Sequence record: OZ346212.1
Source of the DNA: a phage
Direction: 5' to 3' (one strand)
Length of the DNA: 64,000 bases
Part shown: one piece after another, positions 1 through 64,000 of the stretch
How the letters are laid out: the number at the start of each line of letters is the position of its first letter
Numbering within the stretch: position 1 is the first letter of the stretch
Position numbers and translations under genes: made by a program
The notes under the pieces: generated by a model
Seen by the model: the letters and a program-made list of their open reading frames with translations, nothing else
Told to the model about the DNA's origin: nothing
Databases searched by the model: none

Positions 1-1
1 C

Positions 2-1462
2 TGTGGATGTGCAAACGCAGTAGATACTTTTGCAAACAATGAGAAATTTATCCGTAGCTACGGAACAGTGGTCCTTGCAATGGACAACGATGCGGCTAAC
101 GAGGTAGAGAAGCAAAAACACGTTATCAAAGGTGTTGAAGCCACACATAATATTGCAGCATTTTTGATGGCTGACAACGTTTACCACGTGGAATATCCTG
201 GCGAGGTAAACGACCCTGATGGTGTAAAAGATATCCGTGACATGCTGAAGGCTAAAAAGCTGGAAGATATTGTAAACATGTTCCGGCATCCTGTTAAGTA
301 TGTGCCTGATGCTGTGTCGGATTTAGAAGACTTCTCTATCGAATCTTTGCGGAAAAAGACTTCCAACGGGGTAGATATCAGCGCAGAGTTTCCAAAACTG
401 CAAAAAATGCTAAAAGGCTTGCACAAAGGGACACTCGTAATGCTTACAGGTCCATCAGGAGGTGGTAAAACAACTGTAGCCAAAAAACTGGAACACTGTA
501 TTGCAAGATACCTAATGGACCCGACATGTCCAAAGGCCGATGACTACGAAGAGGATGATCGTCTATGCATGATTCATCTTGAGGAGGACCCAGAGGAAGC
601 AATTAACTCCTTGTATGCAAACCAGTTAGGGTTTGATGTTAAAGAGTTTGTTGAAGATCCTAGCCAGTTTTTAACTGATCAAGAACATGCAGAGATTCAC
701 CAATCATGGGCAAAAGCTGGAAAAATCAAAGTGTTCAAACATTTCGGGTCTATTCCAGTGGACGAGTTGATTACCAAGCTTAAGCAAATGGTCTGCCTGT
801 ACCATTGTCGCTATATTGTGCTGGATCACCTGTCTATGGTAATTTCAGGGCTTAATGTTAAAGATGAGCGAAAAGAACTGGACATGGCTATGACTCAGCT
901 GGCTGCGTTTTGTAAGCAGTTTAACGTGTTTATCTTGGTGATCGCTCACCTCAAACGTACAGAGATTGTGCCTCCTAAGGACAAGGATGGTAACCCATTA
1001 CCTTTCTGGTATCCTGTGCGAAAAGAGAATTTGCGAGGATCGGCTGGGCTTGAACAGTTGAGTTGGGTAGTCATAGGTGTCGAGGCCGAAGAAATGGTGG
1101 ATCGTTCTCGTGGGCGTGTCCGTCTGGTAGGTCTTAAAAACCGTCCAGCAAAAACTTTAGGTATTGCTGACACTTTAGTTATGGACCCACATACAGGTAA
1201 GTTCCATGATGCCAGTAATTGGTACTGGGACAAAGAAATGCAGATGTTTACAGACGGAGAAGGTGGGGAGGTTGTTTGGAGACCTCAGGCCATGTTTGAG
1301 GACCAAGAGCATGCAGTTGTAGAAACACCTATGGGCAAGGTTGTAGCCGATAAGGTTGTAACTCCTACTATTAAGCCTGTTGACACGCAGGAAGACCTTC
1401 AGTACGATGATCCATCCTCTGATCCGGTCCCCGGTTTTGAGGATGATGAAACACCTTTTTAA
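2..1462 (+). CDS. DNA primase-helicase (T7 gp4-like), 5' end outside window
   Basis: Frame open to window edge; TOPRIM-like LAMDNDAANE; Walker A GPSGGGKTT; DnaB-type motifs IVLDHL, LVIAHLKR; acidic tail DDETPF. Confidence 0.85.
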   Translation, partial: CGCANAVDTFANNEKFIRSYGTVVLAMDNDAANEVEKQKHVIKGVEATHNIAAFLMADNVYHVEYPGEVNDPDGVKDIRDMLKAKKLEDIVNMFRHPVKYVPDAVSDLEDFSIESLRKKTSNGVDISAEFPKLQKMLKGLHKGTLVMLTGPSGGGKTTVAKKLEHCIARYLMDPTCPKADDYEEDDRLCMIHLEEDPEEAINSLYANQLGFDVKEFVEDPSQFLTDQEHAEIHQSWAKAGKIKVFKHFGSIPVDELITKLKQMVCLYHCRYIVLDHLSMVISGLNVKDERKELDMAMTQLAAFCKQFNVFILVIAHLKRTEIVPPKDKDGNPLPFWYPVRKENLRGSAGLEQLSWVVIGVEAEEMVDRSRGRVRLVGLKNRPAKTLGIADTLVMDPHTGKFHDASNWYWDKEMQMFTDGEGGEVVWRPQAMFEDQEHAVVETPMGKVVADKVVTPTIKPVDTQEDLQYDDPSSDPVPGFEDDETPF

Positions 1463-1520
1463 TGTTTAACAAAGAGTGGGAGGGGTAGTACAACCGCCTC
1501 CCCTTTAAGGAGAACTGTAT

Positions 1521-3944
1521 ATGAGCATGTGGTCGTTCGACTTTGAGTCATCCGGTTTGCTGGAAGACCCAGATCTTTATTATCACTGCGGCCTGTTTAA
1601 AGAGCTGAATAAGAACCGTTTTATGCTGTTCCTTCCTCTAAATGACCGCACACACTACTCCGAGGAGGATATAGAAAAGGCTAAGAACTTCATTCTGGCA
1701 AAGAAAACTCTTTATAAAGATTTTGAAGTTCGCATAGCAGATTTTTCAGAGTTGGAAGGTTGGCTTACAGGAAATTCTGACTGGTCACCAACAGCTTTGA
1801 ACTGCCATAACTGCTACAGTTATGACTTTATGCTGATGGAAAGATTATCTGGTATTCATTTTGATATGTTCCGTGATCCTAAGTGTATGGGGACTATCAA
1901 CGATCACCAGGTTAACCTGTTTGATACGTTGGCGATGAGCCGAATCTTGTGGCCTGATCGCCCTTTACCAAAAGGTTGTCCGGACTCTGTATTCAACCCG
2001 GTTACTAAGAAAATGCAGCCTGTTGGTCCTCACGGCCTTATGGCATGGGGCTACGCCCTTGGTAACCAGAAAGTTCAAATTGATGACTGGCGCGATCTTC
2101 CGTTATGGAAGTATGTGGATCGTGTATTTGAGGACGTTATCATCCAGGAGCTGCTCTGGAAAGAGCTGGTAGCGGAATCAAAAGGTGTATTCTACGGCAA
2201 ATCTGACATGCAGAACTTTATGTACGATCCTGCCAAAGAGAAGCCGAAAGGGTTCAAGAAGATCACCTGGAAGAACGCATTACGTCGAGGCATGTTGCAG
2301 CACTTCCTGATGGAGCTGCAGGCCCGTCAGGGTGTATACTTCGACATAGATGGGGCTATTGCTTTACGTGACCGCTGCGATGCGTGGATGAAAGAGATCG
2401 CTGATCGTGTTGAACCACAACTGCCTTTAAAAGAGCTGTCAATGTCTCAGCGGCCCAAGTTCCCTGAAAAGCCGTTTAACCAAGATGGGACAATCTCTAA
2501 TAATGGTTGGAAATGGTTAAAAGATAAGCTTGGCTATCCTGTGGACATGAGTGCTTTAGAGTTCAAAGCCCCACCTAAGCGAGCATTTACCTCTACAGGA
2601 GATGTCAGTAAGATGGGGATAAAATGGTGTGAAGAGATGGGCTGCAAAGACCACGATAAGATGGCTGATTTCTTGAGAGGTTATATTAAGGGCACCTCCA
2701 CACCACAACCTTTACCTAAAGAGCTGATGGATCAGGCAATAAGCGATCTGCAACAGAAGCGAATGCCTGACTGCAAGATACCTATGAAAATCAGCAATCA
2801 GGACGACATTAAGCGATACCTGATCAGTGCTGGTTGGCTTCCGACAATGTGGAGAACTAAGGATGTAACTAAGGACAGCAAGAAGAAAGCTCTACCTGAT
2901 GCAGATGTTGATGCACGAGTATATGCATACATGGACGAGCTTTTAGAGTCAGAGTATTGTGACCTAATTATCAACTTCTGGAACAAAACTGATGCTAAGT
3001 TTCAGACAACAGTGCACAAGTTCCGAAGCTTTCCTAACTCCGAAAGGATTAAAAAGGAAGTGTTCGGGAAAATACGCAGAAAAGCCAGGGCACTTATTAC
3101 TTCTCCGCAACTGAAAGATACGTTTGGACACCTATGTCCGAATCTTGAAAAATTGAACGGAGAGATGGCTAAAGATATCGTCTTGTGGTTATCATTGCGA
3201 AACCGCAGATCGGTCCTTGATCCAATCAAGGAGGATAAGGTTGATACTGGTCTTCTTAATCACCCACGTTTGAAGATTGACCATAAGCTTCCTGCTAAAA
3301 GCTCTGGATTAACAAACACTTCCCGACAGAAACACAGTATTTGTGCAAACATGCCTAAACCATCTCCTAAAGTGGTTATGGGTAAAGAGATGCGTAGCTT
3401 GTGGGGTGTTCCTCCTGGATACTTTGAGATCGGTATTGACGGGTCCAACTTAGAGCAGCTTATCGGGGCTTGGGGTGCCTTTGAGTTCGACAACGGCTTG
3501 TACTATGATGTTGTAAGTAACGGGGACGCACACCAAAACAATGCTGAGGCATATACAAAAGTAGCAGGCAGAGAGGTGTCTCGTAACGACGGTAAACCTA
3601 TCACGTATGGGGTTATGTACGGGGCACAAAAAGATAAAGTTGCAGATATGCTGGATATCTCCCCAGAGTTGGGGCAAAGGGTGATCGATGCACTTTGGGA
3701 TGCCAACCCAGGTCTTAAGGGGCGCAAAGAGGATCTGGAGAAATTCTGGGAAGCAACAGGTAAGAAGTTTATCTACTCTTTTGATGGTCATGCTATCTGG
3801 ACCCGATCTAAACACTCTTTACTTAATGCATACCAACAAAATGGCGGCGCATCGTTGTGTGACTTAGTTGGGATACTCATGCACCATCAAATGGTGAAGC
3901 GTGGGTGGTACGATGAAGGTGTTCGTCGTATTATCTATTACCAT
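1521..3944 (+). CDS. DNA polymerase family A, exon 1
   Basis: RBS AAGGAG before ATG 1521; Exo I FDFESSG; motif B KPITYGVMYGAQ; ORF ends at the His that should start motif C (HDE). Confidence 0.85.
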
Positions 3945-4786
3945 AAATAACATTGTGGCTTCGTGCAGTGATGCACGTCGAAAACCTCTTTAATTGACGG
4001 GAAGGCTAAGTTGACTTTTACACCTAAACATGGTAAAAGCTCAATATGCTAATCCGCAGCGAAGACTAAAGGGGTGTAGTTAAAATGGCTAGATCAGTTG
4101 AGTATCACGGATATACCGTGTTTGATGATGGAACAATACCTTTATCGAAACGTGATCATACAACAATGTTTTGTTTTGATAATGGTCGAGGTTACCTTTG
4201 CGTAACCATGTTCATCGAGGGGAAGCAGTGCACAAAAGGTGTCCACCACTTGGTTGCTGAATGCTTTGTATCAAACCCTGATCCTGAAAGGCTCACATGG
4301 GTGAACCATAAGGACGGAAACAAATACAACAATGCATACTGGAACCTTGAATGGACCACCCCTGGTGGAAATATCAAACACGCTTATGATAATGACCTCA
4401 GAGTAAGGCCAGTCGGTGAGTATAATGCCAACGCTGTACTGACCGAGGATGAGGTAACGGAGATTTGCGAACTGTTACAAAGTGGTTTACGACAATGCGA
4501 GATTAGGGATCTTGGGTATCCTTATGAGACGGTCAGAGCCATAAAGCAAAGAAGACAGTGGAAACATATCTCTAAAAACTACACCTGGTAGTAACGTTCA
4601 GAGACTATCGAAAGCATAGCGCCAACATAAATTGGTGCGAAGAAGCGAGTAGAGTAGACCAGCAAGTGCGGTCGAAATGGGAGGTGCCTTGGTAACAAGG
4701 TAGTGAGATAGTCCGATCCATACAGGAAACTGTATGGCTGTGCACGTAATGGTGCGGGGTAGCTTAACGACCTACCTGAACTATTG
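3945..4786 (+). mobile_element. group I intron interrupting DNA polymerase motif C
   Basis: Exon 1 ends in T3944, intron ends in G4786; P/Q/R/S-like elements at 3994, 4051-4060 (AATCCGCAGC), 4596-4610 (GTTCAGAGACTATCG), 4705-4714 (GAGATAGTCC); contains HNH ORF. Confidence 0.7.
4085..4591 (+). CDS. HNH homing endonuclease (intron-encoded)
   Basis: RBS AAAGGGG; HNH signature NHKDGNKYNNAYWNLEW; located inside intron. Confidence 0.8.
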   Translation: MARSVEYHGYTVFDDGTIPLSKRDHTTMFCFDNGRGYLCVTMFIEGKQCTKGVHHLVAECFVSNPDPERLTWVNHKDGNKYNNAYWNLEWTTPGGNIKHAYDNDLRVRPVGEYNANAVLTEDEVTEICELLQSGLRQCEIRDLGYPYETVRAIKQRRQWKHISKNYTW

Positions 4787-5140
4787 GATGAGTACCAACT
4801 TCAAGTCCCTGACACACCGAAGTATAAGACTGTGTACACCTTCGACACAATCGAAGAACTGGAAGCATTTAAGGCAGAGCAGGAGGCCAAACTTCATGTG
4901 TTCGACGGTCATAAGTACAAAAAGGCACGCAAGGATGAGGACGGAAACGAAGTGGTTGACAGAGACGGAAACACGGTGTACGATCCTATCCTGAACGATG
5001 ACGGAAAGCTTGAACTTATCTGGAGCCCTGTGGGTGAAATGGTGGTGCATTGCTTCTGGCAAGCTTCTAAAATGATGGGCGTCCCGTTCCAGATCACGGG
5101 TGAATACCTGTGTGGTCGTAATTGGGGTGATTGTCACTAA
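4787..5140 (+). CDS. DNA polymerase family A, exon 2
   Basis: Begins with DE completing motif C (IIYYH|DEYQLQV); C-terminus GRNWGDCH matches Pol I / T7 pol ends. Confidence 0.75.
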   Translation, partial: DEYQLQVPDTPKYKTVYTFDTIEELEAFKAEQEAKLHVFDGHKYKKARKDEDGNEVVDRDGNTVYDPILNDDGKLELIWSPVGEMVVHCFWQASKMMGVPFQITGEYLCGRNWGDCH

Positions 5141-5189
5141 TGTAAACTATCAACACATGGAAGTGTTGTTGAGCAAAGAGGAGACTTTT

Positions 5190-5474
5190 ATGGTAGTAGA
5201 ACCAACAAAAACATTTACATCCATGACTATCCCTGTTATTATGCAGGTGGAGTGTGTTCAGGTATCTCAAGTGTGGCCTGGCACCAAAATCCCGACAGGG
5301 CCTGATTTCTTTCAGGTTGGCAAAGTGTACAATGTCTGGAAGGCACCAGATTGTTACCCTTTCATCAAAGATGACCGTGGGATGCTGTGGTATCTTGGAA
5401 ATGATTTGACACTGCACCTTGGGAATGCTATTATTGCAGTATTCAGACTTAACAAGAAGGAGACTGATCAATGA
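5190..5474 (+). CDS. hypothetical protein
   Basis: ORF track; start moved to ATG 5190 with RBS AAGAGGAG. Confidence 0.45.
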   Translation: MVVEPTKTFTSMTIPVIMQVECVQVSQVWPGTKIPTGPDFFQVGKVYNVWKAPDCYPFIKDDRGMLWYLGNDLTLHLGNAIIAVFRLNKKETDQ

Positions 5475-5698
5475 CGACTTTGGTTAAAGCTACCTTTGTA
5501 GAAGAAAAGATGACAGACCTGTCATTCTTTAAAGAAGGAAAGACCTACGAGGTTTATTACGATAAAGCTCGTGCAAATAAAATGATTAAAGACGAGGAAG
5601 GGGTTGCCTGGTTTATCTCCCATCTGGCAAACGGTGAGTATCATATCTACGGAACCACCCTGCTTGCCAAGTTTGTAGCTGTTGAAGAGGACCTATGA
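5471..5698 (+). CDS. hypothetical protein
   Basis: ORF track; RBS AAGGAG; ATGA overlap with upstream gene. Confidence 0.5.
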   Translation: MTTLVKATFVEEKMTDLSFFKEGKTYEVYYDKARANKMIKDEEGVAWFISHLANGEYHIYGTTLLAKFVAVEEDL

Positions 5699-5889
5699 AA
5701 GTAAAGTATCTGGCTGAGGGTATGAGTAGGTATTTCACCCTTGGTGAAGAATATTGGCCATTTACAAGCAACGGCGATGTCTACGTGAAAGATAATTTCG
5801 GCACGCCATGGTTTTTGCACCCTAACGGGTTAGGGTATTCTATTTATCGCAGTGCAATGAGCGACACAACCCTTGCAGAGTTTGTATAG
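5695..5889 (+). CDS. hypothetical protein
   Basis: ORF track; RBS GAAGAGGA. Confidence 0.45.
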   Translation: MKVKYLAEGMSRYFTLGEEYWPFTSNGDVYVKDNFGTPWFLHPNGLGYSIYRSAMSDTTLAEFV

Positions 5890-5899
5890 AGGAGGTAGA

Positions 5900-6271
5900 A
5901 TGTTAGTAAAAGGTACTCACACAGTCAAACAACGTATCGAAGTTGAGATCGATGACTGCGAGCTGAAGCATATTTTACGGTCATGTTCCAACGTTTTGCT
6001 CCTTAGTATTCTCCAGGAGCGAGCGGAGAACGAGTTCTTAAATGCACTGGCAGGCCGCCCTGGTGATTTCTGTGTGCGTAAGCGTGGTGACAACAAGTCA
6101 TGGCTGTGGGAGATAGACGCAGAATGGGATTACCATAAAAATGAGGGTATAGATGAACCTATTCGTGAATTGACGGACAACGAGGTTCAGATGTACAATG
6201 AAGTTTGTCAGTGGGCAAAAAGTCAACAAACTTATCTTGATCCTTGGTGGATGATCGAAAATAGTCGTTGA
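5900..6271 (+). CDS. hypothetical protein
   Basis: ORF track; start moved to ATG 5900 after RBS AGAGGAGG. Confidence 0.5.
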   Translation: MLVKGTHTVKQRIEVEIDDCELKHILRSCSNVLLLSILQERAENEFLNALAGRPGDFCVRKRGDNKSWLWEIDAEWDYHKNEGIDEPIRELTDNEVQMYNEVCQWAKSQQTYLDPWWMIENSR

Positions 6272-6296
6272 CAGGAAGTAAGATTAGATATAAGAT
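6268..6296 (+). promoter_or_regulatory. sigma70-like promoter (TTGACA-N17-TAAGAT)
   Basis: Hexamers read directly from sequence. Confidence 0.5.
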
Positions 6297-6347
6297 GCTT
6301 CACACAAACAGAGCGTTGATTGTTTAACACTTAAGGAGACCGCTAAG

Positions 6348-6602
6348 ATGAAAATTACTCTGAAGCCAGAATGCGTTGAAAATGACCGAGCTTTTAAAGA
6401 TTGCACAATCGGTGCAATTTATGAAGCAGAGTTTTGTGAGAACCCTTTGGTAAAAGCCCTTCTGGAAGAAGGAGCTCCTCTATCACAGGAAGAGCTTGAT
6501 GAGTTGGAAAACTCAGCACAGTGCCTTACCTTTAAAGATGATGAAGGAGACTCTGTCTGGTGCACTGTTAATGAAGTAGTTTTTGTAAAACCTGAACATT
6601 AA
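6348..6602 (+). CDS. hypothetical protein (paralog of 6666..6938)
   Basis: RBS TAAGGAGA; shares KP-Y/CVE-D-AF-DCT pattern with next gene. Confidence 0.55.
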   Translation: MKITLKPECVENDRAFKDCTIGAIYEAEFCENPLVKALLEEGAPLSQEELDELENSAQCLTFKDDEGDSVWCTVNEVVFVKPEH

Positions 6603-6605
6603 TGC

Positions 6606-6634
6606 TTGACAACAGTCATAGGGCCTACTATAAT
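6606..6634 (+). promoter_or_regulatory. consensus sigma70 promoter (TTGACA-N17-TATAAT)
   Basis: Perfect -35 and -10 hexamers, 17-nt spacer. Confidence 0.65.
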
Positions 6635-6665
6635 GGCCCTATCAAAACGAAAGGGGACCACAGCA

Positions 6666-6938
6666 ATGACCAAACAATATCAACGAATTAAAGCCAAGGT
6701 TAAGCCAGACTATCTGGAGAAGGACTCTGCTTTTCGGGACTGCACAGCTGACAAAGTTTACACAGGGGCCGTCCTGTTGAACGATGAACTTGAAGTAGAT
6801 ATTCTGGGTAAAGAGGCCACTATTAAGGACGACCAAGGCGATTATGTTTGCTGCACCACACGTGAGCTAGAAATCTTAGAATACTTCGGTGAAATCTTCA
6901 CCTCTCTTGATGATTACTTAGATGATGAGGAAGCGTGA
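6666..6938 (+). CDS. hypothetical protein (paralog of 6348..6602)
   Basis: Track TTG start at 6606 is actually the promoter -35; ATG 6666 has RBS AAAGGGGA. Confidence 0.55.
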   Translation: MTKQYQRIKAKVKPDYLEKDSAFRDCTADKVYTGAVLLNDELEVDILGKEATIKDDQGDYVCCTTRELEILEYFGEIFTSLDDYLDDEEA

Positions 6939-7327
6939 TGAAAAATATTTGGGATATCGATATCTTTGAAGCCTCTAAGCTTGATGGTGCTGATGGAGTG
7001 ATTATGGTGTCTGATGGCAAAGCAACACTAACTTCCGGAGATATCATCTATGCCTTGGACGAGCTGGCGCTTCTGAAATCTACCGGTAACACTTTAGAGG
7101 AGCGTCTTCAAGGCTTCGCCTTCAAAGAAGGCACAAATACCGCCATGATGTGCACCACACGGACAGTTCAAGTTGGTAACGGTGTCTATATGATCATTGC
7201 TGTGTGTCCTAAATTCAGCAACGTCAACAAAGATGATGCTGACGCTGTCAACGATGTGGTTGTTCTCTTCGTGGGTGACGCTATGGCAGATCTGATGAAT
7301 GCAGGAGAAGCAGCAAATGAAGACTGA
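6938..7327 (+). CDS. hypothetical protein
   Basis: ORF track; ATG 6938 after RBS GAGGAAG. Confidence 0.5.
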   Translation: MKNIWDIDIFEASKLDGADGVIMVSDGKATLTSGDIIYALDELALLKSTGNTLEERLQGFAFKEGTNTAMMCTTRTVQVGNGVYMIIAVCPKFSNVNKDDADAVNDVVVLFVGDAMADLMNAGEAANED

Positions 7328-7619
7328 AAACATCACCCCCGCAGGGTTCTTAAAAGTATACCGTGAACTGCTATATACTACAGAGGACAGTGTTCTAGAG
7401 TATCCAGAATATCTTTTGCTGTATAAGTATCTGCAGGAGGCTGGTGAAAATCTGCCAGTTAGTGCAGAAGGTGGTCCGAACTGGATATACAGCGCATGGA
7501 GAAAGGTTGACATTCTCCCAGATCCGGGTAAAGATATGGTAGTTTGGCAGCTTATCAACAACATCGGGATTCCAATCTTTGATGAAGCTGTTAAAATCTA
7601 TTTTGAACTTGACGATTAA
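7317..7619 (+). CDS. hypothetical protein
   Basis: ORF track; internal ATG 7317 with RBS AGGAG chosen. Confidence 0.45.
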   Translation: MKTENITPAGFLKVYRELLYTTEDSVLEYPEYLLLYKYLQEAGENLPVSAEGGPNWIYSAWRKVDILPDPGKDMVVWQLINNIGIPIFDEAVKIYFELDD

Positions 7620-7636
7620 TATCAGGAGACCTTAAG

Positions 7637-7882
7637 ATGGCTGAAGTAGTTGCTCGCGCAGGACAGAAAGTACGTTGTGTGGAAGTAGGTTTTGGTGGCA
7701 AAGGGTGTCAAAACTTGACTCAAGGTAAGGAATACGCTGTTATTTCTGGTGGTGGCGACGAGAGTATTGTGTTCGAGGGCCACATCCTGGATGCTGAAAA
7801 CTTTGAAATCTTTGACGACGATGGAGATCCGATCACCTGCCTGCTGGACGGGAATTGGGGAACTTTCGAAGTGATTGGCTAA
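7637..7882 (+). CDS. hypothetical protein
   Basis: ORF track; RBS CAGGAGA. Confidence 0.5.
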   Translation: MAEVVARAGQKVRCVEVGFGGKGCQNLTQGKEYAVISGGGDESIVFEGHILDAENFEIFDDDGDPITCLLDGNWGTFEVIG

Positions 7883-7965
7883 CAAATACCTATTGTAATT
7901 TACAGAAGGGGATGCTAAAATAGTGTCTCCTTCTATGTTGTTCAAATAAAATCGGAGATTCCATA

Positions 7966-8331
7966 ATGGAACAAATGAACGATCAAGCGTCGGTTGCGAT
8001 GAACGAGCAAGAACAACCTCAAGAATTTTTCTTAGGGTTAAGTAAAGATCAAGTGTCTCTTCTGCTAGTGCTTTCTTCTTTCATGGGAAGACTTCAGGAG
8101 CTCACACAACAGCCAGAGGCTGAACAATTATTCCAAGCTTTGCGTGAAGAAGAAAAATATCGTCGTTTGGACTATGCCTTAGGTTGGGTAGCTCAACAAC
8201 GAGATATGCTGATGGCCCTCTCTGGGACCACAAGTTTTGCAATGGGGCTGTTGGCTCAAGTTCAGGACAAATTAATTCAAGCAGGGTTTGCACACACGGC
8301 AAACACTAACGAAGAACAAGGAGACAAATAA
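7966..8331 (+). CDS. hypothetical protein
   Basis: ORF track; RBS TCGGAGA. Confidence 0.5.
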   Translation: MEQMNDQASVAMNEQEQPQEFFLGLSKDQVSLLLVLSSFMGRLQELTQQPEAEQLFQALREEEKYRRLDYALGWVAQQRDMLMALSGTTSFAMGLLAQVQDKLIQAGFAHTANTNEEQGDK

Positions 8332-9557
8332 TGAGCGTTATTCAACAATTCGCTAACCCGATGAATCCGCGTGAAACTGTTTTACTGGCTCACGGCATGA
8401 TTAAACGTGTCAGCATCAAGCCTATCAAAGGTGCTGATCCTACAACAGGTATTAAAACCACTGTGTGGCAAGGTAAGAAAATTGAATCCAGCCACACCAT
8501 CTCTTTACTGATTTCTGAACTGGATTCCTCTGATAACCTGCTTCAAGGTGGTGAAGAAGTTTGGATCAGCATGGGTGATAAGCTGCTTAAACCTGGTCAT
8601 CAAGACTCTGTCTCTGTTAAAATTGATGACAAGTGGGAAACCGTAACGCCGGGATGGATCGTAAATATTCCTTTGAAGGCAAACGAGCATAACGGTAAGA
8701 CCTATTACAAAGGCTCACTGGCTAAGATGGTCAAGCTGGGTGCAGGAGAGGCTCCAGCAGCGACTCAGCAGCAAAAACAGCAACAAGGTGCACAATCACA
8801 AGGCCAGAAGCAGAAACCTCAGCAGAATGCCAATCAGGACGTTTTACGCATCTATGGTGATGTGACTCAGATTGTTGGCAACGTGGTTACTGTTAATGAC
8901 CACAAGATTGGCGAAGGTGCTATGGTTGTAACTGATGAGCAGCTTAAAGACCTGGTGGTAGGTGGTCGTGTTGCAGCCATTGTTGACAAAGACACCGGAA
9001 ACATTATCAGTGGTTTCAAGGCCTATCCTCCTAAGGCAGAGAACGGCACTCAAGGCTCTGGTGGCAAGCGTAAATCCTCTTACGACCCTATCGGTGTGGA
9101 AACGGGGCATAGCATCAATGCGTTGCAGATCATCCTGGATCGCGGGTTTAAGGTAGACGACCCACTGGGCGTGGCTAAAACACTGCACGTAGTCACCATT
9201 GAGCTTAAGAAAGAGTATGCTCAAGCCACCAACCGAGCTGAAGATGAAGTAGGTGCCAGTGTCGGTAATGCGGTGTTGAACGCTTGTCGCCGTATTGACA
9301 AGAAAACGAAAGTTGATGATTTTGCAGTGGCAATTACTGCAGAAGCAAAAGATGTCTTGACTAATCTAGCTGAGCCGTTGTACGATTGGATCAAGAACGG
9401 TGCTGAGTCCACTGACCATCAAGAACCTCAGGCTGCCAAACAGGAAGCAGCTCCACAGCAAAACACTGTAGACGCTCCTCCTGTAAATGATGCGGAAGAT
9501 GACCCAATGGATCAGAATCCAGCACAGTACGTCTTTGATGATGACATCCCATTTTAA
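8331..9557 (+). CDS. ssb: single-stranded DNA-binding protein
   Basis: C-terminal DDDIPF identical to the bacterial SSB acidic tip; Q/G-rich linker; RBS AAGGAGA. Confidence 0.75.
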   Translation: MSVIQQFANPMNPRETVLLAHGMIKRVSIKPIKGADPTTGIKTTVWQGKKIESSHTISLLISELDSSDNLLQGGEEVWISMGDKLLKPGHQDSVSVKIDDKWETVTPGWIVNIPLKANEHNGKTYYKGSLAKMVKLGAGEAPAATQQQKQQQGAQSQGQKQKPQQNANQDVLRIYGDVTQIVGNVVTVNDHKIGEGAMVVTDEQLKDLVVGGRVAAIVDKDTGNIISGFKAYPPKAENGTQGSGGKRKSSYDPIGVETGHSINALQIILDRGFKVDDPLGVAKTLHVVTIELKKEYAQATNRAEDEVGASVGNAVLNACRRIDKKTKVDDFAVAITAEAKDVLTNLAEPLYDWIKNGAESTDHQEPQAAKQEAAPQQNTVDAPPVNDAEDDPMDQNPAQYVFDDDIPF

Positions 9558-9619
9558 CATTTAGTTAACATAGCCCTGCCAGAAAGGGTGGGGTATTTTT
9601 GTATAAGGAGATCTAAAAA

Positions 9620-10036
9620 ATGACATTAGAAGATATCATTGTTAAACCTGAGAACTATGACCAATACAACCTGTCAACTCAATCTGTAGACCTTGGATGC
9701 GCCACGGTCAGTGCGTGGCTGGTTAACGGAAAAGAGCTGGATAAATGCTTAGAAGCTCACATGTCTATTAACAAGTTTCTGGATGAAAATACTCACTGGC
9801 TTGAGGGTGCAGGAGTATATGCTTCATGGTTGGAAAGTATGGGATTCGACTACCAATCTGAAGAAGGGTGGTGGAGCTATTTAGCTATCTGCCCAGAGAC
9901 GCTGCAATGCTTCATGAAATATTCTGAAGATTTGGAGTACCGGGCGGTGGTTGATAGTGCTATTGCCCGTTATAGCCGTAAACCTTTTTCCCACGACATT
10001 AAAACTGTGGAAGAGTTTGTTGAAGTTTTCTGTTGA
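9620..10036 (+). CDS. hypothetical protein
   Basis: ORF track; RBS TAAGGAGA. Confidence 0.5.
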   Translation: MTLEDIIVKPENYDQYNLSTQSVDLGCATVSAWLVNGKELDKCLEAHMSINKFLDENTHWLEGAGVYASWLESMGFDYQSEEGWWSYLAICPETLQCFMKYSEDLEYRAVVDSAIARYSRKPFSHDIKTVEEFVEVFC

Positions 10037-10132
10037 CACAGGTGGAAAGGTGTGCAATTATAACTTCATAGAACGGGAGGACGTGATGAACGAAGAAAAC
10101 TGGGATGTATAACTAACAGGAGGCCACTGCCC

Positions 10133-10330
10133 ATGATTTATCGAATCCGTGTAAGAGAAGATGCACCAGGCTGTTACTTTGACTGGCGTGGGTGGTGGTT
10201 TCTCCACCCAATGGATGGACTCACAGATAGAATGCTGGATGCTGCCCTTTATACAGATACCGACATAGAATATAATCTCTATCTGAAGGACGGTATAGAT
10301 AACGGCCTGTTTGAAGCAATTCCTGTGTAA
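10133..10330 (+). CDS. hypothetical protein
   Basis: ORF track; RBS ACAGGAGG. Confidence 0.45.
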   Translation: MIYRIRVREDAPGCYFDWRGWWFLHPMDGLTDRMLDAALYTDTDIEYNLYLKDGIDNGLFEAIPV

Positions 10331-10398
10331 GAGACTGTAATAGCTATGTTTTATGATCTTCCTGTAGCACCACCACCTGTTGAACCCGGAGAACTAAG

Positions 10399-10824
10399 AT
10401 GATCTATGAAATGCCAAAACTGATTCGTGACGATGCCCAAAACGCCCACACCTTTATCATGGGCAAGCGCATGGATATTATTTGTCATAAAGATTTCTGG
10501 GAAGGTAGTTACTTCACAGAATATTTTGGTAAACTGGATAATGGTCTGCTGATCCAGTTCTACACCGATGCGGAAAACAATATCTGCTGGGAGTTCGAAA
10601 CTGAAGATATCCATAAACTTTTCACCTTCCTAGGTATTAAGGTTGAGGCCAAGTTTGAAGAAGGCGAGTGCGACGATTGTGGATTCTACGAGGTAACAGA
10701 TTTCTATCTCCCAAGTGGTGAGAACCTTTACTATGAAAGCCACTTCGGCAACTCAAATATGCCACAAGGTTGGGATGAGTTTTTTGAAATTGCGGAAGAG
10801 GAGCTGACATACCGTGATTATTGA
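10399..10824 (+). CDS. hypothetical protein
   Basis: ORF track; RBS CCGGAGA. Confidence 0.5.
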   Translation: MIYEMPKLIRDDAQNAHTFIMGKRMDIICHKDFWEGSYFTEYFGKLDNGLLIQFYTDAENNICWEFETEDIHKLFTFLGIKVEAKFEEGECDDCGFYEVTDFYLPSGENLYYESHFGNSNMPQGWDEFFEIAEEELTYRDY

Positions 10825-11272
10825 TACTGTAGCGGGAGATTTAATCTCCCTTTTTAAGAGCGGTGCTGGTCACCTGATCCACGGTTGTAACTGCTTTCAT
10901 ACAATGGGTGCAGGCATAGCGAAAGATATTGCCCGTGAGTTCCCTCAAGCACTGGCAGCCGACAAAGAGACTGCCTATGGTAATCTGGACAAGCTGGGTA
11001 TGTTTTCTTGTTGGGAGCATTTTGCCAAGAACAGGGTCGTATATGGAATCAACCTGTATACCCAGTTCTACCCAGGGCCCAATGCTGAATACTTCTCAAT
11101 AATGAAAGGTTTTGAGCGAGTCAACGAGGTATTCAAAGGTGTGTCATTGCCGTTCTACATTCCTAAAATTGGATGCGGTATTGGCGGTCTAAAGTGGGAA
11201 CATGTAGAAGATGTAATTAATCTTGCAACCACAGATATTGATGTGGTTGTAGTAGAGTACAAAAAGTGTTGA
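10814..11272 (+). CDS. macrodomain (ADP-ribose binding/processing) protein
   Basis: HGCNCFHTMGAGIAKDI resembles the macro-domain N..N / GxG(V/I) ADP-ribose pocket; GTG start. Confidence 0.6.
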   Translation: MIIDTVAGDLISLFKSGAGHLIHGCNCFHTMGAGIAKDIAREFPQALAADKETAYGNLDKLGMFSCWEHFAKNRVVYGINLYTQFYPGPNAEYFSIMKGFERVNEVFKGVSLPFYIPKIGCGIGGLKWEHVEDVINLATTDIDVVVVEYKKC

Positions 11273-11296
11273 CGACCATCTTCTGAGGTGATATAG
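11268..11296 (+). promoter_or_regulatory. sigma70-like promoter (TTGACG-N17-TATAGT)
   Basis: Read from sequence. Confidence 0.5.
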
Positions 11297-11523
11297 TTTC
11301 CACAACAACTAAGAGAGGAGAGCACTGTGGAGACTAAAATCTTAATTCTTGCTGTGGTAGATACAACCGAAGGAGCTATATTCGAATCTGCAGGGGGGTA
11401 TTTCTACCTACCATACGGAAAAAGAACTTCCGAGCCAAGTAAAGATTCAATCCTCAAGGTGTTCCCGTGTGCTTTCTGGCTGGAGATTTTGGTATAAGAT
11501 TGCAGAGGATTTGGGAGAGAATT

Positions 11524-11718
11524 ATGAGAAACAAGAAAGAGCTTTACTCTGGTGAGTGGATCAACGATCAACAGGTGGGAGAGGTAACCTGCTTCCGATG
11601 TTTTACCAGGTACAATCTTAAAACTGCACCAAAAAGTGTTCCAAAGACTGACGGTTATTACATAAAAGAACCTCATTGCCCAAAATGTAAATGCCGATTA
11701 TACTGGAGTAACCTGTAA
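11524..11718 (+). CDS. zinc-ribbon protein
   Basis: CFRC...CPKC; start moved to ATG 11524 after RBS GGGAGAG. Confidence 0.45.
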   Translation: MRNKKELYSGEWINDQQVGEVTCFRCFTRYNLKTAPKSVPKTDGYYIKEPHCPKCKCRLYWSNL

Positions 11719-11723
11719 AAGAT

Positions 11724-11751
11724 TGACATCTGAAAACTGCAGTGTATAATA
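11724..11751 (+). promoter_or_regulatory. sigma70-like promoter (TTGACA-N16-TATAAT)
   Basis: Read from sequence. Confidence 0.55.
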
Positions 11752-11781
11752 TATGCATAAACTAACAGAGAGTGATGTATT

Positions 11782-11973
11782 ATGGTAATTTTTAACCGGG
11801 ATGGTATCATAGTTAGACAGCACCCGTTCCTTGAATACTATCAAATTGAGCAATGGTGCTACGGGGATTGCAGTCACTCCTATGGGCAAAGTTGGGGATA
11901 TCGTACAGTTTTTGAATCCACAGACCTTGACAAAGTAAAACAGAAAGTTTTAGAACTTCTTAACAACAAGTGA
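11782..11973 (+). CDS. hypothetical protein
   Basis: ORF track. Confidence 0.4.
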   Translation: MVIFNRDGIIVRQHPFLEYYQIEQWCYGDCSHSYGQSWGYRTVFESTDLDKVKQKVLELLNNK

Positions 11974-11983
11974 GTATCGTGCC

Positions 11984-12316
11984 ATGGTAACATTGGAAAG
12001 ACGTAAAGCTATTGCCGCCACACTGGCAGACATCTTTTGGGATTGTAATTTAAAATCTACCCGAAATTGTGGTGCATCTGTAGATGTATTATTCCCACGG
12101 CCTACTATTGTTGCAATGGGCAACCTGCTCGATGTGGTATATGGAGCATGGGACAAGGAAGGTGGATTCTATATCTGGCAACCTGACTACGGGACTTGGA
12201 AAGAGGTTAGTGGTTCTTCGGACTTCACTCCTGCAGTGGCTAAAATGGATGGCTGGAAAATCTATGTCGGTAACGACATGGAACTGAAAGGCGAAATTGT
12301 TTACTGGTTACCTTAA
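11984..12316 (+). CDS. hypothetical protein
   Basis: ORF track. Confidence 0.45.
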   Translation: MVTLERRKAIAATLADIFWDCNLKSTRNCGASVDVLFPRPTIVAMGNLLDVVYGAWDKEGGFYIWQPDYGTWKEVSGSSDFTPAVAKMDGWKIYVGNDMELKGEIVYWLP

Positions 12317-12337
12317 GAAAGTCCAGGAGATAAAGTT

Positions 12338-12583
12338 ATGAACAAAGGGTGGACATTTGTAGACGGCGTTAAAAACATGCCTCTAGGAAAGTATATTGTA
12401 GCCATGGCAGATGAGAATGGCAAGGTTGATTTCGGAGTTTGCGAGGTTGTTCTTGCAGGATCTGGTGACTATGCTCACAAAACTGGGATAATTAACGGTC
12501 ATTTCTACTTTGATTACAACCCTGTTGTGGCGTATATGGCTATGCCAGAGTTCGAGCTCCCAAAGGAAGGTGCAGATGTTTAA
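12338..12583 (+). CDS. hypothetical protein
   Basis: ORF track; RBS CAGGAGA. Confidence 0.45.
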   Translation: MNKGWTFVDGVKNMPLGKYIVAMADENGKVDFGVCEVVLAGSGDYAHKTGIINGHFYFDYNPVVAYMAMPEFELPKEGADV

Positions 12584-12773
12584 GCTTAAATCTGCATGGA
12601 ACATCGCTGTGGGGGACGAGATCCGTATCCCAGGTGGAAAGACCATTATGAAAATATCTCGTATCGAGTACGAAGGTGATCGTGTATTTCATATCTTTGC
12701 AGAAGATGGTCGAGAGATTTATATACAGGTAGGATCTCACATCTATATTCGTAAGAAAGGGGAGGACAAATGA
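12576..12773 (+). CDS. hypothetical protein
   Basis: Start moved to ATG 12576 after RBS AAGGAAGG. Confidence 0.4.
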   Translation: MFKLKSAWNIAVGDEIRIPGGKTIMKISRIEYEGDRVFHIFAEDGREIYIQVGSHIYIRKKGEDK

Positions 12774-13099
12774 CAGAGATCATCATTTCAACTGCAGGGT
12801 ATGTATTCCTGACAATCATTGCACTGGCTATTTTGGTGACAGTGTATGGGTTTGTTATCCTTCCTATCCTTGAGACATTTAGTTTGTGTCGGTGTTGGAG
12901 AAAAGCTTACGGTCCACAACCATGGAAGGACTGGCCCCACCTGGTGCGCTTAGCGTTCTCTTATGCTTACGATCACTCCAGTAGTGCATGCATAACCGGA
13001 TACCACGCCCACAACTGGAGCTGGGAAGGGTTGAGGAAATGGAATGTTACAAAGACCATACCTCTGCGCATGTACAAACCTAAAAACAAAGACAACTGA
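12770..13099 (+). CDS. membrane protein
   Basis: N-terminal hydrophobic helix; RBS GGGGAGGA. Confidence 0.45.
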   Translation: MTEIIISTAGYVFLTIIALAILVTVYGFVILPILETFSLCRCWRKAYGPQPWKDWPHLVRLAFSYAYDHSSSACITGYHAHNWSWEGLRKWNVTKTIPLRMYKPKNKDN

Positions 13100-13705
13100 T
13101 ACTTGAAAATTCCTGGCATATCAAGTATAAGGGGGATTTCTAAAATGGATTTCCTCCTTTTGATATTTCACCGGGCTGGATATTTTAAAATTCTTAGAAA
13201 ATCAGAAAATGGATCGAAAACTAAAATGGATTTTTCAGAGTAGGCGCGACAAGCTGAATAACTCATCCTATCGTTTGCACCATATTCCAGGCCACCATTA
13301 TAGATTTCCCACACATGCTAACCTCTCCCTACTAGAACTTCCTCCACTTACCCTTGACCTTCTATGGTAACAATCTAACCGCTATCTTGAAGTTGCGGTG
13401 CAGCTTTCCAGGTACTCGATCTACTTTTCATTTCAGGGCTTGGATTTTCTGAAAATTTTTCTCGATAAATTTCTCAGTACTCGATCTGTTTTTCGTTTTC
13501 TGAATCGGATTTTCTGGAAATCGTTCCGGCTCTCAACCTGAAATTTTTGGGGACGAAATCGATTTTTCGTTTTCAGAAATGGATTTTTAAAATTTCTATA
13601 TGGGAATATTTTAGTGGATACTGTTTTATAGGAAATTGTTACGGAGGGTAATTAGCATGCTAATTAAATTTATTAAATGCGAGGAGTTCTCATTTAGAAT
13701 TTTGA
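13100..13705. repeat. AT-rich non-coding region with reiterated TGGATTTT-type motifs and ~50-bp direct repeats
   Basis: No credible ORF; motif at ~13147, 13181, 13230, 13440, 13510, 13590; direct repeats at ~13407 and ~13475. Confidence 0.6.
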
Positions 13706-14280
13706 ATGATAATCATTCTCGTTTGCAGAATAACGGGCAGGCCCGGTGATTGTCTCCCGGCCCCTGTTGCCCCGGCTTGTTATTATAGTATCACACAGGA
13801 CAAAGAAAGCAAGGACTTTTTGCATAAATTTTTAAATGATAATGATAACCGTTCTCATTTTATGCAGCGCCCATCCCCGGTGGTTGTCTCCCCCGTCACC
13901 GGTGCCTGCCGTCCTTTCGATATGTATATTGTGCCACCTGGCGGGGCCGCTGTCAACACTTTTCAAAAAATTTTTCTAACCTGGTGCGCTAACCGTTGCA
14001 ACCTGGCGGGGCCAGCCTGGCAGGACCTAACTGACCAGGTAGGGGAGAATGAAGGCTTGTAAACCTGGTGGGCCTATGCTACAGGATAGGTAACAATTGA
14101 AGAGGAGGTACAAAAATGATATGATCCCCCTGGAAAATGTAGCTATTAATGACTCTGAGGCTATCGCCCTGGTTGAAAAGGCTATGGCGGGAGCGTTGGA
14201 ACATAAAGAAGAGTACGAAAATGGTGGTTAACCTGGCGGGGGCGGCAGGTGGATTCTATCATAAAAATAATTTAAAATAG
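13706..14280. repeat. GC-rich repeat family (AACCTGGCGGGGCC) and duplicated ~60-bp segments
   Basis: Motif at ~13936, 14000, 14229 (also 20056); segments 13700-13790 and 13830-13920 share TGATAAT...CCGGTG(A/G)TTGTCTCCC. Confidence 0.55.
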
Positions 14281-14283
14281 TAG

Positions 14284-14311
14284 TTGACAACAAGGTTAAT
14301 CATGGTATTAT
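14284..14311 (+). promoter_or_regulatory. sigma70-like promoter (TTGACA-N16-TATTAT)
   Basis: Read from sequence. Confidence 0.55.
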
Positions 14312-14361
14312 TACCCTACAAGGTGAACAACACCGCACTAACCAGTAAAGAGGATAAATTT

Positions 14362-14559
14362 ATGAACGCATACGGGATCAAAGTACGTCGCAACACTCGC
14401 CAGGTGGTCACCAATCAAGTGATTTGCCGGGTGGATGTAACCATCAACAACGGGCAAGGCCTTTATAAATTTCGTCGCGGTCATAGCTATACCCTGCAAC
14501 AGCTTAATCGTTGCGCCCTGACAAAAGGTCAGATCAACCACTGGTTTAATAAAAAATAA
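14362..14559 (+). CDS. hypothetical early protein
   Basis: ATG 14362 after RBS AAGAGGA. Confidence 0.5.
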   Translation: MNAYGIKVRRNTRQVVTNQVICRVDVTINNGQGLYKFRRGHSYTLQQLNRCALTKGQINHWFNKK

Positions 14560-14623
14560 GTATTGACATACAGTCAGACACCAAATACACTAAAAGCACA
14601 AAAGACACTAAGAGGATAAAATC

Positions 14624-14809
14624 ATGAAAACCACTACCTTTAATTTTGATAATGCAGACTTTTCTTTTTCTGATGTCAAGAACTGCCGCCGTGATCGTGG
14701 ATTTTACAAGGCTTATAATCTGGTGGGCCTGGACGATGACAATAATTTGCACGAAGTAGCTGAGATCCAGCTTGACAGATTGGACGGGAAAGTACTAAAA
14801 ACTTATTGA
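14624..14809 (+). CDS. hypothetical early protein
   Basis: RBS AAGAGGA; own promoter at 14563. Confidence 0.5.
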   Translation: MKTTTFNFDNADFSFSDVKNCRRDRGFYKAYNLVGLDDDNNLHEVAEIQLDRLDGKVLKTY

Positions 14810-14811
14810 GT

Positions 14812-14856
14812 TTATTTTTAGATGGCCTTGACACCAGGGCCATCAATAAAGTAAAC
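14812..14856 (+). repeat. conserved 45-bp promoter-associated element, copy 1
   Basis: TTATTTTTAGATGGCCTTGACACCAGGGCCATCAATAAAGTAAAC; TTGACA sits in the loop of the ATGGCC/GGCCAT inverted repeat. Confidence 0.6.
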
Positions 14857-14889
14857 TAACCACAGTTGAGCGGAAAAGGAGGCTTAAAG

Positions 14890-15012
14890 ATGAGCACTAC
14901 ACGCCAGCACACAAAGGTAACCATCATCGTTTGCATCATTGGGTACATCCTGGCGCAAATGTTGATGGGTAGCGCCAACGGTGTCGCAAAATTTTTCTTA
15001 AACTTTTAATTG
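14890..15012 (+). CDS. small hydrophobic peptide (40 aa)
   Basis: Not in ORF track (<60 aa); RBS AAAGGAGG; MSTTRQHTKVTIIVCIIGYILAQMLMGSANGVAKFFLTFN. Confidence 0.45.
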
Positions 15013-15036
15013 ACAAGCTAACTTAAATCGATATAA
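15009..15036 (+). promoter_or_regulatory. sigma70-like promoter (TTGACA-N16-TATAAT)
   Basis: Read from sequence. Confidence 0.6.
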
Positions 15037-15088
15037 TAAGCACATAAACGGGAAAACTTCCCAGAACACACAAAAGGAGAAAAACACC

Positions 15089-15430
15089 ATGACTACTATG
15101 ACCGCCTCAGAAAAAGCTATGCAGATCGCTGAACTGAAAAAACAGATCGCAGACCTTGAGAATAAGATCGATAACTTTGAAATCGACGAGGACAAGTACG
15201 ACGAAAACTATGATGAATGGTTAGACGAGATCTACGGCGAAATTATGATCGGAAACATTTCTTTTCTTCCGTCGCGTATCCTCAAGGAGCTAGATCCTAT
15301 CGCTTACCGCTGCGGATTTAGCGACTACATCGACAGCCTGGATATTGAGGACGATGAAGAATACCAGGAATTACAGACAGAGTTAGAAGAAGCAAAAGAA
15401 GAGCTTGCGGAGCTGGAAGAAAACGAGTAA
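15089..15430 (+). CDS. acidic coiled-coil protein
   Basis: RBS AAAGGAGA; E/D-rich. Confidence 0.55.
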   Translation: MTTMTASEKAMQIAELKKQIADLENKIDNFEIDEDKYDENYDEWLDEIYGEIMIGNISFLPSRILKELDPIAYRCGFSDYIDSLDIEDDEEYQELQTELEEAKEELAELEENE

Positions 15431-15432
15431 GC

Positions 15433-15477
15433 TTATTTTTAGATGGCCTTGACACCAGGGCCATCAATAAAGTAAAC
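15433..15477 (+). repeat. conserved 45-bp promoter-associated element, copy 2
   Basis: Identical to copy 1. Confidence 0.6.
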
Positions 15478-15519
15478 TTTATACTGTTAACACTGAACTA
15501 ATGCATAGGAGTTAAAACC

Positions 15520-15765
15520 ATGGCAGCACTAATCACCAAATATTATGCCCCTACCAACACCAAAAGCGCCCGTATCATGGTAAAAGGCTTCGGACGTAAA
15601 AAGGTGTACACCTGGGATTATGCCTTAGACACGGAAGACAACTACACCAACGCAATGACCGATTTTATTAATGAACTAAATAAGCAGATCTTGACAAGTT
15701 ATAAAGTGACCGATATTGCTTATATAGGTGAAGGCGGGATCTGTTTTGTAGGCATTGTGAAATAG
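15520..15765 (+). CDS. hypothetical early protein
   Basis: RBS TAGGAG. Confidence 0.5.
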   Translation: MAALITKYYAPTNTKSARIMVKGFGRKKVYTWDYALDTEDNYTNAMTDFINELNKQILTSYKVTDIAYIGEGGICFVGIVK

Positions 15766-15839
15766 TTATTTTTTCGGTGGTCCTGGTTGCAGGGCCATCT
15801 ATAAAGATAATTTATTAACACCATGAAAGGAGAAAGTAC

Positions 15840-16193
15840 ATGATCAGCGGGGCAAGTTTTATTATTGGCGCTATTGCTACGGCTTTAATTGTAAATAAGA
15901 TCCAGGATAAAAAGGAAAGAGGAAGTACCGCCCTTGCAGAATATCCATTTTGGGCATTCAACGATAACGAAGATTATATTATAAAGTATAAAAATAAAGA
16001 AGGTGACCAAGTAACACCGCGACCGATCCCGGCTTACAAAATGCAGGAAACACTATACCGCCTGGAGGCGGGTGGCGCAAAAATTGTAGACTTTTGGGGA
16101 TACGACCACACAGATCAGGAAGTTATAAAGCGCCGTATCCGGGCTATTCAGGCCAATATTGAAGTTAGCAAGGGGGGAATATATGAAAATTAA
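15840..16193 (+). CDS. membrane-anchored protein
   Basis: N-terminal TM helix; RBS AAAGGAGA. Confidence 0.5.
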   Translation: MISGASFIIGAIATALIVNKIQDKKERGSTALAEYPFWAFNDNEDYIIKYKNKEGDQVTPRPIPAYKMQETLYRLEAGGAKIVDFWGYDHTDQEVIKRRIRAIQANIEVSKGGIYEN

Positions 16194-16380
16194 TTTCGAG
16201 AAAATTGTAAAGCGCCCTCATGATTCCGAAGAGCTGCCAGAACGCCGCCAGCGTAACAATAAACTGAATAAGCCAAAAAGGTTTGGGAAGATCTGGCGTA
16301 ATCATTATGATCGTAAATTGCCCGGCCTACTTTTGGAACGTGAACGACAGGCAGAACGATACCGCCATAAAGACAAATAA
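16183..16380 (+). CDS. small basic protein
   Basis: Start moved to ATG 16183 after RBS AAGGGGGG; K/R-rich. Confidence 0.45.
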   Translation: MKINFEKIVKRPHDSEELPERRQRNNKLNKPKRFGKIWRNHYDRKLPGLLLERERQAERYRHKDK

Positions 16381-16388
16381 CAACCAAC

Positions 16389-16418
16389 GCCCCGCCATTG
16401 TGCGGGGCTTTTTATTTC
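16389..16418 (+). terminator. intrinsic terminator
   Basis: GCCCCGC-cattgt-GCGGGGC followed by TTTTTATTT. Confidence 0.75.
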
Positions 16419-16537
16419 TATCCTACGAATAGCGCCCCTGGTTGGCCCTGTAAGCGCCAAAAAGGCCCCCACCTATGCAATCGCCCCTTTAACCTGAAAA
16501 CATCGCCCAGGGCCGTTTCATGGCGTTAAAAATATCA

Positions 16538-16565
16538 TTGACATCGTCAACAGGTTAGCTATACT
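16538..16565 (+). promoter_or_regulatory. sigma70-like promoter (TTGACA-N16-TATACT)
   Basis: Read from sequence. Confidence 0.55.
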
Positions 16566-16597
16566 AACCACATCAAAGAGAGAAAGGAGTAAACGCC

Positions 16598-16858
16598 ATG
16601 CGTAAATTAAAAAATTTTGATAAAGTTGATGTTATCCTGAATAATTTTTACTACTGCAACAACAAGGCTATTTGGTGGCGTGATAGTTCCACCGATAAAG
16701 TCAGGGCGCGCTTTCTTCAGGGGCACTGGCAAGGCCGCCCAGTGATTAAAATCATGGGGCAATCGGTAGCGTTTAAAAATTGCCGCCGTGTTGATGACGT
16801 TGAGGAGATTTTAAACATTTTGCGCCACAATAATTTAAAAAATAGTGTTGACAAGTAA
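16598..16858 (+). CDS. hypothetical early protein
   Basis: RBS AAAGGAG. Confidence 0.5.
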   Translation: MRKLKNFDKVDVILNNFYYCNNKAIWWRDSSTDKVRARFLQGHWQGRPVIKIMGQSVAFKNCRRVDDVEEILNILRHNNLKNSVDK

Positions 16859-16875
16859 GCCTCAATAAGTATACT
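16848..16875 (+). promoter_or_regulatory. sigma70-like promoter (TTGACA-N16-TATACT)
   Basis: Read from sequence. Confidence 0.55.
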
Positions 16876-16932
16876 TAAACACACAGGCGGGAAAACTTCC
16901 CGCCACTAACAAAGAAAATAGGAGAAAATATC

Positions 16933-17556
16933 ATGACCACCGTTAACATTACCGCAGGTTACAATTTATCTTTCGACGTGCTGACCGACGAACAAAAAGA
17001 AAAAGCCGTTGAAATGGTCCGCGAAAGAGAAGAACACAGCGGGGATAACTTTTTTGCAGAAAGTGTAATTGAATACTATAAAGAATATGTTTTTCCAGAG
17101 TATGGCCTTGAAGATACCGAAGTACATTGGTCAGGCTTTTGGTGCCAGGGTGACGGCGCGTCAATCAGTGCTGAAAACGTGGATTTAGAAAAATTTTTAC
17201 GTAAAGTAAAGGCCCTGACCAAGTTCCGATCAATTCGTCACTTGTTCGGCACAATGCACGATGGCGAGTTATCAGCCAGTGTTGAACGCGACAAGTACAG
17301 CCATTACAGCCATGAAAACACTGTAAGCGGGTACATTGATACCACTTGGCTAGATCTGACCGCCAAACAAGAAAACAAAGTGGAAGACCTGGAAGAACTG
17401 ATCACCGAGACGGTACGGGAGCTATCCCGCAAGGTTTACGTAGACCTGGAGGAGGCCTATCTAGAACAGTTCACCGCAGAAAACCTGATCGGCCTTATCG
17501 AGGCCAATGATTGGCGGTTTGATGTCGATGAATATGGTGAGATGACTTTTTCATAA
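16933..17556 (+). CDS. hypothetical early protein (207 aa, acidic)
   Basis: RBS TAGGAGA; largest ORF of the early cluster. Confidence 0.6.
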   Translation: MTTVNITAGYNLSFDVLTDEQKEKAVEMVREREEHSGDNFFAESVIEYYKEYVFPEYGLEDTEVHWSGFWCQGDGASISAENVDLEKFLRKVKALTKFRSIRHLFGTMHDGELSASVERDKYSHYSHENTVSGYIDTTWLDLTAKQENKVEDLEELITETVRELSRKVYVDLEEAYLEQFTAENLIGLIEANDWRFDVDEYGEMTFS

Positions 17557-17564
17557 ATAAAGTG

Positions 17565-17592
17565 TTGCAATAACCTAAAAACCTGCTATATT
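17565..17592 (+). promoter_or_regulatory. sigma70-like promoter (TTGCAA-N16-TATATT)
   Basis: Read from sequence. Confidence 0.5.
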
Positions 17593-17646
17593 AAAACTCA
17601 AGGGGGCAAGACGTTTGCCCCAACACAAAACAAAGAGGATAACATC

Positions 17647-18027
17647 ATGAAAAACACTACCAAGGCTATTGACACCGTTATGTTTAACCTGGTTACATTC
17701 CGTGAAGATATGAAAGATCTTCCTCGTGAAACAGTGTGCGACCATATCGAAAACTATCGCAAACTAATCAAAGAGTTGCCTTTAAAACGTGATCAATATG
17801 CGGCTAACGCCATGCTTAATGCCATGATCAAAAAGATGATCCAGTGTGATTTAACCCTGGCCTATGATTATGCAGGCGGTCGTTTTGCAGTATACAATCA
17901 GCCCGTGCCCGGTATGAGCACCACCGAAGAATTGCACGCGCTCAATCTAAAACAAGACGTGTGGGATAGTATGCCTCGCGTGGTGGTATGGGTAGAAAGC
18001 GGAAAGATTTACGGCGATAATTTTTAA
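17647..18027 (+). CDS. hypothetical early protein
   Basis: RBS AAGAGGA. Confidence 0.55.
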   Translation: MKNTTKAIDTVMFNLVTFREDMKDLPRETVCDHIENYRKLIKELPLKRDQYAANAMLNAMIKKMIQCDLTLAYDYAGGRFAVYNQPVPGMSTTEELHALNLKQDVWDSMPRVVVWVESGKIYGDNF

Positions 18028-18037
18028 TCAGGTAGCA

Positions 18038-18063
18038 GGCGGCATATTTGCCGCCTTATTGTT
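18038..18063 (+). terminator. intrinsic terminator
   Basis: GGCGGCA-tattt-GCCGCC followed by TTATTGTT. Confidence 0.6.
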
Positions 18064-18091
18064 AATCAGAACTGTAAAAGAGGTACATAGA

Positions 18092-18463
18092 ATGGAATTT
18101 ATTATTTTGGCTGTATTGGTTGCCTTGTTTAACGCCTGGATCGCTGGCAAGATGGGAAGATCCGCCTTTTTATGGTTTATTATATCTATTTTCCTGGGGG
18201 TGGTTGCAACTATTGTATTGGTTATCCTTGCAATTGTTGACAAGGGGAATAATAGAAAGGGTAAAGTATTTTCAGACCTGTACGACGCTCAAACGTTTGT
18301 CAACGCCTATTATAGTGATCTTCCAGTCTCCCTACGTTGCAGCCTTGCACAACAGGTTTTCGATGAAGCTAAAACCAGAGATCACGCCCATGAGATTTGT
18401 TTAACTGAGGCGGATCGCCTATTTGAGAGGAATAGAAAATATGTGGACCAGCCGTTTAAATAA
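18092..18463 (+). CDS. membrane protein
   Basis: Start moved to ATG 18092 after RBS AAGAGG; two hydrophobic helices. Confidence 0.5.
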   Translation: MEFIILAVLVALFNAWIAGKMGRSAFLWFIISIFLGVVATIVLVILAIVDKGNNRKGKVFSDLYDAQTFVNAYYSDLPVSLRCSLAQQVFDEAKTRDHAHEICLTEADRLFERNRKYVDQPFK

Positions 18464-18682
18464 TGCCACGTTAATTAACCCCTTTAGTAAAGATTTGAAG
18501 CCAGCCGCCTGGCGGGATGGATTCAATAACGAACGCTTTATTTTCAGGCCTGATCTTGAGGAATTTTATAACAATGGATCGAACAACAGCGGAGATAATT
18601 TTTCTTGTGGTGTGTGTCGTGATAGGACTCCTGGGGGCCATTGTAGATCGCGTCACTACTACCAGAAGGAAAGGGGGAGACG

Positions 18683-18802
18683 ATGACAACCAAGGATAAG
18701 CCCCGCACCGATAAGGTGCGCCGTGTTATGGTATGGCTTGAGATCATCGCCCTTGAAATATTGTTAGGCGTAGGGATGTATTTTATCTCTGTAAGTAACT
18801 GA
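18683..18802 (+). CDS. small membrane peptide (39 aa)
   Basis: Not in ORF track; strong RBS AAGGGGGAGA; MTTKDKPRTDKVRRVMVWLEIIALEILLGVGMYFISVSN. Confidence 0.45.
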   Translation: MTTKDKPRTDKVRRVMVWLEIIALEILLGVGMYFISVSN

Positions 18803-18806
18803 TAAC

Positions 18807-18838
18807 GGCCCCCGATCCCTGGGGGGCCTAACTTTTTT
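18807..18838 (+). terminator. intrinsic terminator
   Basis: GGCCCCC...GGGGGGCC followed by TTTTTT. Confidence 0.7.
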
Positions 18839-18861
18839 CAAAAAATTTTTCTTCCGGGGTG

Positions 18862-18890
18862 TTGCAATCCGGTCCTGAATATGGATAATA
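18862..18890 (+). promoter_or_regulatory. sigma70-like promoter (TTGCAA-N17-ATAATA)
   Basis: Read from sequence. Confidence 0.5.
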
Positions 18891-18945
18891 ACAATCAACG
18901 GGGAAACATCCCCACCAACACAAAAACCAGAAAGGAGAAACAAAA

Positions 18946-19146
18946 ATGAGCAACAATATCCGCGTTATTAACTTCAAAAAAGAAGAAAAAATTGCCGTGC
19001 TGATTGACGGTCAAGAAATCTTCAAGGGCGACTATGAAGATCATCAAACGGCGATTAGTATCACTCGCGTGATTGGTTACCATAATTTTTACCCCCAAGG
19101 CGCTGAGGCGGCGGTTAAACGAATCAAAGAGATTGTAGGCCTGTAA
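18946..19146 (+). CDS. hypothetical early protein
   Basis: RBS AAAGGAGA. Confidence 0.5.
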   Translation: MSNNIRVINFKKEEKIAVLIDGQEIFKGDYEDHQTAISITRVIGYHNFYPQGAEAAVKRIKEIVGL

Positions 19147-19149
19147 AAT

Positions 19150-19194
19150 TTATTTTTAGATGGCCTTGACTCTAGGGCCATCAATAAAGTAAAT
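19150..19194 (+). repeat. conserved 45-bp promoter-associated element, copy 3
   Basis: Two substitutions relative to copies 1 and 2. Confidence 0.6.
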
Positions 19195-19233
19195 TTAAAC
19201 CCTGTTAAAATACCACGCAGTTAACAAGGAGTA

Positions 19234-19539
19234 ATGATCATGTTTATCCAGGCTAATAATCTTTATTTCTTTGATGGTCAGATCGTAGATGGTGTGGAAG
19301 TGGAGATCACTGGGTGCCCTGGTGGTCAGGCTATGACTTTTCGGAATAATGCCTTTGATGATTCTCATATCGTTATGAGAATGGAAGTTACAAAGCTGGA
19401 CGACAAGAAAACGCTCATTGACTATTCCGTGAAAGATCATCCAGACTACCACATGATCTATGGTGATTTGTGCATTGTTGACCGTGACAAGGTGGGCGGC
19501 ATTGTGATCGCTATTGTGAACGATGTTTTCTCTGTATAG
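19234..19539 (+). CDS. hypothetical early protein
   Basis: RBS CAAGGAG. Confidence 0.5.
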   Translation: MIMFIQANNLYFFDGQIVDGVEVEITGCPGGQAMTFRNNAFDDSHIVMRMEVTKLDDKKTLIDYSVKDHPDYHMIYGDLCIVDRDKVGGIVIAIVNDVFSV

Positions 19540-19600
19540 TTCCGGCAAATGATGCAAAATAAGGCCCCTAGCAGGGCCTACAGCGATATAATCACATAAA

Positions 19601-19630
19601 GGCCATGCAACCGCATGGCCTTTATTATTT
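19601..19630 (+). terminator. intrinsic terminator
   Basis: GGCCATGC-aacc-GCATGGCC followed by TTTATTATTT. Confidence 0.7.
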
Positions 19631-19678
19631 TGGCGTTACAGCGGCCCCAAGGCGCTTAAAAATTTTTTAAAGAAGTAC

Positions 19679-19706
19679 TTGCATCAAGCCCTACAATATG
19701 GATAAT
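19679..19706 (+). promoter_or_regulatory. sigma70-like promoter (TTGCAT-N16-GATAAT)
   Basis: Read from sequence. Confidence 0.5.
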
Positions 19707-19717
19707 AGGACGTGTCA

Positions 19718-19731
19718 GGGGGGGGGGGGGG
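19718..19731 (+). repeat. G14 homopolymeric tract in 5' leader
   Basis: 14 consecutive G between the -10 box and the RBS of gene 19771. Confidence 0.9.
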
Positions 19732-19770
19732 AGGCCCCAATCATTAACCGGATAGATAGGAGTTAAAACC

Positions 19771-20055
19771 ATGGCTATTGTTACCGCTGGCGATGTAGTA
19801 GAAATGGAAGCAAAATACTTAAAAGCGGGTATGCATATCCTACGCAACGATCTTGAACTGGTCCTGACAATGGTTGACTATAACCCAGGGCAAGATTATC
19901 CAAGTGTTGACTACTTTTTTGAGTATGTTGATGAAGAGTTGAAAGAGGATGAGGCCTATTGCGGTGAGTTCTGCAACTTCTTTTGTCCTGATGAGGTTGT
20001 AAAGGTTATCTATCAACCTGGCGTAGCTTTCCCGCTGCACGCTATCAATAAATAA
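19771..20055 (+). CDS. hypothetical early protein
   Basis: RBS TAGGAG. Confidence 0.5.
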   Translation: MAIVTAGDVVEMEAKYLKAGMHILRNDLELVLTMVDYNPGQDYPSVDYFFEYVDEELKEDEAYCGEFCNFFCPDEVVKVIYQPGVAFPLHAINK

Positions 20056-20117
20056 ACCTGGCGGGGCCGAAAAGGCCCCCGCCTGAAATTATGAAAAATA
20101 AAAAGAGGCAAACTATC

Positions 20118-20351
20118 ATGATGGAACAAATTAAACGCGCTGAGGCTATTAATGGCAATGTAATCTATTTTGTCAGCAAAAACGAAAAAGGCGTACCCTA
20201 TGCGGCGGTAATAGTACAGCCTGACGGCGATTATTGGTGCACTGTGTACGGCGCTTATTCTTTTGGGCGTCCAGTGCATGATAAAATTTTGAAAGTAGCG
20301 AACCCTACCGGGAAAAATATTACAGCAGAAAAATTTTTTGAAAAAAGTTGA
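20118..20351 (+). CDS. hypothetical early protein
   Basis: Start moved to ATG 20118 after RBS AAGAGG. Confidence 0.5.
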   Translation: MMEQIKRAEAINGNVIYFVSKNEKGVPYAAVIVQPDGDYWCTVYGAYSFGRPVHDKILKVANPTGKNITAEKFFEKS

Positions 20352-20375
20352 CATGACCATATAAAACTGTAGTAT
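20348..20375 (+). promoter_or_regulatory. sigma70-like promoter (TTGACA-N16-TAGTAT)
   Basis: Read from sequence. Confidence 0.5.
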
Positions 20376-20427
20376 ATAAATCAAAGGGGGCAACAAGCCC
20401 CACCAACCACAAAGAGGATAAAAAATC

Positions 20428-20607
20428 ATGGCTATTATTGCAAAGACCGAGATCGTAGGCTTAGATTCTATTCTCCTCGCATATGAGGAAGCTATAGAAA
20501 TGTATGTGGTTTCCTATGGTGAGTATATCCGTGAATATGAATCTATTGATCTAGCTTTTGAATGTTATATTCGCCAGGTTAATAAAGCGTACGATGATTA
20601 TCGTTAA
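20428..20607 (+). CDS. hypothetical early protein (59 aa)
   Basis: Not in ORF track; RBS AAGAGGA. Confidence 0.45.
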   Translation: MAIIAKTEIVGLDSILLAYEEAIEMYVVSYGEYIREYESIDLAFECYIRQVNKAYDDYR

Positions 20608-20698
20608 AATAGTTTGACAACAAACAACCATCTAACAAAGCATAATACATAAGGTGGTAGAATGATCCGCCACCCGGAACAAAGAAGAGGTAAACACC

Positions 20699-20944
20699 AT
20701 GAAAAGCAATAAAGGTTATAACGGTTACAAAAACAAAACTCATTGGAATGTAAGCCTTTGGATTAATAACGATGAGTCATTGTACCGGTTGGCCCAAGGA
20801 TTTATTAACGCTAATGCTAATCGTAATGATGCGGCGCGGGATATGATGCTTTTTCTGGAGCTAACCGGACAAGATAAGACCCCGGACGGCTTCAAGTACA
20901 GCACTACGGCGATCCGTGCCGCGATGGTTGGAATGAAACACTAA
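20699..20944 (+). CDS. hypothetical early protein
   Basis: RBS AGAAGAGG. Confidence 0.5.
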   Translation: MKSNKGYNGYKNKTHWNVSLWINNDESLYRLAQGFINANANRNDAARDMMLFLELTGQDKTPDGFKYSTTAIRAAMVGMKH

Positions 20945-21271
20945 AAGCACATAGCCGCCAGATCTCAGAATTTACGTACGCTCACCAGTCTATAGCCTGC
21001 TAAGTATTTATTCCAACCATAGAATAACGGAATAGTCAATACCTGCATAAAATAATTATTCGTGTAAACTGCATAACATAAATCGGCTAGGATGTCAACA
21101 TTTTTCGTAAACAGCTCGAAATTATAACGGTGAGTTATAATAAACAGAGAAATCTTTAGTCGTCTAATGTTTACTGTACATTACTATACTGACTGGAATC
21201 ATTAGATGACTAAGAGAAAGATAAGAAATCATTAACAATGCAATTGTTTTATTCGTAACAATAAGGCAACT

Positions 21272-21563
21272 ATGCAAACGGATGGCATGGCGCGACGGAG
21301 TCGCGACATAATATAAAAGCAGTAACCATCACCCCCGTGATAGTTTGTCTGCAAACTATTAATCAGATCATAGTTGCCTTGTATTTAGTTAATCATGACA
21401 TAACAAGCAAGGCAACTATAGATCTGCTAATAGTTGCCCTGCTTTTATATTATGTCATAGATTATTAGCCTGTTAATTGTTAGTCAGTCAAATCAACAAC
21501 GTTATCATTTCAGTCTTTATTGTTGTTGATCGTTATTGTTATCATGCAAACGAATGGCATGGC
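21272..21563. repeat. dyad-symmetry cluster bounded by 20-bp direct repeats
   Basis: ATGCAAACG(G/A)ATGGCATGGC at 21272 and 21544; between them AGGCAACTAT in both orientations, ATGACATAA/TTATGTCAT and CGCGAC/GTCGCG palindromes. Confidence 0.6.
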
Positions 21564-21936
21564 TTATCATTTTTGAGTAAACAATCTATACGTGAACAGT
21601 GAGGCAAGTTAGCAGCCGATAGATTAGATATTAACCTGCAGACTTCTGACCGTCTAGACGTCTAAACGCCCACACAACAAGGATTATACATACAATACTG
21701 AATGTAAACAGGGCCGCAAAAATGCTACCATACCACAGATTGTAAATTTTTCATGCAGCACTTGACAAAGAGGAGAACTTAATTTTATCAGGATAGGCAA
21801 GAATGTCAAGGCATGACTGCTCACTAAACAAGCAAACAGTCATGTGTGGGAGGTAAGTGATTGTGGTGGTAGGAAATTTAGTTGAAAGATGTGTTATAGG
21901 TGCTTCCAGCACTTTAGCCGGGCAGCTAATTGTGTG

Positions 21937-22152
21937 TCAGTCCAGCGGTTCATCCTCTACTTCACTGAAATCAATGTTCATGGTCTCTTCCCAACCATCG
22001 ATCTCAGCACAAGAGTGGAGTTCTTTAGGGTTTACTCCTAAAGCCTCAGCAACAGAGTCTATATTTAACACCTCTGGCAGGTATGATTCATCAAATTCAA
22101 GGTAAATCAGGCCACGAGTGTTGTCAGCTCCACCAAATATTTCTATCTTCAT
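21937..22152 (-). CDS. hypothetical acidic protein
   Basis: ORF track. Confidence 0.45.
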   Translation of the reverse strand: MKIEIFGGADNTRGLIYLEFDESYLPEVLNIDSVAEALGVNPKELHSCAEIDGWEETMNIDFSEVEDEPLD

Positions 22153-22273
22153 AAAATCTCCTCTGGAAATGAGAGTGTGAACAGGGTTTTATACGTCCCA
22201 ATGCACAGGAATTATGCACGTTTTCCTCTTCAGGCCATGCTTTAGCATGAGGAACCTGTGTGGGCTCGGTGCT

Positions 22274-22486
22274 TCATAGTCTACCACCTCTGAACTCTTC
22301 GTGCTCAGGCATAATAGAGAACCAGATATCTACGATGTCCTCCCACGTCAGGTCATCAGCCTCAGGATCTGTCTGGGACGAAGATGAAGAGTCCTCAGAA
22401 TCTAAGTTTTCCTCTTTAACTGGCTCATCCAAGGGACATATGGTCACTCCTTCGGATGTCTCTTCAGATGCATGTGTGTTGATCAT
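22274..22486 (-). CDS. hypothetical acidic protein
   Basis: ORF track. Confidence 0.45.
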   Translation of the reverse strand: MINTHASEETSEGVTICPLDEPVKEENLDSEDSSSSSQTDPEADDLTWEDIVDIWFSIMPEHEEFRGGRL

Positions 22487-22780
22487 GTTCCACCCGTGAG
22501 TATTCCGGCAACAGCTGCTATGGACGTAATGATCATCAGGATCACCACTAAAACTTCGGACAATGTTCTCATTGTGTACTCCATATTCTACAAACTATGT
22601 GTGGATACTATCACTGGATCGGTAATGTGTCAACAGAAACGCCGCGAGGGTTTGGTTAAAATCCGAGCGTATGGTGATTTGGGTCAAAACGGACGTGCGT
22701 TCTCGCTACGCTCGAAAGAGAGATTTGTTTGTAGGAAGCTCTTAAACGCTCTGTAATGAGATTATCTGTCCAAGGTATGC

Positions 22781-22812
22781 AATCGTGCACCAGATAAAGA
22801 AAAGGACGCCAC
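22781..22812 (-). terminator. intrinsic terminator (minus strand)
   Basis: AGGACGC-loop-GCGTCCT followed on minus strand by TTTCTTTAT. Confidence 0.55.
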
Positions 22813-22846
22813 AGAGCGTCCTAGGTGTCTTAAATTTGATATTTTG

Positions 22847-23158
22847 CTATACCCATGAGGGCTTATCAAGGTTGGAGTAGCTGAAAGGTGTCAAAAGGTG
22901 ACTGTCAAAATCTCTCAAACTATCTAAATCTTTTTCCTCGTCCTGACACCATCTGTGCCTACATTTATTGTTGTAGTGCATAGAATGCATAGCGTTCTGC
23001 AACTTAACAGGTACAAGTGATTCAGGAGTAGATAGTATTGTTGGGTATGCCAGAATCACCTCAAACAGTGGAAACACATCGAAACTAAAGTCTACCTCTG
23101 CAGAGGTTGATGGCATATAGGAGTATTTAGCCGCCTTTGTAGACATAATCCACCTCAC
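22847..23158 (-). CDS. hypothetical protein
   Basis: ORF track. Confidence 0.5.
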   Translation of the reverse strand: MRWIMSTKAAKYSYMPSTSAEVDFSFDVFPLFEVILAYPTILSTPESLVPVKLQNAMHSMHYNNKCRHRWCQDEEKDLDSLRDFDSHLLTPFSYSNLDKPSWV

Positions 23159-23481
23159 ACAGGTTTGATAATACCTTTACCGAATAATTCTTCGTATCTA
23201 ATCTTATCCGGATCCCACTCTTGGATAATTTCGAAGACAATATCCAACCCAGGGATAATCACTTCTCCAGTGTCAAGTTTGGCAAGAACAAAACCAGAAG
23301 GCTGAATGGTTTCCCAGTTGCGCCGATTGGAATAGAAGACCTCGAAAATATCGCCGACCTTTATCTGTTGATCAAGATGTTCAAGATTCTCTTTCATATA
23401 GACGCAGCGGATTTTTCGTGCAGGCCATAGACCACCTGCATCACGTTCATTTAGCTCTTTTACAGTAATCGGTATACCCAT
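23155..23481 (-). CDS. hypothetical protein
   Basis: ORF track; ATGA coupling. Confidence 0.5.
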   Translation of the reverse strand: MGIPITVKELNERDAGGLWPARKIRCVYMKENLEHLDQQIKVGDIFEVFYSNRRNWETIQPSGFVLAKLDTGEVIIPGLDIVFEIIQEWDPDKIRYEELFGKGIIKPV

Positions 23482-23534
23482 CTCAAATCTCCTTCATAGA
23501 TAGTAAAGAGGGGCCCAAGCCCCCCTCTTTGTCA

Positions 23535-23840
23535 TCATTCTACAGAGCGTTTGAACAGAATGTCTGCCTCAGACATGTGCTCAACCTCTTCTTCGATTTT
23601 AGCGCGACGTTTTTCAGCCTCATAGCGAATATCGAACTCGGTAGCCACCAGAGATTTGATGAATTTAGGAGAATACAGGTGATCCTGCTTCTCAACGAGA
23701 ATGATATCCTTAATGGCATCTTTCAGATCTTTAATCTGAAGTTGGAGTTCTACCAGTTCTTCGATTGTTTTGCGAAGGCGATCACGCTCTGCAGTGTCAG
23801 AAGGAAGAGAGGTGAACAGTTCAACTTTAGATTTAGCCAT
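23535..23840 (-). CDS. hypothetical protein
   Basis: ORF track. Confidence 0.5.
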   Translation of the reverse strand: MAKSKVELFTSLPSDTAERDRLRKTIEELVELQLQIKDLKDAIKDIILVEKQDHLYSPKFIKSLVATEFDIRYEAEKRRAKIEEEVEHMSEADILFKRSVE

Positions 23841-23868
23841 AGTAAGAGTCTCCTTATGTTGTTTTAAA

Positions 23869-24120
23869 TTAACGTTCTACAAAAATACCGTTCAGTTCAA
23901 TAACCAGGAATTTCTGGTCTTCACTATCGTCTCGTGCCAGCACCTCACAGACGTATCGGTCATCCCCATCATCATCGCAGTCAAATACAAGACTGAGGAC
24001 TTTATCATGGTAAACCTTCGCCACTACCGCCTCGTAAGTATTGCCGATTGTGAATCCAAGATAATCTCCGATGCATTTGACAACAACATGGTCTCCAGCA
24101 TTTAAGTCAATCTTCGTCAT
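23869..24120 (-). CDS. hypothetical protein
   Basis: Start moved to ATG at 24120 after RBS AAGGAG. Confidence 0.5.
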   Translation of the reverse strand: MTKIDLNAGDHVVVKCIGDYLGFTIGNTYEAVVAKVYHDKVLSLVFDCDDDGDDRYVCEVLARDDSEDQKFLVIELNGIFVER

Positions 24121-24247
24121 TACTGCGCTCCTTGGGTAATAATACTGTATGTAAAACTTTAACCAGAGATGTGAATAACGCCCCAAAACACACCGATAGC
24201 GCTAAAACAGACAAGGCCATCATTAAAGCTTCAGTAAAATCAGTCAT
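24107..24247 (-). CDS. small membrane protein (46 aa)
   Basis: Not in ORF track; RBS AGAGGTGAG; hydrophobic core. Confidence 0.4.
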   Translation of the reverse strand: MTDFTEALMMALSVLALSVCFGALFTSLVKVLHTVLLPKERSNDED

Positions 24248-24275
24248 TCCTCACCTCTTGTTAGCCACTATACTA

Positions 24276-24539
24276 TCATTTATCCTTTTCGTCAAGAACT
24301 TTTTTAAATCTTTCAGGGATATCTCCCGTTCTTAGATAGTTCATGACCTCGCAAGGTTCCCACTTGAATTTCTTACAGAGCAGGGCGGCTGAGATTGTTT
24401 CATTGCGAAAAGAAAGGATATTAATATCCCACTCTGAGAACCCCAACTTCCGAAGGGTAGCTACAGAAATCCTCACCGCAACCCAGCAGCAAAAACATGC
24501 AACAAACGCCACTGCTACAACCCACATCAGGATGTTCAT
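24276..24539 (-). CDS. membrane-anchored protein
   Basis: N-terminal TM helix. Confidence 0.5.
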   Translation of the reverse strand: MNILMWVVAVAFVACFCCWVAVRISVATLRKLGFSEWDINILSFRNETISAALLCKKFKWEPCEVMNYLRTGDIPERFKKVLDEKDK

Positions 24540-24628
24540 ATAAGCACCTTACTGAAATACAAGACACAGTGTTAAGGTTACTGACCAGCAAATAATTAGC
24601 AGGACCATTGCAACCTTGGCAAGATTTA

Positions 24629-24916
24629 TCATAGTGCCTCTAAGATTTCATATCCTTCAGGTCGAAATACAAGCCACTCCGTGGCTCCGTTTGGTCGATA
24701 CGCTTTATACAGAACAACCTGATCTCGGCACATGCACATGGCTACATAGTTTTCATCCACACCTGCAGCCTGCATTGCATCTTCTTCTCCGGCAACTGCT
24801 TTGCTTACAACTTCCTTGGTAGGTAGGTGTGCGATCAGCTCGTCACCATCATTAATTCCAAAATGACTGAGTTCTCCATTGGTATCTTTAATCTTAATCT
24901 TAACCAGATCTTTCAT
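24629..24916 (-). CDS. hypothetical protein (small acidic family)
   Basis: ORF track. Confidence 0.5.
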   Translation of the reverse strand: MKDLVKIKIKDTNGELSHFGINDGDELIAHLPTKEVVSKAVAGEEDAMQAAGVDENYVAMCMCRDQVVLYKAYRPNGATEWLVFRPEGYEILEAL

Positions 24917-25245
24917 TAGTCTTTCTCCAGGTTCAAAGGTCCTAAGATTTCATATGCCAGATTAGAAGTTACCAGAGGGTCTTCTGCATCTTTAGTATTG
25001 TACCACCCGTGAATAACCAGAGTCCCACTTTGTTTCATATCCAACTGGAACTGTTCTGCAGTTTCCTCATCCAGCTCCAAGATTTCCATAAGGTATTTGA
25101 TGTTAGGAAGGTATGCAGCTGTTACAGTTCCCTCCACCAAACCTTCGGGCCAACCTACATCCGGATGACAAGTAGGAACCAGGTTGGTCAACTTAATGGT
25201 GTACGCTTTTTCTGCACGAGCCTTCAGTAACGGGTCAATCTTCAT
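24916..25245 (-). CDS. hypothetical protein
   Basis: ORF track. Confidence 0.5.
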   Translation of the reverse strand: MKIDPLLKARAEKAYTIKLTNLVPTCHPDVGWPEGLVEGTVTAAYLPNIKYLMEILELDEETAEQFQLDMKQSGTLVIHGWYNTKDAEDPLVTSNLAYEILGPLNLEKD

Positions 25246-25595
25246 TATTCGTCCTCCTCTTCGGTGCCTGCTTCCAGTAATAAGTTAAGAATATCTTCTG
25301 CACAAGGCTCATAGAACTCTTGGCCTTCATTATCGATGATTTTGTAGTCATCTCCACGAATAATCAGGGGATCACTCTCAAAATTATCGAGACCTTTAAC
25401 AACGACAACACGATCGATTGCCATCATTGTAAGAACTTTATCGACATCTTCCTCTGCTACACCATACTGCAGCAGAATGTCTTTGGTAGGAGGAACAGCA
25501 TCCACCACAACGCCGTTACCAAAACCTTCTGGAAGTTTAGCTAAAATATCTTCCGGAACCACATTCACATCAAAACCGGTAATTTCTACTTTCAT
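25245..25595 (-). CDS. hypothetical protein (MK(V/I)(E/K)I family)
   Basis: ORF track. Confidence 0.5.
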   Translation of the reverse strand: MKVEITGFDVNVVPEDILAKLPEGFGNGVVVDAVPPTKDILLQYGVAEEDVDKVLTMMAIDRVVVVKGLDNFESDPLIIRGDDYKIIDNEGQEFYEPCAEDILNLLLEAGTEEEDE

Positions 25596-25856
25596 TTACA
25601 GCACCTCTTCGTCAACTACTTCATAAAAATGGCCTGGGATTGCAATAGCGTTCTCACCTTCACCTGCAAACACAGTTCCGTCAAGAATCAACATCATAAG
25701 AATTTCTGTAATATCCTCTTCCGGAACGTTGCCAAAACCTTTAATCAGCTCGTAGGTTGGAATATTTACATCTAAGATGTCACCATCTTTAGAACGGAAA
25801 TCAACACCGTCCTGAATCTCTGCCGTTTCAAGGTTTTTCAATTTAATCTTCATCAA
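25596..25856 (-). CDS. hypothetical protein (MK(V/I)K family)
   Basis: ORF track. Confidence 0.5.
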   Translation of the reverse strand: MMKIKLKNLETAEIQDGVDFRSKDGDILDVNIPTYELIKGFGNVPEEDITEILMMLILDGTVFAGEGENAIAIPGHFYEVVDEEVL

Positions 25857-25932
25857 TCGGTCTCCTGTCTTGTTAAGATGAAGGTATTATTTCACACAGG
25901 GTTGGCGTTGTCAACACCTGTGTGCAAGAAAA

Positions 25933-26328
25933 TTACTGAAACAGTGCGGATAAATTACCTTCTGGTGGGAACTTATCTGCCAAAAACGGTGTTAGCACAG
26001 TAGCCTTCTGAAGATCTGGGGTCCACTCGTTGTTCAGAACATCCCAGTAGTACGCAATGTTGCTGTGTGGGTGCCGCATTACGAACTTTTTCCCTTCGTA
26101 GTCGTCTGAAACCTCTACAGAAGAAATAACAACAGAATCTTCAAGGGTTTCTTCATAGAAAGATCCCCCTTCAAATTTCCAACGAGATGCAAGAGCCCCT
26201 GCCTTGAACGCTGCAGATAACGGACTGTCGGCAAGAACATACATTTCTTGCACTCTGTCGCTGCGATCTTTGCTTCTTACGTTGTATACAGTATCTGAGC
26301 TATACTCAACACGGTATAGGCTTACCAT
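25933..26328 (-). CDS. hypothetical protein, paralog of 28140..28538
   Basis: Shared FV(M/I)(R/V)HP.S...YW.....(E/T)WTP block. Confidence 0.55.
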   Translation of the reverse strand: MVSLYRVEYSSDTVYNVRSKDRSDRVQEMYVLADSPLSAAFKAGALASRWKFEGGSFYEETLEDSVVISSVEVSDDYEGKKFVMRHPHSNIAYYWDVLNNEWTPDLQKATVLTPFLADKFPPEGNLSALFQ

Positions 26329-26660
26329 TACCGCACCTCCTCAATAACTTCCACATCTGAACCTACCACAAATGCAAAAGGACAGGTTTCATGAAAGACA
26401 TCTGGATCGCCGCCAAGCTTGCTAACAATCTCTCCACCACTAATAAACACAAGCTCACCGATATTCATCAGATTGCTGAAATAGTAACCATAATGATTAA
26501 AGAATGCAGCAGGGTCAGGTAGACTGGTAGCCTCAAGCACTACATCGGTTGAGGTTACTTTCTTATCATAACCTCTCGCCTTTTGAGATGCAAGATCTGC
26601 AGAATCCTCAGGAGACCGGAGATGCACAGGAATTGTTTCACCAATAAAGCGTACTTTCAT
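26328..26660 (-). CDS. hypothetical protein
   Basis: ORF track; start uncertain (26660 or 26687). Confidence 0.45.
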   Translation of the reverse strand: MKVRFIGETIPVHLRSPEDSADLASQKARGYDKKVTSTDVVLEATSLPDPAAFFNHYGYYFSNLMNIGELVFISGGEIVSKLGGDPDVFHETCPFAFVVGSDVEVIEEVR

Positions 26661-26664
26661 ATTA

Positions 26665-26928
26665 TCACCCAACAACCATAGCTTCAAAAGGAGTCATGAA
26701 CGAATAAACGGCATCATCATCTGCTTCAGGGAATGCTCCCAAAGACTTCATATCTGAACCCTTGACAAATACAAGGTTTTGATCAAAGGCTTCTTGGGGG
26801 TCAATCCGATACATATTTCGTAGAATATCGCTTACCTCCTCATCAAGAGGTGAGTATGCTGTGCACGTTTTTCCGATCAAGCTTTGAGAATCAGGGTATC
26901 CACCTGAAGTTTTAAAATAAACAATCAT
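26665..26928 (-). CDS. hypothetical protein
   Basis: ORF track. Confidence 0.5.
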   Translation of the reverse strand: MIVYFKTSGGYPDSQSLIGKTCTAYSPLDEEVSDILRNMYRIDPQEAFDQNLVFVKGSDMKSLGAFPEADDDAVYSFMTPFEAMVVG

Positions 26929-27019
26929 ATAGTATCACCTCTGGTAAGAGATTGGGATTCCTTTCCCACAAATAATTACAAATCTTCCTTATCGAGGAAG
27001 TATGCTAATCCAAGCAGGA

Positions 27020-27289
27020 TTATTCCTCTACAATCTCATACACATCAGGAGTTACAATCAACTCTTCTCCGTTACCCGGTGCAACAAACACCACCAAACC
27101 TTCAGGTGTGTGCTTTTTAGCCATCTCGATAACATCTTCTCGCAGAGCTGGCTCCATCAGATCAAAACCTTCACCCAGGGCATCACGAACCACCTTCATA
27201 TAGTCAACTGGTTGTGCTTCAACAATCATGCCTTCAACCAGTCCACAGTTTTTGTCTGCCAGCTCAGTTTTGAATAATTTAATTTTCAT
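27020..27289 (-). CDS. hypothetical protein (MKIK family)
   Basis: ORF track. Confidence 0.5.
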   Translation of the reverse strand: MKIKLFKTELADKNCGLVEGMIVEAQPVDYMKVVRDALGEGFDLMEPALREDVIEMAKKHTPEGLVVFVAPGNGEELIVTPDVYEIVEE

Positions 27290-27315
27290 TTAGAGGTCTC
27301 CTCAATTATTTGATA

Positions 27316-27417
27316 TTAATAGCCGTAACCTAACACATTAACTACAACTGCGATTGCAAACATAATTTCAAAGCATGCAATCTCTACATTTGGGACTAAT
27401 TTCTTAATCACACCCAT
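27316..27417 (-). CDS. small membrane peptide (33 aa)
   Basis: Not in ORF track; RBS GGAGAATGAGG; hydrophobic. Confidence 0.4.
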   Translation of the reverse strand: MGVIKKLVPNVEIACFEIMFAIAVVVNVLGYGY

Positions 27418-27426
27418 TGTAGCACC

Positions 27427-27747
27427 TCATTCTCCAAAGTCAATCTTTACTTTGCCTTTCCCCTTACCTTTCTTTCCACCGCATTTAGCCAGCTGACGTG
27501 CTGCAACATCTACCATACGGTCAGTTGCCTCGTAAGCATCACTGCCTTTAGCCTTGGCAATAACTTCTTTTCCAGAATTGTCAAAAATGAACGCCATAAC
27601 TTCCTGGTGATCATTTTCAACTTTTACACTTACACGTGCATAGTTAACAGAGGGATGTAAACGCTCCAGCTTGGACATTTTGCGGGAAATAAAAGATACC
27701 ATACCTTCTGTGATTTCTACATTGTTGCCAGTGATTTCAATTTGCAT
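27427..27747 (-). CDS. hpf: ribosome hibernation promoting factor (HPF/RaiA family)
   Basis: MQIEITGNNVEITEGM...KLER...YEATDRMVDVAARQLAK aligns along its length with E. coli HPF as I recall it (MQLNITGNNVEITEAL...KLEQ...YAAIDGLIDKLARQLTK). Confidence 0.8.
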   Translation of the reverse strand: MQIEITGNNVEITEGMVSFISRKMSKLERLHPSVNYARVSVKVENDHQEVMAFIFDNSGKEVIAKAKGSDAYEATDRMVDVAARQLAKCGGKKGKGKGKVKIDFGE

Positions 27748-27796
27748 AACGTGTTCCTTTTAAGGAAGAGGGAATAACTATCTCTCTTTGAAAACA

Positions 27797-27825
27797 ATGA
27801 TACTAAATCTGAAGCGTTGTGTCAA
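27797..27825 (-). promoter_or_regulatory. sigma70-like promoter for hpf (TTGACA-N17-TATCAT)
   Basis: Read on minus strand. Confidence 0.5.
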
Positions 27826-27831
27826 CAGTTT

Positions 27832-28122
27832 TTACAGCTTGTTGTCGATAGTTTTTAAAATATCCACAGCAAGATCTGCCATTTTTCGAACATACTCTGC
27901 AAACTCAACAGGATCCTTGATCAAAGAATTCACAGGGTCGTACCCTAGAGCGTTTAAAATGGCTGCAGCATCTACAACCTTCTCATCATTTGCGAAGATC
28001 TCTCCGTCAAACTTGTAGGTCTATTTTGAGTCAACCTTAGCAGAGCAGGGTTTGTCCATGCTTGTTACACCATCGTCTTTAAACTCTCCTGCGTTATCAA
28101 TATTTAGAATTAAATCCATCAT
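27832..28122 (-). pseudogene. ORF interrupted by in-frame TAG (33 aa + amber + 62 aa)
   Basis: ATG 28122..28120; TAG at 28023..28021 in frame; same frame stays open to TAA at 27834..27832. Confidence 0.4.
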
Positions 28123-28139
28123 GGTGACACCTCACTGTT

Positions 28140-28538
28140 TCAGTTTAGCTTTTCTTCAACAACCCCATAACTTGGGGCAGAGTCAAGAGCTTTCTGGTTT
28201 AAAAGTGGCGTAGCAGAATCTGCAAACGGTGTCCAAGTTTTTGTTCTGGAATTCCAGTAATGCTTCACTCTGGAATCTGGATGCACTATAACAAAAACTT
28301 TTTCACTTGTCAACACATTAATTTCTTCTACACCCTTGCTGATAATTTCTCCGTCATAGCCCCCAGTCTGGTATCCTTCGTACCAGGTTCTTGCATAGGC
28401 ATAGCCAGCCTGCCAGCATGCAGCCTCCTCCGAGGTGGAGACTACGTAGAAGTCTTTCTCAAATTCCGGAATACGCCCTTGCTTTACGCTCCAAGCTCCG
28501 CGAATTTTCATTGTTACTTTGAAAAGCTTGTTCTTCAT
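28140..28538 (-). CDS. hypothetical protein, paralog of 25933..26328
   Basis: Shared motif block. Confidence 0.55.
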   Translation of the reverse strand: MKNKLFKVTMKIRGAWSVKQGRIPEFEKDFYVVSTSEEAACWQAGYAYARTWYEGYQTGGYDGEIISKGVEEINVLTSEKVFVIVHPDSRVKHYWNSRTKTWTPFADSATPLLNQKALDSAPSYGVVEEKLN

Positions 28539-28539
28539 A

Positions 28540-28794
28540 CTACCGCTCTACAATCTCTACGTCTGTTCCTACACCGAAGGCATAGTAATGTTCTTCCCCA
28601 AAGTAATACTTGGGGACACCCGCTTTGATCAGATCTAACCCGCGAATAAATACCACACCGTGTGATACAGTGGAATGCTTCTGACGCACAGGATCGTTGT
28701 CAGGCAACCATTCAAAGTACACCGCAGGTACAACCTTTCCCTTCAGGAAGGATTGTCCCAAGTAGACGTTAGAATCAAGAATTTTAACCTTCAT
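28540..28794 (-). CDS. hypothetical protein (MKVK family)
   Basis: Paralog of 28784..29011 and 32434..32667. Confidence 0.5.
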   Translation of the reverse strand: MKVKILDSNVYLGQSFLKGKVVPAVYFEWLPDNDPVRQKHSTVSHGVVFIRGLDLIKAGVPKYYFGEEHYYAFGVGTDVEIVER

Positions 28795-29011
28795 TCTCGT
28801 CCTCCACTATCTCTGCATCCTCACCAAGGGCAAAGTTGTAGGTCCACTGGCTGTCAAAGCAGTCCTGAGATGCACCAGCGGCAATAAGATCTGCACCTTT
28901 TATTTTTAAAAGGTCAGGATAATCTTCGTTAGGGATAGCGGTAAACACTTTCCCCACTAAGGGCTCCTGACCAATATAGAAGCTTGAATCTAAAACTTTA
29001 ACTTTCATCAA
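28784..29011 (-). CDS. hypothetical protein (MKVK family)
   Basis: ORF track. Confidence 0.5.
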   Translation of the reverse strand: MMKVKVLDSSFYIGQEPLVGKVFTAIPNEDYPDLLKIKGADLIAAGASQDCFDSQWTYNFALGEDAEIVEDENEG

Positions 29012-29295
29012 CGGTCTCCCTCAGGCGGTTGTGGGACGTAAACACTGTTACGAATATCGTCAGCAGTGTAGTAATAAGTGGTTCCAACCCTATCTCGGGC
29101 TGCAATGTACTCTGCTATACCAACAAGTGCCATTGATTTGGTGGCGTATCTTCCCCACTCGTTAGCTCCCCAGTAGAATTTAGACCAGTAGGGAATAAGA
29201 CCGAACAAATATACCTTTTGACGAACTTCCCAGTAAGTGCCTTTTCCGACAAGTTTAAACTCTACTTCACTACTGTTAATCTTTTTCATTATCAA
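29008..29295 (-). CDS. hypothetical protein
   Basis: ORF track; ATGA coupling. Confidence 0.5.
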   Translation of the reverse strand: MIMKKINSSEVEFKLVGKGTYWEVRQKVYLFGLIPYWSKFYWGANEWGRYATKSMALVGIAEYIAARDRVGTTYYYTADDIRNSVYVPQPPEGDR

Positions 29296-29588
29296 TCTCC
29301 CTCTACCGTGGTCGGATTGTCAGTAAGAAATTGAGCATTGGCTGGAGGCACGCCTGACATTTTCCACACAACCATAAGTTTATAACCAGGCACTCTATTA
29401 AGTGCAGATCGAGTAGAGTTTGTGCACGTATACTTTCGCTTTCCAAACCCGTTCTCCATCATAATCCAGTACCCAGTATCTTTGTCACCAGGTATCGGTA
29501 GACCACCTTCATCAACCCACTGAATTGACCACGGCACGATGGCTACAGCTTTATATTTAAACTTTTTAAACCACTCAAAAAGTTTCAT
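29292..29588 (-). CDS. hypothetical protein
   Basis: ORF track. Confidence 0.5.
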   Translation of the reverse strand: MKLFEWFKKFKYKAVAIVPWSIQWVDEGGLPIPGDKDTGYWIMMENGFGKRKYTCTNSTRSALNRVPGYKLMVVWKMSGVPPANAQFLTDNPTTVEGD

Positions 29589-29888
29589 AATTCAGCCCCG
29601 CATAGACATAATCACTATAAATAGGCAAACAATGAATCCGAATGCCACGCCACCCATAAACGTTAATATTGATGCAATCATAGTCAATCAGCCTCGCCTG
29701 GCAACTCTTCTACCTTAACATGCCGAAAAGTGTTACCGTAATGGTTGATCCATGACATCAGCTCACTTTCTTGCTCTTCCTCTGGGATGAACTCTCGAAT
29801 ACTGACAAGTTTTAAGAAAACCTAATCACAATCTGCACCCATTCTACCAGACAGACAATAGTGCTTCATAAAAACCCTCCCGCCCGGT

Positions 29889-30083
29889 TTAGAATATTGC
29901 TTCTTCCATTGCGCCTGAGAGCAACAAAGAGGTGATCTGGCTAACATTCATCTCAGACTCTACTTCCTCCCCTTTGAAAGGTTCGCGGCAGAATAGGACT
30001 GTTTCAGGACTTTTACTTCGAACAATATAATACAAATCATTCAATGTGTTGTAGTAATAAGTGTTAAAACGTAAGTTTTTCAT
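29889..30083 (-). CDS. hypothetical protein
   Basis: ORF track. Confidence 0.45.
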   Translation of the reverse strand: MKNLRFNTYYYNTLNDLYYIVRSKSPETVLFCREPFKGEEVESEMNVSQITSLLLSGAMEEAIF

Positions 30084-30367
30084 TTTCTAGTCCTCTTCTT
30101 AGATTTTTGGGGAGAAACGCTTTCTGCAATACGAGACAGACGTTCTTCTGAAGCCTTACCTACTCCAGGTTTTTTGAGTGGATTATCTTTATGACCACAA
30201 TCCAACTGGATATTGGATACCTCTCCAACTTTGTAAGTCAATTCTAGCAAAAGGTTGTCGTCCTTGTCAAATGTTTTTACGATAAATTTTTTATCGTTCT
30301 CCTGAACTTCATATCTGGTACCTGCAGTATACAGCATGGTGCCATCAGCATAGGATATCCAGATCAT
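30080..30367 (-). CDS. hypothetical protein
   Basis: ORF track. Confidence 0.5.
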   Translation of the reverse strand: MIWISYADGTMLYTAGTRYEVQENDKKFIVKTFDKDDNLLLELTYKVGEVSNIQLDCGHKDNPLKKPGVGKASEERLSRIAESVSPQKSKKRTRK

Positions 30368-30711
30368 TGAGCCTCCTTTTGCTGCAACAGCATTAACTCT
30401 TTGTTAGAGATCTTTACTGCTGTTTTTATTGTTCCATCTTCACGAAACCACGACCAGAACTCTACAGTGTCACCACTATCAAGTAAAGCATGCCCATGGT
30501 AAAAATCTTTGTCCTTAGACAGTTTCTCATCTATATCTGCATCAACACATTCGTGATCCAGAGCATTTTGCCTGAACGCATCGGTTATGCCAATGCACGC
30601 CTTGCTCTCAAGACTGGTATATCCGATATCTTTTAATTCAGTTTCCCAAGTCCAGTACCCTATAAAAGCTAAAACAGCTACCCACAGTAATAACGTTTTA
30701 ATCTTTGGCAT
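30364..30711 (-). CDS. secreted/membrane-anchored protein
   Basis: N-terminal signal-like hydrophobic segment. Confidence 0.5.
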   Translation of the reverse strand: MPKIKTLLLWVAVLAFIGYWTWETELKDIGYTSLESKACIGITDAFRQNALDHECVDADIDEKLSKDKDFYHGHALLDSGDTVEFWSWFREDGTIKTAVKISNKELMLLQQKEAQ

Positions 30712-30773
30712 TCTCTCTACCTCTTTCTTAGTTTATTTCACTATGGCACATCCTTTGTGCCATATCTCAACTA

Positions 30774-31244
30774 CTACTTAAATAGTAGTTCAAAATAGTG
30801 CAAAATTAACAGAAGTTGAACTACACCTAGTGCAACGGCGAGTATGTTAATCTTAGAATCGAAAAACTTCTTAACTTTTACTCTAAAAGGTTCCTTAATG
30901 TCCTTTACGATCCTATCTATAGATGACCTCATATCTCTGATTACCATCCTGAACATTAAAGACGGATGCTCCCCCATCTCCGTAACGGAATCGAAAACAT
31001 ACTCTCTTCGGTCATAAGGGCCGCCAGCTCTGCGTATTAACCTCTCCACAGAGACCTCGAACGTCACACCTGTAACGTAATCATCTATAACAAGTCGTGA
31101 CGGGTCTTTACCTTTACTATCAAGAGGTATCAAAGTTATCTTTCCAGATTTTGTTAAAATTTCCCCTTTTTCAAGCAAGGTGTACCAATGCTCTCTGCCA
31201 AGACTGTTGAGGCACGTTTTTACATATTTAACAAACATCGTCAC
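30774..31244 (-). CDS. hypothetical protein with C-terminal TM helix
   Basis: ORF track. Confidence 0.5.
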   Translation of the reverse strand: MTMFVKYVKTCLNSLGREHWYTLLEKGEILTKSGKITLIPLDSKGKDPSRLVIDDYVTGVTFEVSVERLIRRAGGPYDRREYVFDSVTEMGEHPSLMFRMVIRDMRSSIDRIVKDIKEPFRVKVKKFFDSKINILAVALGVVQLLLILHYFELLFK

Positions 31245-31444
31245 CCCTCATCGCACGTCTGATATAACCACTCTATAAAATCTTGATACCATTCGCCCTC
31301 TGAGCGCTCCGTAGGCCAATAATCTTCACCCTCTCGTGCATTAAAATCTGAGTATTCAACTTTCCACTCCTTTACCAGCTCGTGGAGAAGGTTTTCAGCC
31401 TGCTCTAAAGATTTATTTTTTACCATTGCTGTCTCCTTTTTCAA
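31241..31444 (-). CDS. hypothetical protein
   Basis: ORF track. Confidence 0.5.
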   Translation of the reverse strand: MKKETAMVKNKSLEQAENLLHELVKEWKVEYSDFNAREGEDYWPTERSEGEWYQDFIEWLYQTCDEG

Positions 31445-31509
31445 GATAGTTATACATCAGAACTGCACCACCTAAGATGGCTACCAGTAACAATATCCCA
31501 GATAGCATC

Positions 31510-31662
31510 TCAATAAACATGGCTTGAAACACTGGAAGGTCTCCCTAAATTAACGCACCATTTTAAATACATGCTCTTTTCCCATAAAGGTGCCTGGCTA
31601 AGATCTGCGTAGAACGCAATCTCTTTAAGAACAGTATAGATAGTTTTAGGTGCGGTCTCCAT
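31510..31662 (-). CDS. hypothetical protein
   Basis: Start moved to ATG at 31662 after RBS AGGAAGGAGA. Confidence 0.35.
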   Translation of the reverse strand: METAPKTIYTVLKEIAFYADLSQAPLWEKSMYLKWCVNLGRPSSVSSHVY

Positions 31663-31873
31663 CCCTACTCTCCTTCCTGATATTCTTGTAGTAATCAACT
31701 AGGCACATTATTACGATGAAGATAACAACAGGCCAAAAAGGTGCAGCAGTGATGATGGTGATAAAATCATCAAACTTCACCCTTCGTCTGGACACGATGC
31801 ATACACCTGTCAAGAATACCGCTGTTATAACGGACATTACCAGGTAACCTATTAGCACAACATTTATACTCAT
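31646..31873 (-). CDS. two-TM membrane protein
   Basis: Two hydrophobic helices, charged C-terminus; holin-like topology but no adjacent lysin. Confidence 0.5.
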   Translation of the reverse strand: MSINVVLIGYLVMSVITAVFLTGVCIVSRRRVKFDDFITIITAAPFWPVVIFIVIMCLVDYYKNIRKESRDGDRT

Positions 31874-31903
31874 TGGTCCTCCCTTTGTAGGTTAAATTGT
31901 ATA

Positions 31904-32437
31904 CTACAAATGGTCGCTGAGGGTGTCAAGAAAATTATCCCGTTCTTTCTCAGAGTTTTCATGTGTGTAGCTGAAAAACATATCGAGAATAACCTTATTG
32001 ATATATTCCAGCTCCTCTGTGTTCAGATGCTTAGCAGGATCTACAATGACATCCCAAATATCATACAGACCGCACTCATGATACCCATAACGCCACTCAA
32101 TTGTCAAGCTGAGCGGCAAATCTTTACCTTCACAAACAACCTTCCATCTACATATGTTGGTATCTGGTCGTACCTGTGCACGGTACACCTGCACAAAATC
32201 CAATTTGAATTTGAGGTACTCGTCATACAATTTAAGCACAAAGCTCTCGATTTGTGGAGACACTTTTGCAGCAAACTGTGCGTATTCGTACTTGCACTGG
32301 ATGATCTTTCTGCGTTTTGCAGTTAAATTTTTTGCCGCCAGTTGTTCTTCAGTGTATCTCCACCTACGATCAACAAACGCAACAGGGTCTTTGTCCCCAT
32401 AGAGGTCTTCCCAGTTAATCAGAAGCATACCTGTCAC
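31904..32437 (-). CDS. hypothetical protein
   Basis: ORF track. Confidence 0.55.
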   Translation of the reverse strand: MTGMLLINWEDLYGDKDPVAFVDRRWRYTEEQLAAKNLTAKRRKIIQCKYEYAQFAAKVSPQIESFVLKLYDEYLKFKLDFVQVYRAQVRPDTNICRWKVVCEGKDLPLSLTIEWRYGYHECGLYDIWDVIVDPAKHLNTEELEYINKVILDMFFSYTHENSEKERDNFLDTLSDHL

Positions 32438-32667
32438 TCCTCCACAACTTCAAGGCCTTTACCGCCTCGCTCTGGCAGATTACTTAAAGATAGGTAATAC
32501 ATATAATCAGGAGAGATCCTGCCAGACTCTGCACCTGCAGCTAGTAAATCCTTCCCTTTAACCAGGACAACATTCTCGTTTGCAGATAGCCGTTTTGCTT
32601 CCACAATTTTACCAACACAGTCAACCAAGGAAGGGTACCCTAAATCTGTAAGAAATTTAACTTTCAT
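32434..32667 (-). CDS. hypothetical protein (MKVK family)
   Basis: ORF track. Confidence 0.5.
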   Translation of the reverse strand: MKVKFLTDLGYPSLVDCVGKIVEAKRLSANENVVLVKGKDLLAAGAESGRISPDYMYYLSLSNLPERGGKGLEVVEE

Positions 32668-32704
32668 GCTACCTCCTACCTACCGTCCCTGGTAAGATAA
32701 ATTA

Positions 32705-33103
32705 TTACTGAACAGAGCGCGGTGCTGGGAAGGATAACTCTTCTAAAGAGAAGATTTCATTTCCTACCACCCAAGTTGCTGGGTCATCTGGATCAACAGG
32801 TTGGATAATCATTACCTCATCCGCCTCGCACACACGTTTCCCACCCATAGTAGCGTCAGCCACTAACATACGCGGCTCTTCAGAAATGCACAGGTAGCCA
32901 CCTCGGCCCACTGTTCCTTCCACGGGATCCTGCCCTTTGACCACAATGAATACCTTCTCTCCTGTGGCGATATTACTTTTCACACTAACAGTTTGACCAA
33001 CTTTAGATGTACCGATCTTGGTGGCTTCAAACATTAAATCCCGAATTACTGTTGCATAGTTGCCGGACACTTTCTTACCTTCTTTAGTAATCTCAATCTT
33101 CAT
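32705..33103 (-). CDS. hypothetical protein
   Basis: ORF track. Confidence 0.5.
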   Translation of the reverse strand: MKIEITKEGKKVSGNYATVIRDLMFEATKIGTSKVGQTVSVKSNIATGEKVFIVVKGQDPVEGTVGRGGYLCISEEPRMLVADATMGGKRVCEADEVMIIQPVDPDDPATWVVGNEIFSLEELSFPAPRSVQ

Positions 33104-33339
33104 AACCTAGGCTCCTTAAATGAATCTATGTAATCAATTAAATCCCAAGCATCGCGATGGGCTGTCAGAGGGTATACTTCTCCGAGAGGGATCATAGCAA
33201 TAAGTCTATCAAAAACCCAGTCTGGACGCAACATTTTATGGTGATATTCCCACTCACCTTCCACAGATTTTTTCTGAGTGATCAGGATCTCTGTGTAGTG
33301 TTTCGCCTGTCTTGAGTAGATTGAAAATGACTTGTACAT
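33100..33339 (-). CDS. hypothetical protein
   Basis: Start moved to ATG at 33339. Confidence 0.45.
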   Translation of the reverse strand: MYKSFSIYSRQAKHYTEILITQKKSVEGEWEYHHKMLRPDWVFDRLIAMIPLGEVYPLTAHRDAWDLIDYIDSFKEPRL

Positions 33340-33374
33340 AAAGACCCCCTCTTGTTGAAAACAACAATACACAA

Positions 33375-33659
33375 CTACCAGGTTACTGTCAAGTAGGCAA
33401 CCGTATTATTTTTCTCTGGGGAGATGCCAACAACATCTACCTGCAGACCTCCTGCCCTTAAATCTCCAACAATGTGCGGGAAGTAATCTGAGAGATGCGA
33501 GGGTAGATTTATCGAAAATCCGCACCCCAGAAAGCCTGCTAACGCTTTATTTTGTATCTCCCCTACAATCGCATCATAAATGGAGTTAAGCTCGTCAGGG
33601 AGCGTTACAGGACGTTTTAGCGCTAACTGGTGTAATTTGTCCTTAGCACTCATTTTCAT
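33375..33659 (-). CDS. hypothetical protein
   Basis: Start ATG 33659 overlaps upstream TGA (ATGA). Confidence 0.5.
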   Translation of the reverse strand: MKMSAKDKLHQLALKRPVTLPDELNSIYDAIVGEIQNKALAGFLGCGFSINLPSHLSDYFPHIVGDLRAGGLQVDVVGISPEKNNTVAYLTVTW

Positions 33660-34189
33660 TTCAGGTCTACCTCTGGTGGTGCCAACCACATAAATGGCGG
33701 CAAGCCTAAACGGTTTTTCTTATCCCACACAAAATATGCATATGCTTGCCCGTCAGTTCTGCCATTTGATTGAAAAGATGGACGCTTAGATATTGTGATC
33801 ACAGTGGTAGGTGCATTATCAAGCCACCATTCAAATCTGGCTTTGCTTTCCAGAAAATTAAGACGCAAAAGCATAATAACTACGTCAGCATCTTTCAACG
33901 CCTTGTCTACAAACTCACGAGCCAAACTGTATGGTGGGTTGGTGATAATACAGTCAACATGGTTGTATTCTGTATTCAGATAGTCAACACCTTCTTGGAT
34001 TTCTCCCCATGCAGATCCTAACGGCATACGGGAGTAGAACACACCTGAGGCACTATTCCTGCAAGGCTCTAAGTAGGTCCAGTCTTCTGGGAACGGAATA
34101 AGGTCATACAGCCCTTCTGCACACCACTCCGGTGTCACATACTCATCGTAGGCGTTACGTTGTTCATCAGGTTTTCGAGCACAAGTCAT
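33656..34189 (-). CDS. DNA N6-adenine (or N4-cytosine) methyltransferase, small phage type
   Basis: Catalytic motif IV in VDCIITNPPYSLA. Confidence 0.6.
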   Translation of the reverse strand: MTCARKPDEQRNAYDEYVTPEWCAEGLYDLIPFPEDWTYLEPCRNSASGVFYSRMPLGSAWGEIQEGVDYLNTEYNHVDCIITNPPYSLAREFVDKALKDADVVIMLLRLNFLESKARFEWWLDNAPTTVITISKRPSFQSNGRTDGQAYAYFVWDKKNRLGLPPFMWLAPPEVDLK

Positions 34190-34240
34190 GCAAATCTCCA
34201 GATCATAAAAGCCCTCCGAAGAGGGCTTTAGAATTAATGT

Positions 34241-35290
34241 TTAAGCTTCTTCGACAATTCCTGCACCCAGGATTTTTTCATTGAGCTCTTTTGCTGTTTT
34301 AATAATATTGTCCACCAGACGCTTGCGAGTCTTATCTTTTACCTTAACCTCTTCACCGCCGTTCAGGGTTGTCTTCAATTGGGACAGAATGTCTTGAAGT
34401 TCAACGACAGAGAATCGCTGCAGATCTTCTGAGGTAATCTCGCCTAAGGCAATCTTAACGGTCTCACCACTTTCCATCTGCAGGTTCAGGAACACAGTGT
34501 GAACATCACCTTTCGAACCACCCGCTTTTGCAGATTCAACAGCATGAACTAGCTCATCTAAAGAGGTGCACTGGTGAATCTCCGGAAGACCTGCTTCACC
34601 TAGCACACCTTCTTCATCACCTTTTGCCAAAAGCTTTTTAGGTTTTTGTCCGTTCTGGATGCGTTGTATGTTGCCTTCATCCAGAATGATAGCTCCAGTT
34701 CGAGCTGCCAGCTCCTCTCCGTCCAACCACACTTCGCCACCCGCTGTGATGGATGCGATCTCATCTTCTGTCAGCACCCAACCGTAGTATTTTTCGATCA
34801 GGCGTTCGAAACGTTTTTTCCAGTAGCTGACCTGAGTATTCATGTTCACACCATTGCCATAAGTGCCGCCTTGATAGTAGTGGAACATAAACTCTGTGTC
34901 CGGAGCCACAGTGCGTTCTTTGCAACCCAGCCATAGGATTGTTCCAGCAGAGCAGCACATCCCTTCAGCATGTGCAACAACGCTTGCCTGAGACTCGCGG
35001 AATGCCTGTAGATAAGCCATTGCAATGTGCACGCAACCCCCAGGGCTATTGATGATCACACGAATGCTTTCTTCCGGCTGAGCCATACGGATCGTCTGCA
35101 GACGAGACATATGATCCTGCAGGTCCTCCAAATCGTCGATATAAAGAACGTGGTCAACAACAGGTGTTGGGTAGCTGTATGTTTCCATAATACCACCCGG
35201 CATACCAAACATTTTATTACTCATAGGTTCGAAACCGTTCTGTTTTTCTTTCATGCCGTGTACCATGGTTCTGCGAGGTGTTAAATTCAT
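34241..35290 (-). CDS. ClpP-family serine peptidase with C-terminal extension
   Basis: IINSPGG, GMCCSAG (Ser), MFHYYQGG (His) parallel ClpP INSPGG / GQAASMG / MIHQPLGG; ~130 extra C-terminal residues. Confidence 0.7.
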   Translation of the reverse strand: MNLTPRRTMVHGMKEKQNGFEPMSNKMFGMPGGIMETYSYPTPVVDHVLYIDDLEDLQDHMSRLQTIRMAQPEESIRVIINSPGGCVHIAMAYLQAFRESQASVVAHAEGMCCSAGTILWLGCKERTVAPDTEFMFHYYQGGTYGNGVNMNTQVSYWKKRFERLIEKYYGWVLTEDEIASITAGGEVWLDGEELAARTGAIILDEGNIQRIQNGQKPKKLLAKGDEEGVLGEAGLPEIHQCTSLDELVHAVESAKAGGSKGDVHTVFLNLQMESGETVKIALGEITSEDLQRFSVVELQDILSQLKTTLNGGEEVKVKDKTRKRLVDNIIKTAKELNEKILGAGIVEEA

Positions 35291-35350
35291 GAGAAATCCT
35301 TAATATTGGAAGTTGAAAGCTATTTATTTAAACCTGATTCACATTTACCT

Positions 35351-35662
35351 TTATTTAGCAATCACTATGGAATACTTACGATTGTCAGAAGCATCACAAC
35401 TCAATGATTGCCAGTCTACCACATACCACGTATCATTGTCAACAATTACTTTATCGCCTGTTCTGTAGCAAGTGCTGCTTTCAATAATTCGAGACTCGAT
35501 AAAGAATCTGTGTCGGCGCTCACGTAGCAACGCTAAGTTAATTATATTACCACCGCTGTCCTTGGTCCACACATTCTTGGATCCCTTATTTGCCAAAATT
35601 GTCTCGCCGTTATAGACAAACAGGCAGTATATTTTATTCAGTTTCTCTTGTATTGTAGCCAT
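35351..35662 (-). CDS. hypothetical protein
   Basis: ORF track. Confidence 0.5.
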   Translation of the reverse strand: MATIQEKLNKIYCLFVYNGETILANKGSKNVWTKDSGGNIINLALLRERRHRFFIESRIIESSTCYRTGDKVIVDNDTWYVVDWQSLSCDASDNRKYSIVIAK

Positions 35663-35763
35663 ACTGTCCTTCTCTCTGTTTTGTCCGATAATAATATCTA
35701 AAGCTTACCTATTTGTCAACAACTGTTTTAGATATTTAAGGGTGGAATAACCACCCTTCTGTA

Positions 35764-36552
35764 TTACTCGGAAACAGGGGTCCAAATATGATTTGCACGA
35801 TCCTCAATAAGATTGAGTGCGATCTGACGACCCAACCCAGAACGAACGACATCGTCTGGACTATCAAAGCTGATCATTCCAACCTCAGGATCTGGATGAC
35901 GAGTAAAGAAATCCGTCACCCATGCAAGGCCAGATTTACCAGGGATGTCACGTTGGCTATTATCACCCATAATTACAAGGGTGGCTTGATCAGAGATCCT
36001 TGTGATAATTGACAACATTTCTTCAGGGTTAGTTTGCTGTGCCTCGTCAATCAGGACAAAGCATCGCTCATCGAAACTACGACCACGAATGCTTTCAACT
36101 TCACAAATCTCGATACGGCTGTTCTGACCGTCTCCCAGCATTGCGGCAAAAGCACCTTTGCCAACACGACGACAAATCGTGTCCATCATGCTTCGAAGAT
36201 AGGGCCACAGTTTCTGCATTGCATTTCCAGGTTTAAATCCTGAAGTCTTTCCTGTCTGAACGTAAGGACGTGCAACAATAATCTTATCAATCTCGTTCTT
36301 ACGCAGAAGATCACCTGCATATGCAGATGCCATGAATGTCTTACCGGATCCAAACACACCGTTTACAATAATAATCTTACGTGACCCTAGATAATCAAGA
36401 TACTTTTGCTGCTTCTTATTCATTGGTCTGAGAGCTGGAGCGGTGTGCTCTCTTTCGTCAGCAAATTTCTCAGCAGCCTTACGCAGGCGATCAGATTTGC
36501 GAGCCTCTCTAGCTTCATCACGCATGCGTTTTGTTTCTTTAGCTCGACCCAT
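35764..36552 (-). CDS. phoH: PhoH-like ATPase
   Basis: Walker A GVFGSGKTFMA; Walker B VLIDEAQ; basic N-terminus. Confidence 0.75.
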   Translation of the reverse strand: MGRAKETKRMRDEAREARKSDRLRKAAEKFADEREHTAPALRPMNKKQQKYLDYLGSRKIIIVNGVFGSGKTFMASAYAGDLLRKNEIDKIIVARPYVQTGKTSGFKPGNAMQKLWPYLRSMMDTICRRVGKGAFAAMLGDGQNSRIEICEVESIRGRSFDERCFVLIDEAQQTNPEEMLSIITRISDQATLVIMGDNSQRDIPGKSGLAWVTDFFTRHPDPEVGMISFDSPDDVVRSGLGRQIALNLIEDRANHIWTPVSE

Positions 36553-36590
36553 GTTGGGACTCCTTTCAGATTGAGATGTGCCAAGTACTT

Positions 36591-36941
36591 TTACTGCAAC
36601 AGTTTTTCAATAGCCGCTTCCATGCTGCTTGCAACAGCCTGAACTCGGATATTCATCTCTTCTTGGTGGATCAGCTCCTTAAGCTCTTTAATGGTAAATT
36701 CTTTAGAGAAACCTTCCACCATAATCTTGTGCAAGGCTTCTTGCGTGTCTACTTGCAAGAACTTTTCCAGTTTGTTGGCAGAGGCTTCTAAATCAGCCCG
36801 AATACGAGGGTCATCTGTGCGATTCAGCATTAGGCGTAAGCCATCAAGATTAGTAGAAATAGCATCTGCATGTTGAGTAACTAACCGTGGCAAAATGAGA
36901 TCTACAAACTTATTAGCCAAATCGATACGTTCTTGTGTCAC
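36591..36941 (-). CDS. hypothetical protein
   Basis: ORF track; GTG start. Confidence 0.5.
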   Translation of the reverse strand: MTQERIDLANKFVDLILPRLVTQHADAISTNLDGLRLMLNRTDDPRIRADLEASANKLEKFLQVDTQEALHKIMVEGFSKEFTIKELKELIHQEEMNIRVQAVASSMEAAIEKLLQ

Positions 36942-37051
36942 TGTTGCACCCCCTCTTCATCTTCATGATGTTTCTTTTCACGCTTGTGTTTTTTCTTAAG
37001 CTCAAGCGCAATCTCTTTCTTGTACGCCTTCTTCAAGGCTTTTTTAGCCAT
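36938..37051 (-). CDS. small basic protein (37 aa)
   Basis: Not in ORF track; strong RBS AGAGGAGG; MAKKALKKAYKKEIALELKKKHKREKKHHEDEEGVQQ. Confidence 0.45.
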   Translation of the reverse strand: MAKKALKKAYKKEIALELKKKHKREKKHHEDEEGVQQ

Positions 37052-37113
37052 TTGGCACCTCCTCTGCTTTCATTACGGCAATTATAACCAACTCAACAAA
37101 GCTTTGTCAACAA

Positions 37114-37587
37114 CTAGTCTACCTGAACCCAACCGCCTGATACTTTTTTAAACATTCTTTGGTTATCACTGCCTCGGAACGGTTTCTTGGTTGGTAAATC
37201 TTTTACATACTTACCGTCAATGATGATATCAGCCAGTTTAATAACATCACTAGAGATATGGTCAAATGTGAACCCAGTATATACAAGAATAGTTTTCTTG
37301 TCACCAAATTTTTCCTTAATTTTCTCCATCAGGCTAATAATATCTGGCTCATTATAGTATGCTAAGGGTTCTCCACCCAGTAGAGAGATACCGCACACAG
37401 ACGGGTTATCTAAATCTGACAAGATTTTTTGCAAGTCTTCTTCAGTGAACTTCCTCCCCTTATCTTTTGACCAAAATGCCTGATTAAAGCAACCAGGGCA
37501 AGCGTGTGGGCACCCAGATACCCACAAGGCAGTTCTAATACCTGGTCCTTCGGTGTAAGATATTTCTGTGTATCCAGCAATGTTCAT
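37114..37587 (-). CDS. nrdG: anaerobic ribonucleotide reductase activating protein
   Basis: Radical-SAM cluster motif CPHACPGC. Confidence 0.8.
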   Translation of the reverse strand: MNIAGYTEISYTEGPGIRTALWVSGCPHACPGCFNQAFWSKDKGRKFTEEDLQKILSDLDNPSVCGISLLGGEPLAYYNEPDIISLMEKIKEKFGDKKTILVYTGFTFDHISSDVIKLADIIIDGKYVKDLPTKKPFRGSDNQRMFKKVSGGWVQVD

Positions 37588-37700
37588 AGATACTCCGCAT
37601 CACATTTAGGGCAATGCCAAATAAAATCGTCTAGTGCCTTGCACCAACGAAGATTACAACTACAGCCGCACTTGCAAATTTTATAAATACCTGATGACAT
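37584..37700 (-). CDS. small Cys-rich zinc-ribbon protein (38 aa)
   Basis: Not in ORF track; RBS AGGAGG; CxCxCxC...CxxC; stop overlaps nrdG start (ATGA). Confidence 0.5.
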   Translation of the reverse strand: MSSGIYKICKCGCSCNLRWCKALDDFIWHCPKCDAEYL

Positions 37701-37763
37701 ACTGCACCTCCTAGCTCACTGTGTGTCAATAATATGCCACATCCTTGTGGCTTTTGTCAAGAA

Positions 37764-39035
37764 TCAGCAACCACAACTTCCGTAGTGCTTAACTCGCTCG
37801 ATAACTTCCGCTTGCTTACCTTTATTGTAAGGACGGGAGTTAGGACTGGAAAGGTATCCAGACACACGTCGAATTACACTGATCGTTCCCTCTTCATGGT
37901 TTCCACACTCTGGGCATACAAAGCCTTTAGCTGTTGCACTGAACTCACCAGAGAAACCACACTTGAGACATTTATCCACAGGTTGGTTAATACCAAAATA
38001 CATAATGTGTTTATACCCGAAGTCAACAAGAGCCTCTAAAGCATCCAGGTTGTTTTTCAGGTTAGGTGTTTCTACGTATCCGATGTTGCCACCAGAGGAT
38101 ATCATAGCAAAACCTTCTTCATACTCCCACTTATCAAAAGGAGAGCTATTGATCCATACTGGCTGATGGAAACTGTTGGTGAGATATTCATGCTCGTGCT
38201 TCAACACTTCAGGATATTCACGATCCAGACAGGTTGCAGCTTTATAGCATAGACTCTCAGAAGGGGTGCCGTACAAACTAAACGCTAGTCTACTTTTCTT
38301 CTTGTATCGCTCACAAGCATCTCTCATGTGCTGAAGTATTCCAAGAGCTAAAGCCTTGTCACCCTCTCTGCCCAAAATCTGACAGGTTTCATACACACCA
38401 ATATACCCAATACTGATGGAAGCGTACCCGTCATAGAAGAGTTTATCAATACTCTCTTCAGGATCCAGGCGAGCAAGAGCGCCTTCACACCACATGATAG
38501 GGTTCTGCCCTGCCTTAGTGCCTTTCAGACGGTTAACCCTTACAAGGTGAGCTTCATATGCCAAATCCAGATACTCGTCAAGAACGGAAAAGAAATCAAC
38601 ACCTTCCGTCTTAGCTTTTGCCGCAATCATTGGCAGGTTAAGACTAACAACACCCAAGTTGAATCTGCCGAGGTATTTCTCCTCACCTGTTTCCAAGTCA
38701 TTGTATTTGCTAAGAAAACTCCGGCAACCCATGCTCGTTACTTTACCATCTGTCGAGCCTGTCACTTTACGATTTAGTGGAACAGAAACAAAGTCAGGAT
38801 AAATCCGCTCTGCAGAGCATTCCAGAGCTAATCGTTTCAAATCATAGTTAGGATCTCCAGGGTTCATGTTGACACCCTCTTCTAGGAAGAACAACACTTT
38901 AGGGAACACAGGTGTGATACGTTCTTCACCAAGACCCATTTTGTGGACTTTCAAGTAGTTTTTGGTAATCATTCTACCAAAGACTGAGGTGTCCAGACCT
39001 AAACTTAATGTGATGAATGGAGTCTGCTGTCTCCT
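37764..39035 (-). CDS. nrdD: anaerobic ribonucleotide reductase NrdD, exon 2
   Basis: Glycyl-radical motif RRVSGYL near C-terminus; frame open upstream of the track start to 39065. Confidence 0.8.
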   Translation of the reverse strand, partial: RRQQTPFITLSLGLDTSVFGRMITKNYLKVHKMGLGEERITPVFPKVLFFLEEGVNMNPGDPNYDLKRLALECSAERIYPDFVSVPLNRKVTGSTDGKVTSMGCRSFLSKYNDLETGEEKYLGRFNLGVVSLNLPMIAAKAKTEGVDFFSVLDEYLDLAYEAHLVRVNRLKGTKAGQNPIMWCEGALARLDPEESIDKLFYDGYASISIGYIGVYETCQILGREGDKALALGILQHMRDACERYKKKSRLAFSLYGTPSESLCYKAATCLDREYPEVLKHEHEYLTNSFHQPVWINSSPFDKWEYEEGFAMISSGGNIGYVETPNLKNNLDALEALVDFGYKHIMYFGINQPVDKCLKCGFSGEFSATAKGFVCPECGNHEEGTISVIRRVSGYLSSPNSRPYNKGKQAEVIERVKHYGSCGC

Positions 39036-39832
39036 CCCTGTGTTTCCACAGGGCCAGACTATCTCTTACTCTACTTCAATAAGATAATAACCCTTTATTG
39101 TGAGATGCTTACCTTCGGCATTTCCTTCGATAGCCCTATGAACGTTACCTACGTTCAAATTTAAGGCTTTTGCACAGGCATAGAGTGAAGGATATTCACC
39201 CACCAAGGTTTTACCTTTGTATGCCTGCACTTTCCTATAGCACTTACCTGGACAAAGTCCTGTTCGGAAAGCATGTCTCTTATTATCTTCCGGCAAAACC
39301 CACTCTAGGTTAGACGGATGATCATTCAATGTATTGCCATCTTTATGATTCACTTCCCAGTTTTCAGGGTCTTCTGGGACATCCGGCAAACAATACAAGG
39401 CAACAATCCTTGAGGTTTGGATTCGAATCTTTTTACCTTTGTGGTTGAAAGAGTACATATAACGGCGTTTAACATGCTTGTTACCTTTTCCATAACCTCC
39501 CCACAATATTGGGTGTAGCATTCCACGTTTTCCGTATACGTTTCCAACCTCATCAATCACATAGTTTGATTCTTCACCATTAAGAATGATCTTTTTCATA
39601 GAGCCTCTCCATTTCGAAGTTAGTATTTCAACTAACCCCTACACTACTTGGTTCAGAAATGTTTGTCAAGCATTTCTGCCTTTCGTTAGTCGTTACAACC
39701 GTTCCAACTCCTGTAAGAACTAGTCACGGGATTGGCATAGCTTTCGCCTTAGCGTTCCCCGTTAGCCGGATTTACCGACCCCTCTTATGAGGTTAGGAGA
39801 GTTTTACAACGGCCAGTTTGTTAACCGTTGAC
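39036..39832 (-). mobile_element. group I intron in nrdD
   Basis: 5' intron core contains ACGGGGAAC...CAATCCCGTG as in T4 td/nrdB/nrdD introns; ends in G before exon 2; HNH ORF inside. Confidence 0.7.
39066..39599 (-). CDS. HNH homing endonuclease (intron-encoded)
   Basis: NHKDGNTLNDHPSNLEWV; paralog of the HNH at 4085..4591. Confidence 0.8.
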   Translation of the reverse strand: MKKIILNGEESNYVIDEVGNVYGKRGMLHPILWGGYGKGNKHVKRRYMYSFNHKGKKIRIQTSRIVALYCLPDVPEDPENWEVNHKDGNTLNDHPSNLEWVLPEDNKRHAFRTGLCPGKCYRKVQAYKGKTLVGEYPSLYACAKALNLNVGNVHRAIEGNAEGKHLTIKGYYLIEVE

Positions 39833-40684
39833 AGAAGTTAACGTGTTGATTTGATAGAGCAAAGTCTGCATGCTGTCAAATACGTCTTTATCTGTCATTT
39901 GCATTGCAACAGTTTCAGCATCCGGCAACCAATGTTCCTGGCAAAATTTAAGGTTCTTCTCATAGGTTGCTTCAGCATACTGTGCCAGATAATGATCAAT
40001 ATGGCTCATAGTCTGACCACCATATTGAGCACTAGCTACCGCACTAGAGATTTGGCTAAGGATTGTTGTTGCAACCCCTATTGACTTCGGCTTACTGACA
40101 TGGGCGTTACCAATGTTGAATCCGTTTTCCAACATATCTGGATAATTTACCAAACAACAGTTTGTTAACGGACTGATCAAGTAGTCAAGATCATGCACAT
40201 GGATGAATCCTTTATTGTGCTCTTCGGAGACACGGTCTGGCAGGATCTGTGTTGATGCAAGGTGTTTGCTAAGAATACCTGCAAGCAGGTCGCGATGAGT
40301 GTGTACATGATTAGTAGGCTTATTTGCGTTTTCTTTTGTAAATTCATCACAAGTTCGATCCAAGAAGCCACTAATATCTGCAAGCAGTTTTCCACCTGCC
40401 TCTCTGTTATTATCTCTTGTCTGTCTATACTGGATGTATTCTCTGGCTGCACATTTTAAACCCATATCCATAAGAGCATCTTCAACAAGGATATGGATAT
40501 TTTTTACAGAGATCGTGCACTGGTCGGTTGGTAGATTGTTAGCAACAACTTCATTAACCGCGCAGGCGATCCGGTAAGCTTCTTCTTCAGTATGTCCAGA
40601 CTCAAGTAAGGCGGACTCTGCCGCCTTGATCACCTTAATTCCGTTATAGAACTCTTCTCTACCGTCCCGTTTTACAACTTTCAC
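39833..40684 (-). CDS. nrdD: anaerobic ribonucleotide reductase NrdD, exon 1
   Basis: N-terminal ATP-cone MKVVKRDGREEFYNGIKVIKA; exon end placed at TCT (Ser), boundary +/- a few codons. Confidence 0.8.
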
Positions 40685-40959
40685 TTTTTCTCTCCAAAAC
40701 CATTCTTAACAAAAGAGATGAAATCGTCGGCACCGCCTATATGGACACTGTCAAGATCGCTTTCTAAGAAGATCTGCGGCAACGTTCTGGGGACAATTGG
40801 ACTGCACTTCTCAATAAGCTCTTCTTTTGTGTAGCCCTCGCCAAGTGTCTTATATACAAAAGGCAGACCTTTGCTGATTGCAAATTCTTTTGCTCTGACA
40901 CAATGTGGGCAGTTATCATTACCGTAAATGATGATGAAAAAAGATTTTTCGCAGCTCAT
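40681..40959 (-). CDS. glutaredoxin / NrdH-like redoxin
   Basis: CPHC active site and TLPQIF motif. Confidence 0.65.
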   Translation of the reverse strand: MSCEKSFFIIIYGNDNCPHCVRAKEFAISKGLPFVYKTLGEGYTKEELIEKCSPIVPRTLPQIFLESDLDSVHIGGADDFISFVKNGFGEKK

Positions 40960-40962
40960 ATA

Positions 40963-42051
40963 TTAAAACTCCCAAATTTCTTCTTCAGCGTCGTTAACAG
41001 TTGTGTTGACGCGGTAGTCAGTGTTCGACATTTCTTGGTTCGCCGTCTGTTGTAATGAAGGTTTCATCCACACCTGCATAAACGGTAGCGGGTCCTTTGT
41101 TGGCGGCACAAAGTCTTTGTCGATGTCGTAGTAATCATAAATCGGTGAGCAGTTATAGTCAACCCACTCTTTAAGCAACGGTGAGTTAAGACCTATAATC
41201 GCTCTTCCTTCGCTGAAAATATAGTCACTCCAACCGTACTCTTTGGTTCGTACTTCATCAAGAATCTCTTTTAACTCCCCCTTTATCTCAAGGAAGCTTT
41301 TCTCCCATGCGGGATCATTAAGCAAGATATCAATGATGGCAAAATCACCTTTCGAATGTAGCATTTCGTCAAGCATGATTTTTTGAACAAGCTGCGCCAC
41401 CTGAACAAAGATACCCTGTTCAGCTACTGCGAAAGTGCATGCAAAACTTGCAATAAACTCAATACTTTCCAGAGCTAAAAGTGCAAAAAGCGCTCTAAGA
41501 ATGCATTTCCGCACAACATCTTCTTCAACACTAGAAGGATCCAGTCGGTATTTTGCACCAATAACCTCAAGCTCTTGCATGTATTTGACAATAACGCCAG
41601 ATCTGCTCAGAACGTTTTGGTTTTCCTGAATCTCTTCTATAATCTCACGGGCATTGGGGAGGCATTGTCTAACAATCTCTGAGTAAGTTAGTGCGTGAAG
41701 AACTTCAATCTCTGACTGTTTCATCAATAGAGTGAAAAGCTCACTATTAGTGATGAATGGTGAAAAGAGGCAGATGATCGATCTTGCCGCAACGCTATCA
41801 GCCTCCCATTGCCACATCAAGGTCTGCACCATCACGTCATAAGTTGACTTTGAGCATGTTACAAAATCTGAAATAGATTGCGACAAATCCACTTCATCCT
41901 CTGCCCAATCTTGCTCTTTTTGTTTTTTGTATAGTTCAAACAGTTGTGGATATTTTTTGTTGATAGAGTCGTACATACCCATTTGCTGTCCCAGAAACAG
42001 CGGATAGTCACCAGTTTTATGAGCGGTGTTCTCAGCATTAAATACAGCCAT
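40963..42051 (-). CDS. nrdB: ribonucleotide reductase small subunit
   Basis: Ferritin-like diiron residues; start moved to ATG at 42051 after RBS GAGGTAG. Confidence 0.85.
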   Translation of the reverse strand: MAVFNAENTAHKTGDYPLFLGQQMGMYDSINKKYPQLFELYKKQKEQDWAEDEVDLSQSISDFVTCSKSTYDVMVQTLMWQWEADSVAARSIICLFSPFITNSELFTLLMKQSEIEVLHALTYSEIVRQCLPNAREIIEEIQENQNVLSRSGVIVKYMQELEVIGAKYRLDPSSVEEDVVRKCILRALFALLALESIEFIASFACTFAVAEQGIFVQVAQLVQKIMLDEMLHSKGDFAIIDILLNDPAWEKSFLEIKGELKEILDEVRTKEYGWSDYIFSEGRAIIGLNSPLLKEWVDYNCSPIYDYYDIDKDFVPPTKDPLPFMQVWMKPSLQQTANQEMSNTDYRVNTTVNDAEEEIWEF

Positions 42052-42089
42052 TATTCTACCTCTAAAATGGGGCCGAAGCCCCTTTAAAA

Positions 42090-44405
42090 TTATAGTGCAC
42101 AGCTTTCGCAATACGGATCTTCAACTGAACTATCTGCAATCAAAGGATAGTTCTTTCTGGTTTCATCTTCAGCCTGTTTCTTGGCATGGAGTTCCTCTGC
42201 CAAGGAGTCACCAGCACCAACCCTAGAGTTTAAATAATACCATGTCTTCATCCCGAATTTAGTGGCACGGATAAGGTACCCTAGCTGCTCCTTCATTGAA
42301 ATTTTACCATCTTTCAACTTGGTGTAGTCTATGTATAAATCCGCGCTGATTGCCTGACCTGTGAATTTTTGAATCACAGCATACATATCGATCATGTCGT
42401 TAGTATCAACGTCCCAAGCCGAAGTGTAATACTCTTTCAACTCATCGTATTCAGGAACGATAAACAGCACCTGCCCTTGTGGCGACTTTTTAAAGATAAT
42501 GTGCTCACGGACAGGATAAACCCCGTTAGTGGTGTTTGTTGCCAGCGAAGAGCTTTCATTAGGCATATATGCTTCAAGAACGCTATTACGTAGCCCACCA
42601 TTTTCAATGATTTCTTTACGTAACCCTTCCCAATCCTGTTTAAGAGAAGGATCTTTCACCACACTATCGACCTCTTTGTTATAAGTGTCGATTGGTAACC
42701 AACCTTCTGGATATTTTGTTTTATACATCCACTCGCAGACACCACGCTCTTTTGCCAACCGTAAACTTGCCTTATGCAAGCTGTAGCTGTGAAGTTCTGC
42801 AAGATCGTGAACAAGCTGTTTACTTTCAGGAGATCCGTAAGTAACCTTGTGGCTGGCAATAAAATGTGCAACATTGGTAAGGCCAACCCCGATGGATCTG
42901 CGTTTTTTAACAGTACTCTCCATGTTTTCATACGGATATGCCATGATTTCCATAACATTGTCAATCATAAGCACCGTGTAGTATGCAACATCCTCATACT
43001 CCTCTGGGGTAACCCTTCCAGCTACAAGAGATGACAGGAAGCACAATGCAACCTCACCATCATCAACATCGTACTTGAAGATATTACGCATATCTGAATA
43101 GCCTTTTGTCGGGAGGGCTATTTCTGCACACAGGTTGCTTGAATAGATCACATCTTTAAAAGGTGTATGTCTATTCATCTCATCTGTCCAGTATACGTAC
43201 AGCCTTCCCACCTCAGTACGCTGCGTGATCAGCTCAACAGCAAGATCTCTAGCCCGGATCCATGTCTTAGGAATACTGTCATCTTTAGCAATACGCTCAA
43301 CCTCTGCATCGAACTCCTCCATAGACATGGTGAAGATACCCTCATACAGTTGAGGAGCGTGCTTATAAGAAACAAGCATCCAATCTAAATTCTTAGCCAC
43401 ACGGTTGATAAACGACCTATTAATACCGATGGAGTAGTCCATGGTGTTGATTCTTTTTGAAGCAACAGTCATAGGGTTTCTCAAACGGATTAGCTCATCA
43501 ATCTGCGGGTCCAGTGCAAGGAATGATACTGTTGCAGAACCGCCACGTGATTGTTGTCTGTTCTCCTTAACACCAGCATCAATACCTCGATAATATGGAA
43601 TCTTACCCATGTGTTTAATAGTGTTACCGCGAACACCATCACCTGCAGATCTTGATGATAAATAGTAGCCGATACCTGCTTGGTTAACCGTCATTGTGTA
43701 CGCAACTTCACGTGCCACACCAATAGATTTTGCTGTATCGTCAGCTTTTATTACACAACAAGATGCATACCCTGTCTTACCTGTGCGCAGCCCGTTTAAG
43801 TACGGTGTCGGGGCATTGATCTTTAAGTCGGACAGATAAGTGTATAATTTTACAACATCGTTGATACGACGTTCTTTCGGCATATTCTTCATGACAGCCA
43901 TTGCTATCCCCATAAACATCATCTGGGGAGATTCAAACAAGGTGTCTTTAAGAGTATCCTTGATCCCGTATTTGTCGCGAAACTGTTTAAGGACTGCATA
44001 GCCATAGCCGAGATCTTTACTGTGGTCAATAACAGCGTCTAAAGTGTTTAGCTCGGTAAAGCTATATCCCATATCCTCCCAATACCCTTTCTCAACCATG
44101 TCGTTGTAAAATGATGGTAAGGAAGGGATCTTTGTAAACCCTCCAAAAGCCTCTTTATAAATCTGACCAATAAGAACACGACCAGCCATACGGGAATGTG
44201 CTTCGTCTTTACGGCTAACACAGGAGTCTATGATAGCTTGGTTAACTTCTTTGGTTGTACATCCATCATACAGTCGTTTGTATGCATCCAGTGCAATATG
44301 TGACCAATTGCCGTTACCGTCGTCACCGAAAATAGCTGCCTTATTTAAACGTTCTGGATCGAATGCCACTTCACATCCGTTGCTTTTAATTACCTTGGTG
44401 ATCAA
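42090..44405 (-). CDS. nrdA: ribonucleotide reductase large subunit
   Basis: 771 aa; ATP-cone VIKSNGCEVAFDPERL; class I RNR catalytic region. Confidence 0.9.
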   Translation of the reverse strand: MITKVIKSNGCEVAFDPERLNKAAIFGDDGNGNWSHIALDAYKRLYDGCTTKEVNQAIIDSCVSRKDEAHSRMAGRVLIGQIYKEAFGGFTKIPSLPSFYNDMVEKGYWEDMGYSFTELNTLDAVIDHSKDLGYGYAVLKQFRDKYGIKDTLKDTLFESPQMMFMGIAMAVMKNMPKERRINDVVKLYTYLSDLKINAPTPYLNGLRTGKTGYASCCVIKADDTAKSIGVAREVAYTMTVNQAGIGYYLSSRSAGDGVRGNTIKHMGKIPYYRGIDAGVKENRQQSRGGSATVSFLALDPQIDELIRLRNPMTVASKRINTMDYSIGINRSFINRVAKNLDWMLVSYKHAPQLYEGIFTMSMEEFDAEVERIAKDDSIPKTWIRARDLAVELITQRTEVGRLYVYWTDEMNRHTPFKDVIYSSNLCAEIALPTKGYSDMRNIFKYDVDDGEVALCFLSSLVAGRVTPEEYEDVAYYTVLMIDNVMEIMAYPYENMESTVKKRRSIGVGLTNVAHFIASHKVTYGSPESKQLVHDLAELHSYSLHKASLRLAKERGVCEWMYKTKYPEGWLPIDTYNKEVDSVVKDPSLKQDWEGLRKEIIENGGLRNSVLEAYMPNESSSLATNTTNGVYPVREHIIFKKSPQGQVLFIVPEYDELKEYYTSAWDVDTNDMIDMYAVIQKFTGQAISADLYIDYTKLKDGKISMKEQLGYLIRATKFGMKTWYYLNSRVGAGDSLAEELHAKKQAEDETRKNYPLIADSSVEDPYCESCAL

Positions 44406-44632
44406 TTTGCTTCCTCCACTTCATCAACGTATTTATCAAGGCAGGTATCAGTATCTTGCTGGATAAAGGTATCCTCTTCTACAGAGATATTTATAATTTT
44501 GCCTGTATACTCGTCATAATAAACATCATCATACATTTTAATATCGTTTGTCAGGCCGTTGAACCAAAGCCAACCAACATACTCTGACCGACTTGCAAAA
44601 CCAAGATCCTTCCACTTGGAGTTATGACTCAT
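44402..44632 (-). CDS. hypothetical protein
   Basis: Start moved to ATG at 44632 after RBS AAGGTGG. Confidence 0.45.
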   Translation of the reverse strand: MSHNSKWKDLGFASRSEYVGWLWFNGLTNDIKMYDDVYYDEYTGKIINISVEEDTFIQQDTDTCLDKYVDEVEEAN

Positions 44633-44642
44633 CTTCACCACC

Positions 44643-45143
44643 TTAGCTTTCAATACCGAATAATTTTTCCAGGCGATGCAGATCTTCAAAATTGAAAGGT
44701 TCATCAACAATATGAATATCTTCAGCCTTTTCAGATTGTTTTGTATACTTTCTTACATTAACACGATCCTCTACAGGAATATCATACGGAAGATCTTGAA
44801 CAAGCATTGCCTCACCAGGTGCTTTATCCACATCTAAAATATCTACACCGTTATACATTTGCGGGTATCTAAAGTCTGCACGCATGACACCAGCAAATAC
44901 ATCTGCCTTTCGATAATGTGTTGGCTTATTTTTGCATCGAACGTTTTTTCCACGAAGAACATCAATACTTTTTAAATCAAACCCTACGGCAAAGAGTGCA
45001 GCTCGGAGACCGTTTCGTGTGCGAACGTTAAACCCGGGAACGGTAGATAGGAAATCCAAAGTAACTGAAATAAATGTCTTTTTAGGAATCATAACATTAC
45101 TCATATCTGTCTCCATTTCTGGCTCACCAACAAAGTGAGCCAT
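44643..45143 (-). CDS. hypothetical protein
   Basis: ORF track; start uncertain. Confidence 0.5.
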   Translation of the reverse strand: MAHFVGEPEMETDMSNVMIPKKTFISVTLDFLSTVPGFNVRTRNGLRAALFAVGFDLKSIDVLRGKNVRCKNKPTHYRKADVFAGVMRADFRYPQMYNGVDILDVDKAPGEAMLVQDLPYDIPVEDRVNVRKYTKQSEKAEDIHIVDEPFNFEDLHRLEKLFGIES

Positions 45144-45202
45144 TATTATAGATTATCTAATACTATTAGTCAACACAAAAGTTACCTATCGCTGTGATAG
45201 GA

Positions 45203-46186
45203 TTAACCTTTCACGAAGTGGTTATTAAGCAGTTGTCTGTGCTGAACCCACCCACAAAAGTTGGCAGACCAGAATTTACCATCACGGTCTTGATGGGTTA
45301 CACCTTCCTGCCAAGTACTGATGTCTTGTGTGATTTCACATGAAGACAGGTAGTAGTTTAAACGTTCCATTGCGTTATCGTGATCCATAGGTGTTGCCTG
45401 GTGCTCGTAAGGGCTTGCATGAATACGATCCCCACCAATCAATTTTTTAGCCACACTGTCTGCCTTTTCAAACGTGCTGTCAATATTTCGATAAGATACT
45501 TGTGCACAGCAACTAGCACTGATAGACAGAGCTTCTTTAGTATCGAGAATGCAGAGCTTTCCTTCTGTGTCACGTACAGCGTAGTTAAACTCCCCGTCCA
45601 AATAAACGTGCTCTACATATGGAGTGTGCCATTGACCCGGTTTAAGGATTTCAGGAGTGCTATTCACAAGAGCCTCCCACATACAATTAGCTAACATCTG
45701 AATCGTAGGATCCGCATCGTGCCAGCAACGGAGGTGGAAAAAATTATTCCACTCGGTGCTTGTTACAACTGTTTTCATGCGCTGAAAAGGCTCCACTAAG
45801 CGGTTACATACTTGCTTATGGTAACCAGCAAGGGCAAACTTCTCTGCATGCCAAGCGGCGTTTTTTGCAGCTTCTTTCCAAAACTCTTCCGGAGTTAGCT
45901 CCATATCAGTGTACTCTACACGGATCTTTTGATCGTGTTCCCCACCATCTTCCATTCCTCGCTTATTTACACCGAAGCGAACTGGCATTGCCGGATTCTC
46001 CACAATCTGTTGCAGCATCTTTCCGACAGGCACTGCACGGGAAGACATGGCGTTTCGGCTGAACACTCGGTGCGTCATAAGCTCTGAGTGAATAATTCGA
46101 GGATACTCTAGCTCAAAAGTGGTGATGCGCTTACCTTTCTCGGAAATGCTGTCAGCAATGATCTTTGCAGTGCACAGTTTTAGCAT
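45203..46186 (-). CDS. thyX: flavin-dependent thymidylate synthase
   Basis: ThyX-type motif THRVFSRNAMSSR (H-R-X7-S). Confidence 0.65.
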   Translation of the reverse strand: MLKLCTAKIIADSISEKGKRITTFELEYPRIIHSELMTHRVFSRNAMSSRAVPVGKMLQQIVENPAMPVRFGVNKRGMEDGGEHDQKIRVEYTDMELTPEEFWKEAAKNAAWHAEKFALAGYHKQVCNRLVEPFQRMKTVVTSTEWNNFFHLRCWHDADPTIQMLANCMWEALVNSTPEILKPGQWHTPYVEHVYLDGEFNYAVRDTEGKLCILDTKEALSISASCCAQVSYRNIDSTFEKADSVAKKLIGGDRIHASPYEHQATPMDHDNAMERLNYYLSSCEITQDISTWQEGVTHQDRDGKFWSANFCGWVQHRQLLNNHFVKG

Positions 46187-46386
46187 TATTTAGCTCTCCT
46201 TGTTTTAATTTTGGAAATTTCGTCTGGGTTTATGTTGGCCTTAAATGCAAGGTATCTGTTGAACATATCGGAGCACATGTCTTGGGTGATCCTGGAGGCA
46301 TACACCAGCTTACCTCCCAGATCATACACCTCTAGCCAGTCACCGTATCTGACTACAGGATCGCCACCTTTAGAACATCTGCCCAT
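46186..46386 (-). CDS. hypothetical protein
   Basis: ORF track. Confidence 0.45.
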   Translation of the reverse strand: MGRCSKGGDPVVRYGDWLEVYDLGGKLVYASRITQDMCSDMFNRYLAFKANINPDEISKIKTRRAK

Positions 46387-46387
46387 T

Positions 46388-46981
46388 TCAAATACCTTCT
46401 AAAAACTTTCCTATTTTATACCAGCTATTAGCGGTATAGTCAACACTGACCTTTAACTCCTCAAATTGCTCATAAGGCGTATCTTTTAGGATTTTAATAA
46501 CTTCAGGGCGTGAAGCGAATTGGTTCAGGTATTCATGCCTGTCGTCAATTATAACATCTACAGCCACATTTCCCTTGAAATGCGTGGCGTAGAAGCCGTG
46601 ACCCTGGGTGTGATCGTCCAGATCCATAAAATCACTAGTCCAACGCTTTAAGAACCTTGATTTAGATGCAAGGTGACCTTTCTTGCATACCGAGATAAAT
46701 GCAAGCTTGTGACCACGAGCCACCAAATCTTTCATAACCTCAATAGCCCCCTCTTCAGGCTTAAGAAAGTCGTAGAGGAACGGGTCACTCCAGAAATCAA
46801 AAGGCCCTATGATGTTTTCTTTGGGGCGATCAGGCCAATACTTTGACAGATCGTAATACATTAACCCATTAGAAGGTTTAGTGACTGTCTTACTGGCTGG
46901 ACCATATAAACGCTCCAACCACTCCCACCATGCTGTTCCTGAATCTACCAGTGTCAAATCTACATCAATACCGATTAACAT
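46388..46981 (-). CDS. HAD-family 5'-nucleotidase / deoxyribonucleotidase
   Basis: HAD motif I DVDLT at N-terminus. Confidence 0.55.
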   Translation of the reverse strand: MLIGIDVDLTLVDSGTAWWEWLERLYGPASKTVTKPSNGLMYYDLSKYWPDRPKENIIGPFDFWSDPFLYDFLKPEEGAIEVMKDLVARGHKLAFISVCKKGHLASKSRFLKRWTSDFMDLDDHTQGHGFYATHFKGNVAVDVIIDDRHEYLNQFASRPEVIKILKDTPYEQFEELKVSVDYTANSWYKIGKFLEGI

Positions 46982-47592
46982 TCTTCTTGGGCCTCTTTAG
47001 CATCAATATACTTGCACACAATCTCCGATGCACATTCCCAAGGTGCACCTTCAGGGTTTACAACATCGAACTCAATTCCTTTTATTCCGTTCTTTTCCAG
47101 ACTTAGATAGGTTCTGGAATCATTTCCCCAGTCATATCCGACACGGTGAATACGGAACAACAACAGATCTCCACCTGTGCTGTACGCGTACTCGCTAAGG
47201 CATGCCAGCTCCTCTTTGAATCCACCATCGGAGTAAACAACAACCCCTTTACCTTTAGGGAAATCTTTCTTCAAAGATGCGACTGCGGCTTTACCGAAAG
47301 CATCTTCACCAAAGATAGGTTTAATCAGATTTTCACTACAATGGATCATCCATTCTCGCGGAGAAACATGCTTGCCGTCTATCATTAAGAAAGGGCAAGG
47401 CTCTTCTTTGTAGTGGCGGTCATAAAGTGCATTCCAGAGTTGAGGAGTTACACCAGCTGCCTTAATTGCCACACTGAAGAGCATCTCCTTAACCTCACGG
47501 TGGTGTGAGTTAGGAATAGCTTCCAACAAGAGATCTGCAATGTGATCCTTACCACTGCTGGGTGGGGCGTTAAGAACAATAATATCCATCAA
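46975..47592 (-). CDS. deoxynucleoside monophosphate kinase
   Basis: P-loop NAPPSSGKD like T4 gp1 SGKD. Confidence 0.6.
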   Translation of the reverse strand: MMDIIVLNAPPSSGKDHIADLLLEAIPNSHHREVKEMLFSVAIKAAGVTPQLWNALYDRHYKEEPCPFLMIDGKHVSPREWMIHCSENLIKPIFGEDAFGKAAVASLKKDFPKGKGVVVYSDGGFKEELACLSEYAYSTGGDLLLFRIHRVGYDWGNDSRTYLSLEKNGIKGIEFDVVNPEGAPWECASEIVCKYIDAKEAQEEC

Positions 47593-47792
47593 AAACCTCC
47601 GTGGTATTCTTCAACTGCATCAATAATACTTTTACACTTATCTACCAGCTCGTTAGCCACTACAGCATCGTCTTCCCAAACAGCTTCCTCGATCTGATCA
47701 AGCAATGATCGCATCTTACCCATCATTTCTGGGATAAAGTCTTCTGAAAAGCTGTCTGGAATTGTTAACTTTAGTGTCATTGCGTTCTCCAA
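47589..47792 (-). CDS. hypothetical protein
   Basis: ORF track. Confidence 0.45.
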   Translation of the reverse strand: MENAMTLKLTIPDSFSEDFIPEMMGKMRSLLDQIEEAVWEDDAVVANELVDKCKSIIDAVEEYHGGF

Positions 47793-47807
47793 TCATACTA
47801 TGCGTTA

Positions 47808-48266
47808 TTAGAAGTTTGTTTTTACACGTCCCTTTTCATCAACCTCGTTGTTGGCTAGAAGCGTTACAAAGTCTGTGAAACGGACATGAAGAACTCTTTT
47901 CTTATCAAGGTATCCTAAAGCCACCCCTGAGAAATTTAGCATCAAAGGGGCTAAAGAAGCTCTGGCACTGAAATGCTGTTGTTCTACCCTTCCAACACCC
48001 TTAGTGTAGGATGGGTTAAGATTGTAAGTTCTGAATCCCAGTTTTGTTGGAGCTTTAGAATTAAAAACAACTTTATAGCGTTTCTTACTCAACTTATGCT
48101 CCAGGATAAGCATTCCCTTATCACCCTTGATAAGTTGAAAATCTGTAAAGTGCTCTTTTAATACGAAAGGTAGTGCCAGTCCCATCGCCTGCCCCCTTTG
48201 TACCGCTGTCTCACCAAAAGCTTTTGCATCAGTAAGTTCTTTGGTCAAGTCTATGCTTTTGATCAT
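47808..48266 (-). CDS. hypothetical protein; possible 2H-phosphoesterase fold
   Basis: Two H-x-T/S motifs (EHFTDF near residue 39, QHFSAR near residue 98); weak. Confidence 0.5.
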   Translation of the reverse strand: MIKSIDLTKELTDAKAFGETAVQRGQAMGLALPFVLKEHFTDFQLIKGDKGMLILEHKLSKKRYKVVFNSKAPTKLGFRTYNLNPSYTKGVGRVEQQHFSARASLAPLMLNFSGVALGYLDKKRVLHVRFTDFVTLLANNEVDEKGRVKTNF

Positions 48267-49047
48267 ACCTAGTCTCCAAAATGTATTGTAGTTCTTTCTT
48301 ACCTATACTCTTCATTCCGGCAGTCTTACCTGCTTCTTCTTGAAAAGAAGAATAGCATTCAGCAAACACTCTGTCAACACCGTCAACTAAAGATTTTATG
48401 AAATATGTTGATTCTTCAGATTTTGGGTCATCCTCCCCCAATACTTTTCCAGCATTATACCCAACACGTCTTACACAGAAGTCGTAGTCATCTGGAGTGC
48501 TAAAAGAAAATAACTTATTCTCCCCAATCTCTACAGGATCCCTGTTGCACGCCTTTTTCTCCCAAATTTGGAAAACACACGGCACGTCATAAGGTTTGCC
48601 ATTAAGTAGAAACGAGTTCTTAGGGCACCTTTCACTGTAGACAAGGTGCATCGACATGTCCAGTTTGTTTGCAAAAAATATTTTTTCAAATGTCCGTGGC
48701 AAGATGAAGGCTATAGCCCCTCCAAGCTCTAGCAATGATGCACAATGGTTAAAGAATTTGCAAGCTAAAGATGAATTCTTGCCAAATGGTGGGTTACCTA
48801 TGAAGACATCTGCCTTGGGATGCACCTCCAAGAAGTTTGCCTGAATGCACGGTGTTGGTCCTTCAAATTCAGGATCTGGTACTAGATCGTAAGACAGTAT
48901 CTCTGAAAATAGTTTTGAAAAAGAACCCCTTCCAGCAGAAGGCTCAACGTATGCACAATTTCCATACTTATCTTTTACTTTACCAACAAGATATTCTGCA
49001 TACTCAGGGTTTGTGTAATATTTGTCGTTGGACTCTTTCTTGCTCAA
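48229..49047 (-). CDS. DNA N6-adenine methyltransferase
   Basis: Motif I VEPSAGRGSF, motif IV FIGNPPFG; TTG start after RBS GGAGG. Confidence 0.7.
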   Translation of the reverse strand: MSKKESNDKYYTNPEYAEYLVGKVKDKYGNCAYVEPSAGRGSFSKLFSEILSYDLVPDPEFEGPTPCIQANFLEVHPKADVFIGNPPFGKNSSLACKFFNHCASLLELGGAIAFILPRTFEKIFFANKLDMSMHLVYSERCPKNSFLLNGKPYDVPCVFQIWEKKACNRDPVEIGENKLFSFSTPDDYDFCVRRVGYNAGKVLGEDDPKSEESTYFIKSLVDGVDRVFAECYSSFQEEAGKTAGMKSIGKKELQYILETRYDQKHRLDQRTY

Positions 49048-49056
49048 AGTGCCTCC

Positions 49057-49084
49057 AAAAGGAAAAGGGAGGCGCAAGCCTCCC
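49057..49084 (-). terminator. intrinsic terminator (minus strand)
   Basis: GGGAGGC-loop-GCCTCCC followed on minus strand by TTTTCCTTTT. Confidence 0.55.
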
Positions 49085-49093
49085 TATACTTGA

Positions 49094-50083
49094 TTAGATT
49101 ATCTGAATCAGGGTGTTTTTCATTTCTTCTCTGGTACGGATGTTGTTACGGTCACGAACAACAGATCCACAACCTTCGCAGCGATATGTTTTAAATGCAC
49201 TCAGTTGAGTATACGCCAAAGCTTCTTCCTCGTGAAGGTGTTCTCCACCGCAGCGTGGGCAACGAACTTTTGGCTCCTCATCCTGGTAGTACAATGACAT
49301 ATTGGGGTGCTGCTTAGCAAACGGGCGTGCCAGCAAATACAGGCCTTCCAGAGATAGGATATCACCAACATTGTACTCCCGCATCTGTTTAAACGCCTCA
49401 AGATCACCATGAACACACTTGATCCACATTTCAAATGTGTGGTCAATCAGTTTCTGTCGGGCAAGTTGGAAGTATTTGCATGCATACTCCAAAGTGTTTG
49501 CATTCAAACGGAATGCCTTCTTGATCATTTTAAGGGTGTCAACCTCTTTGTATGGGCTTGTTGGAGGCAACCCGTGAAATGCAAATCGTTGGTTTGCCCA
49601 CCCACAGTCAAAACCTGAATTGTGGGCTACTGCGACATCACATTTATCCAGATAATACCACAAGTCCTGAATCAATTCGAGGTCATTGTGAATATCCTCA
49701 TCCCACATTTTGTAATCGGGAAGAGCGCAGTCAACCACACTAGGACTGTCTAACCACTTACCTGCGAAAGTTAGCATATAGGGCATAATTTCAATACCGC
49801 AGGTTTGAATGTTGGTCTTATAGTGCCCAAAGAACCAGCCGTTTGTTGGTGATGTTTCTGTATCATACACCCAAACTTTAGCTCCTTTGTGTTCTTCAAG
49901 GAAGCGCTCAGTTGCTTCTCCTACAATCTCTGACATATTCTCTTGTGCACGTTTAAGCTGTAGTCGGATCCAACTCTCACGTGACTCACGGCCTAAAAAT
50001 TCACGAGCAATTTGTCTATTAGTGTATCCCTGCTGCTTTAGTGTTAAAATTTGCTCAAGAGTTAACTTTGTCATCATCGTCAA
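49094..50083 (-). CDS. DEDD-type 3'-5' exonuclease with N-terminal HTH and C-terminal zinc ribbon
   Basis: Exo I VYDTETS; Exo III VAHNSGFD; CPRCGG...CEGCG. Confidence 0.7.
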   Translation of the reverse strand: MTMMTKLTLEQILTLKQQGYTNRQIAREFLGRESRESWIRLQLKRAQENMSEIVGEATERFLEEHKGAKVWVYDTETSPTNGWFFGHYKTNIQTCGIEIMPYMLTFAGKWLDSPSVVDCALPDYKMWDEDIHNDLELIQDLWYYLDKCDVAVAHNSGFDCGWANQRFAFHGLPPTSPYKEVDTLKMIKKAFRLNANTLEYACKYFQLARQKLIDHTFEMWIKCVHGDLEAFKQMREYNVGDILSLEGLYLLARPFAKQHPNMSLYYQDEEPKVRCPRCGGEHLHEEEALAYTQLSAFKTYRCEGCGSVVRDRNNIRTREEMKNTLIQII

Positions 50084-50089
50084 AATTCC

Positions 50090-50311
50090 TTAGTAAAACT
50101 GAAGAATGTCTTTTAAAGCGAAGTCACGATATTCGCCCTTGTCTACATCAAAGGCATGCATCAACCACTGCTCTTCTTTATGATACTCTGTAGAGCCAAA
50201 CCATAAATTAGGCTCAGTAACGCAGCGATCTGCAACAACACCTTTCCAGTTACGGTATTTCATCCTGATCAGGACTGAGTCGCAAGGATTGAATACCTTT
50301 TTCATCCCCAT
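50090..50311 (-). CDS. hypothetical protein
   Basis: ORF track. Confidence 0.4.
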   Translation of the reverse strand: MGMKKVFNPCDSVLIRMKYRNWKGVVADRCVTEPNLWFGSTEYHKEEQWLMHAFDVDKGEYRDFALKDILQFY

Positions 50312-50855
50312 AGAAATCTCTCTCCTCAGTTTTCTTTATAAACTCCTGCATGTAGGACTCAATAGCCTCATGCTTGGTGCACTCTGGATTAATGACAAGA
50401 TTGAGATCTGATTCTGCTCGTGCAATAATCGTAGCTTTAGAGCATCTCCTCAAGAACTTTGTCATATCATCTCTGTAGTTTTTGTGGAGCGGGAAGTCGC
50501 TGTAGTCTTTCTCCAGATAGTCAGCCATCCGGCGCAACGCCTCTGATAAACTGCAATCTGTATACTCGTTACAGTATTTCATCCAGTATTTAAGCACATA
50601 CCCCTCAAAGGTATTAGTGCACTGAGACAAAACACCCCTGCAACGACCAGTCAGATGATCATGATCTAAACAAGGCTTACGAAGTGGCTCGCACAAGATC
50701 GGATCAAGACCATCCTGCTCCTCTGACAATTCTTTTCGAAAGTTGGCTATGTCCTTAGAATCTTTTAGCCACCCGCTATGAACGGGGGCTTTGACAGCTT
50801 TCTTTCTTATTTTACGCTTTGCGATAACCCCTCCAGATGCGCCCTGCCTATCCAA
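50250..50855 (-). CDS. HNH endonuclease (free-standing)
   Basis: CLDHDHLTGRCRGVLSQCTN; overlaps both neighbours, start uncertain. Confidence 0.6.
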   Translation of the reverse strand: MDRQGASGGVIAKRKIRKKAVKAPVHSGWLKDSKDIANFRKELSEEQDGLDPILCEPLRKPCLDHDHLTGRCRGVLSQCTNTFEGYVLKYWMKYCNEYTDCSLSEALRRMADYLEKDYSDFPLHKNYRDDMTKFLRRCSKATIIARAESDLNLVINPECTKHEAIESYMQEFIKKTEERDFYGDEKGIQSLRLSPDQDEIP

Positions 50856-51436
50856 TAAGCATCTGCGAGATCGGCCTTACCTTGTACCAAATTGATCCCA
50901 TCTAGGAACCCAGGTTCAGATACTTCGCAGGCCTTAACCATCAACTTTTTATCCATCGTAACAGGTTTCTTCACAGTATGCTCTTTACCTGTCTTTTTGT
51001 CAAGCTTTTTCTTCTCCTCAAAAGCAAGTTCCTCAGGAAGATGACTACGAGCAAACTTTTTGGCAGTTGTTGGTGTCACAGTGTGGACCTTAAACAGGCC
51101 GTCATTTTCACAATCAGCTAAAGCATCCCAAAGCATAACTTCAAGACCGTAAAACAACCCAGCCAGTTCGCGTGTGGCATCCCCGCGTGATCCAAAGGAA
51201 AGCCCTTCCATAACCACGGTGTCAACGCCGTGCGTGTGGATGTAATATCTGACCTGTTTGCAGATCCAGTCAATACGCTCAGCAGCTGTTGCAAAAGAAA
51301 CCGTCCCTGGTTTCTTCTCTTTTGCAGATGAGCTTTGAGTTCGTAACACAACCTTATGAACAGGCTTTCCATCGTCCCATACAACGCAAGCTGTGTGTGT
51401 CAACGACTGGTCTATGGATAATAGACGCTCTCTCAT
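50807..51436 (-). CDS. RuvC-like Holliday junction resolvase
   Basis: LSIDQSLTHTACVV (cf. RuvC GIDPG), VVMEG, DLADAYWIG. Confidence 0.65.
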   Translation of the reverse strand: MRERLLSIDQSLTHTACVVWDDGKPVHKVVLRTQSSSAKEKKPGTVSFATAAERIDWICKQVRYYIHTHGVDTVVMEGLSFGSRGDATRELAGLFYGLEVMLWDALADCENDGLFKVHTVTPTTAKKFARSHLPEELAFEEKKKLDKKTGKEHTVKKPVTMDKKLMVKACEVSEPGFLDGINLVQGKADLADAYWIGRAHLEGLSQSVK

Positions 51437-51765
51437 GCTTCCTCGTCCTCCTCTCCTTCATCAGGAGCATAAGCCTTATCTTTGAACAAGACGAGAGAGC
51501 AAAGCTTAACATCTGTTTCCACACTGGTGAACATGCATAACCGCTCGCCCTCAATCAGCTCACAATCCTCTTTTAAAACAGCAGACCATACACGGTCATC
51601 TGCGTAATCATCCGTGTACAGGATGTATGAAATGGTGTCATCTTCATACAACCGCCACATACCTGTGGCAACAACGAATGTATTTTTTGTTTTAAGTGTC
51701 CCTGTTGTGTGATCATCCTCAAAAACAGCTTCCATAATTGCGTTATCTACAGCATTTTTAGTCAT
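51433..51765 (-). CDS. hypothetical protein
   Basis: ORF track. Confidence 0.5.
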   Translation of the reverse strand: MTKNAVDNAIMEAVFEDDHTTGTLKTKNTFVVATGMWRLYEDDTISYILYTDDYADDRVWSAVLKEDCELIEGERLCMFTSVETDVKLCSLVLFKDKAYAPDEGEEDEEA

Positions 51766-52904
51766 CAGATTGCTCCAACATTTCTAAGAACGTTAACAAG
51801 TTTTGTCTGGTCATTAAATGTCCGCTTCATATACAAACAGTCAAAAATTATACTCATCCATTGACCTACGGAAATTCTACGATCAATACCATTGAAGTCA
51901 GTATACTTAACAACACCTTTCGGGAACCACTTCTTGTACTGATCAATAATAGCCACCCACATCTCCTTTGGAGTGCTGCACTGAGACAGTAGGTAGAATG
52001 CTGAGGCATCCCCGAACTTACCCTTACCGATAAGTCCTTGATACGGCTTGATGTTGTCAGCAGAGTCACCACACAGCATTTGGTATCCGAAGAACAGCAT
52101 CCCGTAACCGCCAACCTCTCCATTGGGCTTCATGAAGATGTTCCCCATACCGTTATCGATCAGCATAGGGGTTTCCCTTACAAAATCTCCCTTATCGTTT
52201 CGCATGGGATCGAACACAAGCCCCGGTAGTGTTCTTTGGTCCTTATCAATAGAGATAATAAACTTGTTGAACTTACCTGTTTTTTGGTAGTGGTTCCAAC
52301 CTTCAAATTGCTGGATAGCTAACCAGTCGTCAGCCTCGATACCGTTGATCACTTGAGCATTATACTGCTTTTGGAGATACTGTCTTGCATCTCCAAGCAG
52401 CAGTGGTCGAAGAGTATTGTTACGGTTGGCTTTATATCTTTCCGGCATGGGAAGATCTAGTCTGAAATTACCTGTGCCTCCAAGTACCCCCACGCACCGA
52501 TCTTCCGGAATACCGAGATAATTAAGGACTGCATTAGCTTTACACTTAATTGTGTGCAAGCAGTTCTCTACAGGATCAGGGGTTTGGATATCCAAGACAT
52601 CGAAATCTTCTCGTGTCCACGGAATAAACTCCTTGCCAGCCTTTTTACATGCAGCTTCACGGTTGGTATTCTCAGCTTTTAACCAACCACCAACGGTGTT
52701 CTTCTGCCGCCCCCAGAACTCTGTTCGTGTTTTAAACATCTTCTTACGTCCGGAGGCTTTGTGTGTTACCTCAATTGTCCTTTTTTCACAACTTGCTGCA
52801 GCTTGATATGCAACCTGATCGAAGTCATAATAAACTATAGCGTCAGGTTCAAGAAGATCAGCCAGACAATCTATGGACTCAATAAGTGGATATTCTCTAC
52901 TCAA
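51765..52904 (-). CDS. 5'-3' exonuclease / flap endonuclease
   Basis: GIEADDWLA and LCGDSADNIKPYQGLIGKGK match the Pol I 5'-nuclease / T4 RNase H family. Confidence 0.7.
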   Translation of the reverse strand: MSREYPLIESIDCLADLLEPDAIVYYDFDQVAYQAAASCEKRTIEVTHKASGRKKMFKTRTEFWGRQKNTVGGWLKAENTNREAACKKAGKEFIPWTREDFDVLDIQTPDPVENCLHTIKCKANAVLNYLGIPEDRCVGVLGGTGNFRLDLPMPERYKANRNNTLRPLLLGDARQYLQKQYNAQVINGIEADDWLAIQQFEGWNHYQKTGKFNKFIISIDKDQRTLPGLVFDPMRNDKGDFVRETPMLIDNGMGNIFMKPNGEVGGYGMLFFGYQMLCGDSADNIKPYQGLIGKGKFGDASAFYLLSQCSTPKEMWVAIIDQYKKWFPKGVVKYTDFNGIDRRISVGQWMSIIFDCLYMKRTFNDQTKLVNVLRNVGAI

Positions 52905-53205
52905 AGACCCTCCTGTTAGTTATTCTGCAAGATGGTTGGATGCTGTAATGGAATGCATCATCACTCTCTGCAATAAGTGACTCAACATCCCAATACTTTT
53001 CAAAAAGGAACGGATTAGACCCCCAGTGGTGGGTTATTTTCATCAAGGAGTCTGGTATCATATAACCACAGATCTTAATTACATCGCCAGGTTGAATTGT
53101 GTTTTCATGAAGGTTGCTTGCCTTCTTCAGAATCATACCTTTATGATTCTCGTTTGCATACAACTGGACAATATCTTTATCTTCAACAATAAAAATTTTA
53201 AGCAT
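52897..53205 (-). CDS. hypothetical protein
   Basis: ORF track. Confidence 0.5.
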   Translation of the reverse strand: MLKIFIVEDKDIVQLYANENHKGMILKKASNLHENTIQPGDVIKICGYMIPDSLMKITHHWGSNPFLFEKYWDVESLIAESDDAFHYSIQPSCRITNRRVFE

Positions 53206-53264
53206 ATCTAGTTCTCCTAGTTTATAGATATCTGACCGATAATATCAGATTAATAACACTTTTG

Positions 53265-53558
53265 TCAAGACTTTTTAGTCTTTCTTGGAGAGCTTTTTGT
53301 TGATCTTTTCCTTTTGTGGTAGATTCCAAGTGCAGCGTTTTCTTGGGCGCACGTTTTAACAGTTCTCAGAGAAGAACTTTCAGCTTTAGGCAGGTTTAAC
53401 TCCCACCAACCGAGCCAGTAAAGTTCTGATTCCGACAGCTGCTCAGATTCAGCCTTCCGATACAATGATTGCATACCTCTAATGATGTCGTCCAGAGGTG
53501 TATCGAATACAAAAGCTGTCTTATCGAATTTCTCTTTTACAGGTCTCTTAGCCATCAA
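53265..53558 (-). CDS. hypothetical protein with basic C-terminus
   Basis: ORF track. Confidence 0.45.
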   Translation of the reverse strand: MMAKRPVKEKFDKTAFVFDTPLDDIIRGMQSLYRKAESEQLSESELYWLGWWELNLPKAESSSLRTVKTCAQENAALGIYHKRKRSTKSSPRKTKKS

Positions 53559-54063
53559 GGTAACCCTCTATCCACGAAAAGTCAGTCTTCCATTCTGGAA
53601 CTTTACTAAGCTCACGCCACTCTGCAAAGCAGTCTCGGTAATACGCCTCTGCCATACTCTTGGTGATCTTATTCACCTTAGCCAACTGATTAACTGCCTG
53701 AGCATACTTTCCACGGATATTTGCTAACCCAGGATGCACCGATGTGTGACAATCCGGGCACAGTGCTATCAGTCCGACAAGCCGGATCACTCCCTCTTCG
53801 AAAGTGTAAAGTTCATGACACTCCACTGGGTGTTTGCTGCCTTTACCGCCGCACACCTCACAAGTGTAGTTGGCTTCTCTATAGCACTTCTTACGTATCT
53901 TATCCCACTCACTCTTCTTCACAGCGTTTCGGAGGTTATTATACCAAGCTGTTTCTGGGATCAGTTGCACAATAAGCCTGCGTTCAGACTTCATTAAACG
54001 TCCGTCTTCCACGTGTTCTCCCTCATTCAAAGAAATGGGTGCGAGGGCAGGAACCTGCCTCAC
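53548..54063 (-). CDS. zinc-finger protein, possible HNH-like nuclease
   Basis: CEVCGG...ECHELY...CPDCH. Confidence 0.4.
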   Translation of the reverse strand: MRQVPALAPISLNEGEHVEDGRLMKSERRLIVQLIPETAWYNNLRNAVKKSEWDKIRKKCYREANYTCEVCGGKGSKHPVECHELYTFEEGVIRLVGLIALCPDCHTSVHPGLANIRGKYAQAVNQLAKVNKITKSMAEAYYRDCFAEWRELSKVPEWKTDFSWIEGYLDG

Positions 54064-54229
54064 CTTGTTTCACAAGCTCGTAGAGCTCACCTTGACTTGT
54101 CTCATAAAGGCAAATACGTTTACCATTGTCCCGATATACATCGACAAGATACGCTGTTTCACCTGCAAACACGACACCACAGGCCAGACATGCTACCATG
54201 AACAAAATTGCCAATAGAAAATCTTTCAT
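54023..54229 (-). CDS. small signal-peptide protein, possible lipoprotein
   Basis: MKDFLLAILFMVACLACG; directly downstream of endolysin. Confidence 0.45.
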   Translation of the reverse strand: MKDFLLAILFMVACLACGVVFAGETAYLVDVYRDNGKRICLYETSQGELYELVKQGEAGSCPRTHFFE

Positions 54230-54292
54230 GGTTAAGCCCTCCTAAACATTTTATGAGGTAACAATACCACGTCCGTGTGGTTATGTCAATGA

Positions 54293-54763
54293 TCAATCAA
54301 GGACAACACCGCCTGCCTTTTTAAACACCTCGATCAACTTCTCGATCTTCTGTTCATGCTGACCATATCCAGCACCAGGTAACGAAGCCCAGCGGGAACG
54401 GCATTTATGGATAGCCTCGTGGATACGCCCTTCGTCAATGTCGGCGAGAGCCTTGCACTCACGGATCAGTTGCAACGCAATCTTGTCCTGACTGGCGGGG
54501 CCAAAATCTGGCAATCCTAACTGTTCCATGTAGTGTTTAGCAAACTTCTCCAAAACCTGGTAACGACCAGCAGCGGAGGAGGTAAGTTTAGCATTTAGCT
54601 TAACGTACACACCTGGATGCTTGCTGTAATCGCTAAACAGCTTGCCACCAACTATGACATCGTATCCCCGATCCTTAGTGGGTTGCCTACCATTATCTGT
54701 GCCTTCCGAATATGCGATCATGTCCAAGAAAGCTTTTCGTTGAACATTTTTATCAAGTTTCAT
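54293..54763 (-). CDS. endolysin (lambda R-type lytic transglycosylase)
   Basis: NVQRKAFLDMIAYSEGTDNGRQ...DVIVGG...SAAGRYQ...WASLPGAGYGQ closely parallels lambda R as I recall it. Confidence 0.9.
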   Translation of the reverse strand: MKLDKNVQRKAFLDMIAYSEGTDNGRQPTKDRGYDVIVGGKLFSDYSKHPGVYVKLNAKLTSSAAGRYQVLEKFAKHYMEQLGLPDFGPASQDKIALQLIRECKALADIDEGRIHEAIHKCRSRWASLPGAGYGQHEQKIEKLIEVFKKAGGVVLD

Positions 54764-54886
54764 TTTTCATACTCTCCAGTTTACTCATAACTAACACGAT
54801 CAACAACACTACACAGTGTGGTTATGTAGGTGCCGATTGAAAACCATCATTCAATTGGCTACCGTTACCTACTGAACCTTCCTACA

Positions 54887-56170
54887 TCATTCAAGCACCT
54901 CCCAAGTGTCTGGGTTAACATTTCGGACGCAGATACCGACAGGGAATTGGTAATTGTTGTCTTCTGTCCTTGCTTGGTATTTGAAGGTGACAAACTTGCC
55001 GATCATTTCCTGCATCCTGTCATAGCTACGCTCCTCGTGCGTGCCTTTCATCTTCATTTTAACAACAACACCTTCCTTGTCAACACAGATAAGAACACCT
55101 TCATCATTCTTATCTTTCTCAACGTCAATAACTTTCACCTCTGCGTCGTTGAACTTTTTCCATTTCAATGCTTCAGATGTTCGCTGACCATACTCATATT
55201 TACCGCAGAAATTACGCATGATAGTACCTTCATATCCTTCGGACATGAATATACCAACAGATTCTTCGCAATGATCAACTGTGTACGCAAGCTCTGCGTC
55301 AACAACCTTGATATGATCAAGCATCAGAGTGGTAACGGTATCCTCTGCATCCATAAGATCCTTGCAGCGTCCAGACTCTGTTTCTGGATCCCACCACACC
55401 TTGTCGCTAGGAATATCAAAAATGTGATACTCCAGATCGTAGCTACAGTATCCACCGTAACGCAAATCATCACGAACAGGCTCAACATCGACAGGAATAT
55501 CTACCTTGTTGAAGTTTTTGTATGTTGATAAGCCTGCCTTAATTGCTGCATGACGGCGTTTTTTATCTGCCTCATAGTCTTTATCGATCTCGGCCTGAAT
55601 CTCTTCCTGTGTGCGCCACCGTTTAGCAAGAGACACTATTTTCTGCAAAGGAAGACCATGAATGTATAGTTCCCCATCAAGTTGTTTAATCCCAGTGGTA
55701 GAATGGAAAGAACGAAGTTGCTCTAAAAGCTTTCCTTGAATAGGGTAGGACTTATTACCACGGGAAATAAATTTAGGCTCACCATTTTGGAAAACAACAA
55801 GCAGACGAAGGCCATCTAACTTACGCAAGATCCAGCAAGGTAATTTAAGTGCCTTGCCACGCTTCAGGTAGTCATGCACCAGCATAGGTAAAAGATCAAC
55901 ACCCTGCTCGCAATCTTCCATGTTTTCAACATACCCCAGACGGACTTGTTTTTCCCACTTGCTGATAGCCTCAAGCTCGGCCTGTTGCTCAGCTGTAGTC
56001 TCGTTGGCACGACCTACGTTTTTAGGTGTACATACCGTCTCTTTGTACTGCAATTTACCGTCAAGCTTGCCAAACTCTACGATAACCTTTTCGCCATCAG
56101 TGAATACTTTCCACTGTTGGTAGCTGCCATCTTTGTTCAGTGCGTACAGTGTTGTTTTGATTTGATGCAT
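54887..56170 (-). CDS. ATP-dependent DNA ligase
   Basis: Motif I RKLDGLR, motif IV EGTIMR, motif V LKWKKF. Confidence 0.8.
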   Translation of the reverse strand: MHQIKTTLYALNKDGSYQQWKVFTDGEKVIVEFGKLDGKLQYKETVCTPKNVGRANETTAEQQAELEAISKWEKQVRLGYVENMEDCEQGVDLLPMLVHDYLKRGKALKLPCWILRKLDGLRLLVVFQNGEPKFISRGNKSYPIQGKLLEQLRSFHSTTGIKQLDGELYIHGLPLQKIVSLAKRWRTQEEIQAEIDKDYEADKKRRHAAIKAGLSTYKNFNKVDIPVDVEPVRDDLRYGGYCSYDLEYHIFDIPSDKVWWDPETESGRCKDLMDAEDTVTTLMLDHIKVVDAELAYTVDHCEESVGIFMSEGYEGTIMRNFCGKYEYGQRTSEALKWKKFNDAEVKVIDVEKDKNDEGVLICVDKEGVVVKMKMKGTHEERSYDRMQEMIGKFVTFKYQARTEDNNYQFPVGICVRNVNPDTWEVLE

Positions 56171-56439
56171 TACTCGGCCTCTTCCTTAAAAATTTTAAAC
56201 ATCTCTTCTTTACTCATTACCAACCAGTCTCCCATAAAGTCAACTAACCAATCTCCCTGGTACAAAACCAAGTTGCCAAACGGCTCAACAAGCTCACACA
56301 TGCGACGAATATCTCTGGTCCGAACAGGTGACGATGTAAACACACCTGTATCAATCCACCGTTGCAGATCAGATACTGATGAAGAGCTTCCATCAAACTG
56401 GTGTGCTTCTACAGGTTTAGCAAGATTAAATAACGGCAT
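56170..56439 (-). CDS. hypothetical protein
   Basis: ORF track. Confidence 0.45.
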   Translation of the reverse strand: MPLFNLAKPVEAHQFDGSSSSVSDLQRWIDTGVFTSSPVRTRDIRRMCELVEPFGNLVLYQGDWLVDFMGDWLVMSKEEMFKIFKEEAE

Positions 56440-56734
56440 TGCAGTCCTCCTTCTGTAGTAGGTCTTTTATAGGATAAACAAGTAAGTGTGGATCGGAATA
56501 ACGTATAGTCCTATTCTGCCACACTATGAACTTTATTACAACCAAATTTACAATATCTTTATCACCATGTAGCCCAACACACACATTTGTCCATATTTTG
56601 TGGTTGAAGATCTTGCTATCGATGTAGATTTTAGTGTCAAACTTATCTTCCATTCTACCTATAAGTTTGATCAGCTCCTTCATCTGGTCGCCAAACACAG
56701 CATCTTTTTCAAGATCTCTGGAATGCTTGTACAT
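56426..56734 (-). CDS. hypothetical protein
   Basis: ORF track. Confidence 0.45.
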   Translation of the reverse strand: MYKHSRDLEKDAVFGDQMKELIKLIGRMEDKFDTKIYIDSKIFNHKIWTNVCVGLHGDKDIVNLVVIKFIVWQNRTIRYSDPHLLVYPIKDLLQKEDCNAVI

Positions 56735-56796
56735 AACTAACTACCTCACTGCATACTTTCCATAATAAGTAAAGCCGGGTAATCCCGGCTATGTTG

Positions 56797-57510
56797 TTAA
56801 ATATACTCTGTTACATCCTTGAAGCTCGAAGGCTTCATAATCTTACCTTTACTGTCAAGGAATATAATAACTTTATTACCGTTGTAGAACTCCTCTTTAG
56901 CAACGAAACCTTCGTAGCGACCACCAAAACGACGCTCAAGATCTTCAATCTCTAACTCTATGAGCAATTCAGTAGACATATCTGCACTGGCACCGTGAGA
57001 ATATCGTAGATGGTTGATCCGTGCAAACTTGCTGTCATTAGATTTGAGAACCTTCCGCATCATCCCACACACATCGCCGCGAAGCTGGAACAGCAAAGCT
57101 GTTGACAACTCCGCTAAGCGGTAAGCTGACGCTCTTTGCTTGGATGTGTTTTTCGCAGCGATCAGTGTATCATAGAACTCACCGATCTTGAACTTAAGAC
57201 CTCGTGGATTATCAAACAGGTTTGACCACTTTTCGTGATTATCATTAACAAGATAAGCGGCATAACTTGTGACAACGTGAAGATCGCAGGCCTCTTTTAG
57301 CAGGTGATCTCCACCATCACCTTTCTCCAGCTCTTCCAAAACCTCATTGAACTCTTCCTCAATGAAGCTAAGCTGTAATTCGAATGGTGTGTATGATTTT
57401 TTCACTTTAGCTGCCACACGGTTCCAGTTTTCCACCCAGTTGGCAGACCAAAGGTAGTTTTCAGGCTGAGACAGTTTTTCCAGGTTGTCGATCAGTTTAG
57501 TATTCAGCAT
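56797..57510 (-). CDS. hypothetical protein, possible MazG-like NTP pyrophosphohydrolase
   Basis: EEEFNEVLEELEKGD...LLKEACD; weak. Confidence 0.5.
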   Translation of the reverse strand: MLNTKLIDNLEKLSQPENYLWSANWVENWNRVAAKVKKSYTPFELQLSFIEEEFNEVLEELEKGDGGDHLLKEACDLHVVTSYAAYLVNDNHEKWSNLFDNPRGLKFKIGEFYDTLIAAKNTSKQRASAYRLAELSTALLFQLRGDVCGMMRKVLKSNDSKFARINHLRYSHGASADMSTELLIELEIEDLERRFGGRYEGFVAKEEFYNGNKVIIFLDSKGKIMKPSSFKDVTEYI

Positions 57511-57523
57511 TAAAGGTCTCCTT

Positions 57524-58285
57524 TTAAAGTTCCATAAAGTTTTCTACAGTTTCAATAAATGCTTTATCAGAGAAAGCGTCAACAGCACCGTTAAACCATA
57601 CAGGGATCCCGCGATCCTCATATTGATAAAGGTCGCTACGTGAAATGCCACTCCCATCTGCACTCTGCGAGTCATACTTGTTTACAATCAGCAGTTTTGT
57701 GCCTTTACAAGTAGCAGGAAACAATTCCCAGTTAAAATTAATAACTGTGTTAGAACAACCTACTAGGATCACCATATCATTGCTTGTGAGAGATGTCAAC
57801 AGGTCATACATGTCTGTATACTTAGGAGCAACCTCACCGAAGAACACTACATTGGGCTTAACCCAGGTATACTTGCCTGTATCTACCTCCGTGTATCCGA
57901 TATTTTTAATTACATCATTACCTTCAGCATCTTCGTAGGTGATTTCAGGCAAATACCCGTGGACATGTAAAATATCTTCATGTTTTACACCAGCACGCTC
58001 CAGCAAATCATCTACATTGGTGGTAAGGTTGATCACACGACCAGACCAGCGGGAATACCACTCAGCGATCCGAAGATGTGCAAGGTTAGGATCAACACTG
58101 CCCAGAGCTACACGACGTGCATTGTAAAAGTCATGCACCTTATAGTAGTTCTTGGCAAAGGTGTGGATGTTGCACACCTCATCGATGCTGAAATTCTCCC
58201 ACATTGCAGTGCTACCAGATCGGAAAGTGGGAATACCAGATTCAGCGCTCAAACCAGCACCGGAGATAATAATCAGTCGTCGCAT
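57524..58285 (-). CDS. Sir2-family (sirtuin-like) NAD-dependent protein
   Basis: N-terminal GAGLSAESGIPTFRSGSTAMW matches sirtuin GAGIS..SGIP.FR. Confidence 0.75.
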   Translation of the reverse strand: MRRLIIISGAGLSAESGIPTFRSGSTAMWENFSIDEVCNIHTFAKNYYKVHDFYNARRVALGSVDPNLAHLRIAEWYSRWSGRVINLTTNVDDLLERAGVKHEDILHVHGYLPEITYEDAEGNDVIKNIGYTEVDTGKYTWVKPNVVFFGEVAPKYTDMYDLLTSLTSNDMVILVGCSNTVINFNWELFPATCKGTKLLIVNKYDSQSADGSGISRSDLYQYEDRGIPVWFNGAVDAFSDKAFIETVENFMEL

Positions 58286-58293
58286 AAGTGTCC

Positions 58294-58644
58294 TCAGTAG
58301 ATGTTTTGTTTAATCTCTATTCCAAACTTCTTGAATGAGTCAGCAGCAAGCATAAATTTACGAGCTGCCGATGGATTAGAAGTATGCACGAAAATAATCA
58401 CGTTGTCAATAAGTGGTGGCTTTCCGAATACAAGTTTCTCCTCTAGCGCAGAGAAGCAGTCGTACCCTTCAAGCACTTCACCTAGATCATTGTCAAAATA
58501 CCACTCAGATACGCGTCTGTAGAGCTTTCTCTTATCATTAAGAAAATCCATAAACTCAGAAGAATTCTTTAGCCACAGAGCGTCTGGGAGTCCATAATCT
58601 GACGGATCTCTAAAATCATCAAGCCACACAATCCACTTCTTCAT
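58294..58644 (-). CDS. hypothetical protein
   Basis: ORF track. Confidence 0.5.
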   Translation of the reverse strand: MKKWIVWLDDFRDPSDYGLPDALWLKNSSEFMDFLNDKRKLYRRVSEWYFDNDLGEVLEGYDCFSALEEKLVFGKPPLIDNVIIFVHTSNPSAARKFMLAADSFKKFGIEIKQNIY

Positions 58645-59576
58645 TGCATATAGTCCTCGTTGTGGAAATAGTAGTCCAGTATCTCACGACGCTCCTGCTC
58701 TAATAAGCAATTCCACACATCTTCTGTATAGTTGCTACGAATAAATTTTACCATACCGTAAAACTCTTCGTCAACACGTTTAAAGATATCATCATCCCAA
58801 ATCTTCCAAGCTTTACCCCTCATTACTGCCTTCCGTGCCAGATAGTATGGAGACTTGATCTTCAGCTGCAGATCATAAGGGTAGTAAGGCTTACGAATCA
58901 TATACCCTTCACCTCTTGTTTCTGCAGCTAATTCTTTTGCATAGCTGAACGGAATTTCACGCACAGTGTTAGGACGTTTTGCACCAAGGTATTTGGCAAT
59001 CCCATCTAAAGCTGCTTCTGGTAGCATTATTCCAGAATCATTATATCTGCAACCTATCAAATATGCGCCATGGTCTTCTTGAACAATATGCGGATCTGAA
59101 GGGTGACAAATTTCAAACATGAATGTCATGTTTTCATTGCCCATAACCTTCTTGATAAGATCTAAATTACCACATTGCTCTTGGATGGTTTCCTTTGCAA
59201 GGTTACAATATGGAGAATCAAGAGACCCGGTTGTTGAGAACAATAGGTCACCTTTATGAGATGATACCACACCAAGGAATCCGTTCTTTTTCTCTACCGC
59301 AGTCACAAGCTTATTGTCAGGCAGGTTGGTGGAGTTTTCTCCCAAGTTAAACACTTTTGTGAAGGGCCATGCCACAACATTTCCTTCATTACCTACAACA
59401 ATGCCTCGGCACTCCAGTAAACGAGGGGACAAATGCCATAAATTGTTGTAAAATACTTTTCTAGCATATTTATAGATCTTTAACCCGAGATCTGGGTAAT
59501 ACCTACTGGTTACAAGACCTTTGTCAACTAGGTCGTCTGCATTAAAATACTTCATTATATGTTCCTCATTTGTCAT
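58641..59576 (-). CDS. RNA ligase (nucleotidyltransferase superfamily)
   Basis: Motif I VEKKNGF (KxNG), motif IV EGYMIRK, motif V LKIKSPYY; alternative start at 59555 has the better RBS. Confidence 0.6.
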   Translation of the reverse strand: MTNEEHIMKYFNADDLVDKGLVTSRYYPDLGLKIYKYARKVFYNNLWHLSPRLLECRGIVVGNEGNVVAWPFTKVFNLGENSTNLPDNKLVTAVEKKNGFLGVVSSHKGDLLFSTTGSLDSPYCNLAKETIQEQCGNLDLIKKVMGNENMTFMFEICHPSDPHIVQEDHGAYLIGCRYNDSGIMLPEAALDGIAKYLGAKRPNTVREIPFSYAKELAAETRGEGYMIRKPYYPYDLQLKIKSPYYLARKAVMRGKAWKIWDDDIFKRVDEEFYGMVKFIRSNYTEDVWNCLLEQERREILDYYFHNEDYMQ

Positions 59577-59619
59577 TTTGTCAGTCTATCCTGCCACACA
59601 AATAACCTAGTGTCAACAC

Positions 59620-59648
59620 TTGAAATTAACAAAACAGTTAGGTATACT
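59620..59648 (+). promoter_or_regulatory. sigma70-like promoter (TTGAAA-N17-TATACT)
   Basis: In the divergent intergenic region. Confidence 0.5.
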
Positions 59649-59676
59649 ACCGTTGAAATTAAAACGGAGGGTCGCT

Positions 59677-60087
59677 ATGTCTAAAATGCTATATATCGTG
59701 CGTGGTCTACCAGGGTCTGGCAAATCAACACTGGCAAATGAGCTATCTTTAGAGGGTCTGTATCCACATTTTGAGAACGACATGTTCTGGTATGACGATG
59801 ACGGCAATTACAACTGGGATGCAAGTAAAGTAACACTCGCAGCAAAATGGTGCAAAGATAACGTAGAAGATATGATGCGTATGGGATACGACCGTATCGT
59901 GGTAAGTAATACGTTTACAAAAGAAAAACATGTGCAGGAATATGTTGACATGGCAATCACTCACGGGTATAGTTATACCGTGATCGTGGTTGAAAACCGC
60001 CACGGTAATAAAAGCATTCATGATGTTCCAGACAAGGTTGTGGATCGTATGGAACGCCAGCTTAAAAACTGCATTAAACTTAAATGA
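59677..60087 (+). CDS. polynucleotide kinase-like P-loop kinase
   Basis: MLYIVRGLPGSGKSTLA (cf. T4 Pnk GCPGSGKST); start moved to ATG 59677 after RBS ACGGAGGG. Confidence 0.65.
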   Translation: MSKMLYIVRGLPGSGKSTLANELSLEGLYPHFENDMFWYDDDGNYNWDASKVTLAAKWCKDNVEDMMRMGYDRIVVSNTFTKEKHVQEYVDMAITHGYSYTVIVVENRHGNKSIHDVPDKVVDRMERQLKNCIKLK

Positions 60088-60094
60088 GGAATGT

Positions 60095-60649
60095 ATGAAA
60101 TACTTTGTAACAAGCGACACACACTTTCTCCACCAGCGGGTCATGGAGTTTGATTCATGTCAAAAACACAGATCTCAGTATGATCACAATCTTGACAGTA
60201 TGAATGCAGGAATCATCGCCGAGTGGAACTCTGTTGTGTCACCTGCAGACACTGTGTTCCACTTGGGAGATATTGCGTGCACTAATGATAAGAATATCAA
60301 CAACTTACTTCCAGATATTCTAAATATGTTGAACGGACATATTATTCTTGTTCGTGGCAACCATGACACAAGGACGACTGTCAGAATTATGAAAGAGTTC
60401 GGTCATGAGGTTGTAGATTATTACGAGCTTCGCCACAACAAGAATTTGATCTGTATGAGCCATTACCAGTTTGCAAAGTGGAACAGAAAGCCTCACGGAT
60501 CAGTCCAACTGTTCGGTCATGCTCACGGAACCACACAACAGTTGTTTGGCAGGCAGCTTGATGTCGGTTGGGATGTGTGGGGGAGACTCTTACCATTAGA
60601 AGAGGCATACCGTATTGCAATGAGTTTTGATATTGACAGCAGGGAGTAA
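60095..60649 (+). CDS. calcineurin-like metallophosphoesterase
   Basis: DTHF, GDIACT, VRGNHD, GHAHG motifs; start moved to ATG 60095. Confidence 0.8.
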   Translation: MKYFVTSDTHFLHQRVMEFDSCQKHRSQYDHNLDSMNAGIIAEWNSVVSPADTVFHLGDIACTNDKNINNLLPDILNMLNGHIILVRGNHDTRTTVRIMKEFGHEVVDYYELRHNKNLICMSHYQFAKWNRKPHGSVQLFGHAHGTTQQLFGRQLDVGWDVWGRLLPLEEAYRIAMSFDIDSRE

Positions 60650-60696
60650 TCCCTGCTATTTTAAAGAAAATTGCCACACAAGGAGAATCAGGAGAT

Positions 60697-61047
60697 ATGA
60701 AAGATGGGGATAAGCTGCTATATCTTAAAGTCCCCCTTGAAATACTATCTATGTCAAAAGTTTTGAATGACACAACTGGGGAGGTTGTTGTTCTTGACTT
60801 GTATGACAAGATCGTATACTGCTACCTGCACAACTGGTATAAGCTTGGAGGAAATTCACGCTTCACACCAAGCACAAGGAAAATTGCAGCAGATGTTGGG
60901 ATAAAGAAAACAAAAGCAGCAGCGTGCGTTAAAACTTTAGAATGTGCAGGAGTGGTTGAAACATCCACACAAGGGAGAGGTAAAAGATGCACATTTTCCA
61001 AAGTTTTGCCACCAGAAGAAGTTATTCGGATGTCAACAACTGGTTAG
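60697..61047 (+). CDS. HTH DNA-binding protein (possible initiator/regulator)
   Basis: RBS AAGGAGA; helix-turn-helix-like STRKIAADVGIKKTKAAACVKTLECAGVVE. Confidence 0.5.
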   Translation: MKDGDKLLYLKVPLEILSMSKVLNDTTGEVVVLDLYDKIVYCYLHNWYKLGGNSRFTPSTRKIAADVGIKKTKAAACVKTLECAGVVETSTQGRGKRCTFSKVLPPEEVIRMSTTG

Positions 61048-61122
61048 ACCAGTAAAAACTTAAATATCTGTACTATAAGGATTCGTATGTTTTATGTTCG
61101 CCATGGAACGGATACTATTAAC

Positions 61123-61203
61123 TGTCCGTGATACGGACACTACTGTCCGTCACGCGGACACATCTGCCCGTAATACGGACACTAACTGTCCGTGATACGG
61201 ACA
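61123..61203. promoter_or_regulatory. array of four 17-bp palindromic sites (TGTCCGTgatACGGACA) at 21-22 bp phasing
   Basis: Sites at 61123, 61144, 61165, 61187; followed by a ~120-bp AT-rich tract. Confidence 0.65.
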
Positions 61204-61329
61204 CATAAAGAATATAACTAAAATAACTAAATAATAAAAAATAAAAGATCTAGTACTTATGGTACTAAGTACATATACTTAACTTATGTAGAATATACTA
61301 GATCCTAAGTACCATGTTTTAAATTTATT

Positions 61330-61600
61330 ACTTACTATGGGCAGTGTCGGCCCTTCATTGGCACTCGCCTACGAGGGGGCGAGATGCCGGGCCTCCTTGG
61401 CGCACACAATAACAGAAGTTCATACATGCAGGTCTGTTAACATGTGTGGGAGCGAAGCGATAGCGCAGGCCAAAGGCCGAGCACTGATGTGGACCACCGA
61501 CGAAAGCTTGCCAGCGCCGTAAGGAGTCGGTTGAGAGTCTCCCGCGCGAGCTTGGATGAAGTTTATGTGTGGAAACTGACAAGAAGGCCCCTAAATCGCT
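61330..61600. ncRNA. GC-rich island, candidate structured RNA
   Basis: Local GC jump; only overlapping both-strand ORFs without RBS; several short hairpins. Confidence 0.25.
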
Positions 61601-61708
61601 CCACAGCTATATAAACTATACCAGGTAATGCAATCGCACCAGTTTGATAGAAAAGCTCGTTACAAAGCGATACAGTGAGTTTTTCTATAACTTGAAGAGG
61701 AGGCAGCT

Positions 61709-62287
61709 ATGGGTTCACGCAAAGATGACCGTGAAAAGATTGCAAAACGTTATCAGAATGAAGAACAGATGGAGAAAACTTTCAAGTGGAAGCCAGGTTT
61801 CCAGCGTAATCATTCTAACGCTCGTGATCGTAAGCATCCGGATAAGTGGCTAACACCGCCAAATGATGGCATGCAGGTTGGGGATGAGAAGGAGATGTCG
61901 CCTGGAAAAGATGGCAACTACATTCGCACTAAGGACGCTGGTCCAAAGGATGACAGCTATCTTGTAGATAAGGTTCTTGATGGTATCAATGTAGATGTTG
62001 ACACTGCACGAAACCTTTTTCTTGGGTGGTATCGCACAGGTTTTTTCGACATCAAGGCTATTCGTCGTGTTTGTGATATTAAAAAGTCTGCATATGATGA
62101 CGACTCGTTACATCGCACCCTGAGACAATATTCAGAAAGATATGGTCATCCGGTTATCACTCTTGACGATGTTAACGAAGTGATGTATCATGCAGAGGTT
62201 GTTGCAGGAAGATTCGGTGATGCATATCTTGATATCCTTTCTGCAAAGGATGAGGTAATGTTAAATAAGATTTACTATGAACGCTGA
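61709..62287 (+). CDS. hypothetical protein
   Basis: Strong RBS AGAGGAGG. Confidence 0.55.
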   Translation: MGSRKDDREKIAKRYQNEEQMEKTFKWKPGFQRNHSNARDRKHPDKWLTPPNDGMQVGDEKEMSPGKDGNYIRTKDAGPKDDSYLVDKVLDGINVDVDTARNLFLGWYRTGFFDIKAIRRVCDIKKSAYDDDSLHRTLRQYSERYGHPVITLDDVNEVMYHAEVVAGRFGDAYLDILSAKDEVMLNKIYYER

Positions 62288-62297
62288 GGAGCGCTTA

Positions 62298-62486
62298 ATG
62301 AACAACCCGGTAGCAAAGAACTGTAATAAGTTCAACAAGTCTGCAATTCACACTGACAGGAAAAAGAGCTGGTCTCCTGACATTGACGAGGAGCTTGAGA
62401 GTTACTTTGAAGACCTGGTCACTAATGCAGATGAGGTTGCGATTAAAGAATACGCAGACAGGAAGGATAAGGCCGGAATCTGTTGA
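62298..62486 (+). CDS. hypothetical protein
   Basis: Start moved to ATG 62298 after RBS GAGGAG. Confidence 0.45.
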   Translation: MNNPVAKNCNKFNKSAIHTDRKKSWSPDIDEELESYFEDLVTNADEVAIKEYADRKDKAGIC

Positions 62487-62511
62487 CAAAAATAGTGTTA
62501 CCTGATAAGAT
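62483..62511 (+). promoter_or_regulatory. sigma70-like promoter (TTGACA-N17-TAAGAT)
   Basis: Read from sequence. Confidence 0.5.
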
Positions 62512-62562
62512 CTGCAATATGATGTGATGCAATTTTAACTTACGAGGTCTACAGGTAATGCT

Positions 62563-62805
62563 ATGTTTAAGGTTAAGCTCGTTTTTCGTTCCATGAATGA
62601 GGATTATTTAGAAGATGAAGGTGAATTTCGTGCACTGGATGATGCAATAGATTTTGCCAACGACTTAGCTTGTATGAATACGGGTTATGGGCTATGCTGT
62701 TGGGATGGTGGTGTTCAGATCGGTGATAGCAAGATCTTCTACTTCTACCCTGAGCCTGATAACAAACAAATTAAGTATGTTTTATTTATTTGTGCTTTAC
62801 AATGA
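62563..62805 (+). CDS. hypothetical protein
   Basis: ORF track. Confidence 0.45.
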   Translation: MFKVKLVFRSMNEDYLEDEGEFRALDDAIDFANDLACMNTGYGLCCWDGGVQIGDSKIFYFYPEPDNKQIKYVLFICALQ

Positions 62806-62829
62806 GGTTGTTTTCGTGTATCATGATGA

Positions 62830-63092
62830 ATATCCAATTTAAAGATGAATTTGATGGCTTTATCTCCGGATGCTTTGAAACAGGGTTCGGAGAAGGCTGA
62901 GTTCCCCTTAGAGGGCTTGATAGTGCACCACACTTAAAATGGTAGGGGCAGCCAGCACATGACGATGTGACCCCAGCCAACCTGTAATAAGGTCGAGCCA
63001 AAGTGCGGTAATGGGCTCTGGTAACCCACTTGTTGGGTCTTGCTGGTCCAGGACGCTGGACAAGTCGCAGGGAATACCACCCTGCGGCGAAC
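62830..63092. ncRNA. GC-rich island, candidate structured RNA
   Basis: GC-rich, overlapping short ORFs on both strands, no RBS. Confidence 0.2.
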
Positions 63093-63121
63093 TTGACAAT
63101 CAGTATTTGCTATGATAAAAT
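63093..63121 (+). promoter_or_regulatory. sigma70-like promoter (TTGACA-N17-TAAAAT)
   Basis: Read from sequence. Confidence 0.55.
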
Positions 63122-63149
63122 CCACCTATCACGTGATAATGGAGGAAAC

Positions 63150-63488
63150 ATGGCGGATACAACTAAAAAGCGTCGCCGTAGAGGCAGACCTCTGAAAGAG
63201 GAGTCCAACGCCATTCAGCTAGAGAAGAACATCCTTGATATGAAGGAATCTTTTATAGCGATGGTTCCAGAAGCTCACAAAGTTTTAAGAGAGCTGATGT
63301 TGGACCCGAAAACCAAACAAAATATTCGTCAAAGCATTGCAGAGTATGTTCTTGATAAGGCAGACCGAATGCAGGAAGAATATGATGAGATGTTTGGTGA
63401 AGAGGAAGAGGTGGTAGTAGAAGAGGCTGAAAAACCAGCACCTTTTATGCCATTCACCACAGAAATACAGCCTGTTGGCAATAGTTAA
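63150..63488 (+). CDS. hypothetical protein with basic N-terminus
   Basis: Start moved to ATG 63150 after RBS GGAGGA; KKRRRRGRP then acidic tail. Confidence 0.5.
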   Translation: MADTTKKRRRRGRPLKEESNAIQLEKNILDMKESFIAMVPEAHKVLRELMLDPKTKQNIRQSIAEYVLDKADRMQEEYDEMFGEEEEVVVEEAEKPAPFMPFTTEIQPVGNS

Positions 63489-63497
63489 AATATTTTC

Positions 63498-63526
63498 TTG
63501 ACAAACTTTGCTTAACAGTGTAATAT
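63498..63526 (+). promoter_or_regulatory. sigma70-like promoter for tRNA cluster (TTGACA-N17-TAATAT)
   Basis: Read from sequence. Confidence 0.55.
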
Positions 63527-63584
63527 TGTAAACATGGTCTCCCACCTTTTCTGGCGGCTAAGGTGTAAAAGAAAGCCACCCAGT

Positions 63585-63659
63585 GCCCTGTTAGCTTAGT
63601 GGATAAAGCAGCGGCCTTCTAAGCCGTTGACACTGGTTCGAGTCCAGTACGGGGTGCCA
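63585..63659 (+). tRNA. tRNA-Arg (anticodon TCT)
   Basis: Cloverleaf folded by hand: acceptor GCCCTGT/ACGGGGT, D-stem GCTT/AAGC, anticodon loop CTTCTAA, T-loop TTCGAGT, encoded CCA. Confidence 0.8.
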
Positions 63660-63663
63660 AATT

Positions 63664-63750
63664 GGGGAGTTATCCCGTAGAGGTAGCGGTGTAGACTGTA
63701 AATCTATTGTCATTGCGACTCGGGTGGTTCGACTCCACCACTCCCCACCA
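63664..63750 (+). tRNA. tRNA-Tyr (anticodon GTA)
   Basis: Acceptor GGGGAGT/ACTCCCC, anticodon loop CTGTAAA, long variable arm, T-loop TTCGACT, encoded CCA. Confidence 0.8.
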
Positions 63751-63864
63751 AATTTATATTTTTAGATGCATAAATAATACAGATAATGGCATTGATATTT
63801 ATCGTCGTTTATACTAGTCACTAACTGCTCGAAAATCAGTGTCATTATCAGTATTATTTATAAA

Positions 63865-63955
63865 GGAGGGTAGGGAGCAATGGTGCTCAATCGGTCTTGA
63901 AAACCGTCCCGTTGAGGATGACTCGATGATGGTTCGATTCCATTACTCTCCGCCA
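63865..63955 (+). tRNA. tRNA-Ser (anticodon TGA)
   Basis: Acceptor GGAGGGT/ACTCTCC, anticodon loop CTTGAAA, long variable arm, T-loop TTCGATT, encoded CCA. Confidence 0.7.
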
Positions 63956-64000
63956 CATTGTTGACCTTGTAATTAAGCGAAAGTCGGAAGCAGAACCGGA

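Follow-up and report, generated by a model that had tools for sequence, protein, structure and literature searches.

A probable mobile group I intron with a putative HNH homing endonuclease gene in motif C of an rV5-like coliphage DNA polymerase gene

We analyzed a 64,000-nt stretch of phage DNA (sequence record OZ346212.1, hereafter the window) and found that motif C of its family A DNA polymerase, His808-Asp809-Glu810, is split exactly by an insert of 842 nt. Very probably, this insert (positions 3945-4786) is a mobile group I intron of IA2 architecture which resides, with a homing endonuclease, in the polymerase gene of an rV5-like coliphage. We observed that its boundaries are exact, that the ribozyme fold is conserved, that joining of the exons restores the reading frame, that alleles with and without the intron exist, and that the intron lies within a recombinant patch. 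A preliminary description of this DNA had proposed a group I intron with an HNH endonuclease at this place; its mechanism is almost certainly correct, and every coordinate that it gave was correct. Features are collected in Table 1.

Table 1. Polymerase exons, intron helices and intron-encoded gene in the window.
Feature	Coordinates	Strand	Description and evidence
Exon 1, family A DNA polymerase	1521..3944	+	808 codons, ends ..IIYYH; ORF list, sequence, Pfam, T7 alignment
Group I intron, IA2-like	3945..4786	+	842 nt, starts AAAUAACAUUGUGG, ends ..CUAUUG; RF00028, gap in intronless alleles, covariation
P1	3941..3958	+	CCAU + AA (3941-3946) with guide UUGUGG (3953-3958); Rfam alignment; invariant 12/12
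P10, guide part	3951..3954	+	CAUU with exon 2 GAUG (4787-4790), 4 bp; read from sequence
P2 hairpin	3962..3977	+	CGUGCA-GUGA-UGCACG, GNRA loop; 6/6 pairs changed on both sides, 100% of cells paired
P3, 5' strand	3985..3990	+	CCUCUU with GGGAGG 4679-4684; 3/6 compensatory, 100% of cells paired
P4-P5 domain	3995..4058	+	P4 3995-4001 with 4053-4058; Rfam alignment, pair counts, MFE fold
P6/P6a, endonuclease gene looped out	4059..4597	+	P6 4059-4060 with 4596-4597; Rfam alignment
P6a pairs	4065-4068 with 4589-4592; 4070-4072 with 4584-4586	+	ACUA with UAGU; AGG with CCU
Putative HNH homing endonuclease gene, I-HmuI-like	4085..4591	+	168 aa; phrog_59, 1U3E, weak Pfam
P7, guanosine-binding	4603..4713	+	GACUA 4603-4607 with UAGUC 4709-4713; 100% paired, one compensatory pair
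P7.1; GUA linker	~4608-4653; 4654-4656	+	Enclosed by P7; GTA invariant in alignment A1
P7.2	4657-4660 with 4670-4673	+	Enclosed by P7; 3/4 compensatory
P3, 3' strand	4679-4684	+	Enclosed by P7
P8	4685-4690 with 4697-4702	+	Enclosed by P7; 5/6 compensatory
P9	4718-4725 with 4730-4737	+	GAAA loop 4726-4729, kept 12/12; 4/8 compensatory
P9.1	4741-4745 with 4752-4756	+	P9 region 4718..4776
P9.2	4758-4762 with 4772-4776	+	3/5 compensatory
Exon 2, polymerase	4787..5140	+	117 codons + stop; DEYQLQV (motif C Asp-Glu) to ..GRNWGDCH; translation, T7 alignment

The source phage is an rV5-like E. coli phage (Vequintavirus). Positions 1521-5140 matched 121 phage records by megablast, nearly all of them rV5-like coliphages (Vequintavirus), and the best match was Escherichia phage HeinrichReichert (98.2% identity). 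A gene for a DnaB-type primase/helicase lies upstream of the polymerase gene, and a second intron of the window is located in nrdD.

The ORF list and the sequence confirmed that ORF 1521..3950 ends one codon past the motif C His, as the preliminary description had stated. It encodes 809 aa, with the C-terminus ..RRIIYYHK before TAA; without splicing, the exon 1 frame gains a Lys and then stops (TAA, 3948-3950), one codon past His808. The C-terminus of the polymerase had been assigned to ORF 4784..5140 and was found there by translation (TTG start, (L)DEYQLQV.., C-terminus ..GRNWGDCH). Neither a Shine-Dalgarno sequence nor an own ATG was seen when the sequence upstream of exon 2 was inspected. 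Ligation of U3944 to G4787 gave an in-frame, stop-free frame of 2778 nt (predicted ligated exons ..UAUUACCAU joined to GAUGAGUACC..) and restored motif C as proposed, with a 925-aa product reading ..IIYYH/DEYQLQV.. (slash, splice junction) and the predicted junction peptide IIYYHDEYQLQVPDTPK. T7 polymerase, a Pol A family member, aligned with this product without a break; the aligned part (query residues 633-813) extends from motif A to motif C and crosses the junction (motif C, ..rriiyyHDEyql.. vs ..aymawvHDEiqv..). In the same alignment, exon 1 was found to carry Exo I (FDFES), motif A (GIDGSNLE) and motif B (RNDGKPITYGVMYGA). The spliced product has motifs A, B and C of family A polymerases, with the catalytic Asp residues, in one continuous chain; exon 1 alone scored 27.9 bits with Pfam DNA_pol_A, under the cut-off of 34.3. 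Besides, an in-frame insert of 323 codons was present elsewhere in the polymerase gene of the related phages JEP1 and VB-EcoM-WM, and a Pfam search of this 323-aa insert gave no match.

The limits of the 842-nt insert were defined by comparison of a 600-nt query, the two exon ends ligated at 3944/4787, with Vequintavirus genomes. Many of these genomes, such as DrSchubert, nomine, JohannBauhin and Murica, matched the query uninterrupted at ~97-98% identity; other genomes had a gap of 276 nt or ~842 nt. In base-level alignments, the intronless allele read ..TATTACCAT/GACGAATAT.. in DrSchubert and ..TATTACCAT/GATGAGTAC.. in Murica. The common form was ..TATTACCAT/GAYGARTAY.., with the 842 nt absent to the base and no added base, and the stretch across the insertion site in DrSchubert was ..TATTACCATGACGAATATCAG... 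Because intronless alleles read straight across the junction, the insert is exactly 3945-4786 and a one-base shift is impossible, in agreement with the junction first proposed. Homologs skipped the insert precisely, and none of full length was continuous through 3945..4786. Exact-sequence look-ups extended this picture to the protein level: the spliced 925-aa protein of the window was found verbatim in NCBI data, on a contig of 135,398 bp, and the spliced protein of HeinrichReichert was identical to the uninterrupted polymerase of DrSchubert and nomine. Similarly, the RudolfGeigy protein spliced at the same His/Asp site was identical to the deposited joined CDS QXV84155.1.

With regard to the class of the intron, Rfam at gathering thresholds reported only tRNAs across the window and missed the intron; the gathering score of RF00028 (Intron_gpI) is 50 bits. 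When an E-value threshold was used, RF00028 aligned along its full length with 3935..4736; the score of 39.1 bits fell short of 50, and the E-value was 3e-8 in a 1-kb stretch (1.8e-6 in the whole window), far from what chance would produce. A covariance-model search of the insert had been proposed in the preliminary description. In the alignment of the window copy, P6 holds an insertion of 510 nt, and ~70 nt separate P7 from P3'; the low score is explained by the 510-nt ORF in P6 and the ~70-nt P7.1/7.2 insertion. Introns at the same site that lack the homing endonuclease gene (HEG-less introns) scored higher: 73.7 bits in JEP1, 72.5 in JLBYU08, 69.8 in KP12, 64.7 in rV5 and 91.2 in TH18. The JEP1 intron was the closest HEG-less homolog and has the backbone of the window intron minus the ORF. 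The sequences that had been likened to P/Q/R/S elements are real, as the RF00028 alignment placed AAUUGACGGGAA, AAUCCGCAGC, GUUCAGAGACUA and GAGAUAGUCC where expected.

Fourteen phages (Vequintavirus, Seunavirus, Certrevirus and relatives) supplied introns at the same site. Each of these introns is located after ..YYH and before DE.., and the exon 2 start GATG was kept in all intron-bearing homologs. We aligned 12 of the intron cores with endonuclease ORFs removed (alignment A1) and defined helices P1-P9.2 on the window sequence. P5, P5a and P5b were excluded from the counted structure, the P5a/P5b columns being out of register between genera, and the length-variable P7.1 was excluded from scoring. 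We found that 99.1% of the 692 cells form standard pairs, compared with 33-41% when partners were slid, and that both sides had changed in 25 of the 59 pairs, compared with 0-5 for slid partners; none of 500 shuffles reached 25. The covarying helices were P2, P3, P7, P7.2, P8, P9 and P9.2. A few non-pairing cells each were observed in P4 and P6, and these are probably register shifts. The ORF-deleted core had an MFE fold z-score of -3.6, with local helices recovered.

The core helices of a group I intron, P3-P8 with the P3/P7 pseudoknot and covariation, are all present in the window copy. Its splice sites are likewise those of a group I intron, with a U.G pair in a 6-bp P1, G4786 as the last nucleotide and a P10 with exon 2. 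The class assigned at the outset was upheld by the covariance-model match, covariation, the P1 U.G pair, P10 and the terminal G, and the U at the end of exon 1 (T3944) and the G at the end of the intron (G4786, the terminal or omega G) were read directly from the sequence. In subgroup IA2, P7.1 and P7.2 lie between the P7 5' strand and the P3 3' strand and are joined by G-U-A (PMC3428280). The window intron has ~70 nt from P7 (4603-4607) to P3' (4679-4684), and the GTA before P7.2 is invariant in 12/12 copies. Judged by P7.1/P7.2, the invariant GUA and the location of the ORF in P6a, its architecture is that of subgroup IA2.

Several details of the fold deserve mention. The pair at the 5' splice site, U3944.G3955, is a wobble, and the ligated exons CCAU/GAUG would lie opposite the continuous CAUUGUGG (guide CAUU/GUGG), which comprises P1 and P10. 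The P4-P5 domain also has an extended P5a/b hairpin. Its P5 strands, GCUAAG (4005-4010) and UAUGC (4045-4049), resemble the 11-nt GAAA-tetraloop receptor (motif CCUAAG..UAUGG), and docking with the L9 GAAA is proposed on this likeness. In the HEG-less introns of JEP1 and JLBYU08, P6a is a simple hairpin, CAUCC-GAGA-GGAUG, at the ORF position.

The ORF inside the 842 nt had been described as HNH, and it proved to be I-HmuI-like. It matched the phrog_59 'HNH endonuclease' family with an E-value of 6.5e-38, and its sole significant PDB match was 1U3E (I-HmuI; E 4.4e-6). The alignment with 1U3E, ..VNHKDGNKYNNAYWNLEWTTPGGNIKH opposite ..VDHKDGNKDNNLSTNLRWVTQKINVEN, retains the catalytic His and both Asn of HNH; the match to Pfam HNH_3 was weak (17.7 bits, under the cut-off of 24.8). 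At the position of I-HmuI Asp74, this alignment has an Asn in the 168-aa ORF. In the I-HmuI structure paper, Asp74 is reportedly a metal ligand, and because of this Asn we treat the protein as a predicted endonuclease. The ORF was open in every HEG-bearing copy examined, and it differed from the copy in phage WM by 21 synonymous and 5 non-synonymous codons. Both its Shine-Dalgarno-like AAGGGG and its stop codon fall within P6a helix strands, a pairing which may limit translation of the ORF from the precursor. No convincing internal promoter was found. According to a recent survey, phrog_59 is the main endonuclease family in Bastillevirinae polymerase introns.

Allelic states of the site among relatives were counted in an evenly spaced sample of ranked ligated-exon matches: ~15 Vequintavirus records were intronless, 7 had a 276-nt HEG-less intron and 8 had the 842-nt HEG-bearing form. 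A HEG-less form of 328-329 nt was found in JEP1 and JLBYU08, and PVP-SE1 has at the same site a LAGLIDADG gene in the P7.1/7.2 region. Window positions 3759-5278 (1,520 nt) were 100% identical to phage AlexBoehm, and the flanks showed 90-97% identity (3-10% differing). Besides the intron, this tract takes in 186 nt of exon 1 and, downstream, 492 nt made up of the whole of exon 2 and a further 138 nt. HeinrichReichert is closer to the window overall, yet it has more than 20 differences inside the intron. The identical tract suggests a recent transfer, and its pattern would be expected of gene conversion with co-conversion of flanks, putatively driven by endonuclease homing. The endonuclease modules at the site include HNH in P6a (window), a different HNH from P4-P5 through P6 (CB7), LAGLIDADG in P7.1/7.2 (PVP-SE1) and none. 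It is possible, although we consider it rather unlikely, that a single intron lineage occupies the motif C His/Asp-Glu site in at least three Vequintavirinae genera and, from the literature, in T7-like podoviruses, with interchangeable endonuclease modules in different loops. If repeated independent invasions of a shared ribozyme scaffold did occur and the endonuclease also serves as a weapon against co-infecting relatives that lack the intron, which is reported for PhiPA3, these phages would be a convenient natural system for the whole homing cycle, and intron-mediated phage competition would be open to study in E. coli K-12.

The mechanism that we propose is as follows. The pre-mRNA would fold into the ribozyme, and exogenous guanosine would attack after U3944, whose U.G wobble with the guide holds it in P1. 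P10 would then align exon 2 for the second step, in which the free 3' OH of U3944 would attack after G4786 and the exons would be ligated. Ligation would restore the His808-Asp809-Glu810 codons and thereby yield an active 925-aa family A polymerase. As for mobility, the 168-aa I-HmuI-like protein is predicted, in mixed infections, to cut or nick polymerase alleles that lack the intron, close to the insertion site, and repair off the intron-bearing genome would copy the intron with short flanking exon tracts. Catalysis of splicing by the window copy, like the activity, strand preference and target of the endonuclease, is predicted here from sequence.

Alternatively, the insert could be kept in the RNA, with the polymerase translated as separate chains of 809 aa and ~117 aa that then come together, as reported for NrdA of Aeh1. 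We regard this as highly improbable. The break falls between the motif C His and Asp-Glu and, although ORF 4784-5140 has a possible TTG start, no ribosome-binding site is visible for exon 2. Many GenBank records do list both parts as separate CDSs, and phage split genes of such a kind are known; the CB7 paper describes the HNH-split NrdA of Aeromonas phage Aeh1 and a CB7 insert without splicing (PMC7344957). However, the CB7 intron at the same site as that of the window is spliced, and compensatory changes keep the full group I fold even in HEG-less variants, a fold conservation that an unspliced spacer would not explain.

It also seems very unlikely that the intron is a decayed, splicing-defective relic or that its endonuclease is dead, which would leave an immobile passenger that is tolerated or spliced with the help of host or phage proteins. 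The polymerase is essential and the isolates are viable and plaque-forming; therefore, splicing must work. An Rfam score below threshold would be consistent with decay, but 99.1% of core-helix cells are paired. Similarly, the Asn at the I-HmuI Asp74 position could point to a dead enzyme, but the ORF is open in all HEG-bearing copies examined, with differences that are mostly synonymous. Sister phages often have HEG-less and shortened forms, as expected of a homing cycle with degeneration, whereas the 1,520-nt tract identical to a phage that is otherwise 3-10% different argues against immobility. We also considered that an intein, or recoding by frameshift or readthrough, might take the place of an RNA intron, in view of the 323-codon in-frame insert elsewhere in related polymerases, which shows that protein-level insertions do occur in this enzyme. 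The in-frame stop codon and the covariation of the RNA refute this reading: the exon 1 frame meets TAA after one codon, the one long ORF of the insert is an HNH gene of its own, in another context, and the insert matches a ribozyme model and covaries at the RNA level.

A mobile group I intron at this site has practical consequences. In many public rV5-like genomes, the polymerase is still annotated in two or three pieces, as if these ORFs were unrelated, and the correct annotation is a single 925-aa enzyme. Since the intron and co-converted flanks move between lineages, as the 1,520-nt AlexBoehm-identical patch indicates, the region should be masked in phylogenies. In addition, three allelic states (intronless, ribozyme only, and ribozyme with endonuclease) occur in easily grown K-12 phages and offer a simple system for homing and competition. 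The current view of group I introns is unchanged by these findings.

Sister phages already have this intron in their annotation, and it is an ordinary representative of a class that is well known. The novelty implied by the preliminary description was therefore not sustained, as GenBank records of these sister phages show the same intron by means of a joined CDS, and it is also mentioned in print. The BASEL phages HeinrichReichert, AlexBoehm, RudolfGeigy and MaxTheCat, as well as LL12, have the same element at the same site, with no substantive difference from the window; in AlexBoehm, the intron and endonuclease gene are 100% identical to those of the window. GenBank records of the BASEL phages contain a two-piece joined polymerase CDS enclosing a 'putative homing endonuclease', and in the BASEL paper comparative genomics was used to set intron boundaries (PMC8594841). 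The genome note of LL12 states that predicted introns disrupt the polymerase and large terminase genes (PMC6658697), and the rV5 paper discusses terminase introns only (PMC3606486). The literature searched contained no secondary structure of the Vequintavirus polymerase intron, and neither an analysis of its covariation nor an assay of its splicing.

The nearest counterpart with splicing data is Pectobacterium phage CB7 (Certrevirus), in which splicing of both HNH-bearing polymerase introns was demonstrated by RT-PCR and Sanger sequencing (PMC7344957). Its second polymerase intron, with the HNH gene CB7_50, is located at the same site as that of the window (..YYH/DEYQL..) and shares with it the 5' end (AAGUAACAUUGUGGCUU) and a homologous 3' half. 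It has 687 nt and scored 46.6 bits with RF00028. The HNH ORF of CB7 starts in P4-P5, overlaps the P4 3' strand and runs through P6, whereas the window ORF is in the P6a loop, and the two phages differ in genus and host. The T7-like phages PhiI and W31, which are podoviruses of enteric bacteria unrelated to rV5, have polymerase introns that resemble that of the window by published description. They are reported to be IA2 introns with an HNH ORF in P6a at site 881 (E. coli numbering) (PMC3428280). Site 881 is, by standard Pol I numbering, His881 of His-Asp-Glu, the site split in the window. The PhiI and W31 introns encode I-TslI, and Bonocora and Shub (2004) are said to have observed that they self-splice.

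Like the window intron, that of SPO1 (also SP82 and Bastille) is a group I intron in a phage family A polymerase gene with an HNH endonuclease (I-HmuI), and I-HmuI and the window ORF both belong to phrog_59, the family that dominates polymerase introns. The host of SPO1 is Gram-positive, and I-HmuI is a nicking enzyme that cuts intron-bearing DNA too. The SPO1 intron is at site 674 near motif A, in the fingers (PMC3428280), whereas the window intron is in motif C. A weak blastn match of the intron 3' domain, Salmonella phage S.Kent 1-2-1, was set aside as a same-site homolog; the group I intron of this phage, which scored 51 bits, interrupts a different polymerase after ..GRLSASNP. Its site appears to be the upstream one near motif A that has been reported in SPO1 and phiL7, rather than motif C. 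The T4 introns in td, nrdB and nrdD (sunY) are, like that of the window, coliphage group I introns with endonuclease ORFs looped from peripheral helices. They belong to subgroup IA2, and their endonucleases include the GIY-YIG enzyme I-TevI, and I-TevII. Compared with the window intron, the T4 introns differ in their host genes (except nrdD) and in their endonuclease families.

In addition to the intron in its DNA polymerase gene, the window contains a second group I intron, located on the minus strand and interrupting nrdD, the anaerobic ribonucleotide reductase gene. A local search with RF00028, the Rfam group I intron model (cut-off 50 bits), gave 27.8 bits (E 7e-5), and the ORFs on either side of the intron cover positions 1-154 and 181-562 of the Pfam NRDD domain. 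Comparison of the window with the intronless phage JohannBauhin showed that exactly 797 nt are absent at this site in the latter. After a one-base shift of the boundaries, U is the last base of the exon and G that of the intron; P1 is CAACGGU/GCCGUUG, and the first codon of the intron is TAA. The ORF within it encodes, besides HNH_3, an I-HmuI NUMOD-like domain. We found that the presence of this intron varies across sister phages, and that the EmilHeitz record already gives nrdD as a joined CDS.

Features in the window and in loci of related phages
Feature	Position	Strand	Evidence or remark
nrdD intron	39027-39823	minus	RF00028 match, intronless allele
nrdD flanking ORFs	39821-40684 and 37764-38972	minus	Pfam NRDD
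ORF inside nrdD intron	39066-39599	minus	177 aa, HNH_3
Extra upstream polymerase intron	L013 1744-2414		CB7
Extra upstream polymerase intron	L017 810-1481		KP12
Extra upstream polymerase intron	L010 60-208		GEC_vB_MG
Extra upstream polymerase intron	L012 2-205		TH18
323-aa insert	Polymerase exon 1, equivalent to window ~3533/3534, between codons 671 and 672 (..NGDAH|QNNAE..)		VB-EcoM-WM, JEP1
tRNA, clear	63585-63656		67.8 bits
Two tRNA-like genes, long-arm	63664-63746 and 63865-63951		Best model tRNA-Sec, score below cut-off

The polymerase intron lies at the centre of a 1,520-nt tract (3759-5278) that is 100% identical to AlexBoehm, with both flanks differing by 3-10%; the tract is a recombinant patch. 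Related phages carry one intron scaffold at the same His|Asp-Glu site of the polymerase, with differing cargo placed in differing loops. For example, PVP-SE1 has a LAGLIDADG gene placed after P7, and the P6 extension of KP12 is long and non-coding. In CB7 the initial codons of an HNH gene overlap the P4 3' strand, with a sigma-70-like TTGACA-17-TATGAT upstream of the gene, and the TH18 intron has no cargo.

Two sister phages, VB-EcoM-WM and JEP1, have a 969-nt in-frame insertion in the polymerase gene, which is missing from the window. Its termini are intein-like (starting with Cys, CYSGDTQIL.., and ending ..VAVCGN). However, the extein residue that follows is Gln and not Cys, Ser or Thr, and a Pfam search of the insert found no domain. 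The insert may be an atypical intein. Near its far end, the window also carries a tRNA cluster (63585-63951).

Further introns were detected in relatives. In four phages, RF00028 matches an extra group I intron at 36-47 bits, further upstream within this polymerase gene; the polymerase gene of the window lacks it. Also, the core of the polymerase intron matched a second place in several Vequintavirus genomes; the records with two match places include rV5, SophiaRose, VB-EcoM-WM, Campylobacter phage C7 and others. The window itself showed no other copy related to the core. Presumably, the second match place marks a related intron that interrupts a different gene; the large terminase gene of rV5 has been described as split into three segments (PMC3606486).

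What the first reader, a model, noticed from the sequence alone, without database searches (positions are those of the whole stretch)
9520..9557. SSB and primase-helicase share acidic C-terminal tails ending in Phe
The SSB ends ..VFDDDIPF and the primase-helicase ends ..GFEDDETPF (1436..1462). In T7, gp4 and gp2.5 both use an acidic C-terminal tail with terminal Phe to dock on the polymerase. The same arrangement here predicts a T7-style replisome built around this intron-containing polymerase.
Basis: partly seen in the sequence, partly recalled or inferred. Interest (0 to 1): 0.4.

Follow-up and report, generated by a model that had tools for sequence, protein, structure and literature searches.

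The report
Shared SSB-type docking tails, rV5-like replisome
In this rV5-like E. coli phage, the primase-helicase and an SSB-like protein both end in a conserved acidic tail finishing in Pro-Phe, and the SSB-like copy exactly matches the tip of the host's own SSB, so these are real docking peptides of a T7-type replication machine, though the partner is unproven and the SSB-like half has already been published.

Summary
The ORF at 8331-9557 ends ...YVFDDDIPF* and the primase-helicase ORF ending at 1462 ends ...GFEDDETPF*. About 0.02 such tails are expected by chance in this window. The tails are also strongly conserved: P-F is invariant across the homologues of the 408-aa protein, and 100 of 120 helicase homologues end in PF.

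The window is a Vequintavirus, about 99.8% identical to phage Murica in this stretch. The "SSB" has no sequence match to any SSB family. It is predicted to have an OB fold, long disordered linkers and a helical domain. It is the orthologue of Bas52_0087, which a 2026 preprint already describes as SSB-like with an FDDDIPF tip resembling the E. coli SSB tip.

The tails resemble the bacterial SSB tip (…DDDIPF) more than the T7 tails (…DF). The polymerase is T7-gp5-like and keeps a conserved dibasic pair where T7 has R590/R591. T7-style docking is therefore plausible but untested, and recruitment of host SSB partners is an equally live possibility.

Two side findings are less expected. A conserved 15-residue cap follows the tip in many alleles, including genuine SSBs of unrelated phages. 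Homing endonuclease genes repeatedly sit directly after the tip codons.

Verdict: a new member of a known kind, of moderate interest.

The parts
2..1462 (+). C-terminal 486 aa of a gp4-like bifunctional primase-helicase. The gene starts left of the window; full-length homologue P0057 is 692 aa.
   Evidence: Pfam AAA_25 6e-16 and DnaB_C 9e-14; phrog_239 'DNA primase/helicase' 3e-119; annotated DNA primase/helicase in related genomes.
1433..1459 (+). Helicase C-terminal tip G-F-E-D-D-E-T-P-F, followed by the stop codon at 1460-1462.
   Evidence: 100 of 120 homologues end in PF, with consensus D-[DE]-[TSE]-P-F after a variable linker.
1521..3950 (+). Exon 1 of the T7-gp5-like family-A DNA polymerase. 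The ORF reads a few codons into the intron.
   Evidence: PF00476 at E 1.5e-6, below the curated cutoff. The only PDB sequence relatives are T7 DNA polymerase, E 1e-14. BLASTP anchors to T7 gp5 leave an insert of about 150 aa where T7 has its thioredoxin-binding domain.
3762..3767 (+). Polymerase K748-K749, a dibasic pair aligned with R590-R591 of the T7 gp5 front basic patch.
   Evidence: [KR][KR] in 20 of 21 homologues aligned there. T7 K587/K589 fall in a 6-residue gap.
3935..4736 (+). Group I intron in the polymerase gene, containing an HNH homing endonuclease ORF at 4085-4591.
   Evidence: Rfam RF00028, 39.1 bits (gathering score 50), E 3.4e-8, full model length matched. HNH_3 weak hit. 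The polymerase is annotated as a joined CDS around a homing endonuclease in Bas51.
4784..5140 (+). Exon 2 of the polymerase, as listed by the ORF tool. The true exon probably begins near 4737. It ends ...GRNWGDCH*.
   Evidence: T7 gp5 ends ...GPNWAICH*. Annotated 'DNA polymerase A' in Mangalyan.
8331..9557 (+). 408-aa SSB-like protein, orthologue of Bas52_0087, in phrog_4477.
   Evidence: 98.5% identical over 408 aa to MZ501102 75981-77204 (H82). D252 and Y351, the residues changed in the published escape mutants, are present. phrog_4477 at 1.7e-172.
8331..8744 (+). N-terminal all-beta (OB-fold) domain, aa 1-138.
8841..9026 (+). Second small beta domain, aa 171-232, flanked by disordered Gln-rich linkers. 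It is absent from the short (~275-305 aa) family members.
9087..9395 (+). Four-helix domain, aa 253-355, with the invariant G-x-E-T-G-H-x-x-N motif. The published DRT10 escape mutations D252V and Y351C lie at its edges.
   Evidence: pLDDT about 90; preprint 10.64898/2026.04.29.721553.
9417..9554 (+). Disordered C-terminal linker, aa 363-408, ending in the tip.
   Evidence: pLDDT below 50. The sequence and length of this stretch vary between homologues.
9534..9554 (+). Tip F-D-D-D-I-P-F, identical to the last seven residues of E. coli SSB.
   Evidence: hhalign of the family against E. coli SSB aligns only this tail (probability 87%, E 4e-6).

Best explanation
The window carries the replication module of an rV5-like (Vequintavirus) phage. 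It encodes a gp4-like primase-helicase, a T7-gp5-like DNA polymerase split by a group I intron, and an OB-fold, SSB-like protein about 8 kb downstream.

The helicase and the SSB-like protein each end in a flexible linker followed by a short docking peptide of the bacterial SSB-tip type: an acidic run, one variable residue, then Pro-Phe at the free C-terminus. That these tips are conserved and under selection is shown by the data here.

The mechanism is inferred. As in solved SSB-tip complexes and in T7, the terminal Phe and its carboxylate would sit in a hydrophobic pocket edged by basic residues on a partner, with the acidic run adding electrostatic attraction. Because the two tips are so similar, they probably compete for the same site or sites.

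The most likely shared partner is the phage's own gp5-like polymerase. This would tether the helicase to the polymerase at the fork and let the polymerase hand over or displace the SSB-like protein, as in T7.

The SSB-like tip is an exact copy of the host tip, with Ile at position -3. It probably also engages host SSB-interacting proteins such as exonuclease I. The helicase tip carries Thr, Ser or Glu at -3 and is less host-like. These two roles do not exclude each other.
For: **The tips exist and are conserved far beyond their linkers.**
- The tail sequences are, and chance expectation is about 0.02 per window.
- Conservation in both families is shown.
- The stretch before the tip is predicted disordered.

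**The tip is shared with the host.**
- It is identical to the E. coli SSB tip.
- Some homologues carry 12 of 12 residues, EPPMDFDDDIPF.

**The module is T7-like.**
- A conserved dibasic pair sits at the T7 R590/R591 position.

**The pairing recurs in other phages.**
- In other lineages with gp4-like helicases, a helicase ending in an aromatic residue is paired with a nearby ORF ending in an acidic run plus PF.
- This holds even when that ORF is not homologous to this family.

**Published support.**
- T7 tails bind the gp5 front basic patch, and PDB 6P7E holds the gp4 peptide DTDF (PMC12339929).
- The PF-type tail of a phage SSB recruits a phage protein, Sak4 (PMC5928155).
- The orthologue Bas52_0087 is the trigger of the DRT10 defence, a system genetically linked to host exonuclease I (preprint).

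**No rival SSB was found.**
- tblastn found no canonical SSB in the window or in Murica 1-50 kb.
- None is annotated in Murica 129-135 kb.
Against: - No binding was tested here or in the literature I found.
- Only 2 of the 4 to 6 basic residues of the T7 patch are kept. The thumb insert has no detectable similarity to the T7 thioredoxin-binding domain.
- About 28% of Vequintavirus alleles extend the SSB-like protein by 15 residues beyond the Phe. This would bury the terminal carboxylate and argues that a free PF end is not always required.
- About 15 kb of the reference genome (Murica 50-65 kb, the structural-gene region) was not checked for another SSB.
Confidence: 0.55

Rival explanations
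1. Host mimicry only. The tips evolved to plug the phage proteins into the host SSB interaction network (exonuclease I, RecQ, PriA, the chi subunit, and others), or to compete with it. They have no role in binding the phage polymerase.
For: - The SSB-like tip is an exact 7-residue copy of the host tip, and a 12-residue copy in some homologues.
- Both tips end in Pro-Phe like the bacterial tip, not in Asp-Phe as in T7.
- The Bas52_0087 preprint links this protein to host exonuclease I genetics.
Against: - The helicase tip consistently differs from the host tip at position -3: Thr, Ser, Cys or Glu instead of Ile or Val.
- Helicases of more distant phages keep a terminal Phe without the Pro. This fits a phage-internal partner better.
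- The polymerase keeps a conserved dibasic pair at the T7 tail-binding position.
Confidence: 0.25
2. Self-regulation. The acidic tails mainly fold back onto the proteins' own DNA-binding surfaces to tune ssDNA affinity, as described for T7 gp2.5, T4 gp32 and E. coli SSB. The terminal Pro-Phe would then be incidental to partner binding.
For: - The architecture is an acidic tail on a long disordered linker.
- The T7 literature shows that tail deletion raises ssDNA affinity (PMC12339929).
Against: - Invariance of exactly Pro-Phe, rather than just negative charge, across families sharing at most 50% identity points to a specific pocket.
- AlphaFold2 does not dock the tail on the folded domains; the tail has pLDDT below 50.
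- This role is compatible with the best explanation and does not exclude it.
Confidence: 0.1
3. The 408-aa protein is not the replicative SSB. It would be an OB-fold adaptor, for example a loader or mediator, that uses an SSB-type tip to reach SSB-binding proteins.
For: - It has no sequence homology to any SSB family, and only generic OB-fold matches.
- It has an extra conserved helical domain of unknown function with invariant polar residues.
- No ssDNA-binding assay has been published; the preprint offers prediction only.
Against: - No other SSB candidate was found in the parts of the genome checked.
- Its architecture (OB fold, disordered linker, tip) is that of SSBs.
- Its orthologue triggers a defence system built on single-stranded cDNA.
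Confidence: 0.15
4. The similarity of the two tails is a coincidence of composition.
For: The tails are short, at 7 to 9 residues.
Against: About 0.02 such tails are expected per window and 2 are observed, both in replication genes. Both are conserved across hundreds of homologues while the adjacent linkers vary.
Confidence: 0.01

Closest known systems
Phage T7 gp2.5 (SSB) and gp4 (primase-helicase) acidic C-terminal tails, which dock on gp5 polymerase/thioredoxin
   Same: - The gene set is the same: a fused primase-helicase, a family-A polymerase most similar to T7 gp5, and an ssDNA-binding-type protein.
- Both accessory proteins end in an acidic tail with a terminal Phe.
- The polymerase keeps a dibasic pair at the R590/R591 position.
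   Different: - T7 tails end Asp-Phe with no Pro, whereas here both end Pro-Phe.
- The SSB-like protein is not homologous to gp2.5. It is 408 aa long, with two beta domains and a helical domain.
- T7 residues K587/K589 and recognisable thioredoxin-binding-domain loops are absent.
- Binding is untested.
E. coli SSB C-terminal tip (…MDFDDDIPF), the hub for more than a dozen genome-maintenance proteins
   Same: - The last seven residues are identical to the SSB-like protein's tail.
- The tip follows a long disordered linker.
- Pro-Phe-COOH is invariant.
- The helicase tip is a one- or two-residue variant; for example, DFDDDTPF occurs in relatives.
   Different: - The OB domain has no detectable sequence similarity to PF00436 SSBs.
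- The tip also sits on a helicase, which bacterial replicative helicases do not carry.
- The oligomeric state is unknown.
Bas52_0087 of phage RudolfGeigy (bioRxiv 10.64898/2026.04.29.721553)
   Same: It is the orthologue, at 98.5% identity with the same D252 and Y351. The preprint already describes the SSB-like fold, the disordered C-terminus and the FDDDIPF motif resembling the E. coli SSB tip. [quoted passage not shown]
   Different: In the passages I retrieved by term search and in the section describing Bas52_0087, the preprint does not mention the matching tip on the primase-helicase, the T7-type replisome context, the family-wide statistics, the 15-residue cap, or the homing endonuclease hot spot. 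I did not read the whole paper.
Phage HK620 SSB tail (NDYPPF), which recruits the phage annealase Sak4 (PMC5928155)
   Same: A phage SSB with a PF-ending tail that is needed to recruit a phage-encoded partner.
   Different: The partner is of a different class (recombination rather than replication), the SSB body is different, and no helicase carries a matching tail.

Membership tests
T7-type replisome with tail-mediated coupling (gp4/gp2.5 tails on gp5) | Fused primase-helicase of the gp4/DnaB-like family | tested here: met
   Pfam DnaB_C and AAA_25; phrog_239 at 3e-119.
T7-type replisome with tail-mediated coupling (gp4/gp2.5 tails on gp5) | gp5-like family-A DNA polymerase | tested here: met
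   The only PDB sequence relatives are T7 gp5, E 1e-14. The C-terminus ...NWGDCH matches T7 ...NWAICH. PF00476 scores below its cutoff.
T7-type replisome with tail-mediated coupling (gp4/gp2.5 tails on gp5) | Acidic C-terminal tail with terminal Phe on both the helicase and the SSB | tested here: met
   conserved. The motif is ...PF rather than T7's ...DF.
T7-type replisome with tail-mediated coupling (gp4/gp2.5 tails on gp5) | SSB of the gp2.5 family (Pfam SBB_T7) | tested here: not met
   No Pfam hit. hhalign of the family against gp2.5 gives probability 0.25%.
T7-type replisome with tail-mediated coupling (gp4/gp2.5 tails on gp5) | Basic tail-binding patches on the polymerase: the front patch (K587, K589, R590, R591) and the thioredoxin-binding-domain loops | tested here: inconclusive
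   Only the R590/R591 equivalents are kept (K748-K749), conserved as [KR][KR] in 20 of 21 homologues. K587/K589 fall in a gap. A thumb insert of about 150 aa exists but shows no similarity to the thioredoxin-binding domain.
T7-type replisome with tail-mediated coupling (gp4/gp2.5 tails on gp5) | Physical, Phe-dependent binding of the tails to the polymerase | not testable with these tools
   This needs complex prediction or biochemistry.
Bacterial-type SSB with C-terminal tip (SSB-Ct) | C-terminal hexapeptide D-D-D-[IL]-P-F with a free carboxyl end | tested here: met
   FDDDIPF followed by a stop codon, identical to E. coli SSB.
Bacterial-type SSB with C-terminal tip (SSB-Ct) | Intrinsically disordered linker before the tip | tested here: met
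   pLDDT below 50 for residues 363-404; variable in length and sequence between homologues.
Bacterial-type SSB with C-terminal tip (SSB-Ct) | OB domain of the SSB family (PF00436) | tested here: not met
Bacterial-type SSB with C-terminal tip (SSB-Ct) | ssDNA binding, and tip-dependent binding of partner proteins | not testable with these tools
   There is only indirect genetics in the preprint, involving SbcB dosage and DRT10.
phrog_4477 / Bas52_0087 family | Full-length sequence homology, including the residues changed in the escape mutants | tested here: met
   phrog_4477 at 1.7e-172. 98.5% identity to the Bas52 locus. D252 and Y351 are present.

The most novel reading that the evidence does not exclude
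The acidic Pro-Phe tip is a portable docking module. Phages place it on non-homologous replisome proteins, including SSBs of several folds and gp4-like helicases.

Its activity would be switched or redirected by a conserved 15-residue cap, A-P-[IV]-G-L-[QP]-[YF]-x-x-[HS]-x-I-[YH]-x-[LI]. The cap follows the Phe in many alleles and would bury the terminal carboxylate.

The cap is found on the rV5-type SSB-like protein, on primase-helicases, and on genuine SSBs of unrelated phages. Its residues are kept through different codons.

The tip-coding DNA would also be a preferred homing site for two families of free-standing endonuclease genes, which may move tip and cap variants between genes and between phages.
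Probability: 0.2. Interest if true: 0.7.

Novelty: new member of a known kind. Interest (0 to 1): 0.4.

Why it matters
rV5-like phages are common E. coli and Shigella therapy candidates, yet almost none of their replication proteins are annotated. This analysis gives a testable wiring diagram for their replisome: a helicase and an SSB-like protein sharing one docking peptide, and a gp5-like polymerase with a conserved dibasic site.

It also shows that a large, unannotated phage protein family (phrog_4477, at least 245 clusters at 50% identity) almost always carries a bacterial-type SSB tip.

The same protein triggers the DRT10 defence. Knowing which partners its tip binds, phage polymerase or host exonuclease I, bears directly on how that defence senses infection.

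The cap and the endonuclease hot spot, if confirmed, would be a natural on/off variant of one of the best-studied bacterial protein-interaction motifs.

Tried and rejected
**Searches on the 408-aa protein that led nowhere**
- Sequence searches against Pfam and PDB chains gave nothing meaningful.
- Profile-profile comparison with T7 gp2.5 gave nothing. With E. coli SSB, only the tail aligned.
- Foldseek against the PDB was not significant (best E 0.024, generic OB folds).
- Foldseek against viral models returned only uncharacterised relatives and weak SSB or DUF2815 hits.
- The afdb50 library was unavailable.

**The 15-residue extension after PF in many alleles**
- I considered that it might be read-through into a group I intron that splicing removes.
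- I rejected this for two reasons. The extension occurs in SSB genes with no insertion after them, such as epsilon34 and PSTNGR2lys. Also, across five copies, 51 of the 83 conserved residue pairs use different codons, so the selection acts on the peptide.
- I considered overlap with the endonuclease ORF as the cause of its conservation. I rejected this because different endonucleases start at different places, inside the extension or 45 nt after it.
- AlphaFold2 of a capped variant left the cap disordered, so nothing is learned about its function.

**Other checks**
- PF-tailed ORFs next to more distant helicases were compared with this family. They share only the tail.
- The adjacent 121-aa gene, labelled 'putative SSB' in one GenBank record, shows no support for that name.
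- Literature searches for a helicase tip mimic, the cap, or endonuclease homing at SSB 3' ends found nothing relevant.

Full report
**What the window is.** The first 12 kb match 128 phage records, mostly Vequintavirus (rV5-like) genomes, at 95-97% identity. The stretch 8331-9620 is 99.8% identical to phage Murica.

The left end of the window encodes a replication module:
- the C-terminal 486 aa of a gp4-like primase-helicase (Pfam DnaB_C and AAA_25; phrog_239);
- a family-A polymerase at 1521-3950, whose only solved sequence relatives are T7 DNA polymerase (E 1e-14);
- a group I intron at 3935-4736 (Rfam 39.1 bits, below the gathering score of 50, E 3.4e-8), which carries an HNH gene;
- a second polymerase exon ending ...NWGDCH, like T7's ...NWAICH.

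**The observation.** The 408-aa ORF at 8331-9557 ends ...NPAQYVFDDDIPF*. The helicase ends ...PVPGFEDDETPF*. Of 367 six-frame ORFs of at least 60 aa in the window, only these two end in PF preceded by three or more acidic residues. The composition-based expectation is about 0.02.

Conservation settles that the tails matter:
- In an alignment of 26 homologues reaching down to 29% identity, P407 and F408 are invariant and the tip reads D-[FW]-D-[DE]-[DS]-[IV]-P-F. The preceding linker varies in both length and sequence.
- A profile search of 1.84 billion cluster representatives found 245 clusters. Of 147 new representatives, 108 end in PF (IPF 64, LPF 23, VPF 14).
- Of the 120 listed helicase homologues, 100 end in PF, with consensus D-[DE]-[TSE]-P-F. 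These include marine Vibrio phage proteins at about 45% identity.

**Is the 408-aa protein an SSB?** Not by sequence.
- It has no Pfam hit, falls in phrog_4477 'unknown function', and is 'hypothetical protein' in nearly all GenBank records. One record calls it 'putative SSB'.
- hhalign of the family against T7 gp2.5 finds nothing. Against E. coli SSB it aligns only the last 13 columns.
- AlphaFold2 (mean pLDDT 74) predicts an all-beta N-domain (1-138), a Gln-rich disordered linker, a second small beta domain (171-232), a four-helix domain (253-355) and a disordered tail (363-408).
- No canonical SSB was found by tblastn in the window or in Murica 1-50 kb. None is annotated at 129-135 kb.

'SSB-like' is therefore a reasonable inference, not a demonstrated function.

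**Prior literature.** A bioRxiv preprint of 30 April 2026 (10.64898/2026.04.29.721553) identifies Bas52_0087 of phage RudolfGeigy (MZ501102) as the trigger of the DRT10 reverse-transcriptase defence.
- It reports a predicted SSB-like architecture and notes the FDDDIPF motif resembling the E. coli SSB tip.
- It maps escape mutations to D252V and Y351C.
- The window's protein is 98.5% identical to that locus and has D252 and Y351.

The SSB-like half of the finding is therefore already published, at the level of prediction. I found no mention there or elsewhere of the helicase tip.

**T7 style or host style?**
- T7 gp2.5 ends ...EEADEDGDF and gp4 ends ...DWSNDTDF. E. coli SSB ends ...NEPPMDFDDDIPF.
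- The SSB-like tail shares its last seven residues with the host protein. Homologues P0049 and P0052-54 share twelve.
- Helicase tips such as DFDDDTPF differ from the host tip by one residue. Across the family they consistently carry Thr, Ser, Cys or Glu at position -3, where SSB-type tips carry Ile, Val or Leu.
- In form, then, both tails are bacterial SSB-tip peptides. In solved and modelled SSB-tip complexes, the terminal Phe and its carboxylate sit in a hydrophobic pocket with basic residues (for example the DnaG C-domain, PMC5872125).
- The T7 analogy still has support. The replisome gene set is T7-like.
- The polymerase has a dibasic pair, K748-K749, aligned with T7 R590-R591. This is the core of the front basic patch that binds the T7 tails (PMC12339929). 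It is [KR][KR] in 20 of 21 homologues aligned there.
- T7 K587/K589 fall in a gap. The thumb insert of about 150 aa shows no similarity to the T7 thioredoxin-binding domain.

**A wider pattern.** I scanned 80 viral contigs that encode helicase relatives.
- rV5-like contigs, and a more distant one (L017), pair a helicase ending in ...PF with an ORF ending in ...[IV]PF 6-8 kb downstream.
- A group with helicases at about 35% identity has helicases ending in ...[DSTQG]F, as in T7. Each has a downstream ORF of 211-366 aa ending in an acidic run plus PF. These ORFs share only the tail with the present family and have no Pfam hit.
- A group at about 26% identity has an upstream 150-aa ORF ending ...DSVDEF, with a weak gp2.5-family hit.

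Paired acidic, aromatic-ended tails on the helicase and a nearby small DNA-binding-type protein are thus a recurring feature of gp4-type modules. The body of the second protein changes between lineages.

**Unexpected extras.**

*A 15-residue cap after the tip.*
- Eleven of the 56 homologues of the SSB-like protein, and about 28% of Vequintavirus records (32 of 116), continue past the Phe with 15 residues, for example APVGLQYGKSRIHAL.
- The same peptide follows ...DTPF in primase-helicases of GAP31, SalP219, KpS8 and Mydo-type phages, and in P0064 and P0066.
- It also follows the tip of genuine SSBs of unrelated phages. Examples are epsilon34 gp35 (...NEPPMDFDDDIPFAPVTLPFPRHAIHAI*), ECH1, PSTNGR2lys and Vibrio phages. 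In all, 154 records match at E no greater than 1e-3.
- Across five copies, 51 of the 83 conserved residue pairs use different codons, so the peptide itself is under selection.
- It would bury the terminal carboxylate. AlphaFold2 leaves it disordered. Its function is unknown.

*Homing endonuclease genes directly after the tip codons.*
- An endonuclease-VII-like gene follows the SSB-like gene. It occurs with the cap in Mangalyan and without the cap in Bas51, where the endonuclease is 87% identical. A 40%-identical relative follows the ECH1 SSB.
- HNH-AP2 genes follow the helicase in Bas51 and L012.
- Alleles carrying an endonuclease have silent changes in the tip codons (CCT TTC instead of CCA TTT). 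This fits a homing site that overlaps the tip-coding DNA.

**Verdict.**
The tails are real docking-type peptides in a T7-type module, but they are of the bacterial SSB-tip kind. The 'SSB' is only predicted, and binding to the polymerase is an analogy with modest sequence support.
- Recruitment of host SSB partners is an equally plausible additional role.
- Part of the finding is already in a preprint.
- I rate it a new member of a known kind, of moderate interest. The cap and the endonuclease hot spot are the most novel leads.

Noticed in passing
Not in the window (both window genes are uncapped). Seen at L001 11026-11072 (Mangalyan), L012 12017-12064, L089 1519-1566 (ECH1 SSB), L090 1519-1566 (PSTNGR2lys SSB) and L091 1219-1266 (epsilon34 SSB).: A conserved 15-residue extension, A-P-[IV]-[GT]-L-[QP]-[YF]-x-x-[HS]-x-I-[YH]-x-[LI], follows the ...PF tip in many alleles of the SSB-like gene, in some primase-helicase genes, and in genuine SSBs of unrelated phages. 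154 phage records match at E no greater than 1e-3. The residues are kept through different codons. It would mask the terminal carboxylate of the tip, and its function is unknown.
   Followed up: partly
L001 11044-11667; L005 12699-13277 and 3934-4668; L089 1556-1966; L012 12118-12630. The window's equivalent empty sites are 9558-9619 and 1463-1520.: Free-standing homing endonuclease genes sit immediately after the tip codons of both genes in related phages: an endonuclease-VII-like family after the SSB or SSB-like genes, and an HNH-AP2 family after the helicase. Alleles carrying an endonuclease have silent changes in the tip codons, which suggests the tip-coding DNA is a homing site. The window has neither insertion.
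   Followed up: partly
window 3935-4736: The polymerase gene is interrupted by a group I intron carrying an HNH ORF (4085-4591). The Rfam match is full length but below the gathering score (39.1 against 50 bits, E 3.4e-8). Some relatives carry further insertions; the first polymerase CDS in Mangalyan is 3399 nt against 2430 nt here.
   Followed up: partly
window 7966-8331: A 121-aa acidic, probably helical protein is encoded directly upstream, and the last base of its stop codon is the first base of the SSB-like gene's start codon. One GenBank record (JLBYU08) also calls it 'putative SSB', but nothing supports that: no Pfam hit, phrog_7310 'unknown function', and only repeat-protein noise in the PDB. 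It could be a partner of the SSB-like protein.
   Followed up: partly
window 9087-9395 (aa 253-355 of the SSB-like protein): A confidently predicted four-helix domain carries the invariant residues G255, G259, H260, N263, G312 and L316. The published DRT10 escape mutations lie at its edges. It has no recognisable relatives and its function is unknown; the preprint suggests oligomerisation.
   Followed up: no
window 63585-63745: Two adjacent tRNA genes were detected by Rfam at the right end of the window.
   Followed up: no
Phage database records MG0656xx: Sixteen records named 'Campylobacter phage', with host given as C. jejuni, are 95-99.8% identical to these E. coli vequintaviruses. The host attribution in those records looks doubtful.
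   Followed up: no

What the first reader, a model, noticed from the sequence alone, without database searches (positions are those of the whole stretch)
10814..11272. Macrodomain protein inside the replication module: candidate ADP-ribosylation reversal / anti-defense factor
HGCNCFHTMGAGIAKDI resembles the macro-domain ADP-ribose pocket. The gene sits among replication genes, right after SSB. A phage macrodomain could strip ADP-ribose from DNA or proteins, for example countering DarT-type toxins or host ARTs. It is far from the Sir2-like gene at 57524, so the two are not an obvious operon pair.
Basis: inference. Interest (0 to 1): 0.6.

Follow-up and report, generated by a model that had tools for sequence, protein, structure and literature searches.

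The report
Phage macrodomain, likely anti-DarT2 enzyme
This is a real 152-residue macrodomain gene of an rV5-like E. coli phage and a clear relative of phage T4 Tk.4/AdfM, so it most likely strips ADP-ribose from phage DNA to defeat the bacterial DarTG2 defence; it is a further member of a recently described kind, not a new one.

Summary
The ORF at 10814..11272 (+) is real. It is the conserved "macro domain / phosphatase" gene of Vequintavirus phages; the region is 99.3% identical to Escherichia phage JLBYU08. It passes Pfam Macro and matches phrog_335 at 1e-59. Its AlphaFold2 model (pLDDT 97) matches TARG1, Poa1p, DarG and SCO6735.

The protein is 39% identical (E 1e-43) to T4-type Tk.4. It is 69% identical to the protein at the tk.4 locus of a Krischvirus. 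T4 tk.4 was named adfM in 2025, because its knockout makes T4 sensitive to DarTG2. A Lys-type macrodomain of PhiKZ, also called AdfM, removes thymidine-linked ADP-ribose from DNA in vitro.

This family does not have the catalytic Lys of TARG1 and DarG. It has an invariant Gln (Q84, motif N-x-Y-T-Q) in that position, as SCO6735 does; SCO6735 hydrolyses dT-ADP-ribose and neutralises DarT.

The gene is not immediately after the putative SSB: three small ORFs lie between them. It also has no obligate link to the phage Sir2 gene. Novelty: a new member of a known kind. Interest is modest.

The parts
10814..11272 (+). Macrodomain gene (152 aa, stop included); Vequintavirus orthologue of T4 tk.4/adfM
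   Evidence: ORF list. Pfam Macro. phrog_335 1.4e-59. DarG models match the macro part only. AF2 pLDDT 97. Foldseek to TARG1/DarG/Poa1p/SCO6735. 39% identity to Tk.4.
10799..10804 (+). Shine-Dalgarno-like GAGGAG, 9 nt upstream of the GTG start; the start overlaps the stop of the upstream ORF, suggesting translational coupling
   Evidence: Sequence read directly.
10880..10930 (+). N26 is equivalent to DarG N22 and SCO6735 N27; H23 to SCO6735 H24 and Poa1p H23.
   Evidence: G24, N26, C27, M31, G34 and A36 are invariant and H23 nearly invariant in 105 homologues. Alignments to solved structures.
11051..11065 (+). N80-L-Y82-T83-Q84 motif. Q84 occupies the position of the catalytic Lys of TARG1 (K84) and DarG (K80), and of the essential Gln85 of SCO6735.
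   Evidence: N80, Y82 and Q84 are invariant in 105 homologues. HMMER and MAFFT alignments place Q84 opposite TARG1/DarG 'TK' and SCO6735/BT1257 'GQ'. SCO6735 Q85A is inactive (PMC9411070).
11162..11188 (+). Loop 2 (phosphate-binding loop), P117-K-I-G120-C-G122-I-G-G125. G122 is equivalent to SCO6735 G128. TARG1's catalytic D125 is replaced by Gly.
   Evidence: P117, G120 and G122 are invariant. Alignments.
10399..10824 (+). Upstream 141-aa ORF of unknown function (phrog_8157) that overlaps the macro gene start by 11 nt. Probably co-transcribed; no evidence of a functional link.

Best explanation
The gene encodes a free-standing ADP-ribosyl hydrolase of the TARG1/DarG/SCO6735 (ALC1-like) class of macrodomains. 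It is the Vequintavirus orthologue of T4 Tk.4 (AdfM).

**Proposed mechanism.**
1. The gene is expressed together with the replication genes.
2. The protein binds ADP-ribose that host DarT2 toxins attach to thymidines of single-stranded phage DNA.
3. It cuts the ribose-base bond, so replication and packaging can continue. In effect it is an orphan antitoxin carried by the phage.

**Proposed chemistry.** It is probably of the SCO6735 type. Gln84, held by Asn26, positions the distal ribose and a water molecule does the hydrolysis. It is probably not the Lys-dependent chemistry of DarG or TARG1.

**What is shown here:** the fold, family membership, conservation of the pocket, and homology to Tk.4.

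**What is inferred:** the substrate (dT-ADP-ribose on DNA), the target defence (DarTG2) and the expression timing.
For: **1. It is a macrodomain.**
- Pfam above its cut-off.
- AF2 pLDDT 97, pTM 0.91, with the alternating beta/alpha order of a macro fold.
- Best Foldseek matches are TARG1, Poa1p, T. aquaticus and M. tuberculosis DarG, and SCO6735, at E 7e-10 to 1e-6 and TM 0.70-0.77.
- A family profile hits BT1257, SCO6735, TARG1 and DarG at 3e-15 to 1e-13.
- The DarG models of NCBIfam and PADLOC match across the macro part.

**2. It is orthologous to a validated anti-DarTG2 gene.**
- 39% identity to Tk.4, E 1e-43, over the full length.
- The T4 genome annotation confirms that the matched gene is tk.4.
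- A Krischvirus carries a 69%-identical protein between its regB-proximal genes and tk, the position tk.4 holds in T4-type genomes.
- T4 delta-tk.4 becomes sensitive to DarTG2.
- PhiKZ AdfM removes T-ADPr from an oligonucleotide in vitro (PMC13309987).

**3. The pocket is intact and under selection.** N26, Q84, G120, G122 and others are invariant in 105 homologues that go down to 36% identity.

**4. Gln-type enzymes do this reaction.** SCO6735 has Gln85 at the Lys position, Q85A is dead, and it hydrolyses dT-ADPr and protects against DarT. T4 Tk.4 has the same YTQ motif.

**5. Two consistent phage cases.** T5 is DarTG2-sensitive and has no homologue; its best profile hit is 11 bits. T4 is resistant and depends on tk.4.

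**6. The gene is conserved in this phage group.** 112 of 122 matching phage records carry at least 80% of the surrounding 5-kb region, and the protein matches at 80% identity or more in 119 records.
Against: - No experiment exists for the Vequintavirus protein. The only Vequintavirinae transposon screen (Bas54) was not run against DarTG2.
- The T4 result is genetic and from a preprint. Enzymatic activity of Tk.4-type (Gln) phage proteins has not been shown; the biochemistry is for the Lys-type PhiKZ protein.
- The two lysines that position DNA in SCO6735 are not conserved. K34 is Ala33 here, and the loop that carries K89 is five residues shorter here.
- The pocket also keeps the residues mutated in yeast Poa1p (H23, and S30 as T30). 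A small-molecule substrate cannot be excluded from sequence.
- Sequence identity to any solved enzyme is only 20-27%.
Confidence: 0.68

Rival explanations
1. It is a small-molecule ADP-ribose derivative hydrolase: an ADP-ribose-1''-phosphate phosphatase (Poa1p-like, the origin of the database label 'phosphatase') or an O-acetyl-ADP-ribose deacetylase. It would clear by-products of the phage's own Sir2-like enzyme or of RNA repair.
For: - Poa1p is among the best sequence and fold matches.
- The Poa1p residues H23 and S30, which are the ones mutated in the deposited structures, align with H23 and T30 here.
- The same phage encodes a Sir2-family protein next to a cyclic-phosphate-processing receiver domain and a T4 Rnl1-like RNA ligase.
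- TARG1, a top hit, is deposited as O-acetyl-ADP-ribose deacetylase 1.
Against: - The macro and Sir2 genes are 46 kb apart on opposite strands.
- Their distributions are uncoupled in the two phages checked. T5 has Sir2 (T5.102) but no homologue of this macrodomain. In T4 no Sir2 is known (from my own knowledge, not tested here), yet it keeps Tk.4.
- The only phenotype known for the family is DarTG2 sensitivity.
- The 'phosphatase' label traces to a motif annotation ('contains A1pp phosphatase motif'), not to an assay.
Confidence: 0.12
2. It is an eraser of protein or RNA ADP-ribosylation. It would reverse marks placed by host ADP-ribosyltransferase defences or toxins other than DarT2 (protein-, mRNA- or RNA-end-directed), or by phage transferases, and would not act on DNA.
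For: - TARG1 is the top fold match.
- SCO6735 acts on both ADP-ribosylated PARP1 and DNA.
- T4-type phages that carry Tk.4 also carry the ADP-ribosyltransferases Alt and ModA.
Against: - The TARG1 Lys84/Asp125 dyad used for Glu/Asp-linked protein marks is absent; the positions are Gln84 and Gly124.
- In T4 the screen against DarTG2 gave tk.4 as the single significant hit.
- I did not search the window for an ADP-ribosyltransferase gene, so none has been identified there.
Confidence: 0.12
3. It is a non-catalytic inhibitor or sponge. It would bind DarT2 directly, as the inactive mutants of DarG, TARG1 and SCO6735 can, or it would sequester an ADP-ribose-containing immune signal such as His-ADPR or gcADPR.
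For: - Catalytically dead SCO6735 Q85A still inhibits DarT in vitro.
- The Thoeris II effector ThsA uses a macrodomain to bind His-ADPR, so macrodomains can recognise such signals.
Against: - Strict invariance of the residues needed for catalysis in SCO6735 (N26, Q84, G122) across 105 homologues argues for an enzyme.
- The protein lacks the C-terminal DarT-binding domain of DarG; it has 152 aa and matches positions 4-144 of the 338-position model.
Confidence: 0.06

Closest known systems
T4 Tk.4 = AdfM (anti-DarT factor, macrodomain; bioRxiv 10.1101/2025.11.20.689424)
   Same: - Same profile family: A1 scores T4 Tk.4 at 166 bits.
- 39% identity over the full length.
- Same size, about 152-155 aa.
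- Same HGCNCFHTMG(A/S)G loop, the same N-L-Y-T-Q-F-x-P-G-P-N motif and the same P-(K/R)-I-G-x-G-I-G loop.
- Single-domain phage protein with no partner toxin.
   Different: - Different phage family (Vequintavirus versus Straboviridae) and different neighbours: here it follows the polymerase/SSB-like block, whereas in T4 it lies between vs and tk.
- Untested here, whereas the T4 knockout has a DarTG2 phenotype.
SCO6735 of Streptomyces coelicolor (PDB 5E3B) and BT1257 (2FG1/2AFC): orphan Gln-type ALC1-like macrodomains
   Same: - Best profile matches (3e-15 and 8e-15).
- Gln at the catalytic-Lys position, and the equivalents of His24, Asn27 and Gly128 are conserved.
- Stand-alone gene without darT. 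The same is true of the closest bacterial homologue examined, from Pelagimonas.
- SCO6735 hydrolyses dT-ADPr and neutralises DarT.
   Different: - Only 22-27% identity.
- The mobile loop after the Gln is five residues shorter here.
- The DNA-positioning Lys34 and Lys89 are absent here.
- SCO6735 is a chromosomal 'guardian', not a viral counter-defence.
DarG2 antitoxin macrodomain (T. aquaticus 5M31/5M3E, M. tuberculosis 5M3I)
   Same: - Same fold (TM 0.73-0.77).
- The conserved Asn (N22 in DarG, N26 here).
- Same length of the loop after the catalytic position.
- Same presumed substrate.
   Different: - Catalytic Lys80 is replaced by Gln84.
- No C-terminal DarT-binding domain.
- 47 bits against a 250-bit equivalog cut-off.
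- No adjacent darT.
PhiKZ gp104 = AdfM of chimalliviruses (Cell Rep 2026, PMC13309987)
   Same: A phage-encoded single macrodomain that counters DarTG2. De-ADP-ribosylation of T-ADPr DNA has been shown in vitro.
   Different: - PhiKZ AdfM is of the Lys type (N23/K78) and is imported into the phage nucleus.
- The window protein is of the Gln type and belongs to a phage not known to form a nucleus (the latter from my own knowledge, not tested here).
- I did not compare the two sequences directly.
Human TARG1/OARD1 (4J5R/4J5S) and yeast Poa1p (6LFQ-6LFU)
   Same: - Top Foldseek matches (E 7e-10 and 3e-9).
- The MGAGIA loop is identical to TARG1's.
- The H-x-C-N-C motif is shared with Poa1p.
   Different: - The TARG1 Lys84/Asp125 dyad is absent.
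- Those enzymes act on protein-linked ADP-ribose, O-acyl-ADP-ribose or Appr-1''-p in eukaryotes.

Membership tests
Macro domain superfamily (Pfam PF01661) | Sequence match above the curated threshold | tested here: met
   25.9 bits against a cut-off of 22. The margin is modest, but it is backed by phrog_335 at 1.4e-59.
Macro domain superfamily (Pfam PF01661) | Three-layer alpha/beta/alpha macro fold | tested here: met
   AF2 pLDDT 97, pTM 0.91. 170 PDB chains match at E<=0.001; the top 50 are macrodomains or designed hydrolases that resemble BT1257 and TTHA0132.
Macro domain superfamily (Pfam PF01661) | Two glycine-rich ADP-ribose/diphosphate-binding loops | tested here: met
   The N26...M31-G-A-G34 and P117-x-I-G120-x-G122-x-G-G125 loops are invariant or nearly so in 105 homologues, and they align with the loops of solved structures.
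Macro domain superfamily (Pfam PF01661) | ADP-ribose binding or hydrolysis | not testable with these tools
   Needs purified protein.
ALC1-like class, Lys-type (TARG1, DarG) | Catalytic lysine (TARG1 K84, DarG K80) | tested here: not met
   Gln84 occupies this column in the window protein, in T4 Tk.4 and in all 105 homologues.
ALC1-like class, Lys-type (TARG1, DarG) | TARG1 Asp125 partner of the dyad | tested here: not met
   TARG1 'GLDRL' aligns with 'GIGGL' here.
ALC1-like class, Gln-type (SCO6735/BT1257) | Gln at the catalytic position, held by the conserved Asn, plus the PB-loop Gly (SCO6735 Q85, N27, G128) | tested here: met
   Q84, N26 and G122 are invariant. The columns were verified with HMMER and MAFFT. 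The roles of the residues come from PMC9411070.
ALC1-like class, Gln-type (SCO6735/BT1257) | Extended mobile loop with Lys89, and Lys34 for DNA positioning | tested here: not met
   The loop is five residues shorter and position 34 is Ala33.
DarG antitoxin of DarTG2 (NCBIfam NF048014 equivalog) | Full-length match above the equivalog cut-off, including the C-terminal DarT-binding domain | tested here: not met
   47.3 bits against a cut-off of 250. Only model positions 4-144 of 338 are matched, and the protein ends at residue 152. PADLOC DarG positions 9-143 of 329.
DarG antitoxin of DarTG2 (NCBIfam NF048014 equivalog) | Adjacent darT toxin gene | tested here: not met
   The ten neighbouring ORFs have no Pfam domain apart from a phage zinc-binding domain, and all fall in PHROGs of unknown function.
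AdfM (phage anti-DarT factor, macrodomain; T4 Tk.4 type) | Full-length homology to T4 Tk.4 with shared pocket residues | tested here: met
   39% identity, E 1e-43. The A1 profile scores T4 Tk.4 at 166 bits. The HGCNCFHTMG and NLYTQFxPGPN motifs are shared.
AdfM (phage anti-DarT factor, macrodomain; T4 Tk.4 type) | Orthology supported by an intermediate at the tk.4 locus | tested here: met
   Krischvirus UPWr_E1 has a 69%-identical protein at the position tk.4 holds in T4-type genomes, between the genes that follow regB and tk.
AdfM (phage anti-DarT factor, macrodomain; T4 Tk.4 type) | Required for phage growth on DarTG2-carrying hosts | not testable with these tools
   Shown for T4 and PhiKZ only. 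Bas54 was not screened against DarTG2.
AdfM (phage anti-DarT factor, macrodomain; T4 Tk.4 type) | Removes thymidine-linked ADP-ribose from ssDNA | not testable with these tools
   Shown for PhiKZ AdfM and SCO6735, but not for any Tk.4-type protein.
Poa1p-type ADP-ribose-1''-phosphate phosphatase | Residues equivalent to Poa1p His23 and Ser30 | tested here: inconclusive
   H23 and T30 align with them. However, H23 is also SCO6735 His24, a structural residue. Activity cannot be tested here.
Sirtuin-linked macrodomain operon (SirTM-type pairs) | Macrodomain and Sir2 genes adjacent and co-oriented | tested here: not met
   46 kb apart on opposite strands. T5 has the Sir2 homologue without this macrodomain.

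The most novel reading that the evidence does not exclude
The Tk.4-type phage macrodomains (invariant N-x-Y-T-Q, short loop, no DNA-positioning lysines) form a mechanistically distinct, lysine-independent class of ADP-ribose erasers. Their substrate range would go beyond DarT2 marks, for example to ADP-ribosylated RNA or protein, or to ADP-ribose-based immune signals. In Vequintaviruses they might also cooperate with the phage Sir2/RNA-repair module. Nothing found here excludes this, because no Gln-type phage enzyme has been assayed in vitro.
Probability: 0.15. Interest if true: 0.55.

Novelty: new member of a known kind. Interest (0 to 1): 0.3.

Why it matters
If the assignment holds, rV5-like phages carry a ready-made counter to DarTG2. 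These phages are broad-host-range E. coli phages often considered for therapy. The assignment helps predict which hosts they can overcome.

It also extends AdfM from T-even and nucleus-forming phages to a third large phage group. Homologues were found in about 5% of phage records (2,742 of 50,697), so erasing DNA ADP-ribosylation would be a common viral strategy.

One point may interest enzymologists. The widespread phage version uses Gln instead of the catalytic Lys of DarG. That makes it a natural test of the water-mediated mechanism proposed for SCO6735.

Tried and rejected
- **Functional partner next door.** All ten neighbouring ORFs are unknown-function PHROGs with no informative Pfam domain. 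No darT and no transferase were found among them.
- **Sir2-macrodomain pairing.** I rejected an obligate pair. The two genes are 46 kb apart on opposite strands. T5 has the Sir2 homologue but no macrodomain.
- **T5.105.** It is annotated 'Sir2' and lies near T5 Sir2, so I suspected a hidden macrodomain. It is not: BLASTP gives E 9.5, and the sequence starts with a DxDGVL motif, which I read as HAD-like from my own knowledge.
- **Descent from a DarTG operon.** The one clearly chromosomal homologue examined (Pelagimonas, 40% identity) stands alone among unrelated housekeeping genes. This gives no support and no refutation.
- **Direct data on Vequintavirinae versus DarTG2.** None found. The literature only reports NADAR-type AdfN in Bas60-62 and a Bas54 screen without DarTG2.
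- **Rfam scan of the window.** Only tRNAs were found.
- **Promoter and terminator scan.** It gave consensus-level matches only, and I drew no conclusion on transcription units from it.

Full report
**What is there.** The window carries an ORF at 10814..11272 on the + strand (152 aa). Its GTG start overlaps the stop codon of the preceding ORF 10399..10824, and a GAGGAG Shine-Dalgarno sequence precedes it. The 5-kb surroundings are 99.3% identical to Escherichia phage JLBYU08 and 96-98% identical to many other Vequintavirus (rV5-like) phages. 112 of 122 matching records cover at least 80% of the region. In JLBYU08 the same ORF is annotated 'putative macro domain-containing protein'. RefSeq copies of related phages call it 'phosphatase'.

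**Is it a macrodomain?** Yes.
- Pfam Macro scores 25.9 bits against a cut-off of 22. phrog_335 matches at 1.4e-59.
- The DarG models of NCBIfam (1.7e-12) and PADLOC (1.4e-13) match over their macro part only.
- I aligned 105 homologues (36-95% identity) from a protein search. AlphaFold2 on that alignment gave pLDDT 97 and pTM 0.91.
- Foldseek against the PDB returned TARG1, Poa1p, the T. aquaticus and M. tuberculosis DarG macrodomains, the T. africanus DarTG fusion, BT1257 and SCO6735. Probabilities were 1.00 and TM-scores 0.70-0.77.
- A profile of the family hits BT1257 (2.7e-15), SCO6735 (8e-15), TARG1 and M. tuberculosis DarG (about 1e-13), and Poa1p (4e-12).
- The protein therefore belongs to the ALC1-like (TARG1/DarG/SCO6735/Poa1p) class of macrodomains.

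**The pocket.**
- In the 105-sequence alignment the invariant residues are G24, N26, C27, M31, G34, A36, D50, N80, Y82, Q84, P117, G120 and G122.
- HMMER alignments and an independent MAFFT alignment agree on the catalytic position. Q84 sits in the column of TARG1 Lys84 and DarG Lys80 ('T-K'), and of Gln85 in SCO6735 and BT1257 ('G-Q').
- TARG1's second catalytic residue, Asp125, is Gly here.
- The SCO6735 paper (PMC9411070) shows that Q85A abolishes activity. It also shows that Asn27 holds Gln85 in place and that G128E reduces activity. The enzyme removes thymidine-linked ADP-ribose from DNA and protects Streptomyces from DarT.
- The window protein has all three equivalents (N26, Q84, G122). 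It lacks SCO6735's Lys34 (Ala33 here) and its five-residue-longer loop with Lys89.
- It is therefore a mixture: the Gln of SCO6735, the short loop of DarG and TARG1, and the MGAGIA loop of TARG1.

**Link to a tested phage gene.**
- A tblastn search found homologues in 2,742 of 50,697 phage records. They include T-even phages, where the match lies next to the vs gene.
- In RB18 and T4 that gene is tk.4, annotated 'contains A1pp phosphatase motif'. The window protein is 39% identical to Tk.4 over the full length (E 1e-43). It shares the HGCNCFHTMG and NLYTQFxPGPN motifs.
- In the Krischvirus UPWr_E1, the gene between the regB-proximal genes and tk (the position tk.4 holds in T4-type genomes) encodes a protein 69% identical to the window protein. 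This bridges the two groups.
- A 2025 preprint (10.1101/2025.11.20.689424) screened a T4 transposon library on a DarTG2 host. It found tk.4 as the single significant hit. A clean knockout was sensitised to DarTG2, and the gene was named adfM.
- Independently, a macrodomain of PhiKZ and other chimalliviruses was also named AdfM. It was shown to remove T-ADPr from an oligonucleotide and to be needed on DarTG2 hosts. That protein is of the Lys type, N23/K78 (PMC13309987).

**Most likely function.** The window gene is most likely the Vequintavirus AdfM. It would be an orphan antitoxin-like hydrolase that removes DarT2-placed ADP-ribose from thymidines of single-stranded phage DNA. The chemistry is probably the lysine-independent one proposed for SCO6735.
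- Shown here: the fold, the family, the conserved pocket, and homology to Tk.4.
- Inferred: the substrate, the target system and the expression timing.
- Two consistent cases: T5 is DarTG2-sensitive and has no homologue in its whole genome, with a best profile hit of 11 bits. T4 is resistant and depends on tk.4.

**What remains open.**
- No experiment addresses the Vequintavirus protein. The Bas54 (Vequintavirinae) transposon screen was not run on DarTG2, and I found no DarTG2 plating data for this subfamily.
- Enzymatic activity has not been shown for any Gln-type phage protein.
- The pocket also retains the residues that were mutated in yeast Poa1p, H23 and S30/T30. The old 'phosphatase' idea therefore cannot be excluded from sequence.

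**The Sir2 question.** The Sir2 gene at 57524..58285 (minus strand) is real (Pfam SIR2, 98 bits). It lies beside a cyclic-phosphate-processing receiver domain and a T4 Rnl1-like RNA ligase. It is 46 kb from the macro gene and on the other strand. T5 carries a Sir2 homologue without this macrodomain. I therefore see no obligate pairing, although a by-product link through O-acetyl-ADP-ribose stays possible.

**Context.**
- The neighbours of the macro gene are small ORFs of unknown function. The '408-aa SSB' upstream has no Pfam hit and is separated from the macro gene by three ORFs.
- A chromosomal bacterial homologue from Pelagimonas stands alone without darT.

**Verdict.** The gene is an untested new member of a kind described in 2025-2026. 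Interest is modest, at 0.3. The main open point is the Gln-type mechanism and its substrate range.

Noticed in passing
window 13100-14280: About 1.2 kb without convincing ORFs, containing iteron-like direct repeats. Three copies of a 47-57-nt unit are spaced 65 and 74 nt apart (13402-13587). A pair of about 33-nt units is spaced 136 nt apart (13692/13828), with CCCGGTGnTTGTCTCCC at 13742/13876. ACCTGGCGGGGCC occurs three times (13932, 13997, 14227). There is no Rfam hit. It could be an origin or a regulatory region.
   Followed up: partly
window 57524-59576 (minus strand): Three adjacent genes look like an RNA-repair or NAD-linked module: a Sir2-family gene (57524..58285), a cREC_REC 'cyclic-phosphate processing receiver' domain gene (58294..58644) and a T4 Rnl1-like RNA ligase (58641..59576). 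The Sir2 protein has homologues of about 46-57% identity in T5-like phages.
   Followed up: partly
window 10834-10850: A terminator-like hairpin, GGGAGATTTAATCTCCC followed by TTTTT, lies inside the macro ORF about 20 nt after its start codon. The Murica GenBank record lists a 'terminator' feature under the same gene (H21). Whether it attenuates transcription into the gene is unknown.
   Followed up: no
phage records matching window 8000-13000: Sixteen records named 'Campylobacter phage' (for example C5, C15, A12a) are about 96.5% identical to this E. coli Vequintavirus region and carry no annotation. The host labels look doubtful.
   Followed up: no
Vibrio phage Thalassa NC_042095.1 107989-108399 (hit H57): In this phage the macrodomain homologue lies next to a ribose-phosphate pyrophosphokinase gene. 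This hints that some homologues sit with NAD/ADP-ribose salvage genes.
   Followed up: no
window 63585-63955: A cluster of three tRNA genes at the end of the window: Arg-TCT, Tyr-GTA and Ser-TGA.
   Followed up: no
window 11524-11718: A small ORF two genes downstream of the macro gene has a Pfam 'Phage zinc binding domain' (PF23903, 8e-23). It is the only annotated domain among the ten neighbours.
   Followed up: no
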